Assembly (NCBI GenBank): GCA_030754595.1
Contig: JASLZZ010000045.1
Coordinates: forward strand, 1 to 48,787
Reading direction: 5' to 3'
Source: Nitrospinota bacterium
GTDB lineage: Bacteria > UBA8248
Length of the DNA: 48,787 nucleotides
Positions 1-48,787 of this stretch are shown piece after piece (the stretch's first letter is position 1; every line of letters begins with the position of its first letter). Made by a program: the position numbers and the translations under genes. The notes under the pieces were generated by a model. The model was not told the DNA's origin. It saw nothing but the letters and a program-made list of their open reading frames with translations, and searched no databases.

Positions 1-46
1 AGCTGGGCCGAAGGGCTTCTTTTTGGCTGCCACCATCTCCGGGCAT
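1..46 (-). CDS. possible 5' start of a gene running off the left edge (partial, unknown product)
   Basis: ATG at 46 with GAGAGGA a few nt upstream on the - strand; frame open to the window edge (MPGDGGSQKEALRPS). Too short to identify. Confidence 0.25.
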   Translation of the reverse strand, partial: MPGDGGSQKEALRPS

Positions 47-304
47 CTGATATCCTCTCGCTCGGGCGATTTTGGCCAATTATATCATATGGTTACAGAG
101 ATTCCAGCCTCTTTTTGCTCCGTCCCGCCGCATAATGTGGATTTATCTTAATTTAGGCTCCACCCCTTACCCCCCGGGGTGCGCCCCAAGAAGCCTCCCC
201 ACCCCTTCCTCCGCCAAAAAGGTTTTGAGACTCGGCCGTTTGTGTTAGGTTTGGGGTATCTTTTTTGGAATTTGCCCATGGATTTGCATTACAGGAGCGT
301 TGAC

Positions 305-493
305 ATGACGCACACATTATCTTCCCTGAAACATCTCGTTTTATCGGATGCCGCCGTCCGTCTGGTCGCGCCCGCGCTCGCCGCCGGCCTGCTGGGCCTC
401 GGGCTGCTCTACGGCGTGGCCTTCGCCCAGCCCGAGCTGCTCCACGACGCCGCGCACGACGTACGCCACACCCTCGCATTCCCCTGCCACTAG
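305..493 (+). CDS. cbtB: cobalt transporter small subunit CbtB
   Basis: One TM helix followed by the family C-terminal motif HDAAHDVRHTLAFPCH; AGGAG RBS before ATG 305; directly upstream of cbtA. Confidence 0.9.
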   Translation: MTHTLSSLKHLVLSDAAVRLVAPALAAGLLGLGLLYGVAFAQPELLHDAAHDVRHTLAFPCH

Positions 494-508
494 CCGCAGA
501 GAGGAGCC

Positions 509-1285
509 ATGTTCCGGCGCATCATCTTCGCGGCGGCAATCTCGGGCCTTCTCGCCGGATTGCTGCTGTCCGCCGTCCAGTCGATGAGGTCCGTTCCGCT
601 CATCCTTTTGGCTGAAACCTACGAGACCGCCGCCCACACCCTCGGCAGCGGGGCCGTTCCGCACACCCACATGGAATCCGGGGTGACGCACACCCACAGC
701 GGCGGGGCCGCCATGCACACCCACAACAGCGCGGCCGCCACGCACTCGCACGAAACCGCCGCCACGCACATGCATGGGCCGGCCGGAGGGGCTTCGGCCG
801 ATCTCTCGCGCACCGCCCTCGCCGCCGTATCGAACATCGTCGCCGCCATCGCGTTCGCCCTGCTGCTCATCGCGGGGTTCGTCCTGCGCGGCGGGGCGGA
901 CTGGCGAAAAGGGGTCCTCTGGGGGCTGGGCGGCTTCGCGGCCTTCAGCCTCGCCCCCTCGCTGGGCCTTCCTCCCGAGCTGCCGGGCGCTTTCGCCGCT
1001 CCCGTCCCCGACCGGCAGCTCTGGTGGGCGCTCACTGTGGCGCTGACGGCGGCGGGCCTCGCCGTGGCCGCCTTTGCTCCGGGCCGTGGTTGGAAGGTCC
1101 TCGGGGCGGCGCTCATCGCGCTCCCCCATCTCATCGGCGCGCCCCAACCCATCCAGCACGGAGGACTGGCCCCCGAGGCGCTGGCCCGCGAATTCGCCGT
1201 AGCCGCCCTCCTTGCCTCGGGCCTTTTCTGGATCGCGCTCGGCGGCCTCTCGGGCTACTTCTTCAACCGCTTCGAGGACGCATAG
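509..1285 (+). CDS. cbtA: cobalt transporter subunit CbtA with His-rich periplasmic loop
   Basis: MFRRII..AGLLAG..PLILLAETYE start, GLPPELPG and RQLWW motifs, PHLIGAPQP, about 5 TM segments. Confidence 0.9.
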   Translation: MFRRIIFAAAISGLLAGLLLSAVQSMRSVPLILLAETYETAAHTLGSGAVPHTHMESGVTHTHSGGAAMHTHNSAAATHSHETAATHMHGPAGGASADLSRTALAAVSNIVAAIAFALLLIAGFVLRGGADWRKGVLWGLGGFAAFSLAPSLGLPPELPGAFAAPVPDRQLWWALTVALTAAGLAVAAFAPGRGWKVLGAALIALPHLIGAPQPIQHGGLAPEALAREFAVAALLASGLFWIALGGLSGYFFNRFEDA

Positions 1286-1290
1286 CGCCC

Positions 1291-1641
1291 ATGCCCGCCG
1301 GCGAAACCGACAACCGGCCCTGGGGGCGCTACACCGTCCTCGCCGATGAACCCGATCACAAGGTCAAGCGCATCACCGTCGAGCCTGGCCAGCGCCTCTC
1401 GCTCCAGCGCCACGCTCGCCGCTCCGAGCACTGGTTCGCCGTCTTGGGCGAGGGCGTCGTCACGCGGGACGGTGAGGAAATTCACATCTCCCCCGGCCAG
1501 GCGGTGGACCTCCCCCAGGGGTGCTGGCACCGCGTCAGAAACGATGGCACAGAGCCCTTCGTGTTCATCGAGGTGCAGCGGGGCTCCTACTTCGGCGAGG
1601 ACGACACCGAGCGCAGGGAAGACGACTACGGCAGGGCGTGA
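1291..1641 (+). CDS. stand-alone type II mannose-6-phosphate isomerase C-terminal cupin domain protein
   Basis: RPWG..., KVKRITVEPGQRLSLQRH..RSEHW, HRVRN, FIEVQ.GSYFGEDD..R.EDDYGR; real start ATG 1291 inside the 1024..1641 ORF. Confidence 0.88.
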   Translation: MPAGETDNRPWGRYTVLADEPDHKVKRITVEPGQRLSLQRHARRSEHWFAVLGEGVVTRDGEEIHISPGQAVDLPQGCWHRVRNDGTEPFVFIEVQRGSYFGEDDTERREDDYGRA

Positions 1642-1680
1642 GCTTCATTCTCCGAACCCCCCCAAAACACCCAACACATG

Positions 1681-1714
1681 AAAAACGCCCCGCCAGCGGG
1701 TGACGGGGCGTTTC
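1681..1714. terminator. probable bidirectional intrinsic terminator
   Basis: AAAAACGCCCCG-loop-CGGGGCGTTTC hairpin between convergent genes. Confidence 0.7.
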
Positions 1715-1739
1715 GGTATTCGCGTTAAAGCCTAAAAAT

Positions 1740-1807
1740 TTACGCGCCCCCTTCATCCTGGCATCGAGCGCCGAGGCGAGCCGCTCGGCCCCGCGCTCGC
1801 AGTCCTC
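1740..1807 (-). repeat. orphan duplicate of the last ~65 bp of the aminotransferase gene (copy of 2565..2633)
   Basis: Near-identical to 2565..2633 (encodes EDCERG(A/V)ERLASALDARMK), extending to the stop-codon position, with a 1-nt deletion near the end. Confidence 0.9.
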
Positions 1808-1818
1808 AATCGGGCGGC

Positions 1819-2346
1819 TCAATCGCCTGGACCGCGGAGCGACCCAATCGCCTGAATCAGGCCCGGATTCGATGCGACCAATGATTGGATCTGCTCGTCG
1901 TCCGCACCAAATATCACTACCAGCTTTGCCAAATCGACCTGGGCGGGAGCCACCTTCGCGGCCATCAGCGAGATAATTTGGCTGAAGGTCCCCCCTCTCT
2001 CGATGGCGGCGGCAATGGCCGGATTTGCCGTAGCCGCTTCGGTTATCATTGCCGGAGGATTCGCCATTAGTTTCACCAAGGCTAATGTGGATGGCTGCGG
2101 CACCGCAGACGAGGGGGTCACGGTCTCTACAGTCGCCGCGTTCGCCACGGGTTCTGTAGTCGTCGTGGTCGCCTCGGGCTCTGTAATCGTCGGCTTCTGC
2201 ACGGTCTCTACAGTCGCCGCGTTCGCCACGGGTTCTGTAGTCGCCGTGTCCGCCCCCCTCGCTACCGGAGGGAAAACAAGAACCGCCGAAACCAGGACAG
2301 GCAAAATAAGCCGCGAAAAACAGAACTCTCGCCGGAATCTCACCAC
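1819..2346 (-). CDS. hypothetical secreted protein with Thr/Ala-rich internal tandem repeat
   Basis: Probable GTG start at 2346/2343 after GGGGAG; signal-peptide-like LILPVLVSAVLVFPPVARG-A; TTEPVANAATVETV occurs twice, 81 nt apart. Confidence 0.55.
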   Translation of the reverse strand: MVRFRREFCFSRLILPVLVSAVLVFPPVARGADTATTEPVANAATVETVQKPTITEPEATTTTTEPVANAATVETVTPSSAVPQPSTLALVKLMANPPAMITEAATANPAIAAAIERGGTFSQIISLMAAKVAPAQVDLAKLVVIFGADDEQIQSLVASNPGLIQAIGSLRGPGD

Positions 2347-2502
2347 GGACTCTCCCCCCAGAATCACCGCGCATGAGTATGAGCAATGTAGCCATTTTAA
2401 ACATACATACTCATCCTTTTTTTTTATCAAGTAAAATATTAATTCTTTTCAGGAAATTCTTTCTCGCGGAAGGAAACCGGAGAAAAAGTCATGCGCGCAC
2501 CC

Positions 2503-2540
2503 AAAAAAAAGGGGCGCCCCGATCGACGGAGCGCCCCTTT
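2503..2540 (-). terminator. intrinsic terminator of the aminotransferase gene
   Basis: - strand: AAAGGGGCGCTCC-GTCGATC-GGGGCGCCCC then T8. Confidence 0.8.
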
Positions 2541-2564
2541 AAAACCGATTTTGCTGAAATTATC

Positions 2565-3770
2565 TCACGCGCCGGCCTTCATCCTGGCATCGAGCGCCGA
2601 GGCGAGCCGCTCGACCCCGCGCTCGCAGTCTTCTTTCGAGCACGAATAGGCGATCCGGACATAACCCTCGCCCGCCGGGCCGAAGACGCTGCCCGCGATG
2701 GTGGCGATGGCGTGCTCCTCGAGCAGATAGGCGGCCACCTCCTCCGAGGACTCCCCGAAATTCTTCACGTTCGGGAAGGCGTAGAACGCCCCGGTAGGCT
2801 TGGCCACCGTCATCCCCTCGATCGAGCGAAGGCCCTCGTAGATGACCTTCGAGCGCTCGGTGAAGGCGTTCAGCATCTCCTCGACCGGGCCCTGGCCGTC
2901 GGCGAGGCCCGCCGCCGCGCCGTGCTGTATGAAAGTGTTCACGCACACCGTCGTGTACTGGCGCACGCGGAGCATGTGGCGCGTCAGCTCGGGGCTCGCC
3001 ACCGTCCAGCCCAGCCGCCAGCCGTCCATGCTGAAAACCTTCGAGAACCCGTTGATGACGATGGTGCGCTCGGCCATATCGGGCTGGGAGTAAATGCTCG
3101 GGGCGCAGTCGCCCTCGTGGTAGATGCGCGAATAAATCTCGTCCGAGAGGACGAGGAGATTGTGTTTTTTCGCGAGCGTGGCGAGCTTCGCCAATTCAGC
3201 CTCGGGCACCGTCGTCCCCGTCGGGTTGCTCGGCGAGGTGACGCAGATGATCTTCGTCCTGGGCGTTATCGCCTTCTCGACGTCCTCGGCGAGCAGGGCG
3301 AAATCGCTGGCCTCCTTCGTCGGCACCTCGACCGCCACCCCGCCCGCGAGCGAGACGATGGACTTGTAGTGGTGCCAGTTCGGATCCGGGATGATCACCT
3401 CGTCGCCCGGATTCACGAAGGCCAGGATGGCGCACAAAATCCCCTCGTTCGCCCCGGCCATGACTATCGTCTGGGTGTCCCAGGCGACCTCGACGCCGGT
3501 GTCCACCTCGGTGCGCGCGGCGATGGCCTTCCTGAGCGATGGGACCCCCATCGAGGGCGCGTAGTGAACGTCCCCCCGGTCGAGCGAGGCCGAGGCCGCC
3601 GCCTTGATGTTGGCCGGGGTGTCGAAATCGGAGCGCCCGATCTGCCAGTGAATCACGTCCCGCCCTTCACTCACGAGGGCGTTCACCTTGTCGAATACCT
3701 TCCTGATCCCCGAGAAGGGCACCTCGAAAATCCGGCTCGCCGCAACGGCGTCCGTGTCGAAACTCGCCAT
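2565..3770 (-). CDS. PLP-dependent aminotransferase class I/II (aspartate aminotransferase-like)
   Basis: SPSNPTG, LSDEIY, NGFSKVFSMDGWRLG (PLP lysine), PTGAFYAF, GEGYVRIAY. Confidence 0.93.
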   Translation of the reverse strand: MASFDTDAVAASRIFEVPFSGIRKVFDKVNALVSEGRDVIHWQIGRSDFDTPANIKAAASASLDRGDVHYAPSMGVPSLRKAIAARTEVDTGVEVAWDTQTIVMAGANEGILCAILAFVNPGDEVIIPDPNWHHYKSIVSLAGGVAVEVPTKEASDFALLAEDVEKAITPRTKIICVTSPSNPTGTTVPEAELAKLATLAKKHNLLVLSDEIYSRIYHEGDCAPSIYSQPDMAERTIVINGFSKVFSMDGWRLGWTVASPELTRHMLRVRQYTTVCVNTFIQHGAAAGLADGQGPVEEMLNAFTERSKVIYEGLRSIEGMTVAKPTGAFYAFPNVKNFGESSEEVAAYLLEEHAIATIAGSVFGPAGEGYVRIAYSCSKEDCERGVERLASALDARMKAGA

Positions 3771-3940
3771 GAAACTCCTCCGGTGTTTAAAATCAAATAC
3801 TTGGACGGGCTCTCCCCTCCCCCCGGCCCTCTCTTTTTATTGCGGACAGGGATTTATAGCGGGAGGGGCAGGGGTGTGCAAGCTGGGGTGGGGATACGGC
3901 AAGAGGACCGGGGGAGGCCTAAATTTATCGGATATAAAAA

Positions 3941-3975
3941 CCCCCCTCTCCCACCGGGAGAGGGGGGGGTGAGGG
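3941..3975. repeat. REP-like palindrome (CCCTCTCCC...GGGAGAGGG with GGGTGAGGG tail)
   Basis: CCCCCCTCTCCC-ACC-GGGAGAGGGGGG then GTGAGGG; related copies at 10465..10498 and 13196..13216. Confidence 0.65.
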
Positions 3976-3978
3976 AGT

Positions 3979-4782
3979 CTAAGATTCCTTGTGGTCATCT
4001 ATGGATTTTCCGCAGTGGGGGCAAATCTTTTCCGCTTCCCTTTTGGAACGGAGTTCATCCACAAACCCCGAGCCAAGGATACCGGCGGGCAGGGCTATCA
4101 TACCCACCCCCAGAAGAGCGATAACCGCTCCCAATATTTTCCCCCAAAACGTTTCCGGGTAAACATCTCCGTAGCCCACAGTCGTCAACGTCACCACACC
4201 CCACCACATGGCCTCAGGGATGCTTGAAAAACCCTTTGTCTTGGCCTCTTGCTCGGCAATGTACACAAAGCTCGAGGCCACGGTCAATAAAATAAAGGCC
4301 ACGAAAACCATTATCCACAATTCCTCTTTCTTGGCCCGAAACACACGCCCGAAAAGCTGCAAAGATTCGGAATATCGCCCAAGCTTTAAGATTCTCAGAA
4401 TTCTCAACAACCGAAGCACGCGAATAAACCGCAGATCGAGGACGAATATAGCGGGCAGGTAAAAGGGCAAAATCGCCAGAAGATCGATCAATGCAAAAAA
4501 GGTCAGCGCGAAACGCAATCTGCCGGTCACAATGTTTTGATACCGCTCATCCTCGGTGCAAATCCAAATTCGGATGAGATACTCAGCAGTAAAGACCACG
4601 ACCGATATAATCTCAAAAGCATTCAGAAAGGTTCTATAAGGAATTCCAATCGACTCAATGGACTCGAAAATAATCGCCAAAACATTGAGCACTATTAATA
4701 ACGCGATGAATGACCGAACGTATTTGGAAAGAGAATCGTCATCTGCGGGGTCTTCAATCAATTCATAAATATACTTTTTCAC
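3979..4782 (-). CDS. voltage-gated potassium channel (6TM ion transporter)
   Basis: Selectivity filter TTVGYGD, Arg-rich S4 (RFIRVLRLLRILRILKLGRY), C-terminal CPHCG; probable GTG start at 4782; visibly more AT-rich than its flanks. Confidence 0.92.
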   Translation of the reverse strand: MKKYIYELIEDPADDDSLSKYVRSFIALLIVLNVLAIIFESIESIGIPYRTFLNAFEIISVVVFTAEYLIRIWICTEDERYQNIVTGRLRFALTFFALIDLLAILPFYLPAIFVLDLRFIRVLRLLRILRILKLGRYSESLQLFGRVFRAKKEELWIMVFVAFILLTVASSFVYIAEQEAKTKGFSSIPEAMWWGVVTLTTVGYGDVYPETFWGKILGAVIALLGVGMIALPAGILGSGFVDELRSKREAEKICPHCGKSIDDHKES

Positions 4783-4783
4783 C

Positions 4784-5608
4784 CTACACCACCTCACCCC
4801 GCATCACGGTAACCGCCTGCCCGGCCAACACCACCCGATCACCCTCGACCCGGCACCTGACCTCTCCCCCGCGCGCGGAAATTTGCCGGGCGGTGAGTTC
4901 GTTCTTATGGAGGCGCTTCGCCCAAAAGGGGGCGAGGGCGCAGTGGGCGGAGCCGGTGACCGGGTCCTCGTCGACGCCTAGAATCGGGGCGAGAAAGCGG
5001 GAGACGAAATCGAGGGCGGGATCGGCGGCCCGGGCGGTGACGATGACGCCCCGGGTCTCGACCGTGGCCAGCAGCGGAAAATCGGGAGCGAGCGCGCTGA
5101 GGGCGGCCTCTGAGTCCGCCTCGATGAACCAGTCGAAAGGGGTTCGGCCGGCGAATCGGGGCGAGAGGCCGATGGCGTCGATGAGCTCGTCTGGCGGGGC
5201 GGCGCCGGTAACCGGCGAGGCCGGAAAGTCCATCTCGATCCACCCGCCAGATTTCGTGCAGGTGAGTAGGCCGCTTTTCGTATGAAACCGCGCGGGCGAT
5301 GTTTCGGGGAGGCGATCCTCCTCCCACAGGACATGGGCGGCGGCGAGGGTGGCGTGGCCGCAAAGGTCAACCTCGGCGGCGGGGGTGAACCAGCGGAGGC
5401 TGAAGGCTTCCTCCACCGGGCTGAGGGCTCCCTTCTCCGGGCCTTCTTCCTGAAGCGGATAAACGTAGGCGGTCTCCGAGAGATTCATCTCCTGGGCGAG
5501 CGCCTGCATCCAGGCTTCGTCGGCCGGGCCGCCTAACAGGCAGATCGCCGCCGGGTTCCCGGCGAAGGGTTCGGGGGTGAAGGCGTCCACCTGAATCAGC
5601 GGGGGCAT
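4784..5608 (-). CDS. PhzF family epimerase/isomerase
   Basis: QVDAFT..PFAGNPA, MNLSETA, LRWFTP..EVDLCGHATLA, EDPVTGSAH. Confidence 0.93.
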   Translation of the reverse strand: MPPLIQVDAFTPEPFAGNPAAICLLGGPADEAWMQALAQEMNLSETAYVYPLQEEGPEKGALSPVEEAFSLRWFTPAAEVDLCGHATLAAAHVLWEEDRLPETSPARFHTKSGLLTCTKSGGWIEMDFPASPVTGAAPPDELIDAIGLSPRFAGRTPFDWFIEADSEAALSALAPDFPLLATVETRGVIVTARAADPALDFVSRFLAPILGVDEDPVTGSAHCALAPFWAKRLHKNELTARQISARGGEVRCRVEGDRVVLAGQAVTVMRGEVV

Positions 5609-5621
5609 GGGCGGGATCTCC

Positions 5622-6509
5622 TTAAAGCGCGCCGAGCGCCTTCAGAACTTTCCTCACCTCGGTCCTCCCCTCCTTCGGGAGGGGCGCCTGGGGCGGCAGG
5701 GGCGGGCCGACGTCGAAGCCCTGCATCCCGAGGCCGGCCTTGATGCAGGCGGCGAGGTTGTATTTCGCGAAGGCCTGGTTCAGCCGCCACATCTCGCGCT
5801 GGAGGGGCAGGGCCTCCTCCCACTTTTTTTCGGCCGCCAGCTCGTAGAGGCGGACGCTCTGCTCCGGGACGAGGCAAGCCGGGCCCGCCATCCACCCGAC
5901 GCCGCCGATGAGCATGACGCAGAGGGGGATGTGGGCCGAGGCGCTGAAGATTTTCAGCCGCCCGCCCACCCGGTTCATGACGGAGAGGAGCCGCCCGGTG
6001 TCGCTCGAGGCGTCCTTGAGGTAGCGGACGTTGGGCACGCGGGCGAGGCGTTCGATCACGCCGGGGGTGAGGTCGCCGCGCGAGAAGTTCGGGTTCGTGT
6101 AGAGGACGACCGGGCAGGAGACGGCGCGGGCGATCCCCCGGAAGTAGCTTTCGACCCCCTCGGGCGGGACGGGGAAGTAGGTCTCCATGATGGCGAGGAT
6201 ACCGTCCGCGCCCATCCGCTCGTAGTCCTTCGCCTGGCGGACGGCGTCCTGCGTCGAGGCCGAGGCCACGCCCGCCACGACGGGGACGCGCCCCGCGCAG
6301 GCGTCGACCGTGACCTCCACGATCTTTCTGCGCTGTCCCTCGGTGAGGTAGGCGAACTCGCCCGTGCTCCCCAAGGGGGTGAGGCCGTGAACGCCCGCTT
6401 TGACGAGGCGGCCCACGAGACGCCTGAGGACGCCCGTCCTCACCCGGCCCCCGGCGTCGACCGGGGAGACGAGATAGGGAAACACGCCGTGGAAACCGTG
6501 AGTGGGCAT
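5622..6509 (-). CDS. dihydrodipicolinate synthase (DapA/NanA) family aldolase
   Basis: LGSTGEF, VPVVAGV, LYTNP, YLKDAS (Schiff-base Lys); real start ATG 6509, 4 nt after the stop of the upstream Rdx gene. Confidence 0.9.
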
Positions 6510-6513
6510 CCGG

Positions 6514-6750
6514 TCAGGAATCCTCCCGCACCATCCGGACGATGTCCGCGCTGTCGGGGAACCGGCCCTGCTCGAAGTGGGAGAAGAGCATCTTGCCGTC
6601 GAGGGTGACCTCGAAGGCGCCGGTGCGGTACTCGCCACCCGCGTTGCCGGCGATCTCGATGTCGGGAAACTCGGCTTTCACGGCTTGAGCCAACTGCTCA
6701 AACTGGGGGCGGTAGTTTCACCTCTCGCAGTATTCGACGTGCATTTTCAT
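6514..6750 (-). CDS. Rdx/SelW(SelT/SelH)-family selenoprotein, CxxU motif (TGA 6720..6718 read as Sec), 78 aa
   Basis: Manual translation: [78 protein letters not shown]. Family motifs YCxxU, GAFEV, GRFP; AGGAG RBS; hairpin after the TGA. Absent from the ORF track. Confidence 0.9.
6685..6720 (-). promoter_or_regulatory. putative bacterial SECIS element of the Rdx/SelW gene
   Basis: UGA, 16 nt, then stem UUGAGC / GCUCAA closing the loop AGUUG (G at loop position 2). Confidence 0.65.
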
Positions 6751-7049
6751 GGCGGTGACGCTCTCCTGATTCGGGCTCTCACGCGGTCTTCCCCGGCCAG
6801 AGGGGAATCATACCCGAGAGCGCCGGGGCGGGGAAATTCGCCCCGTGCGCCTGCGGCGCGCTCGTCAAGTGCTCAAAAACCGGCCCAGGCCTCGGAGCTT
6901 GTTTGTGAAAGCCGGCCGCGGGCGCTCGGCGCCAGTTCCCCCGGGTCCGGCTCTAAAACCCCCGATCACCCTTGACTTCGGGGGCGAGCGGGGGAAATGA
7001 TGCTCCGTTTTGAATCCATCTTTTCCTATTCATTTTCGCTGGAGCAATC

Positions 7050-8462
7050 ATGGCCGGAATCATCAGCGCGGGGGCCTACGTCCCCTTCCAACGCCTGGAG
7101 GGCGCCGCCGTCCGGGGGGTCTGGGGGGCCGGAAACCCCAAGGCGTCGCGCCCGCTGGCGGGCTTCGACGAAGACCCGATCACGATGGGCACGGAGGCGC
7201 TCATCAACGCGGGCGGCTGGGGCGGGATTGACCTGGACGCCCTCTACTTCGCCTCGACGAGCGCCCCCTACGCCGAGAAATCGAGCGCGGCGGTGGTGGC
7301 CGCGGCGGCGGACGTTCCCGAGAGCGCCTTCACGGCGGACATGGGGGGCTCCCTCCGCGCGGGCACGGCGGCGCTGCGCGTGGCGCTCGACGCGGTGAAG
7401 GCCGGCTCGGCGAAGCGGGCGGCGGTGGTGGCCTCGGAGATGCGCCCCGCGCGCGCCGGGGGGCCGGACGAACTCGCCCTCTGCGACGGGGCGGCGGCGC
7501 TGATCGTCGGCAATGGGGGCGAGGGAGACGAGGTGGCCGCCGAGGTCGAGGCGGTTTATTCGTGGACCGAGGATTTCATCGACCGCTGGCGCCTTCCGGG
7601 CGAGGACCAGGTCTCGGCCGGTGACGCCAAGTTCATTCAGGATTACGGCTACGTCCGCCAGACGGCGGCGACGGTGGAGGGGCTGCTCGCGGGGGCCGGC
7701 GCGACGCGGGAGGACGTGGGCCGGGTGCTGATCTATGCGCCCGACGCGCGGACGCACGCCGCGATCTGCCGCAAGCTGGGCTTTCCCGCCGATGCCTACC
7801 CTGAACTGCCCCTCGTGGCGCGGATGGGGGACGCCGGGGCGGCGGCCCCGCTGCTCGTCCTCTCGGAGGCCCTCCAGAGCGCCGAGCCGGGCGAGCACAT
7901 CCTCATCGCCGGGCACGGCAGCGGGGGCGACGCCTTCCTCCTCCGGGCGACGGACCGCGTGGCCGAACTCAAGGAGCGGCGCGGGGTGGCCTGGTGCGCC
8001 GGGCGGACGCGGCCGATCTCGAACTACGGAAAGTTCCTCCGCTCGCGCGAGCTCGTCGCGGGCGAGGAGCTGAACATCTTCAGCTCGCCCAGCATCCTAT
8101 GGAAGGAAAGCCGCCAGACGATGCGGCTCATGGCGGGCAAGTGCCGGTGCTGCGGGGAGATCCAGTTCCCCCGCCAGCGGCTCTGCACGAACTGCAACGC
8201 GCGCGACGATTGGGACGAGGTGAAACTCGGGCGGCTGGGAACCATCTACACCTTCGTCCACGATCACCTCCCCCCCTCGCCCGATGGCTACGTGACGATG
8301 GCCTCGGTGGACATCGAGGGCGGCGGGCGGCTCTACGGGCAGATGACCGACTGCGACAAGGAGGCGGTCAGCGTGGGGGCCCCGGTCGAGATGACCTTCC
8401 GCCTTCTCCACAAGGGCGAGGGATACTATAATTACTACTGGAAGTTCCGGCCGGCCGAATGA
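7050..8462 (+). CDS. HMG-CoA synthase/FabH-like domain fused to DUF35 (Zn-ribbon + OB-fold); PhlA-PhlB-like fusion
   Basis: N-terminal GAYVP..R, DEDPITM, FASTSAPYAEK, GHGSGGDA; catalytic-Cys position reads GSLRAG; C-terminal CRCCG..FP....CTNC plus OB-fold ending YYWKFRP. Confidence 0.88.
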   Translation: MAGIISAGAYVPFQRLEGAAVRGVWGAGNPKASRPLAGFDEDPITMGTEALINAGGWGGIDLDALYFASTSAPYAEKSSAAVVAAAADVPESAFTADMGGSLRAGTAALRVALDAVKAGSAKRAAVVASEMRPARAGGPDELALCDGAAALIVGNGGEGDEVAAEVEAVYSWTEDFIDRWRLPGEDQVSAGDAKFIQDYGYVRQTAATVEGLLAGAGATREDVGRVLIYAPDARTHAAICRKLGFPADAYPELPLVARMGDAGAAAPLLVLSEALQSAEPGEHILIAGHGSGGDAFLLRATDRVAELKERRGVAWCAGRTRPISNYGKFLRSRELVAGEELNIFSSPSILWKESRQTMRLMAGKCRCCGEIQFPRQRLCTNCNARDDWDEVKLGRLGTIYTFVHDHLPPSPDGYVTMASVDIEGGGRLYGQMTDCDKEAVSVGAPVEMTFRLLHKGEGYYNYYWKFRPAE

Positions 8463-8505
8463 CCCGGGAAACAGCGGCCGCGAAATTTCACACGAGGAGA
8501 TCATC

Positions 8506-9702
8506 ATGAACCAAAGCATCGCCGGAAAAGTCGCCATCATCGGCGTGGGAACGACGAAGTTCGGAGAGCTCTTCGAGCAGACCTATAACGACCTCGTCGT
8601 CGAGTCCACCTTCGAGGCCTACGACGACGCGGGCATCACCGGAGACGACATCGAGGCCGCCTGGCTGGGCTGCTACCTCCCGCTCGGCTGGGGCTACGAC
8701 GGCACCGGCGGACCGGCGCTCGCCGAGGCGCTGAACCTTTACCCCAAGCCCATATCGCGGGTCTCGAACTACTGCACGACCGGGATGGAGGCCGTCCGCA
8801 ACGCGGCGCTGGCGGTGGCGAGCGGGCTCTACGACTGCGTGCTCGCGGTCGGAGCCGAGAAAATGCGCGAGGTGCCCCCGAGGGGGAGCCTCGTCGCCCA
8901 GCACGTCGAAAAACTCCACCCCCTCTTCGGGAAGGGCCGGACCGCGCCGGGGAGTTTCGCCATCCTGGCGACCCGGTATTTCGAGGAGTTCGGCGCGGGC
9001 AAGGAAGACCTCGCCGAGGTGGCGGTGAAGAACCACTATCACGGCAGCCTGAACCCCAAGGCCCATTTCAGAAAAGAAATCACCAAGGAGCAGGTCCTGA
9101 AAGCGCCTCCGGTGACCGAGCCGCTCGGCCTCTACGACTGCTGCCCGACAACGGACGGCGCGGCGGCGGTCGTCCTCTGCCGGGCGGACCTGGCCGAAAA
9201 GCGATTCGGGAAAAAGGATTACGTCCTGATCGACGGGATGGGCCTTTCCTGCGCGAACGGCTACATCAACACCCAGTTCAACCCCCGGTTCGACTTCCTG
9301 GGCTTCGATGCCACCACCGAGGCCTCCCGCCAGGCCTACGTACAGGCGGGCGTCACCAACCCCCTCGAGGAGATCGATGTCGCCGAGGTCCACGACTGCT
9401 TCACGATCACCGAGATCCTCAACTACGAGGATCTGGGCTTCGTGAAAAAGGGCGAGGGGCCCGAATTCGTCAAGAGCGGCGCGAGCAGACTCGGCGGCGC
9501 GCTTCCGGTGAACACCTCGGGCGGGCTCAAGAGTTGCGGCCACCCGATCGGCGCGACCGGGGCGAGGGTCATCGCCAACCTGACCGAACAACTCCTCGGC
9601 CGCTGCGGCGAGCGGCAGGTCCCCGGCGCCCAGCGCGCCCTCGGCCACACCCTCGGCGGGCCTGGCTCGGTCTCGAGCGTGTTCGTGCTCAGCAAGAATT
9701 AA
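8506..9702 (+). CDS. thiolase (SCP2/archaeal-type acetyl-CoA acetyltransferase, PhlC-like)
   Basis: VAIIGVG.TKFG, NYCTTG (nucleophile Cys), KNH..G..NPKAH, EVHDCF, GHPIGATG, HTLGG. Confidence 0.93.
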   Translation: MNQSIAGKVAIIGVGTTKFGELFEQTYNDLVVESTFEAYDDAGITGDDIEAAWLGCYLPLGWGYDGTGGPALAEALNLYPKPISRVSNYCTTGMEAVRNAALAVASGLYDCVLAVGAEKMREVPPRGSLVAQHVEKLHPLFGKGRTAPGSFAILATRYFEEFGAGKEDLAEVAVKNHYHGSLNPKAHFRKEITKEQVLKAPPVTEPLGLYDCCPTTDGAAAVVLCRADLAEKRFGKKDYVLIDGMGLSCANGYINTQFNPRFDFLGFDATTEASRQAYVQAGVTNPLEEIDVAEVHDCFTITEILNYEDLGFVKKGEGPEFVKSGASRLGGALPVNTSGGLKSCGHPIGATGARVIANLTEQLLGRCGERQVPGAQRALGHTLGGPGSVSSVFVLSKN

Positions 9703-9869
9703 AAAATAATCGTGATTCAGTAAGAAGACCACCCCGGCGGGGCGCCCCGTCCGGGCCGGTTGGGCCCTGGGGAGGGACCGGATTCCAAGGCGGCGGGGCC
9801 GCGACCGTCAATTTCACCACGACGCCGGAGCAGCGGCTTCCGCCCCGCTTCCGCGCATGGAGGAACGAC

Positions 9870-10430
9870 ATGGAAGGTCCCATCGACGGCCACGCCACGA
9901 GCAGCGTCCCGGGCGAGCGCACGATCGACCAGCCCGAACTCCCCCGGCAAGGCCTCTACACCGACTCCGAGGTCCACACCGAGGTGGTCGAGGGCTCGGT
10001 GCAGCTCAAGCGCGGTCTGACGGACGATTTCGAGATATTCTGCGACGAGGGCTCCCGCATCGGCGGAGAGGGCAAGTACCCCACCCCGATGACCTACATG
10101 GCGATGGCGACCGGCTTCTGACTGCTCACCCAGGTGGCGCGGTACGCGCACATGATGAAAATCGAGGTGAAGCGGGCGAGCGTGAAGGTCCGGTTCCGGA
10201 AACTGCTCGGGGGCTCCGTGCTCAAGGGAACGGTGTTCAACAAGTGGGACGGAGTGGACACCCATCTTTCGGTGGAGTCCGACGCCCCGCCCGAAAAGCT
10301 GGCCCACCTCATCCGCAACGCCAAGAACGGTTGCTTCGCCGAGGGCCTGATCGTCCAGCCCGTGCCGCTCAACTCCACCGTCGAGGTGAACGGCGCCCCC
10401 TTCCCCTTCGAGGGCGTCACCTCGGATTAA
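9870..10430 (+). CDS. OsmC/Ohr-like selenoprotein (TGA 10119..10121 read as Sec84), 186 aa
   Basis: ORFs 9534..10121 and 10134..10430 are the same frame, separated only by one TGA: ...DEGSRIGGEGKYPTPMTYMAMATGF-U-LLTQVARYA...NAKNGCFAE. U sits at the first OsmC Cys and C155 at the second; GGAGG RBS before ATG 9870. Confidence 0.88.
10119..10151 (+). promoter_or_regulatory. putative bacterial SECIS element of the OsmC-like gene
   Basis: UGA, 12 nt, then GUG(G)CGCG-GUA-CGCGCAC: 7-bp stem, one bulge, small loop starting with G. Confidence 0.65.
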
Positions 10431-10464
10431 GAATCAGGGCCGTTCCGGCAAGAACGAAGGGTTT

Positions 10465-10498
10465 CCCCCATCCCAACCTTCCCCCGGAGGGGGAAGGG
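10465..10498. repeat. REP-like palindrome
   Basis: CCCCCATCCCAA-CCTTCCCCC-GGA-GGGGGAAGG, same architecture as 3941..3975 in the opposite orientation. Confidence 0.55.
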
Positions 10499-10532
10499 TT
10501 TTCCTCATCCCCCTCCCCTTACCCCTCACGAC

Positions 10533-10569
10533 GCCTGTCCTGAGCACGGCCGAAGGGCCCGGAATGACA
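10533..10569 (-). repeat. fragment of a GTCATTCCG / CCCTTCG..GCTCAGGACAGGC-type intergenic repeat
   Basis: - strand TGTCATTCCGGGCCCTTCGGCCGTGCTCAGGACAGGC resembles a REP-like class of intergenic repeats; single copy in this window. Confidence 0.4.
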
Positions 10570-10723
10570 AAAAAAACGGGTCAGCTGGATGAGGCGCCGA
10601 CAAATAAGAAAAATAAGGTCGAAATTTGATAAATAGTGAGCGTTGCCGCATAATTCCAGCGTATACGACGCACGGGCGCGAGATCGTTCGAGCAAAAAAC
10701 TTTCCCGGGATGGGAGTACGCCC

Positions 10724-11605
10724 ATGTCCACGACCTATACCACTTCGATAGAAGCGGCGGCCCGGATCGAGTCCCTGATCAAGGATTTCGTCGAGAACTC
10801 GCCCGAGAATTCCATGCGCAACTCCTCGGGCGACAAGGCATGGGAGACTCCCTTGGTGGGATTCTCCAGCGGGGCCGACCCCCTGTACGAGGAGTACAAG
10901 GACCACGTCGGGCCCTTTCACTACACACCCGGGGAGATATTCAACCTCACCTTCCCGGAAGAGCCGGCCGCCGCCGAGGACCTCACGGTCATCTCCTGGG
11001 TCCTCCCCCATCTGAGGGCGACCAAGCTGGACAACAGGCGGGAGAGAATCTACCCCTCGGAGCGCTGGGCGAGGGCGCGCATCATGGGCGAGGAGTTCAT
11101 CGTCCTCTTGAGGAAGCACGTGGTGGCGGAGCTGGGCCGGGCGGGAATCCAGGCAGTCTCCCCCCCGCTCTCTCCTCACTGGTCGAGGGAGGAGTCGCCG
11201 AAGTACGGCTTCGCCTCGCGCTGGTCGGAGCGCCACGCCGCCTACGCCTCGGGCCTGGGCACTTTCGGCCTGTGCGACGGCTTGATCACCCCGGTGGGCA
11301 AGGCCCACCGCCTCGGCTCGGTGGTCGCCAGGGTCGGCGTTCCGCCCACCCCGCGGCCCTACGGCCACCACCGCGCCTACTGCCTCCACTTCAACGGCTT
11401 CGATTGCTTGTCGTGCGCGAAGCGCTGTCCGGTGGACGCGGTGAACGCGGAGGGACACGATAAGTTGCTTTGTCAGCCCCACGTCAGGGAAACCTGCGGC
11501 GCCCACGTGAAAGAGGCCTACGGCTTCGAGGGCTACGGCTGCGGGCTTTGCCAGACCGGCACTCCCTGCGAAAGCGGAATCCCCAAGAGCCTCAAAGGCC
11601 GATAG
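10724..11605 (+). CDS. epoxyqueuosine reductase (QueG)/reductive dehalogenase-like 2x[4Fe-4S] protein
   Basis: WSERHAAYASGLGTFG, RLGSVV, CLSCAKRCPVDA and C..CGLCQTGTPC cluster motifs; GGGAG RBS before ATG 10724. Confidence 0.8.
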   Translation: MSTTYTTSIEAAARIESLIKDFVENSPENSMRNSSGDKAWETPLVGFSSGADPLYEEYKDHVGPFHYTPGEIFNLTFPEEPAAAEDLTVISWVLPHLRATKLDNRRERIYPSERWARARIMGEEFIVLLRKHVVAELGRAGIQAVSPPLSPHWSREESPKYGFASRWSERHAAYASGLGTFGLCDGLITPVGKAHRLGSVVARVGVPPTPRPYGHHRAYCLHFNGFDCLSCAKRCPVDAVNAEGHDKLLCQPHVRETCGAHVKEAYGFEGYGCGLCQTGTPCESGIPKSLKGR

Positions 11606-11807
11606 CGGCCCGGAGCGCGAGAGCCGACATCAAGGCGGCATTCGCGGACGGCGAGCGCATCGCCACCCTGACTCTCGGATCGATCCGCCGCCGTTTATGA
11701 GCGCTTACGGCTCATGGCGATTCCCCCTCAAGCCACCGTTTCGCGCTTTCGCGGCCGGCTAACGCTCTCTCCTCGCAGTGGCCGAGGCAATTTCAACTAT
11801 AGCGATC

Positions 11808-12779
11808 TCATCGATAACGGATACGCGGGTCGAGCCAGGCGTAAACCAGATCGACCACGAAATTGACGCATACGAACACCATCACCACGACCATCACCAG
11901 CGCCTGCACCATGTTGTAGTCCTCGTTTAGCACGGAATCGACCATCAACCGGCCAAGGCCGTTTAGATTGAACACCTGCTCGGTAACGACCAGCCCCCCC
12001 ATGAGAAAGGAGAGTTCCATGCCAATGACGGTGACTACCGGCAAGAACGCGTTCCTGAGCGCGTGACGGTTGATGATGATCTTCCGCAACATCCCCTTCG
12101 CCCGTGCCGTGCGGATATAGTCCTCACGCATCACCTCTAGAAATGCCGAGCGAGTCATCCTCGTCAACACCGACGAATACCGATACCCCGCGACGACCGC
12201 TGGGCAAATCAGTTGGGACAAGTTGGCTGCCGGGTCCTCAAAGGGCGACACATACTCGATCGGGGGCATCCATGGTTCCCCGAACCATGCCTGAGAAAAG
12301 ATCAAAATCCCCAGGATAATGAGAATGCCAAGCCAGAAAGACGGCATGGCGACGCCGGCGTTGGTGAAGGTGCGGACCACGTAATCGACCCAGGTATCCT
12401 GTTTAACGGCCGAGATGGTGCCCAGCGGAATAGCAATCAAGATGGATGTGGTGGTGGCCATGAGCGCCAACTGAAGCGAAAGGGGGAAACGCACCCTTAG
12501 TTCCTCGGTGATTGGCTGCCACGTCCACATGGAAATACCGAAATCGAAGGTCAAAATACCTGTCATGAAATCAATGAATTGGATATGCAAGGGGTCATTC
12601 AGGCCGAACTCATTCCGGCATATATCAATCACTTCCTGAACATAGTGCATTCCATAGTCCACCCACCGGACCAGGCAAATGTCTCCGGGGATAACGCGCA
12701 TCACAAAAAAGACGACTGCCCCGGCACCCACCACGGTCGGGACCATCAGAAAAATCCGCTTGAGAATGTACTGATACAA
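11808..12779 (-). CDS. peptide/nickel ABC transporter permease (DppB/OppB family), orphan
   Basis: YILKR..., DFGIS, RMTRSAFLEVMREDYIRTARAKG (EAA loop), HALRNA; probable TTG start at 12779 after GGAG. Confidence 0.92.
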   Translation of the reverse strand: MYQYILKRIFLMVPTVVGAGAVVFFVMRVIPGDICLVRWVDYGMHYVQEVIDICRNEFGLNDPLHIQFIDFMTGILTFDFGISMWTWQPITEELRVRFPLSLQLALMATTTSILIAIPLGTISAVKQDTWVDYVVRTFTNAGVAMPSFWLGILIILGILIFSQAWFGEPWMPPIEYVSPFEDPAANLSQLICPAVVAGYRYSSVLTRMTRSAFLEVMREDYIRTARAKGMLRKIIINRHALRNAFLPVVTVIGMELSFLMGGLVVTEQVFNLNGLGRLMVDSVLNEDYNMVQALVMVVVMVFVCVNFVVDLVYAWLDPRIRYR

Positions 12780-12967
12780 GGATGAACTCCATGCCTGGGA
12801 CCTGCCCTTCACCCCGGCGGGCTGACGCGCTTACGGCGTAAATGCCGAAAATTTTTCAGAAAATCTATTTTAAGGACTCTCGGCCACTTATTACACTCCT
12901 TCCTAGGACAGTCCTGGATCAATAATCGGAGGGTGTCTCCTTATTTCCGGGCACTAGCGCGCAGGAG

Positions 12968-13319
12968 ATGCGGCCTTCTCGCTATTCACTCGAAGTCACC
13001 ACGACTCTCGGAGCGGTCCGCCGCCTCCTCCAGGCGATCATCACTCATGAATGAATTTTCCTCCCGGCTGTTGTTTGCCGTCTATTTTATACCGGAATGA
13101 TGCGCCAGCGCCCTTCGTTTAAAAAAATTCCGGCCTATTTACCCCTCGGGCGGGCGCTCCCTGGGCAGCAAAATCCTTCGTTCCTATCGGAACGACCCTC
13201 TCCCGGGGGGAGAGGGCTTTTTCAAGGGCTGGCGGGTTTTCGAGGAAAAAACGAATCGTCTGCGCATGACACCGAATGAGGAGCGAGGTGACTTCGAGTG
13301 AATATCGAGAAAGCCGCAT
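12968..13319. repeat. 33-bp inverted repeat pair (12968..13000 / 13287..13319)
   Basis: ATGCGGC(C/T)TTCTCG(C/A)TATTCACTCGAAGTCACC, 31/33 identical in inverted orientation. Confidence 0.8.
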
Positions 13320-13374
13320 TTCCAGGCATTTGCGGGCGGCGGGTTATTGCGGAAAAAACGAATCACCTGCGCAT
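13231..13374. repeat. 37-bp imperfect direct repeat pair (13231..13267 / 13338..13374)
   Basis: GGCGGGTT-n5-GGAAAAAACGAATC-n2-CTGCGCAT, 32/37 identical. Confidence 0.8.
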
Positions 13375-13454
13375 CAGGGCGCATTTAGCGGCATTTGCGG
13401 TTTGGATCGGGGGGGGAACCCGGGAAATGATCGGGTTGTCCGGGGATAGACCCG

Positions 13455-14435
13455 CTAGACGCTAGACCTCGCCTTTTGGAGGAGCCCCACGCTCTCGAGG
13501 TCGGCCTTGAGGGCCTCGCGCTCGGCGTCCGAGATCGGTATCACCGGGGGCCGTACGGGACCGCCCGCCATTCCGATGAGTTCCATCCAGGTCTTCATCG
13601 CGCTCTGGGACATGTTTCCCTTGCGCCAGGGCTCCATGATCCATTTGGCGTTGGCCATACGGATCGGGGTGAGACCGGCCGAGACCTCGGCCGCGCGGGC
13701 GACATCTCCGACGAGGACGAGATCGGTGTATTCCTTAATCGGGAGCCAGCCGGGCACCTGGTACATGTGAGGGGTGTAGGTGAGTAGCCAGCGGTGGCCG
13801 AGCTGGGTCATGTTGTGGAACCAGACGTTTTCGTCGGCGACGCTGATTTGGATGATGTCGCCTACCTCTTCCTGAAGCCGGAGGGTGGTGTAGGGGTTGT
13901 GGTCGGCCTGCTTCATCGCGCAGACATTGGGAATCTTGACTAGCTCGCCGGCAAGTTCGGGGCTGATCGGATAGGTCGCGCCCGGGGAGTTGAACAGGAC
14001 GAGACCGATATTGACCCGCTCTGAGATGTAGCGGAAAAACGCGAGTACGGATCGGTCGTTGTTCGAGGCGATATAAGGAGTGAGGAGGATGGCGAAGTCG
14101 CAGCCAATGTCCTGGGCGTGGCGGGTGAGGGCAAGGGCCTCCTTGGCCGACTGGTGGTGGGTGCCGGCCATGAGGGGGATGCGGCCCGCCGTAGCCTCGA
14201 GCATGACCTCCTGGGCGCGTTTTCGCTCCTCGAGGGGCATGGACCAGAACTCGGCGACGTTGCCGTCGCTGTAGTGGCCGTCCACCTGGAGATAGTCGAT
14301 GACGATATCGACGTTGCGGCGGATGGCCGGTTCGTCGAGGGTGTCATTCTCGGTGAAGTGATAGGGAAGCGAGGTCCAGATTCCCCGGAGGGCTTCCTTT
14401 GCGTACTCCCTGGCCTCGCCCTTGGCGTACTTCAT
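13455..14435 (-). CDS. DapA-family (DHDPS-like) aldolase/hydratase-aldolase, non-canonical
   Basis: TIM-barrel DapA pattern: GNVAEFW, IPLMAG, AMKQ (Schiff-base Lys), GGPVRPP; start ATG 14435 after GGGAG. Confidence 0.85.
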   Translation of the reverse strand: MKYAKGEAREYAKEALRGIWTSLPYHFTENDTLDEPAIRRNVDIVIDYLQVDGHYSDGNVAEFWSMPLEERKRAQEVMLEATAGRIPLMAGTHHQSAKEALALTRHAQDIGCDFAILLTPYIASNNDRSVLAFFRYISERVNIGLVLFNSPGATYPISPELAGELVKIPNVCAMKQADHNPYTTLRLQEEVGDIIQISVADENVWFHNMTQLGHRWLLTYTPHMYQVPGWLPIKEYTDLVLVGDVARAAEVSAGLTPIRMANAKWIMEPWRKGNMSQSAMKTWMELIGMAGGPVRPPVIPISDAEREALKADLESVGLLQKARSSV

Positions 14436-14914
14436 CCGGCTGATCTCCCTTGAAGTGAAACGGCTCCTCCACCGACAGGTTACCAGCATGGCCCCTCGGG
14501 CTCCACACCCTCAGGTTCCACACTCTCGCTCCGGGTGAGAGGACCAACTAGGACCGGGGGACCACCGTCCCTGAGGCCGGGGGAACAACTCCCCTAGGGC
14601 ACGGAACCTTAAGGCACGGGAATGAGCCCCTCACCCGGGAGTGAGCCTCTCACTTGGGGGGGCGTCAATTTCCCATCAAGAGGGACGATAATTCCGGTTA
14701 AACCGGGTCTTTATAGGCGGAAAACCCCTGAAATACTGCTGATCGGAGGGGGAGAATCGCGGGCATAAAGATTGCGACATCTATGGGCGGGATCGTCCGA
14801 CTCCGGGGGAGATTCGGGCCATGCCGGAGCGCTCCACCGCTGGAAACGGGTTTTACCCCGAAACTGGTGGCATCCGCACCCGCCGCAACGGTCGTCAACG
14901 GAGATATTAGCGTA

Positions 14915-15445
14915 ATGGTATCAGATCGCTCTAATAACTGGCTCAAGCTCGTCGACGAGGAGAGCGGCCTCTACAACCGCCTCTACCTGATTCACTACCT
15001 CACCGAGTCGTTCGCCCGCGCCCGCCGGTACAACGCGCCGACTTCGTGCCTTGTGATTCAAGCGAAACCATTGCACTTGAGCGAGGAGGACCCCAGAAGC
15101 GAGGTGCTCTCCCCTTCGGCGGTTAGGGCGCTAGGGGGATTTCTTTCCTCAAATATTCGCACCGGGGACATAATCGAACGCTGGGCGGCGGATGAGTTTC
15201 TCCTCGTAGCCTCAAACACGCCACCCGAAGGCTTGCACACGCTCTCCGAAATCATCTCGGACAAGGCAAGGACTACTCCCAGCAACGAGCCGACGGACCT
15301 CGCCGTCTCGGTCCATGCCGGAGTCGCAGGTCTCCACGATGATGAAAAAATAATTCGTCACGCCGAGTCAATGCCGCTCCTGGCCCGGGAGAGATTGACT
15401 CCCGTTTTCCGAACAGGACAATGCAAAAGACGGAGCCTTCTTTAG
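14915..15445 (+). CDS. stand-alone degenerate GGDEF-domain protein
   Basis: DEESGLYNR.YL, RARRY, IRTGDII.RWAADEFL; GGDEF is replaced by AADEF. Confidence 0.75.
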   Translation: MVSDRSNNWLKLVDEESGLYNRLYLIHYLTESFARARRYNAPTSCLVIQAKPLHLSEEDPRSEVLSPSAVRALGGFLSSNIRTGDIIERWAADEFLLVASNTPPEGLHTLSEIISDKARTTPSNEPTDLAVSVHAGVAGLHDDEKIIRHAESMPLLARERLTPVFRTGQCKRRSLL

Positions 15446-15449
15446 AGAA

Positions 15450-16187
15450 CTACAAATCGATCCCTGGCAGCTCTCCCACATAAAGCTGCACAATCCCACC
15501 CGTCAGAGGACGGTTTCGCACGTTGGCAAAACCCGCCTCCTGAAACATGCCGCGCATAACGGCAGGAGAGAGAAACGAAGAGACCGTGGAGGGAAGGTAG
15601 TTATAGGCGGTGGAATGGCCCGAAACCAGACGCCCCGCAACCGGCAAAATCCATCGGAAATAGAAGTGATATATCCAGCCAAATAAGCCCCCTGGCGATC
15701 CGAATTCGAGGACAACGAGCCTTCCCCCCGGTCGTAGGACCCGAACCACCTCACGCAAGCCTGCTAGCCGGTCCTCCAGATTTCGAATTCCAAAGGCAAT
15801 GACCGTCCCATCGAAAGTACCCTCGCAAAATGGGAGCGAAAGCGCGTCGGCTTGCAAAAAATCAACACCCAAACCACGCCGGTCCGCCTTCCTCCGGCCA
15901 AGAACAAGCATAGGGAACGCGAGGTCGACCCCTACTATTCGCAGGTCCGTGGAGCCAAGCAAGCGGCGGCGCACAGCGAGAACGACATCGCCGGTTCCAG
16001 TAGCGAGGTCTAGAAGTCGCGCGGGCTGACCAAAGGAAAACCTATCCAGAAGGGAACGGATGGCCATTTTCCTCCAGAAGCGGTCAATTCCAAAACTGAG
16101 GAGTTGGTTTAACAAGTCGTAGGTGGGTGCGATTTTCGAGAACATCTCCCGCACATCATCGCGTTCGATTTTGACGGACACAGCCAT
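15450..16187 (-). CDS. menG: demethylmenaquinone methyltransferase UbiE/MenG
   Basis: MFSKIAPTYDLLN..LSFGID..WR, LDLATGTGD, AFGIRN, RVLRPGG, AY.YLP. Confidence 0.92.
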   Translation of the reverse strand: MAVSVKIERDDVREMFSKIAPTYDLLNQLLSFGIDRFWRKMAIRSLLDRFSFGQPARLLDLATGTGDVVLAVRRRLLGSTDLRIVGVDLAFPMLVLGRRKADRRGLGVDFLQADALSLPFCEGTFDGTVIAFGIRNLEDRLAGLREVVRVLRPGGRLVVLEFGSPGGLFGWIYHFYFRWILPVAGRLVSGHSTAYNYLPSTVSSFLSPAVMRGMFQEAGFANVRNRPLTGGIVQLYVGELPGIDL

Positions 16188-16190
16188 CCC

Positions 16191-17090
16191 TCACTGACTT
16201 GCGAGGAAAACGTCTGCTATCGCACCCGCCGAAATTATCACTGACACCCAGGCATTGATATTGAAAAAGGAAATATCGACCCGGCTCAGGTCGTCCGGAC
16301 GGACCACCCAATGCTCCCACACCAGGAGCGTTGACGCGGTAACCAAACCCAGCCAATACAATGTCCCGAGGTCCGCCCCTCTTCCGACAAGGAATAAAAG
16401 CAACACGGTTCCGGCATGAGCAGCAGCAGATGCAACAAGAGCTCCACGAACGCCCAAAAGACGGGGGAATGAATAAAGACCTCTGGATTTATCGAAATCC
16501 ACGTCAAGACAAGAGTAAATCACATCAAAACCCGCCACCCAGAGCATGCCCCCCGCGAAAAGATGAATCGGCACCCACCCCAATTCACCGCGCACCGCTA
16601 CCCATGCACCCGCCGGGGCAGTGCCAAGAACAAACCCGAGGAAAAGATGGGAAAACGAGGTGAACCGCTTCGAATAGCTGTAAATGATAATTACTCCGAC
16701 AACAACAAACGACAAATAAAAAGCCAGCAGATTCAGCATCCACGAGGAAAGGACAAAAACCCCCGCGAAAGCGAACATCAACGCCCAGATTTTCATCGAG
16801 CCGAGTAGTCCCTGAAATTCAACCCGGTCCCGGGTTCGGGGGTTTTTTGGGTCGAAATGGCGGTCGGCGAAACGATTTAGGGACATCGCGAAATTTCGTG
16901 CTCCGGTCGCCGCGACGATCATCCAGAAAAGCGCATAAGCCGACGGCAATCCTTTTGCAGCGAGAACGCCTCCCATGAACACAAACGGTAATCCGAAAAT
17001 AGTGTGCTCGAATTTCACCATCCGCATAAATTGACGTAAACTCGCCCCAAGGCCGCTTTCCCGGCTCGCCGTCTCAGACGTCAAGGCCAT
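16191..17090 (-). CDS. mqnP: UbiA-family prenyltransferase of the futalosine menaquinone pathway (MqnP-like)
   Basis: KFEHTIF.LPF, NRFADR.FD..NPRT, YSYSKRF, GFDVIYS..D..FD, FF..N. Confidence 0.85.
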   Translation of the reverse strand: MALTSETASRESGLGASLRQFMRMVKFEHTIFGLPFVFMGGVLAAKGLPSAYALFWMIVAATGARNFAMSLNRFADRHFDPKNPRTRDRVEFQGLLGSMKIWALMFAFAGVFVLSSWMLNLLAFYLSFVVVGVIIIYSYSKRFTSFSHLFLGFVLGTAPAGAWVAVRGELGWVPIHLFAGGMLWVAGFDVIYSCLDVDFDKSRGLYSFPRLLGVRGALVASAAAHAGTVLLLFLVGRGADLGTLYWLGLVTASTLLVWEHWVVRPDDLSRVDISFFNINAWVSVIISAGAIADVFLASQ

Positions 17091-18537
17091 ATTCCTTCCA
17101 GCGCCGCGTCACCATTTCCCGAATATTGTCGCTCATCACAATTTCACCCGGCCATTCACGTTCATAGCCCTCATTCGACCATTTTTTCGTTCCGTCAATC
17201 CCTACCTTGGAGCCGATATGAGGACGCGCCGAGGCATGTTCCAGAGCGTCCACGGGGCCGTCCACAAAAACAAAATCCCGCTGGGGGTCAATGCTGCCTA
17301 ATACTTTCCAGGCGACCTCGCTGGTATCATGAACGTTCACATCCTCGTCGACAATCACAATGCATTTGGCGAGCGACATCTGGCCCATCCCCCACAACGC
17401 GAACATCACTTTCCGAGCATGATATGGATACGCCTTTCGAATCGAGACGATTACCATGTTGTGAAATACGCCTTCGGCGGGCATATGCACGTCTGCGATT
17501 TCAGGCAGTTGCATCTTCATCAACGGCAGAAAAATCCGCCCCGTCGCCCCACCCAGCCAATAATCCTCCATGGGCGGTTTTCCAACGACGGTCGTCGGAT
17601 AGATTGCCTCCCTCTGACGAGTAATCGCCGTCACATGAAAAACCGGATAATCGTCCGCAAGGGAATACCAACCTGTGTGATCGCCGAAAGGCCCCTCTTC
17701 GCGCAGTTCCCCCGGTTCAAGATAACCTTCAATCACGATATCCGAGTCCGCAGGAACCTCTACATCAACCGACTTGCACTTTGTTAAGTTGACGCTTCTT
17801 TTTCTGAGAAAACCCGCCAGCGTCAACTCGTCAATCCCCGGCGGCAGTGGGGCACTCGCCGCATAGGCATAAACAGGATCTCCGCCGAGGGCTACGGCCA
17901 TTTCCATTCGCTGCCCTCTTCCCGTGCTTTCCCGAAAATTTTGCGCACCGTCATGATGGAGGTGCATATGCATCCCCGCCGTCACCGAATCGAAAATTTG
18001 AACACGATACATCCCGACATTACGCCGACCTGTCCGGGGGTTTCGCGAGTACACATGCGGCAGTGTAATGTAGCGCCCACCGTCCTCGGGCCAACACTTA
18101 ATAGCAGGGAGAGCAAATAAATTGGGATTGTTCGTCTCGACGATTTCCTGGCAGAGGGCCGAGGTTACCGATTTGGGAGAAAACGAGGCAAGACGCGCCA
18201 ACTTGGGCAGCATTTTCACTTTTTCAACAATACCCTCGGGAGGCTTAATTTCGAGAAGTTCGGCAACCTCTCCCGCGACCGCCTCGAGGCTCTCAATGCC
18301 AAGGGCCATGGAAATCCGCCTATCAGACGCATAGGCGTTAATCAAAACCGGTATATCGTACCGCTCGCCTCCGGGGGCGACAGGATTTTCAAAAAGAAGG
18401 GCGGGCCCATCCGCCTTTACACAACGGTCGGCGATTTCGGTAATTTCCAGTTCAATGTTTACTGGAGCTGATATCCGACGCAGTTCCCCGGCACGATCCA
18501 AATCGGAAACAAATTGTAGGAGTGAGTTGTAGGCCAT
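17074..18537 (-). CDS. mqnL: UbiD-family menaquinone biosynthesis decarboxylase (MqnL-like)
   Basis: EITEIADR, GPALLFE, RNVGMYRVQ, EGPFGDHTG, GKPPMED, GSKVGIDGTKK; adjacent to mqnP-like and menG genes. Confidence 0.9.
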   Translation of the reverse strand: MAYNSLLQFVSDLDRAGELRRISAPVNIELEITEIADRCVKADGPALLFENPVAPGGERYDIPVLINAYASDRRISMALGIESLEAVAGEVAELLEIKPPEGIVEKVKMLPKLARLASFSPKSVTSALCQEIVETNNPNLFALPAIKCWPEDGGRYITLPHVYSRNPRTGRRNVGMYRVQIFDSVTAGMHMHLHHDGAQNFRESTGRGQRMEMAVALGGDPVYAYAASAPLPPGIDELTLAGFLRKRSVNLTKCKSVDVEVPADSDIVIEGYLEPGELREEGPFGDHTGWYSLADDYPVFHVTAITRQREAIYPTTVVGKPPMEDYWLGGATGRIFLPLMKMQLPEIADVHMPAEGVFHNMVIVSIRKAYPYHARKVMFALWGMGQMSLAKCIVIVDEDVNVHDTSEVAWKVLGSIDPQRDFVFVDGPVDALEHASARPHIGSKVGIDGTKKWSNEGYEREWPGEIVMSDNIREMVTRRWKEYGLDV

Positions 18538-18557
18538 TGCCCGCTCGAAATACGGCT

Positions 18558-18842
18558 CTATTCAATAACTTTCGGGACGCGGAAATGACCCGCGGAAAAG
18601 TCGGGAGCCATCTGCTCCATCCCTTCAATGGGAGAGGCGCTAACAACATCGTCCCTGAATACGTTTGTAATTTCGAGGACATGCGCCGTGGGAGGGACAT
18701 CCTCTGTATCGAGCTCATTCAGGATCGAGATGTATTCGAGAATACTTCCAAGCTGCGAAGTTAACTTCTCGATCTCGCCCTCATTGAGCTGCAGCCGGGC
18801 AAGCCGTGATACATGGAGCACATCAGCGCGTGAAATCGCCAT
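18558..18842 (-). CDS. gatC: Asp/Glu-tRNA amidotransferase subunit C
   Basis: V.HVSRLARL, IL.Y...LNELDT..VPPT, RDD, F.VPKVIE. Confidence 0.93.
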   Translation of the reverse strand: MAISRADVLHVSRLARLQLNEGEIEKLTSQLGSILEYISILNELDTEDVPPTAHVLEITNVFRDDVVSASPIEGMEQMAPDFSAGHFRVPKVIE

Positions 18843-18863
18843 CCTGTTTACCTCCCAAAGCGG

Positions 18864-21203
18864 TTATACCTTTGGGGTTTCTCCGCAGTCAACGCCATCT
18901 CGCACGGGTCCACTGCTCAATGGGGACAAGTGAGCATGCTTGAGAACAAGTTTCTTTGTTCCCACCTGCTTGAACTCAATGGTTACAATTGCCCGATCCC
19001 CGGTGCCGCTCCGTGATTTAATTCGGCCTTCGCCGAATTTTGAATGAACCACCTGGGCTCCAGGCGCAAATGGTCCCAATGCTATCGAGGGCACTTTCGA
19101 TTCACCTTGTTCTTTTTTAAGGGAACGAGCCAAGCCCCGGCCCTGCCCTCTTCTGCTCCCAAATCTGCGCTCGCCCGACGAATCCGGTGGCCGGGGCGCA
19201 TCGAGGGGAATCAGATCATCATCCAAGGAGGATAAAAATCGGCTGGGCCGGGCTTCCCAGCTTCCAGAGCCGCTATCGGGCCGACGCTCCATTGCCCATG
19301 AGAGCATTAAAATCTCTTTCGCCCGGGTCATTCCCACATAGAGAAGACGCCGCTCCTCCTCCATGGCCTCAGGATCGTCGATTGAGCGTCCATGGGGGAT
19401 GAGGCCATCCGAAACCCCTACTACTGCCACCGCACGAAACTCAAGCCCCTTGGCCGAATGGAGGGTCATCATCGAAAGACGATTCTCCTCATCCTCCATC
19501 CCGTCCGCCTCGCTAGAAAGAACAATTTCCTCGATAAACCGTGTCATCACCTCGGGCTCGTCACCATCGTGTCCTTCCTCCTCTTTAATCCGTTCTTCGA
19601 ACGCGATTGCAGTGGCGGCAAACTCGCCCATGCCCTCGATGCCACGGTCGGCCGCGAGCCGCCGCTCTAACGAGGTGCTGTTTCGAGAAGTCTCCTCCAA
19701 CCAGTGCCGGTAGCCAGTCCGTTCGATAATCTCAGCAAGCATGGCACTGGGCCCAAGGCGGGATATGGAAAGTTCCCGGATCAAACCGGTCAACTTTTCG
19801 AGAGCGCCTCCGGCCGAACCCGTCAAAAGTCCACCAGCCAACGCATTCCGGGCCATTTCCAACGAAATGAGGGAATCCTCTTCACCACCGGCAATCGCAT
19901 AGAGTTTCGCGGGACCCAAACCCCGCGAAGGCCGGTTGATAATTCGGGTAAAAGCGGCGGCATCATCCGGGTTCGCGACGACACGAAGGTAGGCCGAGAG
20001 GTCCTGCACTTCGGTGCGATCATAGAAACGCTGTCCCTTCACCACCTGATAGGGAATCTTCCTGTGGCGGGCCTCTTCTTCAAGGGCGCGCGACTGGGTG
20101 TTCGTCCGGTAAAAGACAGCCACCTCGCCCCAAGGATAAGCGTCCCCCGCTCCGGCTTTCGCCATTCGCTGAAAGATCATCTGCGCCTCCACCTGCGGGT
20201 CCGCCCCCGAAAAGTAGACCACTGGTTCGCCGGTGGGATTGTTCGTGAAAAGGCGCTTCTTCCGCCGGCCATTTGCCTGACGCATAACACCGGCGGCGGC
20301 GGATAGAATTCTCCCAGAGCACCGGTAGTTTTCCTCGAGCCGATATATCCGCGCTCCCTGAAACTCCGTCTCGAACCGGTGGATATTTTCCACCACGGCT
20401 CCGCGCCACCGGTAGATACTCTGATCGTCATCGCCCACTGCGAATACGCGATTGTTTATACCCGACATCAAACGAACCATTTGATTCTGAACCGCATTGG
20501 TGTCCTGATACTCATCCACGAGAATTTCAGTGAATTGTTCGTGGTAGCGGGCGAGAACATCCGGATGTCTCCGAAACAGCCTTAGCGGCAAGGCGAGCAA
20601 GTCGTCAAAATCGAGGCCTCCCGAAGCGCGGAGGATTTTCTCATACGGTTTTGCCAGGCGGCCTGCCACCGCCTCGACACTATGGGCAAAGGGCTCTCCA
20701 CCCGGCTCTTTCCCTCCCGGCGTTCGTGCCGTTTTCATGCGGCCGATTCGCTCAAGAATATCCCTCGGTGGATAGCGCTCAGGGTTGATTCCCTCTTTTT
20801 TCATCACCCTTTTGATAAGCGTGAGGCACTCGCCCCGGCTCATCACGGTAAAATCAGGGGGGGCATCCGCCAAATCCCTTTCAGCTCTGAGAATTCGAGC
20901 CCCGGTGGCGTGAAACGTCCCCACCCAAAGGCCTCTCAAGGCGGCGCCGAGGGCGCTCGATAGACGCGCTTTCATTTCACCGGCCGCCTTATTCGTAAAA
21001 GTAAGAGCAAGAACACCGGAGGCCGGAGTTCCCTGGGAGAGAAGATGGATAATTCGCCGGACGATAACACGGGTTTTTCCGGAACCGGCCCCTGCAAGGA
21101 CAAGGGCGGGCCCCGGCGAAGCGGTGACTGCTTCGAGTTGTTGGGGATTCAGGTCGTCGAGATATGCGGGAGGCGCTTCGGGAAAAGATTCGGGCTGATT
21201 CAT
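18864..21203 (-). CDS. pcrA: ATP-dependent DNA helicase PcrA/UvrD
   Basis: AGAGSGKT, TFTNKAA, DEYQDTN, VGDDDQSIY, TLHSAKGLEF, EERRLLYVGMTRA, C-terminal Tudor-like HSKFGEG domain. Confidence 0.93.
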   Translation of the reverse strand: MNQPESFPEAPPAYLDDLNPQQLEAVTASPGPALVLAGAGSGKTRVIVRRIIHLLSQGTPASGVLALTFTNKAAGEMKARLSSALGAALRGLWVGTFHATGARILRAERDLADAPPDFTVMSRGECLTLIKRVMKKEGINPERYPPRDILERIGRMKTARTPGGKEPGGEPFAHSVEAVAGRLAKPYEKILRASGGLDFDDLLALPLRLFRRHPDVLARYHEQFTEILVDEYQDTNAVQNQMVRLMSGINNRVFAVGDDDQSIYRWRGAVVENIHRFETEFQGARIYRLEENYRCSGRILSAAAGVMRQANGRRKKRLFTNNPTGEPVVYFSGADPQVEAQMIFQRMAKAGAGDAYPWGEVAVFYRTNTQSRALEEEARHRKIPYQVVKGQRFYDRTEVQDLSAYLRVVANPDDAAAFTRIINRPSRGLGPAKLYAIAGGEEDSLISLEMARNALAGGLLTGSAGGALEKLTGLIRELSISRLGPSAMLAEIIERTGYRHWLEETSRNSTSLERRLAADRGIEGMGEFAATAIAFEERIKEEEGHDGDEPEVMTRFIEEIVLSSEADGMEDEENRLSMMTLHSAKGLEFRAVAVVGVSDGLIPHGRSIDDPEAMEEERRLLYVGMTRAKEILMLSWAMERRPDSGSGSWEARPSRFLSSLDDDLIPLDAPRPPDSSGERRFGSRRGQGRGLARSLKKEQGESKVPSIALGPFAPGAQVVHSKFGEGRIKSRSGTGDRAIVTIEFKQVGTKKLVLKHAHLSPLSSGPVRDGVDCGETPKV

Positions 21204-21991
21204 GATTTTCGGGGGGACGCCGTCAGTTTTCCCCCTGCCGCCTTAATCATGGAGCGGGCCGGATAGGCCCCTTTGGGAACCGTCGTGTTGGGCACCACCC
21301 AGCAACCGGGCCCCAGCAGTGTGCCCGGAGAGGTAACCACGTTACAGCCCACCTCGCAGTGCTCTCCGATTACGGCGCCGAATTTACGAAGACCGGTATC
21401 AATCGGCTCGCCGTCGATCCGGATATTAATAGGGCGAAAATCTCGATCTCGTTTCTCTTTTTCACTACGAAATTGCAGGTTGGCGAGCTTCGTTCCCGCG
21501 CCAAGATTCGAATCCGAGCCGAGGAGGCTGTCGCCCACATAAGCGAAATGGCCGGCTTCCGCGTGATTTAAAAACAAGGAGTTCTTGACCTCGGTGGCAT
21601 GGCCCACAACGGCGTCCGGGCCGATCAAACAACTCCCCCTGAGATAGGCGCCATGCCGGAGCTCGGCTCCCTCACACAAAACCGTCGGCCCCTTTATCAC
21701 GACCCCCGGCTCGATGCGAACCCCCTTTTCGATCAGAACTCCCGCGCTCCCGTTCATGAAGGTCTTCGGGGCCACAAAAAGCCCTTCACTCGAAATCAAC
21801 CCCTCCTCCAGACGCAATCCCTTTAGATCGCCCTCTGCTCCTTCCGGCGCCTCCGCCTCCTCAAGCACCGACCGGACATATTCCTCCAGCGCGCCGACGG
21901 CATCCCATACATGGCCCAGCCCCGAGAAAAGCGCGGAATAATTAAATGAATCGAGGCGTGGAAAATAATCGTTTGGAGATATCATTTTCAT
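21200..21991 (-). CDS. hexapeptide-repeat (left-handed beta-helix) acetyltransferase, GlmU C-terminal-like, no nucleotidyltransferase domain
   Basis: IKGP, RHGAYLRG, GHATEVKNS, AGHFAYVGDS.LG..NLGAGTKLAN, TGLRKFGAVIG. Confidence 0.85.
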   Translation of the reverse strand: MKMISPNDYFPRLDSFNYSALFSGLGHVWDAVGALEEYVRSVLEEAEAPEGAEGDLKGLRLEEGLISSEGLFVAPKTFMNGSAGVLIEKGVRIEPGVVIKGPTVLCEGAELRHGAYLRGSCLIGPDAVVGHATEVKNSLFLNHAEAGHFAYVGDSLLGSDSNLGAGTKLANLQFRSEKEKRDRDFRPINIRIDGEPIDTGLRKFGAVIGEHCEVGCNVVTSPGTLLGPGCWVVPNTTVPKGAYPARSMIKAAGGKLTASPRKS

Positions 21992-23934
21992 TTCCCATTT
22001 TCCAAATACCAGCGGCCCAGCCCGGTCAAGGCCAGCCGGCCGCCCTCGGAGGACACCAACCCGCCCCGTATGGCTTCCTTGCGGATCCTGCCGGGGCTTA
22101 TCTCCGATCCAAGTTCGCTCTCGGGGATTTTTTCGAGCATATCCTCAAACGCCTCGGTGGAGACCGGCCCGCCCTCCAACCCTCGGAGAGCCGCCTCCTC
22201 CGCCAGGGTATTGGGGTCGCTCCTGTCCTTTATGTGAATCAATATTTCGCGAACCACCGCCTCGCCCGCCGACAGAAGCTGGGCTTTCCACTCCATCGGG
22301 CCGCGAAGAGTAACCCCCGTCTTACGCTCCGTTCCCGAATTGCGCACAAAAATAGAAGCGCGGGGACAACCTCCAGGCTCTTCCAGCGCAAGGTAAAGGA
22401 CCGAAGGGTCATCATCGAGAGGCACCCAACGCGAAACCACGCCAGCGAAAAATCCGCGCGCCGCCGCCTCGAGGGCGGTCCGTGCCGCCTCCCAGGCCTT
22501 CGTCCGAGGTGAAAACAATCTTCGATCCACATGAAAGCCGTATAGCGTTTTCTTGAAACCACGGGGAAAAGGCTCGGCCAACTCAGCGTAGACTTTTTGG
22601 GACTCCTTACCCTGCGAAAGCCTGTGAATCGAGGCACAGGTGTTCAAAAAACTCTTAAACCCGTCGCCCACCGCCAAAAGACGCGAGGCGCCATAGGCAT
22701 CGGAAAGTCTGCCGGGGACAATCGTATGGCCCGACTCCTCGCCTCCCAGGGCGAAAATGTCCGCCGGATCCGAGGCCGCATGAAGTATCCACTTGTCGCC
22801 CACCGGCAAGAACCGGACATCAAGGCCCAGCTCCGATAGCGCGGTGGCCGCGCCCACATCGCTCTCGATGGTCATAGCCGCCACGGCGCCCGCCGGAAGC
22901 TCCTCCTCGGCTTTTAAGAATCGAGCCTGAAGGACGATCGCCTCATCACCCCCCAAGACGTGGGCCGAGTCATCAAAAGGATCGTATACCAATGTATAGG
23001 CGCGATCTCCGTCGGCGTCGAACACTCCGCAAACCGCGAATCCCCGGCCCGCACGAAGGTCGGCGGCCCTTGCCCGGCCGGCCTCGAAAAGGCGGCGCAA
23101 CCCGGCGTGGCCCCGGATGACCTCCACCTCGCTGCCCCCGACCTCTGACCTGCCCTCAAGTGCGACGACACCGCCACCCTCATTAACGCGGCCATTCGCA
23201 TAATAACCCGCCTCGGCGGCGCAGCCCGGCACGAGTTCATCCAAAATTTCAAGAGCAAACCCGCTCCAAGCCCCACCGGCCGTATCCAGCGAGAGGTCCC
23301 ACCCCTCAATATCCGCTCCGCCCAGCCAGCAGTTCGGAAGCTGGCGGATATAATCCGAGTATACCGCCCTCGCCTCGGCGGCTGTGTCGGAACACTCCCC
23401 CGCCCCGGCGGCCGATGCAGTTTCCTCCCGGGCCGTCTCCCAAACCCGGGCGCTCAGGGCTTCATCGTCCGCCGGCAGGGGTTTCATCGCCCCCAGACCC
23501 AAAAAAATCTTTATCCCGTTTTGATCGGCGGGATTATGCGAAGCGGTTAAAACAACGGCGCCCGCCGCACCCACCGAGGCCATATACACCGCCGCCGCCG
23601 GCGTCGGCAAAACACCCGTCACCAGCGCGTGCGCCCCCGCGCGGACGACAGCGCGGACAATCGCCCCATAGAACCGCCCTTCAGTGTCACGTGGGTCCCA
23701 GGCCACCACGATTGCATTCGGTGAAATAATGCCCTCGGATGCGCTTTCGAGAAGCCACTTCGCCGCGGCGAAGGCGTAGAGTTCGGCGAACTCCTCGGTG
23801 AACACCCCGCGTTCGAGATAGGCTTTTCGTGGGTCCATCCCGCTGGCCAGCGGATGATCGGCGGCGGCCGCCAACCCGCGCACACCGTCGGTTCCCTGAA
23901 GACGGGGTTCTGACATAACGGGAATGGCCGCCAA
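21988..23934 (-). CDS. phosphohexomutase (GlmM/PGM-PMM-like), atypically long
   Basis: GTDGVRG, TASHNP..QNGIK (phospho-Ser), DADGDR (metal loop), PVGDK, GGEESGH, RNSGTE; start uncertain (TTG 23934 or ATG 23916). Confidence 0.85.
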   Translation of the reverse strand: MAAIPVMSEPRLQGTDGVRGLAAAADHPLASGMDPRKAYLERGVFTEEFAELYAFAAAKWLLESASEGIISPNAIVVAWDPRDTEGRFYGAIVRAVVRAGAHALVTGVLPTPAAAVYMASVGAAGAVVLTASHNPADQNGIKIFLGLGAMKPLPADDEALSARVWETAREETASAAGAGECSDTAAEARAVYSDYIRQLPNCWLGGADIEGWDLSLDTAGGAWSGFALEILDELVPGCAAEAGYYANGRVNEGGGVVALEGRSEVGGSEVEVIRGHAGLRRLFEAGRARAADLRAGRGFAVCGVFDADGDRAYTLVYDPFDDSAHVLGGDEAIVLQARFLKAEEELPAGAVAAMTIESDVGAATALSELGLDVRFLPVGDKWILHAASDPADIFALGGEESGHTIVPGRLSDAYGASRLLAVGDGFKSFLNTCASIHRLSQGKESQKVYAELAEPFPRGFKKTLYGFHVDRRLFSPRTKAWEAARTALEAAARGFFAGVVSRWVPLDDDPSVLYLALEEPGGCPRASIFVRNSGTERKTGVTLRGPMEWKAQLLSAGEAVVREILIHIKDRSDPNTLAEEAALRGLEGGPVSTEAFEDMLEKIPESELGSEISPGRIRKEAIRGGLVSSEGGRLALTGLGRWYLENGK

Positions 23935-23937
23935 CCT

Positions 23938-25761
23938 CTAAGCGACGGTGACCGATTTGGCCAGGGCGCGCGGGCGATCGACATCCCGCTTGAGTTGGAT
24001 AGCGAGGAAATAGGCGAGGAGCTGGCCCGCAACCAGGTGAATAAATGGCGCGAGAACCGAGGAGACTCGCGGAAGAACTATCTCCTCGCTGAAGAGACCC
24101 TCCACCCCTTCGTCGCCCTCGAAACGGAACCCGAGGACGAAGCCCCCCCGGGCACGGACCTCCTCGGCGCTGCTCCGCGTCAGAGTGTGGAGCTCCTCCT
24201 CCTCCGGAGTAGGCATGAGGACGATGGTGTGCATATTTTCGTCGATGAGGGAGATCGTTCCATGCTTGAGAAATCCGGCGCTCATCCCCTCGGCGTGGAG
24301 GTAGGTCACCTCCTTCATCTTGAGGGCGCACTCTAAGGCGACCGGGTAATACACTCCCCGCCCCAGGTAGAGCCAATTTTTCATGTTCTGATGTTGGCTC
24401 GCGGCGGTGTGCAAAAAACCCGATCTCTCGTTCAGCGTGTCCGAGAGCACAACCGATAGGGAAGACACCTCGTCCCGGTACCGCAGGACATCGGCCTCCC
24501 CGACTCGCCCCGCGATTTTTCCGAGTTCGAGAGCGGTCAGCAAGAGAACGGCGGCCTGGCTCATCGCGGCCTTGGTGCTGATGACGCATATTTCAGGGCC
24601 CGAACCCTGGAGAATGGGCACATCCACCGCCCGAACCAGACTCGACCCCATCACGTTGACGATGGCGCCCGTTCTTGCCCCTCCGGCCTTGGCGTGGCGG
24701 ACAGCAGTGAGGGTGTCGTATGTCTCCCCCGACTGGCTGATCGCTATCAGGCAATCCTCCGGCCCGGCTTCGGCCAGAAGCGGAAATTCGTCGGTGCTGA
24801 TGGCTGAGAGATAACTCCCAGCGAATTTCGAGAAGAAATACTGCCCCATCGCGGCGATATAATATGTCGTCCCCACTCCGCCCAGAAAACACTGGCGAGA
24901 TTCGTGGATCATCCGGGCGAGCGGCTCCAATCCCTCCCGGGGGATGTTCAGCGCCGCCTGAATCGTGGCGGGCTGGTCATATATCTCCTTGAGCATGTAG
25001 TGCGGGTAGCCGCCGCGGCGGGACATTTCCACATCCCACTCGATTTCGGTGACCGCCTTGTTCACAACATCCTGGCTGAGTAGCTCCTTAACGACGTATC
25101 CCTGCCGGGAGACGATGGCGTACTCGCCGTCATCCATGATGACGGCCTGGCGAGTGAACTCGATGAAGGCGTTGAAATCCGACCCGATGTAATTCGCATC
25201 GTCGCCCAGTCCGATGATGAGAGGGCTTTCTCTCTTGGCGCAGTAGATATAGCCCGAGGCCTTCGTCGAAAGGACGGCCAGGGAAAAAGTGCCCTCCATT
25301 TCCCCCAAGGCGGAAACGAAGGCAGCCTCCACATCCTCCCCGAATCGATCAAGATACTGGCCTATCAGGTGGGCGATAACCTCGGAATCGGTCTCGGAAA
25401 CGAAAACGACCCCCGACGCCCGGAGCCGGTCCCTGATCTGACGGTAGTTCGAGATGATCCCGTTATGGACGACCGCGACGCGGCCCTCGGTGTCCATGTG
25501 GGGGTGGGCGTTCTCCCGCGTCACCCCTCCGTGCGTCGCCCACCGGGTATGAGCGATTCCGGCGAGGCCTTTCATGTCGGTCAGCCTTTCGTTCTGATTG
25601 ACCTTTTCGACCGTGCCCACGTTTTTTCGCACATCGATGTGGCCGTTCGCCTGTACGGCCATCCCGCAGGAGTCGTACCCCCTGTACTCGAGGGCGGCGA
25701 TTGAACTGAAAAGCTTCCGCGCCACGTTCGAGGAAGCCACCATGCCGGCGATGCCGCACAT
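23938..25761 (-). CDS. glmS: glutamine--fructose-6-phosphate aminotransferase
   Basis: Starts MCGIAG (ATG 25761); LEYRGYDS, HTRWATHG, HNGII, SQSGET, LKMKE, PR.LAKSVTV. Confidence 0.96.
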   Translation of the reverse strand: MCGIAGMVASSNVARKLFSSIAALEYRGYDSCGMAVQANGHIDVRKNVGTVEKVNQNERLTDMKGLAGIAHTRWATHGGVTRENAHPHMDTEGRVAVVHNGIISNYRQIRDRLRASGVVFVSETDSEVIAHLIGQYLDRFGEDVEAAFVSALGEMEGTFSLAVLSTKASGYIYCAKRESPLIIGLGDDANYIGSDFNAFIEFTRQAVIMDDGEYAIVSRQGYVVKELLSQDVVNKAVTEIEWDVEMSRRGGYPHYMLKEIYDQPATIQAALNIPREGLEPLARMIHESRQCFLGGVGTTYYIAAMGQYFFSKFAGSYLSAISTDEFPLLAEAGPEDCLIAISQSGETYDTLTAVRHAKAGGARTGAIVNVMGSSLVRAVDVPILQGSGPEICVISTKAAMSQAAVLLLTALELGKIAGRVGEADVLRYRDEVSSLSVVLSDTLNERSGFLHTAASQHQNMKNWLYLGRGVYYPVALECALKMKEVTYLHAEGMSAGFLKHGTISLIDENMHTIVLMPTPEEEELHTLTRSSAEEVRARGGFVLGFRFEGDEGVEGLFSEEIVLPRVSSVLAPFIHLVAGQLLAYFLAIQLKRDVDRPRALAKSVTVA

Positions 25762-25762
25762 A

Positions 25763-26968
25763 TCAGTCTCCTCCCCCCGGATAGGTGTAGCGGTGCGGGA
25801 CCACCTGGTCCGGCGCGATGACCGCCCCCGCCGCCAACGTATTCGACGCCCCCACATGGGCGCCGTCCCCGACGAAAGCGCCCAGCTTGTCCGATCCGGA
25901 ATTCACCATGCCGTCCTTGAGGGGCAGAACAATTTCAGTCCGATCCAGATTATGGTTCACGGTCAGCGTCCCCGACCCGATGTATGCGCCCTCGCCGACG
26001 ACGCTGTCGCCAATGTAGGAGAGGCGGCCCACCTGAACCTTGTCGAGCAGCACGCAATTTTTCAACTCCACCCCAAACCCGATGGTGCAACCAGCTCCGA
26101 TGGAGGTATTGGGCCTGACCAATACGCCGTTTCCGAGAAAGGAGCCCTTCCCGATAAAACAGGGTCCAAAAATCGAGGCGCCCGATTCGATGACGACTTC
26201 GGACTCGATCCACACCGGGCCCCGGAACTGAACCGCCCCCCGGAGCTGGACGGTCCCGCTGACGCGCGCCCCCGTCCATGTGCGCATCACCATCTGATTT
26301 CCCTTGAGCAGATCCCACGGCCGCTGGGCGTCCAGCCAGGGCTCCTCCCAGATGGCCGACCGCAGGCCCGTCGAGGAGATAATCTCGTTGAAGGATTCGA
26401 CCATCTCTTGGCCTTCGAGAAGATCGAAGAGTTTATAGGGCATCACAAAAACACCTGCAAGAACATAGTTCCCCACTTCCTTTTGGCTGGGTTTCTCGAC
26501 CAGGCGGGTGATGCGCATGTCGGCATCGAGATAGACGGTCCCGAAATTTTGGGCTTGGGGGGTGTGGCAGATCGCGGCCACCGGCTGATTGAAGGAGCCG
26601 AAGGTCTGGATGACGTGGCGGTAGATGTTCCCGGAGGTCAAGACATCGGCATAGACGAGCAGAAACCCTTCGCCCGGTTGAAAATGGTCTCGCGAGCGTC
26701 TGATCGCGTCCCGAATATCGGTGGGATCGTTCTGGCGGACATACTGAATCGTCATCCCGTGAGCCGCGCCGCCCGAAAAATAGTTAATGATTTTGTCGGC
26801 GCAGTGGCCCACAACCATCACGACGTCCGTCACCCCCGCGGCGCGAAGCTTCTCAAGGGCGCTATCGAGGAGTTTCTCCCCGGCCACCGGCAGCATGGCT
26901 TTTGGCCGCGTATCCGTGAAGGGGTAGAGGCCGGTGCCGCGTCCAGCAGCCAGAACCAATGCTCTCAC
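25763..26968 (-). CDS. archaeal-type bifunctional sugar-1-phosphate nucleotidylyltransferase/acetyltransferase (GlmU-like)
   Basis: LAAGRGT.LYPFTDTRPKAMLPVAG, LVEKP, PWDLL, then hexapeptide repeats GVELKN, LSYIGDSVVG, KLGAFVGD; GTG start at 26968 after AAGGA. Confidence 0.88.
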   Translation of the reverse strand: MRALVLAAGRGTGLYPFTDTRPKAMLPVAGEKLLDSALEKLRAAGVTDVVMVVGHCADKIINYFSGGAAHGMTIQYVRQNDPTDIRDAIRRSRDHFQPGEGFLLVYADVLTSGNIYRHVIQTFGSFNQPVAAICHTPQAQNFGTVYLDADMRITRLVEKPSQKEVGNYVLAGVFVMPYKLFDLLEGQEMVESFNEIISSTGLRSAIWEEPWLDAQRPWDLLKGNQMVMRTWTGARVSGTVQLRGAVQFRGPVWIESEVVIESGASIFGPCFIGKGSFLGNGVLVRPNTSIGAGCTIGFGVELKNCVLLDKVQVGRLSYIGDSVVGEGAYIGSGTLTVNHNLDRTEIVLPLKDGMVNSGSDKLGAFVGDGAHVGASNTLAAGAVIAPDQVVPHRYTYPGGGD

Positions 26969-27071
26969 ACTTAATTCCTTGGGAGGGTCGGAAAAACCTC
27001 CGGAAACGAGGGCCAAACCTGCGGGCGATCAATTTGGGGTGATTATAGCAAATCTCATTGATTTTTGGAGC

Positions 27072-27845
27072 CTAAGGGCCTTCCATCTCCCTGGCGGCGA
27101 AATAGGCCTCCGCACGCGAGAGATCGGCGGGGTTGTTGATCCCGCTCACCTCCTCGGGGATGGGCGCCGGAAACGCCTCCGCCGGGCGGTTTTCGGCCGC
27201 CGCCATCGCCACCACATCGGTCAAATAGTACTCCCCTTGGCGGTTTTCAGCCTGAAGGCGGAGGATAGCGCGGGCGAGAAAATCGAGGGCGAAAATATAG
27301 GCCCCCGAGTTGATTTCGGGGATGGCGCGCTCGGTCTCCGTCGCATCGGCGTCCTCGACTATCGCCGCCACCCGGCCCCGGGCGCCCCGCTCGCGCAGTA
27401 CCCGCCCGTAGCCGGAGGGATCGCCCATGATCGCCGTCAAAACGGTCACCGCCGCCGCCGCGGATCGGTGCCGGCGAATCAACTCGCCAAGCGTCTCCGG
27501 GCGCAAAAGGGGAACATCTCCGCAGAGAACCAGAACGTCCCCCGATTGATTCTCGAGCGCCGAGAGCCCGACCGAGGTCGCATGACCGGTCCCGAGCCGC
27601 TCGGCCTGATGGACAAAAACGAGGTCCGCCTCGTCCCCGCCAAACGAGGCGCGCACGGCTTCGGCCTGATGGCCCACCACGATAGCGATGGGCCCCGCGC
27701 CGGCGCGCCGGGCCGAAGCGACCACATGGTGAACGAGAGGCCTTCCGGCAAGGGGGTGAAGCACCTTCGCGAGAGGGGAGTTCATTCGTTTCCCCTGGCC
27801 GGCCGCGAGAATAATCGCGGCGAGAGGGGGAGGGTCTTGGGGCAA
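27072..27845 (-). CDS. GlmU N-terminal uridyltransferase domain only (UDP-GlcNAc pyrophosphorylase)
   Basis: ILAAGQGKRMNS.LAKVLH, QAERLGTGHA, GDVPLL, GYGR, IVE..DA, EINSG, NRQGEYYLTD, GINN; stops at 257 aa, before any beta-helix. Confidence 0.9.
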   Translation of the reverse strand: MPQDPPPLAAIILAAGQGKRMNSPLAKVLHPLAGRPLVHHVVASARRAGAGPIAIVVGHQAEAVRASFGGDEADLVFVHQAERLGTGHATSVGLSALENQSGDVLVLCGDVPLLRPETLGELIRRHRSAAAAVTVLTAIMGDPSGYGRVLRERGARGRVAAIVEDADATETERAIPEINSGAYIFALDFLARAILRLQAENRQGEYYLTDVVAMAAAENRPAEAFPAPIPEEVSGINNPADLSRAEAYFAAREMEGP

Positions 27846-27851
27846 CCCAGC

Positions 27852-29249
27852 TTACCTTTCCCGAGAGCGTGAGCGCCCTGGCACGCGGCGTACGAGACCG
27901 AGCTCGCTCAGCCTTCGGCGAAGGGTGTTCCGGTTCATCCCGAGAAGGCGGGCGGCCTTGAGCTGGTTCCCTCCGCTTTCATGAAGCACAAGCTCGAGAA
28001 GGGGCTTTTCAACGCTTCGGATGGTGTGCGAGTAAAAGTCACTTTCCTGTCCGTCGCGGAGACAGGCCACCGCCGAGGACAGGCGATCCCGGAAAAAGTC
28101 CTCGATATCACTCACCCGGTGGCTCTCGCCGGAAGGCTGCAGATTGTCCACCGAGATGGTTCTCCCGTCGGTCAGGAGATAGGCGCGCCAGAGAGAGAGT
28201 TCAAGCTGCGCCTCGTTCCCCCACCATTTCTCGGAGGAGAGAAACTCCTCGGCCGCCGGGGTGAGCGTCCTTCGATCTCCTCCGACGCGGGAGGAGAGTT
28301 CGTCGAGAATGGCGTTCGACAGGTCGGAAATATCCTTTCGGCGTTCGCGCAAGGGGGGAATGCGAACCACAAGGGCCTTCTTCTCTTTTTCGAGACGGGG
28401 CAAGAACTCATCCTGAAACAACCTCTCGGGATCCTGCGTCTGGCCTATAATCAGGCGGAATCCGGGATTTATTCCCTCAGCGACCCCGACATCGGCGAGG
28501 TGTTTTTGCATCTTAGGGGAGAGAAGCTGGGCATCCTCGATGAAGAGGCTCCCTCCGAGGCGAACAAGCTCTCCCTCGTCGCCCCGGCCCAAGTCCAGCC
28601 GCGTCAAAGCCTTGCCCAGCGCTGCCGCGGGCCTCTGGGAGGCCTCCCAGTGCAGGAGCGGGTGCCGCAGTCCCGGATACTGATGATGGACCGCCCGGGC
28701 CACCTGGAGGAAATTCGAGCCTTTCTCCCCGCGCACGATAATAATCCGGTACCTCTTACCCGCCCGCTTGATGAAACGATTGAGACGCTCGGCCGGGGCG
28801 CTCGTTCCTGGGACGCTGCTTTTGACCCCATTTTCACGGACCTCCCCCCGAAGCCAGCGGACTTCCCGGCGAAGGAGACCCTCCTCGTTGAGCGAGTGAA
28901 CGAACTGTACCACCTCATCGGGAAATACCTCGTCCACCAACACCGCGCGAGCGCCCGCCTTGAGCCCCAGCGGGGCCAGCCCCTTATCCCCCGGGGCCAG
29001 AATCAGGGCCATCGCCTTTCCAGCCTCCCGTACCTTTCGCAGCTGGGCGATTTGGCCTCGGTCGGATACGGCCACAAGCGCGAAGTCACAGTGCCCGAGC
29101 CGCGAGGCGGCGCTCTCCAGGCTAGCCGCCCTCTCGGTATGCATCCCCAGCCCCTGAAGATCGTCGAGCAACTTTTTCCGCCCATCGGTGAGCGGACCAA
29201 CGAACAGAAGGCGTCCGAGAGCGCTGGCGTTATTTTTCCGATCAGCCAC
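27852..29249 (-). CDS. NtrC-like (receiver-like/AAA+/Fis-HTH) regulator with degenerate AAA+ domain
   Basis: IPPLRERRKDI, W.GN..QL, intact GGNQLKAARLLGMNRNTLRRRL HTH; Walker A reads GEKGSNF and GAFTGA is absent; probable GTG start at 29249. Confidence 0.8.
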   Translation of the reverse strand: MADRKNNASALGRLLFVGPLTDGRKKLLDDLQGLGMHTERAASLESAASRLGHCDFALVAVSDRGQIAQLRKVREAGKAMALILAPGDKGLAPLGLKAGARAVLVDEVFPDEVVQFVHSLNEEGLLRREVRWLRGEVRENGVKSSVPGTSAPAERLNRFIKRAGKRYRIIIVRGEKGSNFLQVARAVHHQYPGLRHPLLHWEASQRPAAALGKALTRLDLGRGDEGELVRLGGSLFIEDAQLLSPKMQKHLADVGVAEGINPGFRLIIGQTQDPERLFQDEFLPRLEKEKKALVVRIPPLRERRKDISDLSNAILDELSSRVGGDRRTLTPAAEEFLSSEKWWGNEAQLELSLWRAYLLTDGRTISVDNLQPSGESHRVSDIEDFFRDRLSSAVACLRDGQESDFYSHTIRSVEKPLLELVLHESGGNQLKAARLLGMNRNTLRRRLSELGLVRRVPGRSRSRER

Positions 29250-29610
29250 GGGCGTTCTCCGAAAATACCTCAGTGCGGAACAGGGGGCCCCGGGGTGATA
29301 CCCCCTCGAAGACGACCGGGCCTCCCACCGTGGGGTGGCCCACCTCAGGGAGGTCCGCCCCGAACCCATCGAGCCGGCAGAGTACACGGCCGGCACCCTC
29401 CAAATCGACGAGGGCGAGCGTATAGGGAGCGTCCATCTCCTCCGGAGCGACATGGACAACCGAAAAAGCGTAAATATTTCCCCGCCCCGACACCTTTTTT
29501 TCTTCAAGGGGCGCGCCGCAGTAGCCGCAACTCCCGCCACCCCCGAAATTCACCCGTCCACAGCCAGTGCACGAGAAAACAGGCACCGCCGCCGCGGTCC
29601 TCTCCATCAC
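29242..29610 (-). CDS. DUF35 Zn-ribbon/OB-fold protein (thiolase partner)
   Basis: CTGCG...CGYCG, GRGNIYAFSVVH, PYTLALVDL; start overlaps the thiolase stop. Confidence 0.88.
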   Translation of the reverse strand: MMERTAAAVPVFSCTGCGRVNFGGGGSCGYCGAPLEEKKVSGRGNIYAFSVVHVAPEEMDAPYTLALVDLEGAGRVLCRLDGFGADLPEVGHPTVGGPVVFEGVSPRGPLFRTEVFSENARG

Positions 29611-30767
29611 CCGCCCGCCGCGAGGATATGAACCGCGCAGGTCGCCCCCGAGCCGCCGAGGTTGTGGGCGAGGCCCACCTCGGCGCCTCGGACCTGGCGC
29701 GGTCCCGCCTCGCCCCGGAGCTGGCGCACAAGCTCACATATCTGGGCCACCCCGGTAGCGCCCACGGGATGTCCCTTGGCCTTGAGGCCGCCGCTCGTGT
29801 TCACGGGCATCGCTCCACCCAGGGCTGTCTCCCCCTCGCTAGCACCCCTGGCTCCCTCCCCTTTGCGGTAAAAACCGATGTCCTCGAGTGCCAGAATCTC
29901 AGCGATGGTGAAGCAGTCGTGAACCTCGGCGAGGTCGATCTCCTCGGGCTGTATCCCGGCGCTTTGAAAGGCTTCCTCGGCGGCCCGGACGGTGGCCCGA
30001 AACCGGGTGATATCGCCCTTGTCGGCGAGCGCCGGCGAGTCCGAAGCCTGAGCCGAGGCGAGGAGGCGGACCGGATCGGGGCGAAGGTCGGCGGCCAATT
30101 CACTGGCGCAGAGCAGCACGGCGGCGGCCCCGTCGCTGATCGGAGCGCAGTCGAAGAGCCTGAGGGGCGTGGCCACCTCCCTGGCCGAGAGAGCCTCCTC
30201 CTTGGTAATTTCTTTTTGAAAATGCGCGTCCGGGTTGAAGTGGCCGTGAGCGTGGTTCTTGACGGCCACATCCGCCAAATCCTCGGGCGTGGTCCCGTAC
30301 TCATGCATATGCCGCCGGGCAATCAAGGCGAATAGTGCCGGGAAGGTGGCGCCGAGGGAAGCTTCGCACTCAAATTCGCCGGCTGCCGCGAGAATCTCCG
30401 CTGTCCTCTCGGACCCGGCCGAGGTCATCTTCTCCACCCCCGCTACCAGAACGATATCGGCCGCTCCCGACGCGACCGCAAGCGCGCCCTGCCGCACAGC
30501 TAGACCGCCCGAGGCGCACGCCCCCTCGACCCGGGTACAGGGAACGGGCCCCAGCCCCGCGGCATGGGCTACAGACGGGGCCAAATGATTCTGGCCGGTG
30601 AAGGCCTGGCTCGCGAAATTTCCCAGAAAAAACGCCTCGACCCGTTCAGGGCCGACACCCGCGTCCTCTATCGCGGCGCGGCAAGCCTCGGCGCCCAGCC
30701 GCACAACACTCTCGGTCCGCACCCCAAAGGAGGTGATGCCGATCCCGGCGATGGATACGCTTCTCAT
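29607..30767 (-). CDS. thiolase (SCP2/archaeal-type)
   Basis: RVEGACASGG, KNH.HG..NPDAH, EVHDCF, GHPVGATG, HNLGG. Confidence 0.93.
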   Translation of the reverse strand: MRSVSIAGIGITSFGVRTESVVRLGAEACRAAIEDAGVGPERVEAFFLGNFASQAFTGQNHLAPSVAHAAGLGPVPCTRVEGACASGGLAVRQGALAVASGAADIVLVAGVEKMTSAGSERTAEILAAAGEFECEASLGATFPALFALIARRHMHEYGTTPEDLADVAVKNHAHGHFNPDAHFQKEITKEEALSAREVATPLRLFDCAPISDGAAAVLLCASELAADLRPDPVRLLASAQASDSPALADKGDITRFRATVRAAEEAFQSAGIQPEEIDLAEVHDCFTIAEILALEDIGFYRKGEGARGASEGETALGGAMPVNTSGGLKAKGHPVGATGVAQICELVRQLRGEAGPRQVRGAEVGLAHNLGGSGATCAVHILAAGG

Positions 30768-30781
30768 ATCTCCCCAACCTT

Positions 30782-32110
30782 CTATTTTTCCGGGTTTCGG
30801 AGATCGACGAACCGCTGGGCCTTGAACGTCGTTCGCTCGAAGGAGCCGGGAGCGCGAATTTCGACCTCCGGCGTCACCTGCAGGGCGCCCCTGAGCTTTT
30901 CACCTAAATTTTCGGCCATGGCGCCGCCCACCTCCCCGGTGGCCGCCTCGGCGACGACCACACAGCGGTCCCGGCCCGTCTCCTCGTCCGAGAGGAACTC
31001 GATGCGGAATTCATTGCTCAACTCCGGGAAACTCCGCACCACGTCCTCCACCTGGACGGGATAGAATTTCGCCCCCCGGTAGATGACGAGATCGTCGTGG
31101 CGTCCGAGCACCCCGCCCGGAGAGCGTCTGTGGGTGCGCCCGCAGGCGCTCGGTGCGCTCTCGAGCCGCGCGTAGTCGTTCGTCCAGTAGCGGAGCATCG
31201 GGGTCGCCTCGCGGGTGAGATGGGTGATCACGAGAATCCCCACCTCCCCCTCAGGCACAGGCTTTCGGGTTTCGGGGTCGAGCACCTCGACGATGTGGTG
31301 GTCCTCCGCCCAGATAAGCCCGGACTTCGCCACCGACTCGCTCGCGAAGGTGGGTCCAATCTCGCCGAGGCCAAAGTAGTCGTAGGCGTCAATACCGAGC
31401 GCCCCCTCGATGCGGGAGCGCGTTGCCGGGTTTTGGGTTCCTCCTTCGCCGCCAAAACCACCGATCTTGAGTTGTTGGGGGTCTACTCCACTCTCGCGGA
31501 GCTTCTCGCCGATGTAGAGACCGAAACTCGGGGTACTGAGAATCACCGTGGAGCCGATTGTGTTCATATAGAAAATTTGACGCCCGGTCTCGGTCGCTCC
31601 GATGGGAATGACAAAACAGCCGATTTTCTGGGTGGCGTAATGAACGCTCATCCCCGCCACCCAAAGGCCATAGCTGAAGGCGTTCTGGACGATATCCCCG
31701 GGACGTACCCCAAAGCTCCACATCGTCCGGGCGGTGAAATCGGCTATATTTTCGACGTCTTTTCGGCTCCAAATCGTCCCCACCGGGACACCCGTCGTCC
31801 CCGTCGAGGGATGAAGCTCGCCCCAATCCCCGGGAGGCGCAACGGCATAGCGCCCAAAGGGCGGGTGGTTTTTCTGCTCCACGCGGAGCTCTTGTTTAGT
31901 GACGGGAGGGATTTTTTCGATGTCGTCGAGGGAGCGGATGCTCTCGGGGCCCAGCCCGGCCCCGTCCAACCGTTCGCGGTAAAACGGGGAGCCCTCCCAA
32001 CACCTGCGGACCTGCCATCTCAGGCGCTCGAGTTGAAGCGAGGCGAGTTCATCGCTCCCCATCCGCTCTATTTTTTCGTCCCAGAAATCGCCCCTCGGCG
32101 CTTCGGTCAT
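30782..32110 (-). CDS. phenylacetate--CoA ligase (PaaK) family acyl/aryl-CoA ligase
   Basis: STGTTG, QNAFSYGLW.AG, STPSF, FGLGEIGP, TREATPMLRY.T.D, GRHDDL; substrate unknown. Confidence 0.9.
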   Translation of the reverse strand: MTEAPRGDFWDEKIERMGSDELASLQLERLRWQVRRCWEGSPFYRERLDGAGLGPESIRSLDDIEKIPPVTKQELRVEQKNHPPFGRYAVAPPGDWGELHPSTGTTGVPVGTIWSRKDVENIADFTARTMWSFGVRPGDIVQNAFSYGLWVAGMSVHYATQKIGCFVIPIGATETGRQIFYMNTIGSTVILSTPSFGLYIGEKLRESGVDPQQLKIGGFGGEGGTQNPATRSRIEGALGIDAYDYFGLGEIGPTFASESVAKSGLIWAEDHHIVEVLDPETRKPVPEGEVGILVITHLTREATPMLRYWTNDYARLESAPSACGRTHRRSPGGVLGRHDDLVIYRGAKFYPVQVEDVVRSFPELSNEFRIEFLSDEETGRDRCVVVAEAATGEVGGAMAENLGEKLRGALQVTPEVEIRAPGSFERTTFKAQRFVDLRNPEK

Positions 32111-32388
32111 CTTCGTCCTGGCTCTTTATATGTTGAAATACAATATCGTCCACCGCTTCACAAGTGAAAATGAAACGGTCATTTTTTCCCCCGGTCTGAT
32201 TTTTACTTGAGGTGCGGATTCCTGGATCGCTAAAAAAGCGTATGCACATGAATCTCACCCCTCCCGGATGTGGCCGATTCAGCCATGTGAAAATCTTCCG
32301 CCACGAACGAGCAAGAACCGAATTTTCACACAGCCTTAATCACAGAGAGAATGCCTTGAATTTTCCTCGTCGATTTAACAGGTGATTA

Positions 32389-32417
32389 ACGCTAGCACAC
32401 CGCAAAATACCATGCAA
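32389..32417 (-). promoter_or_regulatory. sigma70-type promoter upstream of the PaaK-thiolase module
   Basis: - strand TTGCAT, 17 nt, TAGCGT with an extended TGn. Confidence 0.55.
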
Positions 32418-32434
32418 TAGATTCTGCTGTGTGA

Positions 32435-32486
32435 AGTGAATTTTTTCACGAATTTTTTTGAGAGAAATGTGAAGGAAATCACATAT
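32435..32486. promoter_or_regulatory. two CRP/FNR-family boxes
   Basis: AAATGTGA-AGGAAA-TCACATAT (32465..32486; perfect TGTGA-N6-TCACA) and AGTGA-N6-TCACG (32435..32450), centres 33 bp apart. Confidence 0.6.
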
Positions 32487-32492
32487 CGAAGG

Positions 32493-34367
32493 TCAGGCGG
32501 TGATGCTGGTCCCCGCGGCGCGCGGATCGGCCACGGCCTGAATCAGGGCCGGGAGAATCTCCTCAAGTTCCGCTCCAGGTGATATATCCATAACAAAACC
32601 ATCGATCAACTCGCGCCTGAGCCAGCTGGCGATGACGACCGCCTCCTCGAGCGCTTCCTTTCCTGGAGTGGTAGCCTGCGCCTCTTCTCCGAAATAGGCC
32701 GCTTGAATCCTCGCCGCGAGTTCATCGACGGGAGGTGCAATACGTTCAAACTCAAGTTCATCCACCAGGATTCCGCCCCGGACGATATAGCAGACTCGCC
32801 GCTGCATCGTTCCGCCCGGCTCGACAATGATGATATTTCGCTGTTCGACGGAAGGACCCGAGAGAGAATGATTCTTGACCAAATGCCGCAACCTGCCCAA
32901 ATTGCGCTTCAGTTGGCCGGGCGAGGGGGCCTTTTTCCCCCAGGCCTCCCGTAAAAAGGCGAGCAGGCTATCCTCGCTGGTCCGCCGCATGCGCCCTTCG
33001 AGCATCCTCTGGAGGCGAGCGATCATCTTTTTGTATTGCGCGACCGGAATTTCCGGGACCACTCCGCCCGAATCCGCCTCCTGTCCTCCGGAATCCTTGC
33101 CGGAACGCGGGACGCGGTGGAGCGGAAAAACAGCGTGTATCGCGCCTAAAAGGTCTCTAAGCTGGGCTTGCTTTCTGAAAGGTCCATAGTAGGCGCCGCC
33201 GTCCACAGCCAGATTGTTCACGGAATAGGCCCGGGGAAATTGGCTGCCGAGTGAAATTTTGAGGAATCCGGTCCCTCCTACCTGACCGGCGCCGTTCATT
33301 CCCTTCGAGTTCCGCCGAATCCGGACCGCTTGAAGGCTCATCCCCAATTCGCTCTCCAGCGGTTGTGCCACGACTTTTCGGACTGTGCGCAGCTTCTGGA
33401 CGAATTTCGTCGCCGATCGGTTCTTGGGATAAAAAATATCGCGGACCGCCCGCTGGATGTCGGGCGCCTTCCCCGAGTAGACCGTCTCGCTCTTCTCGTT
33501 CAGGAGACGGAACACCCCCCGGTCGGTGGGCAGATCGTTCAGCGTGGCGGGGTCGATGGAGACCCCTTCGGCGAGAGACGGGGCTTCCGCCGTTGCGACA
33601 TCCTGAAAATCGAGCATATCCTCGAGCGACTCGAGCCCGAACGCCTGGAGCATTCGCAGGAAGCGAATGAAAATCTCCGCCGTCGTCTTTGAATCTCCCA
33701 ACGCCCGGTGGCGATCGTTTTCCGAATCATCCAGGCTGATGAACGAGGCCAACTCTCCGAGGTTGTACCGCCCGGCCTTGGGGAGGAGCCGCTGAGCCAG
33801 CTTGAAGGTGCACAGAACAGGCGGCGCGAATTCCCGCCCGAGGTACTCGGTTGTGAAATATCGAATAAAATGAAGATCGAAGTTGGCGCAATGGGCAACG
33901 AAAACGGTGTCCTCGAGAAAATCAAGGAACGAGGGAAGCACTTCGGTCAACTCGGGTTGATCCAAAACCATGGCATCGGTGATACCTGTCAGGCGAACGA
34001 CGCTCCAGGGGATCTCCCGGCCCGGATTCACCAGAGCGTGGTATTCGCCGGTAATCTTCCCGTCGCGCACCTTCACCGCCGCCAGTTCGGTGGGCCGGTG
34101 TTGGGGAGGCCGACCGCCGGTGGTCTCGATATCCACAACGGCGAAGGTGACGTCCGGAAGAAACCGTGATTTGAGAAGAGGCTCAAGCGCTAGCCAGCGC
34201 CCTTTATCGTCTTGTGTGAAATGGGGATTTGATTCCAGGTAGGGACCGAGGATGGCACCAGCGGAATCTTCTTTCAATCCTTCTGCTTTCAATATTTTGC
34301 GGGCTAATTCCGCGCAAGAAACGTGCTTTCCTTCTTGCTTGAGCGCCCGGTGGATAGTCTGTCTCAT
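32493..34367 (-). CDS. DEDDh 3'-5' exonuclease (DnaQ-like) fused to a degenerate GIY-YIG/UvrC-like region
   Basis: VVDIETTG, AH.ANFD, HRALGD; then LP..RGVFRL......VYSGKA and YYGPF. Confidence 0.85.
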   Translation of the reverse strand: MRQTIHRALKQEGKHVSCAELARKILKAEGLKEDSAGAILGPYLESNPHFTQDDKGRWLALEPLLKSRFLPDVTFAVVDIETTGGRPPQHRPTELAAVKVRDGKITGEYHALVNPGREIPWSVVRLTGITDAMVLDQPELTEVLPSFLDFLEDTVFVAHCANFDLHFIRYFTTEYLGREFAPPVLCTFKLAQRLLPKAGRYNLGELASFISLDDSENDRHRALGDSKTTAEIFIRFLRMLQAFGLESLEDMLDFQDVATAEAPSLAEGVSIDPATLNDLPTDRGVFRLLNEKSETVYSGKAPDIQRAVRDIFYPKNRSATKFVQKLRTVRKVVAQPLESELGMSLQAVRIRRNSKGMNGAGQVGGTGFLKISLGSQFPRAYSVNNLAVDGGAYYGPFRKQAQLRDLLGAIHAVFPLHRVPRSGKDSGGQEADSGGVVPEIPVAQYKKMIARLQRMLEGRMRRTSEDSLLAFLREAWGKKAPSPGQLKRNLGRLRHLVKNHSLSGPSVEQRNIIIVEPGGTMQRRVCYIVRGGILVDELEFERIAPPVDELAARIQAAYFGEEAQATTPGKEALEEAVVIASWLRRELIDGFVMDISPGAELEEILPALIQAVADPRAAGTSITA

Positions 34368-34689
34368 GAATGCAAAAATTACCGAAGGAACAATAAGTTC
34401 TGGGCAGTGCCACCTTGAGGCATCGTATCAGAATCGCCCGGCTCGTTCAAAGGAATAGCCCTTTAGGTGGCCGGGGGGGAATTGTCCGGGCGAATCCCCC
34501 ATGCGGGCGGGAGATTCCCGCTCCACGGGGACAAAATTACAATCAGACCGGTTCCGGGAAATCTGGCCAAATTGTCCGAAAATCACCCCTCGAGGCCCCC
34601 ACCGGAGTTCATGCCTCACCATTCACCCCGTTCCCGTGATTTGGTATAACCCCTTGAAGCCGATTCCCCTACCACCAGAGGTTGGAAAA

Positions 34690-35046
34690 TTGTTCGGAAG
34701 CATCGGAGTCCCGGAACTGATTATTATTTTCGTCGTGGCCCTCGTCGTAATTGGGCCCAAGCGTTTGCCCGATCTCGCCAAGACCCTCGGAAAAACGTTG
34801 AGGGACTTCAAACGTGCGACCTCGGACTTTCAGGATTCCATCAACCTCGACTCGGACTTTGAGACCGAGGAAACCTCGAGCGCCAAGTCCTCCACCCTAA
34901 GCGCAGCTGCAGAAGAAAAGGAACCGAACCGTATCGATCCCCATTCGCCGACGGATTCCCCAAATACGGACGAGGCCTCCACAACTGCTCCCCCCCCAAC
35001 CTCCTCCGACGACTCGACCGACGAGCCTCCCAAGGAGAGGGCCTAA
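34690..35046 (+). CDS. tatB: twin-arginine translocase TatA/TatB subunit
   Basis: [40 protein letters not shown] start at 34690; directly before tatC. Confidence 0.85.
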
Positions 35047-35051
35047 GCGAC

Positions 35052-35834
35052 GTGAGCGAAGAAGGCTCCATGCCCCTTTCGGGGCACCTGACCGAACTGC
35101 GCAACCGAATTCTGACAATCCTCGGGACCATCTTCGGACTGTTCCTGATTACCTACTTTTTTTCGGCTGAGCTTCTCACCATCGCCCAGCGGCCCATCGC
35201 CGGACAAAATCTCATTTTTATCTCTCCGACCGAGGCCTTTTTCGCCCGCCTGAAAATCGCCATCTACGCCGCTCTTTTTATCGGGCTCCCGGTCACGCTT
35301 TTTCAAATCTGGCAATTCTGCGCCCCGGGCCTCCTCTCCCGCGAAAGGCGCTACACCGTCATTTTCGTCTTAACCTCGATGATCCTTTTCACCACGGGGG
35401 CGGTGTTTTGCTACTTCCTGATTCTGCCTTATGGGCTCTCATTCCTGCTCAGCTTCGCGACCGAGACGATTACACCCCAGATTTCCATAGGTTTTTATAT
35501 CTCCTTTATTTTTAAGCTTATTCTTGTGTTCGGGGTTGTCTTCGAGGTCCCCCTGGTCACCTTGCTTCTTGTCCAGGCCGGTGTCGTCACACCGCAGTTC
35601 CTGACCTCGAACCGGAGCTATATGTACGTCGGGGCCTTCGTTGTCGCGGCGGCCCTAACGCCCCCGGACGTGATCACCCAGGTGCTCATGGCCGGGCCGC
35701 TCCTCATCCTTTTCGAGATCAGCGTCGCCGCCTCGAAGATCCTCTTCCGCCGAAAGCTGAAAAAAGCCGAGTCCGAGGCGGTCGAGAGCGATTGGGACGA
35801 CGAGGATGAGAGTGAGGAGGAGGACGAAGAATAA
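35052..35834 (+). CDS. tatC: twin-arginine translocase TatC
   Basis: MPL..HLTELRNR, SPTEAF, QIWQFCAPGL...E, FGVVFEVP, LTPPDV, LFEISV. Confidence 0.96.
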   Translation: MSEEGSMPLSGHLTELRNRILTILGTIFGLFLITYFFSAELLTIAQRPIAGQNLIFISPTEAFFARLKIAIYAALFIGLPVTLFQIWQFCAPGLLSRERRYTVIFVLTSMILFTTGAVFCYFLILPYGLSFLLSFATETITPQISIGFYISFIFKLILVFGVVFEVPLVTLLLVQAGVVTPQFLTSNRSYMYVGAFVVAAALTPPDVITQVLMAGPLLILFEISVAASKILFRRKLKKAESEAVESDWDDEDESEEEDEE

Positions 35835-36574
35835 TGACCCCCCCGGATCCGCGCGGCCCTCTCACTCCCGAGGATCGGATCGTCTGCGCCCTCGATCTCC
35901 CCACCCTGGACGAGGCCCTCCGCCTGGTGGATTCTCTGGGCGGACGCGTCCGTTGGTTCAAGATCGGGATGGAACTTTTCACCCGTGAGGGACCCCGCGC
36001 CGTGGAGTCTGTCCTAGAGCGGGGCCAAGGCGTTTTTCTGGACCTGAAGTATCACGATATCCCGGCCACGGCGGAGCGTGCCGTCGAATCGGCCGGGGCG
36101 CTCGGGGTCTCGCTCCTGACCGTCCACGCCGCCGGCGGGCCCGCTATGCTCGAGGCCTGCGCCAGGGGGCGCGACCGGTGCCAGAGCCCGCCGGCTATCC
36201 TCGCCGTTACAGTCCTGACCAGCCTCGATGCGTCGGCGTTGTCCGCCGTCGGCATCGAACGCCCGGTCGAAGAGCAGGTCCTGGCGGCGGGCGCCCTGGC
36301 CCGCTCGGCCGGCATCGACGGCCTCGTCGCCTCCCCCCGCGAAGTGGCTTCCCTGCGCCGGGAACTCGGGGGAGAACTCCTCATCGTGACGCCAGGCGTC
36401 CGGCTCGCCTCGGGCGGGCACGACGATCACGCGCGGGCCGAGACCCCCCAGACGGCCGTGAAGGACGGGGCCAACCTGCTCGTCGTCGGGCGTCCGATTC
36501 GGGACGCCGAGGACCCCCGGGTGGCCGCGGAGGTGTTTGCCCAGGCCATTGCCCAGGGGGCGGCATCCCGGTGA
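35834..36574 (+). CDS. pyrF: orotidine-5'-phosphate decarboxylase
   Basis: ALD, KIGMELF, FLDLKYHDIP.T, TVHA.GG, VTVLTS, TPGVR, VVGRPI. Confidence 0.96.
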   Translation: MTPPDPRGPLTPEDRIVCALDLPTLDEALRLVDSLGGRVRWFKIGMELFTREGPRAVESVLERGQGVFLDLKYHDIPATAERAVESAGALGVSLLTVHAAGGPAMLEACARGRDRCQSPPAILAVTVLTSLDASALSAVGIERPVEEQVLAAGALARSAGIDGLVASPREVASLRRELGGELLIVTPGVRLASGGHDDHARAETPQTAVKDGANLLVVGRPIRDAEDPRVAAEVFAQAIAQGAASR

Positions 36575-36600
36575 CCCCTTAGGTTTCCGGGTCGAGAATC

Positions 36601-36882
36601 ATGGAAGGTGCTAAGGAGCGGCTTCGGCTGGTCATCAGAGGCCGGGTGCAGGGCGTTTGGTACCGCGCCAGCGCCCGTGATCGGGCAGAGGCGCTGGGCA
36701 TGACCGGATGGGTGCGAAACTTGCACGACGGCTCTGTCGAGTTGGTGGCCGAGGGCGGTGGAGAGGCGCTTGAGCACCTTTTCGGCTGGTGCCGGGAGGG
36801 CCCTCCCCTGGCACAAGTCTCCCGAGTCGAGCAGGAGCGGAGCCCCGCCACCGGCGAATTTTCGGCGTTCGATGTGAAGTAG
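36601..36882 (+). CDS. acyP: acylphosphatase
   Basis: GRVQGVWYR, GWVRNL.DGSVE, GPP.A.V. Confidence 0.94.
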   Translation: MEGAKERLRLVIRGRVQGVWYRASARDRAEALGMTGWVRNLHDGSVELVAEGGGEALEHLFGWCREGPPLAQVSRVEQERSPATGEFSAFDVK

Positions 36883-36886
36883 GGAG

Positions 36887-37783
36887 TTAAATTCCAGTGT
36901 AGCCCGTCCAGAAAATGAGATAGGCCGAAAGAATGCTCAGATAGTTCGAGATCAGCAATAGGCCGACAGCGAGCAGCATCACGCTGCTTCCCAGTTCGAC
37001 CGCCCGGAAATACCTGCGGAAGGATTGATAGAATTTAAAGAAGTAGCCAACGCCCAAACCGCTGATTAGAAAAGGAACGCCCAGCCCGGCCGAATAGCTC
37101 GCCAGCAGGAGCACACCCTGACCCGCCGTTTCCTTAGTCCCGGCAAAAAGAAGAATGCTCCCCAGAACCGGCCCTACGCAAGGCGTCCAGCCCGCGGCGA
37201 AAGTCACCCCGACAACGAAACTGCCCGCCCACCCCGCAGGCTTGCTGTTCAGCGAAAACCGTTTTTCCTGGGAGAGGACCGGAAAGAATACCGCCGCCGC
37301 CGCGTAAAGACCCAGCGCCATCAAAACGCCGCCCAGCGTCGGCAGGGCGCGGCTGATCCCGATAGCGCCGCCCAACAGCATAAACAGGGCCACCGCCCCC
37401 GAGGCCGCCGAGGGCAGGGCGTTGAGGAACGACTGGAGGCGAAACTCAAGCGCCCGGTCGCCGATATAGAGGCCGAACATGGTGATCATAATTCCGCCGC
37501 CGATCCGGATTCCATCCTGGTAGGAGAACAGCAGGTTTCCCAGATAAGAGACGCTCGCCCCCAAGGCGACGAAAATCACCGAAAATCCCAAGATAAAGAA
37601 TATGGAGTTTAGAAGAATCAGGCGCCGGACGCTCTGCTCCTCCCCGCCACCCTTGATTTCTTCATAAGAAAGACCGGTGATATAGGAGATGTAGCTTGGA
37701 AATAGCGGAAGTACGCAAGGGGAGGCGAAACTCAACACTCCTGCCAGGAAAGCAAAACCCAAAGATACATTGTCCGCGGGCAC
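36887..37783 (-). CDS. ccdA: cytochrome c biogenesis / DsbD-TM protein CcdA
   Basis: AGVLSFASPCVLPL and FAAGWTPCVGP redox motifs; YSAGLGVPF. Confidence 0.92.
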   Translation of the reverse strand: MPADNVSLGFAFLAGVLSFASPCVLPLFPSYISYITGLSYEEIKGGGEEQSVRRLILLNSIFFILGFSVIFVALGASVSYLGNLLFSYQDGIRIGGGIMITMFGLYIGDRALEFRLQSFLNALPSAASGAVALFMLLGGAIGISRALPTLGGVLMALGLYAAAAVFFPVLSQEKRFSLNSKPAGWAGSFVVGVTFAAGWTPCVGPVLGSILLFAGTKETAGQGVLLLASYSAGLGVPFLISGLGVGYFFKFYQSFRRYFRAVELGSSVMLLAVGLLLISNYLSILSAYLIFWTGYTGI

Positions 37784-37811
37784 CTAGTACCTCATCATTT
37801 CGCCGCCAGGA

Positions 37812-38279
37812 TTATTTCACCACAACCTGTGCAAACGCTTCCCCGCCCGACACCGGCAACCCCGTCACAAAATAATAAAAGGTCCCGGGCCTGGCAAACG
37901 CGGTGCTCGCCGTCGCACCCGAGCCAAAAGCCGCGCTTACATAAGTGCCGTCCGGAGCCAAGAAAAACAGGGTCGGCGCCCGGGTGACCCGGTTCAGGAC
38001 ATCGCCCTTGCTAAAAACGACAGATATGTACCGGTCAGTCGCATTAAACCAGATGACTGTCGAGCCCTGCTCCACACTTAAATTCTGGGGATAAACACCC
38101 CCAGCGTCGACGCGGACAACCTGGTATTTCCCGATTCCCGAAAGCTGCCTCGACGGGGCACCCCCGGGTGCAGCCTCCGCCGGGCCAGCGCTTTCAGCCG
38201 CCCACCCAAAAATGGCCAGCATGAAGCAAAACACCAAATATCGGCAAAAATTCCGCCTCTGAATCCTTTGAAAGATCAA
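37812..38279 (-). CDS. secreted cupredoxin-like fold protein without copper ligands
   Basis: Signal-like N-terminus; P..LSVEQGSTVIWFN and F.RPGTFYY beta-strand pattern; no Cys/His at the ligand loop. Confidence 0.55.
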   Translation of the reverse strand: MIFQRIQRRNFCRYLVFCFMLAIFGWAAESAGPAEAAPGGAPSRQLSGIGKYQVVRVDAGGVYPQNLSVEQGSTVIWFNATDRYISVVFSKGDVLNRVTRAPTLFFLAPDGTYVSAAFGSGATASTAFARPGTFYYFVTGLPVSGGEAFAQVVVK

Positions 38280-39598
38280 CCTAGGCCCTCTTCGATTACG
38301 GAAAACGGATTCCTGACCTCTATCGTATCCTCACGGTCCGGGCCGGTGGAAATCATCCAGATCGGCTTTCCGGTCAAACGACCGAGATGGCTCAGATATT
38401 CCCTTGCCTTAGCGGGCAAATCGCCGTAATTCCGGACACCCGCCGTTGGGTCCTTCCAGCCCTGAAAATCCTCATAAACCGGTATGCACCTCTCTAAAAT
38501 TGTGGCCTCCGCCGGAAAAGTGGTGATGCGATTACCGTCAATTTCATAGCCGACGCAAATCCGGATACTATCGAGATTATCGAGAACATCGAGTTTCGTC
38601 ACCACGAGCGCATCGGCCCCCGTAACTTGGACGGCATGACACGCCGCTACGGCATCGAACCACCCGCACCGCCTCGGCCGCCCGGTCGTGGCGCCAAATT
38701 CGCCTCCACCCAGCCGCAGACGCTCCCCCTCGTCCCCGTGAAGCTCGGAGGGAAACGGCCCCTGGCCCACCCGTGTGCAATAGGCCTTCATCACCGCGAC
38801 AACGGCGCCCACCTTGCCCAAGGGCATGCCGAGCCCGCTGAGCGCCCCCCCGACACCGGTGTTGCTCGATGTCACATAGGGATAGGTCCCCATGTCCAGA
38901 TCGAGGAGAATCCCCTGGGCGCCCTCAAGAAGAACTCGCCGGTTATTCGTGATGGCCTCGAGGATCTCCGCATCAGTGTTTCGAACATGGGGGGCGAGAA
39001 TCTCCCGCACTTCATCGCAGACCTCAAGGATATAGTCTTCCTCGAGAGCGCGGCGCTCCTCCTCGTCGAGGGAGATACCCGCGAGAAGGCGTTTTTTGAT
39101 CGCCAGGCTGACGCGCACGCGATCGGCGAGCACTTTCTCGTCGTAAAGATCGCATACCCGGATGCCCAGCCGCGCCGCCTTGTCCGAGTAGGCGGGGCCG
39201 ATACCTCGGCCGGTCGTTCCGATTCGATTCACCCCCAAAAGCTCTTCCATGTGGGAGTCGAGCACCTTGTGGTAGGGCATGATCATATGAGTGCGTTTGC
39301 CGATGACCAGATTGCCACCGACCTGGATACCCCCCTCGCGGAGTTGCTTGATTTCATCGACCAAAGCGACAGGGTCCACCACCACGCCCGATCCGATGAT
39401 GCAGTGAACATGAGGGTGGAGAATCCCGGTGGGAATCAGATGAAGGATAAACTCCTTGCCGTCGGCGACAACCGTATGGCCGGCGTTGGCCCCACCCTGA
39501 TAGCGCGCCACCACCTCGACCTGGCGAGCGAGCAGATCCACCACCTTTCCTTTGCCCTCGTCGCCCCACTGGCCTCCGATCACGGAAAGAACGCTCAT
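38276..39598 (-). CDS. purA: adenylosuccinate synthetase
   Basis: QWGDEGKGK, GGANAGHT, GTTGRGIGPAY.DK, EGAQG, TTGRPRRCGWFD, TKLDVL; start ATG 39598. Confidence 0.97.
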   Translation of the reverse strand: MSVLSVIGGQWGDEGKGKVVDLLARQVEVVARYQGGANAGHTVVADGKEFILHLIPTGILHPHVHCIIGSGVVVDPVALVDEIKQLREGGIQVGGNLVIGKRTHMIMPYHKVLDSHMEELLGVNRIGTTGRGIGPAYSDKAARLGIRVCDLYDEKVLADRVRVSLAIKKRLLAGISLDEEERRALEEDYILEVCDEVREILAPHVRNTDAEILEAITNNRRVLLEGAQGILLDLDMGTYPYVTSSNTGVGGALSGLGMPLGKVGAVVAVMKAYCTRVGQGPFPSELHGDEGERLRLGGGEFGATTGRPRRCGWFDAVAACHAVQVTGADALVVTKLDVLDNLDSIRICVGYEIDGNRITTFPAEATILERCIPVYEDFQGWKDPTAGVRNYGDLPAKAREYLSHLGRLTGKPIWMISTGPDREDTIEVRNPFSVIEEGLG

Positions 39599-40884
39599 CT
39601 CTCTGTCCCCAATCCTATAATCCACGCCGCCAACTCATTCATGTGACAAACCCTCTGCTCCTTGCCGGAGGGCTCCACGATTCGGAACTGGTCGGTTTTA
39701 TTCGCGTTTCGCTCCACGACAATACACCGCATAACGCCTGCCCGCCGAGCGTATTCGAGCGATTCGGGTAAATCCCGCCGAATGATGTCCCTGGCAACGC
39801 GCCAGCCGGCGGCTCTTAATTCACGGGCCACCTGGATTCCAATCCTTTTTTCGCGCGTAAAATCGATCACAAGGAAATCCCCGCCCAGGCCGTCGATGTC
39901 CCCGTCCGGCGTGACCAGGAGCAGTTGATCGATATCGATGGCAATGCCCGTCCCAAGTCCGTCCCCGCCGTAGCGTCCCAGCAGACGATCATACCGTCCG
40001 CCGCCGCAAACCGGATACCCGGTCCCCTCGACGAAACCCTCGAAAAGTATCCCGGTATAATATTCAAAATCCCGAATATCGCTCAGGTCGAAAATGACCC
40101 GGTCGGAGAGGCCGTAAAGTTCGAGCATGTGCTCGACCTGCTTGAGTTCCTCGATGGCACGGCGCGACGAGGGATTTTTCACCTTCTTAAGAGCTCGGTC
40201 GAGAATCTTTTTTCCGCCGAACAACTCCGGCAAATCCAGCAAAACCCCTGCATCGCCCCCCTTGGAGGGAACATCCTTGATCAGCTCTTCAAGCCCCGAC
40301 GCATCGCGCCGCGCTACGGCATCGAGAATATCTCTCCTTTTTTCTTCAACGAGACGCATAGCGCCCAAAAGCCCCCGGATGAAACCGGTGTGACTCAAAG
40401 ACATTCGTACGTTCTCCACCCCGTTCTGCTCAAAGCACTCCATCGCGATTGCGACCATTTCGACGTCGGCCTCAAGCGAAACGAGGCCGATCAACTCTAC
40501 CCCCGCCTGCCAAAATTCCCGCCGAAGAACGCCCGCCACATGGGCATGGCGAAAAACATTGGTCACATAGGAAAGCCGGAGCGGCCGGGGATGGTCGGAA
40601 AGAATAGTCCCCGCGAGGCGAGCAATCTGGGGCGTCACGTCCGAGCGAAGCGCCAGGAGCCCCCCTGTGTCCATGTCCACAAGGCGGAAGGTCTGGGTAT
40701 CCCGGATTTGTCCCCCATTTCCAGGCGCGTAAAGATCGAACGCGGGCGTCACGATTTGGCGAAACCCCCACCGCGCGAACACCTCAAGAAGGCGCGTTTC
40801 GATTCGTCTTTTTCGGCCGGCCTGCTCGGGGAGAAATACTCTCGACCCCTTCGGCATCGCTTTTGTCGGATTACCTGGATTCAT
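39595..40884 (-). CDS. hisZ: ATP phosphoribosyltransferase regulatory subunit
   Basis: HisRS-like: LRSDVTPQIAR, REFWQAGVELIG, YYTG..F, GGGRYD.L; located between serA and purA. Confidence 0.9.
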   Translation of the reverse strand: MNPGNPTKAMPKGSRVFLPEQAGRKRRIETRLLEVFARWGFRQIVTPAFDLYAPGNGGQIRDTQTFRLVDMDTGGLLALRSDVTPQIARLAGTILSDHPRPLRLSYVTNVFRHAHVAGVLRREFWQAGVELIGLVSLEADVEMVAIAMECFEQNGVENVRMSLSHTGFIRGLLGAMRLVEEKRRDILDAVARRDASGLEELIKDVPSKGGDAGVLLDLPELFGGKKILDRALKKVKNPSSRRAIEELKQVEHMLELYGLSDRVIFDLSDIRDFEYYTGILFEGFVEGTGYPVCGGGRYDRLLGRYGGDGLGTGIAIDIDQLLLVTPDGDIDGLGGDFLVIDFTREKRIGIQVARELRAAGWRVARDIIRRDLPESLEYARRAGVMRCIVVERNANKTDQFRIVEPSGKEQRVCHMNELAAWIIGLGTER

Positions 40885-40910
40885 GAATCCGCCACCTTAA
40901 CCCTTTCACA

Positions 40911-42506
40911 TCACAACAGGACGAGATTGGCGTCATTGATATTCGGAATGGAACGAACCTTTTCCATCACCTCATCCGGAATCGGATCGTCCACCGCGAG
41001 AATCGCCACCGCCTTGTCGTTCTTCCGCGTCCGGCCGAGTTGCATGCCGGCGATGTTAATCTTGTGCTCTCCGAGCAATGTTCCTATCAGGCCAATCATT
41101 CCGGGCTGATCGTCGTTCGTGAATATGAGCATGTACCCCTCGGGAACAGCGTCAACGCTGAACTGATCGATCCGCACGATGCGCGGCTCGTTTTCATGAA
41201 TGAATGTTCCCGCGACGGAGCGCTCTCCCCTGTCGGTGCGCACCTTCAACTCAATCAAGTTCGTGTACACAGGCATCTCGCTCCGGTAAGTGGACACGAT
41301 CTCGATTCCCCGCTCCTTGGCCAGGATGGGACCGTTTACCAGATTCACACGGGCGCCGCTCATAAAATGCCCCAGGAGCCCTTTGAGGGCGGCCGCGGCA
41401 AGCGGTTCCACCGGGCTCTCGAGCGGGCCTCCGTATGTCACCTCGAGGGCCTTTGGCCCGCTTCCCGTCAGCTGGGCCATGAAACTTCCCAGCCGCTCGG
41501 CCAGAACAAGGTAGGGGCCAAGTCGCTCCAAGTCCTCCGCGCTGAGCGAGGGAAGGTTCACCGCGTTCTTGACACCACCCGTTGTCAGATAGGCCACCAC
41601 TTGTTCGGCTACGCTGACCGCGACGTTCTCTTGCGCCTCCTTGGTGGAGGCTCCCAAATGAGGGGTGCAGATAACGTCGTCACGCCCGACAAGAGCGCTC
41701 TCCGCCCCGGGAGGCTCAACAGCGTATACATCGAGAGCTACGCCCGCGAGTTGCCCACTGTCGAGGGCGGCGGCGGCGGCCTCCTCGTCGAGAAGCCCGC
41801 CTCGCGCGCAGTTCACAATGCAGGCTCCGGAGCGCATCCGGGCGATCTCCTCCGCCCCAATCAGGCCTGCCGTCTCGGTTGTTTTCGGAACATGGAGACT
41901 GATGTAGTCGGATTGAACGAGAAGCTCGTCCAGCGACACCGGCTTCACACCTCGTTTCTCGGCCGCCTCCGCCGAAATAAACGGATCGTAGGCGACCACG
42001 TTCATGCCCAGGTTACCGGCCAGCCGCGCCACCGTTGAACCGACCCGTCCGAGACCGATCACACCGAGAACTTTCGAGGAGAGTTCGCTCCCGACAAACT
42101 TGCTCCGCTCCCAATGTCCCTCCATCACCGATCGGACCGCGGCGGGAATTTTCCGGGCCAGGGCGAACAACAAGGCCACGGTGTGCTCCGCCGTGGTGAT
42201 AATATTGCCGTCGGGCGCGTTGACCACCAGGATCCCGCGAAGGCTCGCGCTCTCCAAATCGATGTTATCCACCCCGATCCCGGCTCGGGCGACAACCTTG
42301 AGCCGGTCGCCGGCGCCGAGGATTTCATCGTCCACATTTGTGGCGCTGCGCACCAGAAGAGCGTCGCAATCCCGGACGATCTCGATTAACTCCTCCCGGG
42401 GAAGCCCCGGCTTGTTGATGACCTCGAAACCCTCCGCCCCCGAGAGGATTTCCTCGGCGCGGGACGAGAGAGGCTCCGAAATTAAAACCCTGATGTCTGC
42501 GCTCAT
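40911..42506 (-). CDS. serA: D-3-phosphoglycerate dehydrogenase (with ASB and ACT domains)
   Basis: RAGIGVDNID, GLGRVG, NCARGG, TPHLGASTKEAQ, NDDQPGMIG, INIAGMQLGR. Confidence 0.96.
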   Translation of the reverse strand: MSADIRVLISEPLSSRAEEILSGAEGFEVINKPGLPREELIEIVRDCDALLVRSATNVDDEILGAGDRLKVVARAGIGVDNIDLESASLRGILVVNAPDGNIITTAEHTVALLFALARKIPAAVRSVMEGHWERSKFVGSELSSKVLGVIGLGRVGSTVARLAGNLGMNVVAYDPFISAEAAEKRGVKPVSLDELLVQSDYISLHVPKTTETAGLIGAEEIARMRSGACIVNCARGGLLDEEAAAAALDSGQLAGVALDVYAVEPPGAESALVGRDDVICTPHLGASTKEAQENVAVSVAEQVVAYLTTGGVKNAVNLPSLSAEDLERLGPYLVLAERLGSFMAQLTGSGPKALEVTYGGPLESPVEPLAAAALKGLLGHFMSGARVNLVNGPILAKERGIEIVSTYRSEMPVYTNLIELKVRTDRGERSVAGTFIHENEPRIVRIDQFSVDAVPEGYMLIFTNDDQPGMIGLIGTLLGEHKINIAGMQLGRTRKNDKAVAILAVDDPIPDEVMEKVRSIPNINDANLVLL

Positions 42507-43642
42507 ATCCCGAATTCCTCTTGTGCGGCGGTTAGCCCCGCGCCTTTCTCGAGTTCATGGCCAAGGCTGCTCAACACCCTTTCGAGGCCACCGATCGCGG
42601 CCAGCATGTCCGATTCATCGACATAGCCCATGTGTCCGATTCTGAAAATTTTCCCGCTCAGGTGGGCCTGGCCGCCGGCAATGGTGATTCCCTGCTCGTT
42701 CTGCATCAGCCGGGGAATCGCTTTTCCGTCTACCCCCTCGGGCACACTGACAGCCGAGACCGATTCGCTCAGAAGATCCCTGGGAAAGATATCGAGCCCC
42801 AGGGCGCGAAGAGCCGAGCGCATGCCGCCGGCCAGTCGTGCGTGGCGCGCAAAAATATTTTCAAGACCCTCGCCTCGCATCATTTCTAGCGCCACTCTGA
42901 GGCCCTCGACGAGCGAAATGGCGGGCGTCCAGGCGGTGGTGTTTTTCGCCTGACTTTTTCGCTCGATGCGCAAATCGAAATAAAAGCGTGGGCTCCCGGC
43001 CTTCTCGGCCACCGCCCAGGCGCGCTCGCTCAACCAGACGAAGGCCAGGCCAGGCGGAAGCATCAACGCCTTTTGGCTGCCCGTGATAACCGCATCCAAA
43101 TCCCATTCCTCGGGCCGGAGGTCGTAGACCCCGAGAGCGGTGATGGCGTCCGCAACGACGAGCGTATCGGGCGAGGTGCGCCGGACGACCTCGGCCAGTT
43201 GCCGGACATCGTGCTTCGCCCCGGTTGAGGTCTCGCTCGCCTGAACGAAAACGGCCCGGTGGCCACCCGCCCTGAGGCGGCTCTCCACCTCGCCGAGATC
43301 GACCGACCGGCCCCACTCGACCGAGATGACGTCCGTTTCAAGTCCGTAGGCGCGGCATATTTCCACCCATCGCTCTCCAAATTTCCCACCCTCGACCACC
43401 AGAGCCGAATCGCCCGGAGAAAGGAGATTCGCCGCCGAAGCCTCCATGCCGCCCGAGCCCGAGGCCGCCAACATAATGACATCCCCTTCGGACTGGTAGA
43501 GCCAGGAAAGCCCACTGCGGACCTCCTCGAAAAGTGCTTCGAATTCCTTTGTTCGGTGGTGCATCAGGGGCCGCGCCATCGCCTCGAGTACCCGGGGGGG
43601 CACGGGCGTGGGACCGGGGGCCAACAAATGATACTTTCGCAT
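42503..43642 (-). CDS. class V PLP aminotransferase (alanine-glyoxylate/serine-pyruvate type; probable phosphoserine aminotransferase role)
   Basis: PGPTPVP, HHRT..F, GKFGERW, ETSTG, GSQKALMLPPGL, FRIGHMG; coupled to serA; GAGGAG RBS before ATG 43642. Confidence 0.92.
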   Translation of the reverse strand: MRKYHLLAPGPTPVPPRVLEAMARPLMHHRTKEFEALFEEVRSGLSWLYQSEGDVIMLAASGSGGMEASAANLLSPGDSALVVEGGKFGERWVEICRAYGLETDVISVEWGRSVDLGEVESRLRAGGHRAVFVQASETSTGAKHDVRQLAEVVRRTSPDTLVVADAITALGVYDLRPEEWDLDAVITGSQKALMLPPGLAFVWLSERAWAVAEKAGSPRFYFDLRIERKSQAKNTTAWTPAISLVEGLRVALEMMRGEGLENIFARHARLAGGMRSALRALGLDIFPRDLLSESVSAVSVPEGVDGKAIPRLMQNEQGITIAGGQAHLSGKIFRIGHMGYVDESDMLAAIGGLERVLSSLGHELEKGAGLTAAQEEFGI

Positions 43643-43955
43643 GTTCTCCTCATTCATATCGCGCGGTTCACCGCCTGCGCCCGCCGGACGGAGGCGCAGA
43701 ATCGATTTGCTGATAACGATTGCCTCACCGGATACCGCTGGGCTGAATCATGTCAGGAGTGGAACTTCATATTCCGCGTCCATCGTGGGGGATGCCGGCG
43801 CCTTGGCTGCGAAACCGGGCAATTACAAGGGGCTTCCGCCTCCGTTCCCCCCTCCCGGCAGAGAAGCCCCTGAAAGCCTCGAAAGCGTATCCATTCGCCC
43901 TTCGCCGGTCAACCGCCTTTCCCCTCCGGCCGCGGCGGCAGAAATATTTCGAGAC

Positions 43956-43996
43956 AAAAAACCCCGGGAGGGCCGAGACCCTCCCGGGGAATTTTT
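43956..43996. terminator. intrinsic terminator downstream of the porin gene
   Basis: A-tract, CCCCGGGAGGG-CCGAGA-CCCTCCCGGGG, then AATTTTT. Confidence 0.85.
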
Positions 43997-44049
43997 GCTA
44001 GCCGATTTTCGGTCCGGGAGCCGGAGGCTCTCTGACCGTTATATCAGCC

Positions 44050-45507
44050 TTAGAACGTGTGGCGAAGTTCCCAGAAAAGCGCCCACGAGTCGTCGAAGGC
44101 ACGGGTACCCGCATCAGAGGATTTCCCGTAGTCGCCGGCAAACATGTGTGCATAGGTCAGCCTCGCCCAGAGGCCCTTGTAGATGTCGTACTTGGCCGAG
44201 ATGTCGAGCTCGGTACCGATGCTCTTATCCGAAACGAACAGGGTGTCGGCAATGCCGTCGGCATCGGTGTCGATATCGGCCCGCGCAGCGGCCGAACGGA
44301 TGAAGGAAATGTTACCTTCAAGCCCGAGCTGCTTGGTGAGCTTGTACTTGAGCAACAGCTCGTAAATGTGCGAGCCGTTGCCCCTGGCGCCGCCGTCGCC
44401 GTTGCCGCACCGGTTATCGGTAAAGCCGACGACCTTCGTGCTGTAACGGCGTCTGGTGTAAAGCTGCGGGCCGTCGATCGCGCAGCCGGAGCCGGTGCTG
44501 TCGCCGTTCCTCATCGAGGTGAAGCGGGTCAGCTTGTTGTCGGGCTGAGTGCCGAAGTCGCCCGTGGCGCTCGTGATATCTTTGTCGCCAGGCAACCAGG
44601 AGCCGTAGAAACCAACCTTCAGCTTGCCAAAGTTCAGCCAGCTGCGGATCAAGACGGCATAACCCTCGACGTCGAGGTCAGAACGCCCGTCGGCGTTGAC
44701 GCCGCGGCTGAAGTCAATCTCACCGTTGTTGATCACGCCCGTGGCCTTGATGCTCGCGATTCCGAACTTGGCGTTCAGGTGGAGAGCGTAATACCAGATG
44801 TCCCTGTCGGACGAGGCTGCGGTGGGCAGGTTGGTTGTTCCATCCAGTATCGTGTTGCCCGCGTTCGCGCCGTCAGCGTTCTCGGGGTCGAGGTTATTCA
44901 ACCGCTCGTTGCCGGTACCTTTATTGTACTGCCAACCGATCCAGGGGGTGAGGGTGATGTTCGGAGCAGCCTTCCACGTGAGCGCAGCGTAGTAGTCGTT
45001 GTCGTCGGTGTATGTACTATCGCCCTCAGACAGCTGGCTGTTCCAGGCGTTGAGGCTGACGGTCTTCGTCAGTTTGCCGTAAATGCCGTGGCCCCACTGA
45101 CGGTAGACGCCGGCGCCGCCGATAATCTCGCCTGTCGGGTCTTTCCAGTCAGACCGGGCGAAGCGGTAGCGAAGCGTGGTTCCAGGAACGGCGAAGTCGA
45201 CCGAGAGCTTGTTGAAGTCGACATTAGGCCGGGCGGTGGTGTCGAAGGAGCTGTTACTACCGGCGTTCAGCTCGGCAACGGCCTTGATCTTGCCTTTCAG
45301 CGAGGTGGCCGTGAACTTCGGACGCCAGAGAGAGTCGTGACTCTGGTCCGAGTCGTGCGCAGTGTCATCCCTGTCCGTATCCTCGCTCGCAGAGCCGCGA
45401 TAACGGAACAGGCCCGTGTACTTGAAATCAGCGGCGGAGACGATGTCGGGGGCCGCGACGGCGAGCGTCACGATCACGACAGCCAGCGCCATAAAGAATT
45501 TTCGCAT
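44050..45507 (-). CDS. outer-membrane beta-barrel protein (major porin-like)
   Basis: Sec signal peptide (..VSA-A), alternating amphipathic strands, C-terminal WELRHTF ending in Phe, strong AAGGAG RBS, own terminator. Confidence 0.82.
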   Translation of the reverse strand: MRKFFMALAVVIVTLAVAAPDIVSAADFKYTGLFRYRGSASEDTDRDDTAHDSDQSHDSLWRPKFTATSLKGKIKAVAELNAGSNSSFDTTARPNVDFNKLSVDFAVPGTTLRYRFARSDWKDPTGEIIGGAGVYRQWGHGIYGKLTKTVSLNAWNSQLSEGDSTYTDDNDYYAALTWKAAPNITLTPWIGWQYNKGTGNERLNNLDPENADGANAGNTILDGTTNLPTAASSDRDIWYYALHLNAKFGIASIKATGVINNGEIDFSRGVNADGRSDLDVEGYAVLIRSWLNFGKLKVGFYGSWLPGDKDITSATGDFGTQPDNKLTRFTSMRNGDSTGSGCAIDGPQLYTRRRYSTKVVGFTDNRCGNGDGGARGNGSHIYELLLKYKLTKQLGLEGNISFIRSAAARADIDTDADGIADTLFVSDKSIGTELDISAKYDIYKGLWARLTYAHMFAGDYGKSSDAGTRAFDDSWALFWELRHTF

Positions 45508-45897
45508 TCACTTTCTCCTTGATTACCAATATTCGTTGGATTTCTGAATTACTTTTGAATCGCTTTTATTGCTCGCTTCTTGTTGCTCTTTGGCACTCCG
45601 TTCGCTCTACCCTAAGACATCACCTCCCCTCTTTTTGGATTTCTAATCCCAAACTCTCAAAAAGGCGAGACGCAATACAAATCGCCCTTCAAAAAAACCC
45701 GGTCTAAACGATCACCAGCGCGGAAAACCAAAAAACCCGCTCAGGTAATCCGCCCTATCAACTACGGCGTACCAATATATGGCAAGCCATCATACCCCCG
45801 TATTACTTCGGCGCCGCGCAAAAAATCACGCACGCAATTCCAACAACCAGCGCCCACAGTAAGGGGGGGCCTGTTTTCACTACGCTGAAACATTGGC

Positions 45898-45927
45898 ATT
45901 TTAACTGTCTGGGAAATTGAGAGTCAA
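45898..45927 (-). promoter_or_regulatory. sigma70-type promoter upstream of the porin gene
   Basis: - strand TTGACT, 18 nt, TAAAAT with AT-rich upstream sequence. Confidence 0.6.
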
Positions 45928-46016
45928 GGAGAATCTAGAAAAATCAATGGGATATCGCCGTAAAAACAAAAATAATACGAATCTATCGAATAAAATGCGA
46001 ATATTTGTTGAAAAAC

Positions 46017-47948
46017 CTATCTAGAAAGGGGGAAAAGATAGACGGTGGTCCTTTTTTTGGAAAAGTACCTCCCCTCCGTCACCGCCACAACAATGAGGTC
46101 GTTCCGGCCATTATTGGTGGCGTCTCCATAGGCAAAATCGACAACCCCCCCCTGAAGTTTTTGGGAACGCCATATCTCTGAGAGCCCGGTTCCATCCCAG
46201 ATAATGCTGACGATGGCGCCACTTGATACTCCGAGCCCGGGAGCGATACGCGTCGCCTCGTATTCATTCGCAATGGTGAGAAGTTCGTTCACCTGATCGC
46301 CGTCGGTGTCCACGACGAGAAGGCGGGAGCGGATATGCAATTTGGGATTGGTATCGGTGGCCAAGGATTCCGTTCCCAAAAGGTCGGTGCGATATACGTT
46401 GGCCGGAACGCCGTAGCGGGCCGCGCTGGTGTGCCTTATCTCGCCCCCGCGTGTGTAGATCCGCAAAAAATCATCCTTGCCGATCTCGACCACCTGCGGC
46501 TTGCCGCTGCCCTCCATATCCCAAAGCCCAAGGCCAAGAATATCGAGGCCGTCCGGCATGGCGTAGGGTGCGGCCCGAACGAGCTTTTTAACGCCCGACC
46601 AGCGAAAGCGGTAAATCTGCCCCTCAAGGGGTTTTTCGAAACCCGAATACTGGCCTAACAGGAGATAGGCCTCCTTATCAGGCAGTTTAACCTTCGGATT
46701 GATCGGCCGGCGACGGAAGAGGCGGTAAAATATGATCTGGTTTTTGGCCAGCTTGATAAACTTCCTGCCTCTAAGCTCGAGCACCATGGATAAAAGGGAG
46801 TCGCCCCGGTAATTGGCGATGTAAATCTCGGGAATTCCGTTTCCGTTCATGTCCCCGATGTCGAGCCACCGGAAATCGTTCCCGACACCCTCGTCAAACC
46901 GAACCAACTCACGCATTTTTCCGGCCCTTACCTGGTAAACGATCACCGCCGTGGGGGTGATGACAATCACCTCGTTTTTTCCGTCCTGGTTGACGTCGGC
47001 AATCGAAACCCCCTTGGCCTCCACACCAGAAAAAATAAAGCTCTTGGCGTTTCCCCGGGCCGTGGGAATTCCCGATTTTTCCGTAATGAAGGACTGATTC
47101 GGAACTCCTCTGGGGCGCCCTCCCCCGCCGCGTCGAAGGGCCCGCTCCTTGGGCGCTTGTAGCTCGAAGGGCAATTCATCGGCGATGGCCACCGAGGAGA
47201 AAACCTCCTGCCGGGTATTCAGGGAATACAGGCGGCTGGTCAGCACCTTCTTTCCCTTGACCTCCCGGATAGTGTTCTCCACTACAAAGTCCCGGCGAAT
47301 CTGGTTTTTCAGTTTGACTGCATTGGCCGGCTTGAGAAGTTCGTCCGCCGCGAGACCGCTTTCAAGCAGCCAAACCTGGAGACGGTCCACGTCGAAAACA
47401 TCGAACCGGCCCTTAGAAAGAAAGAGGCGGGAGAGCTCCCGGGTTACAATTTCGGTGCTGAGCGACTCCGGTGTCTTGTTGATAAAGGGCAAGACGGCAA
47501 TTCGTATCTTCGCCGAAGAGAGCCGGACCTTGTCTTTAACCTTTGGAAGAAGTTTTTTCGGGGAGGTCATCTTCGTCATTCTCGCAATAGAGAATTTCTC
47601 TCGGACCTCGACAATTTCCGCCACTCCGATTTCATCTTCCAGGGTTCCTAGAATCGCCCCAGTAACCGGATGCCTGAACGGAGCACCCTTGCGCAGGACG
47701 GTAAGCTGAGTTCCTTTAACCGCCTGATCCTTTTGGCCGATACTGAGAAATACTTCACCCCCTTTCACCGCAACGATCTCCCCCTGGAGATAAGGGAAAT
47801 TTTGGTGAAACTTATCGCTGATAACTTTCAGGGCGCGGCGAAAATCATTTTCCTGGGCAGCGGCCCGAGCATAGAATCCGGAGCAAACCAACACCGTCAA
47901 ACACACCGGCAGACAGGCTGCCCGCAAAAACCTTCTTGTCACAATCAA
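46017..47948 (-). CDS. secreted protein with FlgT/CsgG-like N-terminal region and FG-GAP/VCBS beta-propeller repeats
   Basis: Signal peptide; HPVTG.ILG motif; RIAVLPF.N; repeated DVNQDGKNE, DMNGNGIPE, DTDGDQVNE, DATNNGRND. Confidence 0.75.
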   Translation of the reverse strand: MIVTRRFLRAACLPVCLTVLVCSGFYARAAAQENDFRRALKVISDKFHQNFPYLQGEIVAVKGGEVFLSIGQKDQAVKGTQLTVLRKGAPFRHPVTGAILGTLEDEIGVAEIVEVREKFSIARMTKMTSPKKLLPKVKDKVRLSSAKIRIAVLPFINKTPESLSTEIVTRELSRLFLSKGRFDVFDVDRLQVWLLESGLAADELLKPANAVKLKNQIRRDFVVENTIREVKGKKVLTSRLYSLNTRQEVFSSVAIADELPFELQAPKERALRRGGGGRPRGVPNQSFITEKSGIPTARGNAKSFIFSGVEAKGVSIADVNQDGKNEVIVITPTAVIVYQVRAGKMRELVRFDEGVGNDFRWLDIGDMNGNGIPEIYIANYRGDSLLSMVLELRGRKFIKLAKNQIIFYRLFRRRPINPKVKLPDKEAYLLLGQYSGFEKPLEGQIYRFRWSGVKKLVRAAPYAMPDGLDILGLGLWDMEGSGKPQVVEIGKDDFLRIYTRGGEIRHTSAARYGVPANVYRTDLLGTESLATDTNPKLHIRSRLLVVDTDGDQVNELLTIANEYEATRIAPGLGVSSGAIVSIIWDGTGLSEIWRSQKLQGGVVDFAYGDATNNGRNDLIVVAVTEGRYFSKKRTTVYLFPLSR

Positions 47949-47978
47949 ACCTCATATCCATGCAATGGGTGAGACGAT

Positions 47979-48787
47979 CTACAGTGATGCCCTAAAGATT
48001 CCCTTTGTTCCCGCCAAACGATCTCCGAGCCCCCGACCCTTTTTGTCGATAATCGTGCGAATTTGCCCCAAACCCGCGGGTAGAATGGCGGCAAGGGTTC
48101 CGAAATACCGGAGAACCGCTTGCATGTATCCCACGGGTTGATCCCCCAGATCAACCACCACCAGACCAGCAACGCGCTGGCCGGGCGCTCCTCCCCAGCC
48201 CCCAATGAAATAAACCGCATAGAAAAACGAGAGCAAGAACAAAGTAACCAGATCGAGGGTCAATACCAAGGCGAGAGCCTCCATATTCGAATAAATCGAA
48301 TCAACTACCTGGCGAACGATAAAATGCGTCCCGATGGCAAAAGCACCTTCAAGAGTTCCAATGAGAACAGTATCGACAACTCCCGCGATCAGGCGGTTCT
48401 GAACAGAGGCTTCCATTTCCTCCCGGTGCTCTATCGGCGCCTCTTCTTCGGCCGGCTCCTCCACCGCCACAGGGGCAGGAACCTCTTCGGCATCATCATC
48501 CACGAACGCATCTATTTCCCCTTCGTCACCAAACGGGTCTGCAGCGCTCGCCGGCTCGAAGTCCTCTTCGTCAACTTCATCGCTGTCCTCGAACCCGCCT
48601 TCTTCATTGATTTCAACTTCTCCACCCGCATCGTCTAGGAGGGCATCGAGTTCATCTTGGCCAACGATGTCCTCTCCTTCGGATGGAAGCTCTCCAAACT
48701 CTTCATCATCGTCTAAGGATGGGGTGTCGGGTCCTTCGCCACCCTCTCCCTCGAGAGATAGCTCCGCCAAATCATCTTCGCCAGAAC
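47979..48787 (-). CDS. RDD-family membrane protein with long acidic N-terminal region (5' end outside window)
   Basis: NRLIAGVVD, Y.VYF..G.APGQRVAGL.VV, R.LGDRLAGT; Asp/Glu-rich linker; frame open to the window edge. Confidence 0.8.
   Translation of the reverse strand, partial: SGEDDLAELSLEGEGGEGPDTPSLDDDEEFGELPSEGEDIVGQDELDALLDDAGGEVEINEEGGFEDSDEVDEEDFEPASAADPFGDEGEIDAFVDDDAEEVPAPVAVEEPAEEEAPIEHREEMEASVQNRLIAGVVDTVLIGTLEGAFAIGTHFIVRQVVDSIYSNMEALALVLTLDLVTLFLLSFFYAVYFIGGWGGAPGQRVAGLVVVDLGDQPVGYMQAVLRYFGTLAAILPAGLGQIRTIIDKKGRGLGDRLAGTKGIFRASL

Follow-up and report, generated by a model that had tools for sequence, protein, structure and literature searches.

An OsmC-related gene of a Nitrospinota bacterium, interrupted by an in-frame TGA, as a predicted selenoprotein gene of family NF041052

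The closest described systems are OsmC-like selenoproteins, which were reported in 2005 as three Sargasso Sea sequences of COG1765 with the motif UxxT (Zhang, Fomenko, Gladyshev; PMC1088965), were listed again in PMC9312934, and stand among the families "predicted with high confidence" in Table 1 of PMC13188914, where the family is not listed as experimentally verified. The literature searched for this family yielded catalogue entries only, and no functional study. YhfA-type proteins have two conserved redox residues and are without the Arg and Glu of Ohr and OsmC, according to PMC8945050, and the active site of Xylella Ohr has its catalytic Glu51 ten residues N-terminal to Cys61 (PMC5962072). 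The lineage UBA8248, to which our genome belongs, is also represented in BSepDB, where three UBA8248 genomes are given among the ten most selenoprotein-rich bacteria (PMC13326102). One of these has 54 selenoprotein genes and corresponds to a locus of our set (L046), a 79% identical orthologue of the gene described here, and the term OsmC is absent from the species-list text of the BSepDB supplement (PMC13326102).

Our locus lies in a window of 48,787 nucleotides, by which we mean the whole stretch of DNA that was analysed (contig JASLZZ010000045.1 of assembly GCA_030754595.1, positions 1 to 48,787, forward strand). A preliminary description had proposed that two reading frames split by a TGA hide one gene with a 186-residue read-through product, U84 and C155 as its redox residues, and a good ribosome-binding site for the first half only; these particulars all hold. 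The OsmC-related selenoprotein gene (9870..10430, + strand; 186 aa with TGA read as Sec) is a single frame that opens at ATG 9870, contains one internal TGA at 10119..10121 (+; residue 84, the peroxidatic-Cys column, motif UxxT) and closes at TAA 10428-10430. With TGA translated as U, the product carries D59-E60-G61, I64-G-G-E-G, P71-T-P73, G82-F83-U84-L-L-T87 and A151...C155, the codon of Cys155 (10332..10334, +) falling in the resolving-Cys column, which is Cys in 74 of the 77 rows of alignment A3. A Shine-Dalgarno motif, GGAGG at 9859..9863 (+), lies 6 nt 5' of ATG 9870, and the start codon is preceded by an AG-rich motif in 14/14 orthologues inspected by eye. Ahead of the in-frame GTG 10134 and ATG 10152, inspection of the sequence revealed no GGAG-type motif. 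Two further open frames across the gene were rejected as shadows: an overlapping one at 9857-10543 (+), whose frame is open in only 5/14 orthologues, and one at 9717-10307 (−), for which the best antisense frame is stop-free in 12/14 orthologues, a feature that we put down to codon bias.

The read-through product belongs to a curated family. It matches NCBIfam NF041052, "OsmC-related (seleno)protein" (OsmC_like_Se), with 169.6 bits against a cut-off of 95, over profile positions 3-144 of 144, and PF02566 (OsmC) with 47.5 bits against 27.5. NF041052 was the sole NCBIfam match, with none to TIGR03561 (Ohr) or TIGR03562 (OsmC) at E<=0.01. Nothing of substance sets the protein apart from the NF041052 model, beyond which it has about 33 extra N-terminal residues of lower pLDDT. 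A structure predicted from a 77-row alignment has the OsmC fold at a mean pLDDT of 90.7; it took the place of a single-sequence prediction that was discarded at pLDDT 40.9. In the model, one confident fold needs both halves of the gene. The predicted structure matches 1lql (Z 13.6, rmsd 2.8 over 129 residues), 2opl (Z 13.0) and 2onf (Z 12.9), and the best row from outside the family reaches Z 6.5. Ohr and OsmC proteins, which are lipoyl-dependent peroxidases (structures such as 6mjn, 1n2f, 1nye), have the fold in common with it (Z 10-12) at only 13-22% identity, and they share both redox positions with our protein, but have Cys where it has Sec84. By sequence, the closest solved protein is 3cje (Jann_2040; E 1.9e-31), with which the pattern D-E...G-G...P-x-P-L is held in common. 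This protein, 2opl (GSU2788), 2onf and 1lql are relatives of the YhfA/COG1765 type that have Cys rather than Sec; like the Sec84 protein, this type keeps both redox positions and is without the catalytic Glu. A quick tree of 73 rows, in which just 20 full-length Cys homologues were represented, puts the gene in a 26-row clade (SH-aLRT 99), where 22 rows have the TGA and the other 4 form a single Cys subclade. Considering these results together with those below, we read the gene as an intact member of NF041052 that encodes a Sec-containing redox protein of OsmC fold from the YhfA/COG1765-like branch, and we give this reading a probability of roughly 0.9. Some homologues of 320-416 aa (P0018, P0054, P0070, P0073, P0077 and similar) are two-domain tandem proteins, in which the first Cys of one domain is often replaced by Ser.

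The behaviour of residue 84 across the family bears most directly on how the TGA is read. We searched 41 genomes (40 relatives and our own) with NF041052, and over-cut-off matches were found in 31/41; there is exactly one TGA within each of these matches (121/121), while a further 29 listed rows score under the cut-off and 85 weaker ones fall outside the listing. Residue 84 aligns with a TGA in 50/50 loci that cover the column, one of them being our own gene and some coming from duplicate genomes, and in 7/7 metagenome loci from a scan seeded with the Cys homologue P0003. The TGA-bearing loci include close relatives from Nitrospinota as well as betaproteobacterial and Chloroflexota records, and reach down to 41% identity; being kin, they are not independent counts. 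On the side of ordinary codons, the column holds Cys in 71, Ser in 4 and Gly in 1 of 76 full-length single-domain homologues. Across 125 aligned segments it holds Cys in 102, Ser in 17, for the most part where the segment is the first domain of a two-domain protein, and Trp in 1. The Cys-containing natural relatives come as close as 63-66% identity. The preliminary description had named Trp or Arg in homologues as a finding that would speak against Sec, and the prevalence of Cys speaks for it. As side observations on the family's expansion, NF041052 matches occur in 24/24 same-family genomes with several TGA-bearing copies each, the copies over cut-off number up to 11 in one relative (G003), and they sometimes stand in tandem (G016:C69, G022:C177, G009:C4, G003:C46).

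Might the TGA simply be a nonsense mutation in a pseudogene, or an error of assembly? The assembly is a draft of 138 contigs with 6.43% contamination, and one NF041052 copy of the same genome, on contig C50, has two frameshifts, so the idea deserves a hearing. Against it stand the TGA column itself (50/50 and 7/7 loci, down to 41% identity), the conservation of both halves, the presence of the Sec machinery described below, and the sequencing runs. Among DNA runs, 14 contain 0.95 or more of the sampled words, and 11 of the 14 are flagged as possible sources; run X12 is without this flag, and in it a single contig extends from 9443 to 10768 with zero differences and the TGA kept, which favours a real TGA over the assembly error that had been raised as a caution. 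We regard a pseudogene or assembly error as refuted by conservation, with a practically negligible probability.

A second reading takes the two reading frames as they stand, as genes for separate polypeptides of 83 aa and about 92-98 aa. The in-frame ATG 10152 (M95) is kept in 45/46 homologous segments, and gene callers do report such C-terminal pieces. The second start, however, has no ribosome-binding site, the break would fall midway along the main helix of the predicted structure (residues 73-95) and delete a conserved catalytic residue, and the Cys homologues are single chains. Separate polypeptides are therefore very improbable in our estimation. The split is instead a matter of annotation, as the preliminary description had supposed for such genes: 9 database proteins stop exactly at ...GF83, and dozens begin at residues 85-95.

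Downstream of the TGA, the bulged hairpin with a G-starting loop that had been noticed in the preliminary description is present, and we take it as the putative SECIS element (10134..10153, +). It starts 12 nt past the TGA, at 10134, and consists of a stem 10134-10141/10145-10153 with one bulged A and the loop G-U-A at 10142-10144; the core stem is 10137-10141/10145-10149 (−9.5 kcal/mol), and the apical loop lies 20 nt after the UGA. Four constraints for bacterial SECIS elements were taken from the legend of Fig. 2 of PMC13188914 and applied with a script of our own rather than bSECISearch, and the hairpin falls within all of them (3-nt loop GUA, 5-8 bp, 20 nt, −9.5 kcal/mol). The same script also passes ordinary stops of the genome (136/709 TGA, 129/693 TAG, 70/439 TAA), and in 4/4 spans the folding stability is not beyond chance (z +0.37, −1.56, +0.15 and +0.34). 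We thus rejected stability as evidence, because the z-scores are unremarkable and the rules let through roughly one in 5 of the ordinary stops. What raises the predicted hairpin above chance is its conservation and covariation in 46 distinct homologous segments. In these, 89.4% of cells are paired, and 4/8 pairs show two-sided changes (15 cells), the compensatory exchanges in the stem being of the type G-C/A-U/C-G. Covariation of the stem is 0.148 versus 0.037 in shuffles (reached by 0/500) and no more than 0.069 in slid controls, with the caveat that kin sequences may beat a shuffle control without any structure. One outer pair fails in 24/46 segments, and therefore the real element would be the inner stem. 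The codon of Arg91 is CGG in 46/46 segments, compared with a rough genome share of 0.31. A search of Rfam over 6500-12000 gave one match, to a miRNA model at chance level (22.9 bits vs 70), which was set aside.

The genome also encodes what would be required to read the TGA as Sec. In accordance with the check for selA, selB, selC and selD that had been suggested, selA (551.8 bits), selB (364.5 bits) and selD (345 bits) are found, all over their cut-offs, along with a tRNA-Sec with anticodon UCA (selC); the selD gene itself carries an in-frame TGA. One may still ask whether an altered genetic code or a suppressor tRNA causes UGA to be read as Trp, Gly or Cys, given that Trp stands at the column in one database homologue (P0007, a frameshifted protein from a 1.3-kb contig). 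Yet TGA ends 709/1841 coding-like long ORFs of the genome, the sole tRNA with a UCA anticodon among those listed is tRNA-Sec, the anticodon of tRNA-Trp is CCA, and the SECIS appears to be under selection, leaving a different amino acid only a very slim chance. Because the TGA column is conserved, homologues have Cys there, the SECIS stem covaries and the Sec machinery is present, we consider it very nearly certain that TGA 10119-10121 is recoded as Sec.

A crude read-through scan of the genome returned 57 Sec candidates, many of them false. About ten of these we take to be AhpD/CMD-like from their C/S-x-x-U motif (contigs C30, C64, C84, C105, C109 with 3 sites, C126, C131 and C137), and, by motif again, two are presumably thioredoxin-fold U-x-x-C proteins (C17, C114) and one deiodinase-like (C43). 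Further NF041052 paralogues of the source genome are at C131:5419-5910 (L008) and C50:28157-28467 (L011), both with a TGA and the same SECIS core; the C50 copy, with the two frameshifts mentioned above, is a pseudogene or an assembly error. A second OsmC-fold type is found at C47:12121-12594 (+; L069), where a TGA occupies the first-Cys column (AVAG-U-LTG, UxxG) and is accompanied by a SECIS-like hairpin; it matches PF02566 with 39.5 bits and gives no NF041052 match. An Ogt gene (methylated-DNA-protein-cysteine methyltransferase; C116:3435-3983, −, L071) has a TGA in its P-C-H-R motif and a SECIS-like hairpin, and Ogt is a selenoprotein type already catalogued (PMC13188914). Finally, the alpha subunit of a CoA-transferase-fold protein (PF01144; C122:11719-12525, −, L070; orthologues L073-L082) has a TGA at residue 102. 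One TGA is found in each of its 10 best matches, which are 61-100% identical and include the gene itself, and TGC in 7/7 paralogous rows of the loci examined; the TGA copies are followed by a strong G-loop hairpin, which in the TGC copies is present only in altered form. A seleno CoA-transferase has no entry in the portion of the 2026 catalogue table covered by the analysis (PMC13188914), there is no NCBIfam seleno model for it, and none was evident in the literature searched. The CoA-transferase-fold gene is more novel than the OsmC-like gene discussed here.

Turning to the neighbourhood, the gene follows an HMG-CoA-synthase-like/ChsH2 OB-fold gene (7050-8462, +) and a thiolase gene (8506-9702, +), the latter 167 nt upstream. 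On its 3' side there is a terminator-like hairpin at 10477..10497 (+), which is weak, with 5 such sites in the region vs 3.6 expected, and a sigma-70-like promoter-like site at 10626-10654 ahead of the next gene. That next gene (10724-11605, +) encodes 293 aa with C-terminal Cys clusters and has no Pfam match and only a faint HdrA match; we assume that its product resembles epoxyqueuosine-reductase-like Fe-S proteins. Elsewhere within the window there are DHDPS-family aldolase-like genes at 5622-6638 (−) and 13455-14489 (−) and a second thiolase at 29607-30767. The preliminary description had linked the gene to the thiolase pair, and a functional tie of this kind is not supported by synteny. 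A thiolase lies 5' of the gene in 2/12 orthologous loci (2/4 other genomes of the genus) and in 2/22 loci of a second set; the two sets overlap, and 5/34 loci have less than 1 kb upstream. The arrangement is limited to the closest relatives. At other loci the neighbours include glyoxalase-like, TctC, dnaX, ApbA, hydrolase and restriction-system genes (73 chosen of 205 ORFs), and no gene family was a constant neighbour of the orthologues in the loci examined. Co-transcription with the thiolase in the source genome is possible. RNA-library contigs, the form in which all runs were available for comparison, cover 9539-9794 (run X16) and 9778-9947 (run X15) and weakly hint that transcription crosses the gap between thiolase and OsmC-like gene; the bins over 10140-11700 are empty in 3/3 RNA runs, which proves nothing. 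One X15 contig tracks the gene to 10119 and then continues into unrelated sequence, a tail with no match in the 5 genomes searched; we treat it tentatively as a chimera or as another organism.

How would such a protein be made, and what might it do? Sec insertion itself we infer from the established bacterial Sec pathway, with signal and machinery read from the sequence. Translation would begin at 9870, SelB-GTP-Sec-tRNA bound to the hairpin would insert Sec at the UGA, and the ribosome would run on to TAA 10428-10430. The product is predicted to fold like OsmC/Ohr and, from what is known of the family, is probably a homodimer, with Sec84 in the place of the peroxidatic Cys and Cys155 in that of the resolving Cys of Ohr/OsmC. 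In the alignments, U84 and C155 pair with both Cys of Ohr 6mjn and also with both Cys of canonical OsmC, the latter at an hhalign probability of only 1.8. These alignments point most naturally to a selenolate/selenenylsulfide cycle: the selenolate would attack an oxidised substrate, a Sec84-Cys155 selenenylsulfide would form, and a cellular dithiol would re-reduce it. We hold such a Sec84/Cys155 redox cycle to be likely, with good confidence.

The remaining active-site residues depart from those of Ohr and OsmC. The position of the catalytic Glu is Met74, in a column with Leu in 61, Met in 8 and Ile in 5 of 77 rows and no Glu among its six commonest residues, and the N-P-E of Ohr aligns to P-L in our product. 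Since the Glu is absent from Sec and Cys members alike, its loss is no compensation for Sec. [quoted passage not shown] What the family does keep is D59 (75/77), E60 (76/77), G66, P71, P73 and, less strictly, K47 (55/77).

The preliminary description had suggested a Sec-dependent peroxidase or redox enzyme. The part that stands is Sec at the peroxidatic-Cys column; the peroxidase label rests on the fold only, with no match from the Ohr and OsmC models and the catalytic Glu absent. A hydroperoxide as physiological substrate is the single likeliest activity, with other redox chemistry close behind, although we put it at somewhat short of even odds. Alternatively, in a selenoprotein that is not a peroxidase, Sec84/Cys155 might carry out thiol-disulfide exchange, S/Se transfer or organic-substrate catabolism, with paralogues differing in substrate. 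In line with this are the missing Glu of both Sec and Cys members, the near-invariant residues of the family's own (D59, E60 and, at 55/77, K47), the up to 11 over-cut-off copies of one genome (G003), orthologues adjoining transport and catabolic genes (TctC, glyoxalase-like, ApbA, hydrolases), and YhfA-type proteins being described as uninvestigated in activity (PMC8945050, PMC5962072). The fold and both redox positions, on the other hand, match those of peroxidases, there is no constant neighbour, and canonical Ohr or OsmC gave no match in the genome, so NF041052 genes could fill their role. We view non-peroxidase chemistry as a tentative but serious alternative. A stronger version seems unlikely, namely that NF041052 comprises selenoenzymes other than peroxidases, with a catalytic set peculiar to them (Sec84, Cys155, the near-invariant Asp59-Glu60, Lys47), and that a single uncultured lineage rich in selenoproteins has expanded them to up to 11 Sec-dependent copies per genome, the paralogues being specialised for different substrates in the metabolism of organic compounds.

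Our gene compares closely with the OsmC-like selenoprotein of 2005: it has the same PF02566 fold, U84-L-L-T87 corresponds to UxxT, a SECIS comes directly behind the UGA, and the source is marine. From family and motif, it would be the same protein type as the three sequences of that report. The gene is thus an ordinary new member of a curated family catalogued since 2005, and the number of paralogues, up to 11 per genome in the lineage, is of mild interest. A systematic annotation error is corrected, in that databases carry the gene as two fragments. In addition, the compact conserved SECIS and the natural Cys relatives at 63-66% identity make a clean Sec-versus-Cys pair for verification of the family, and this pair could reveal the role of the YhfA-like OsmC branch, which so far has no assigned activity.
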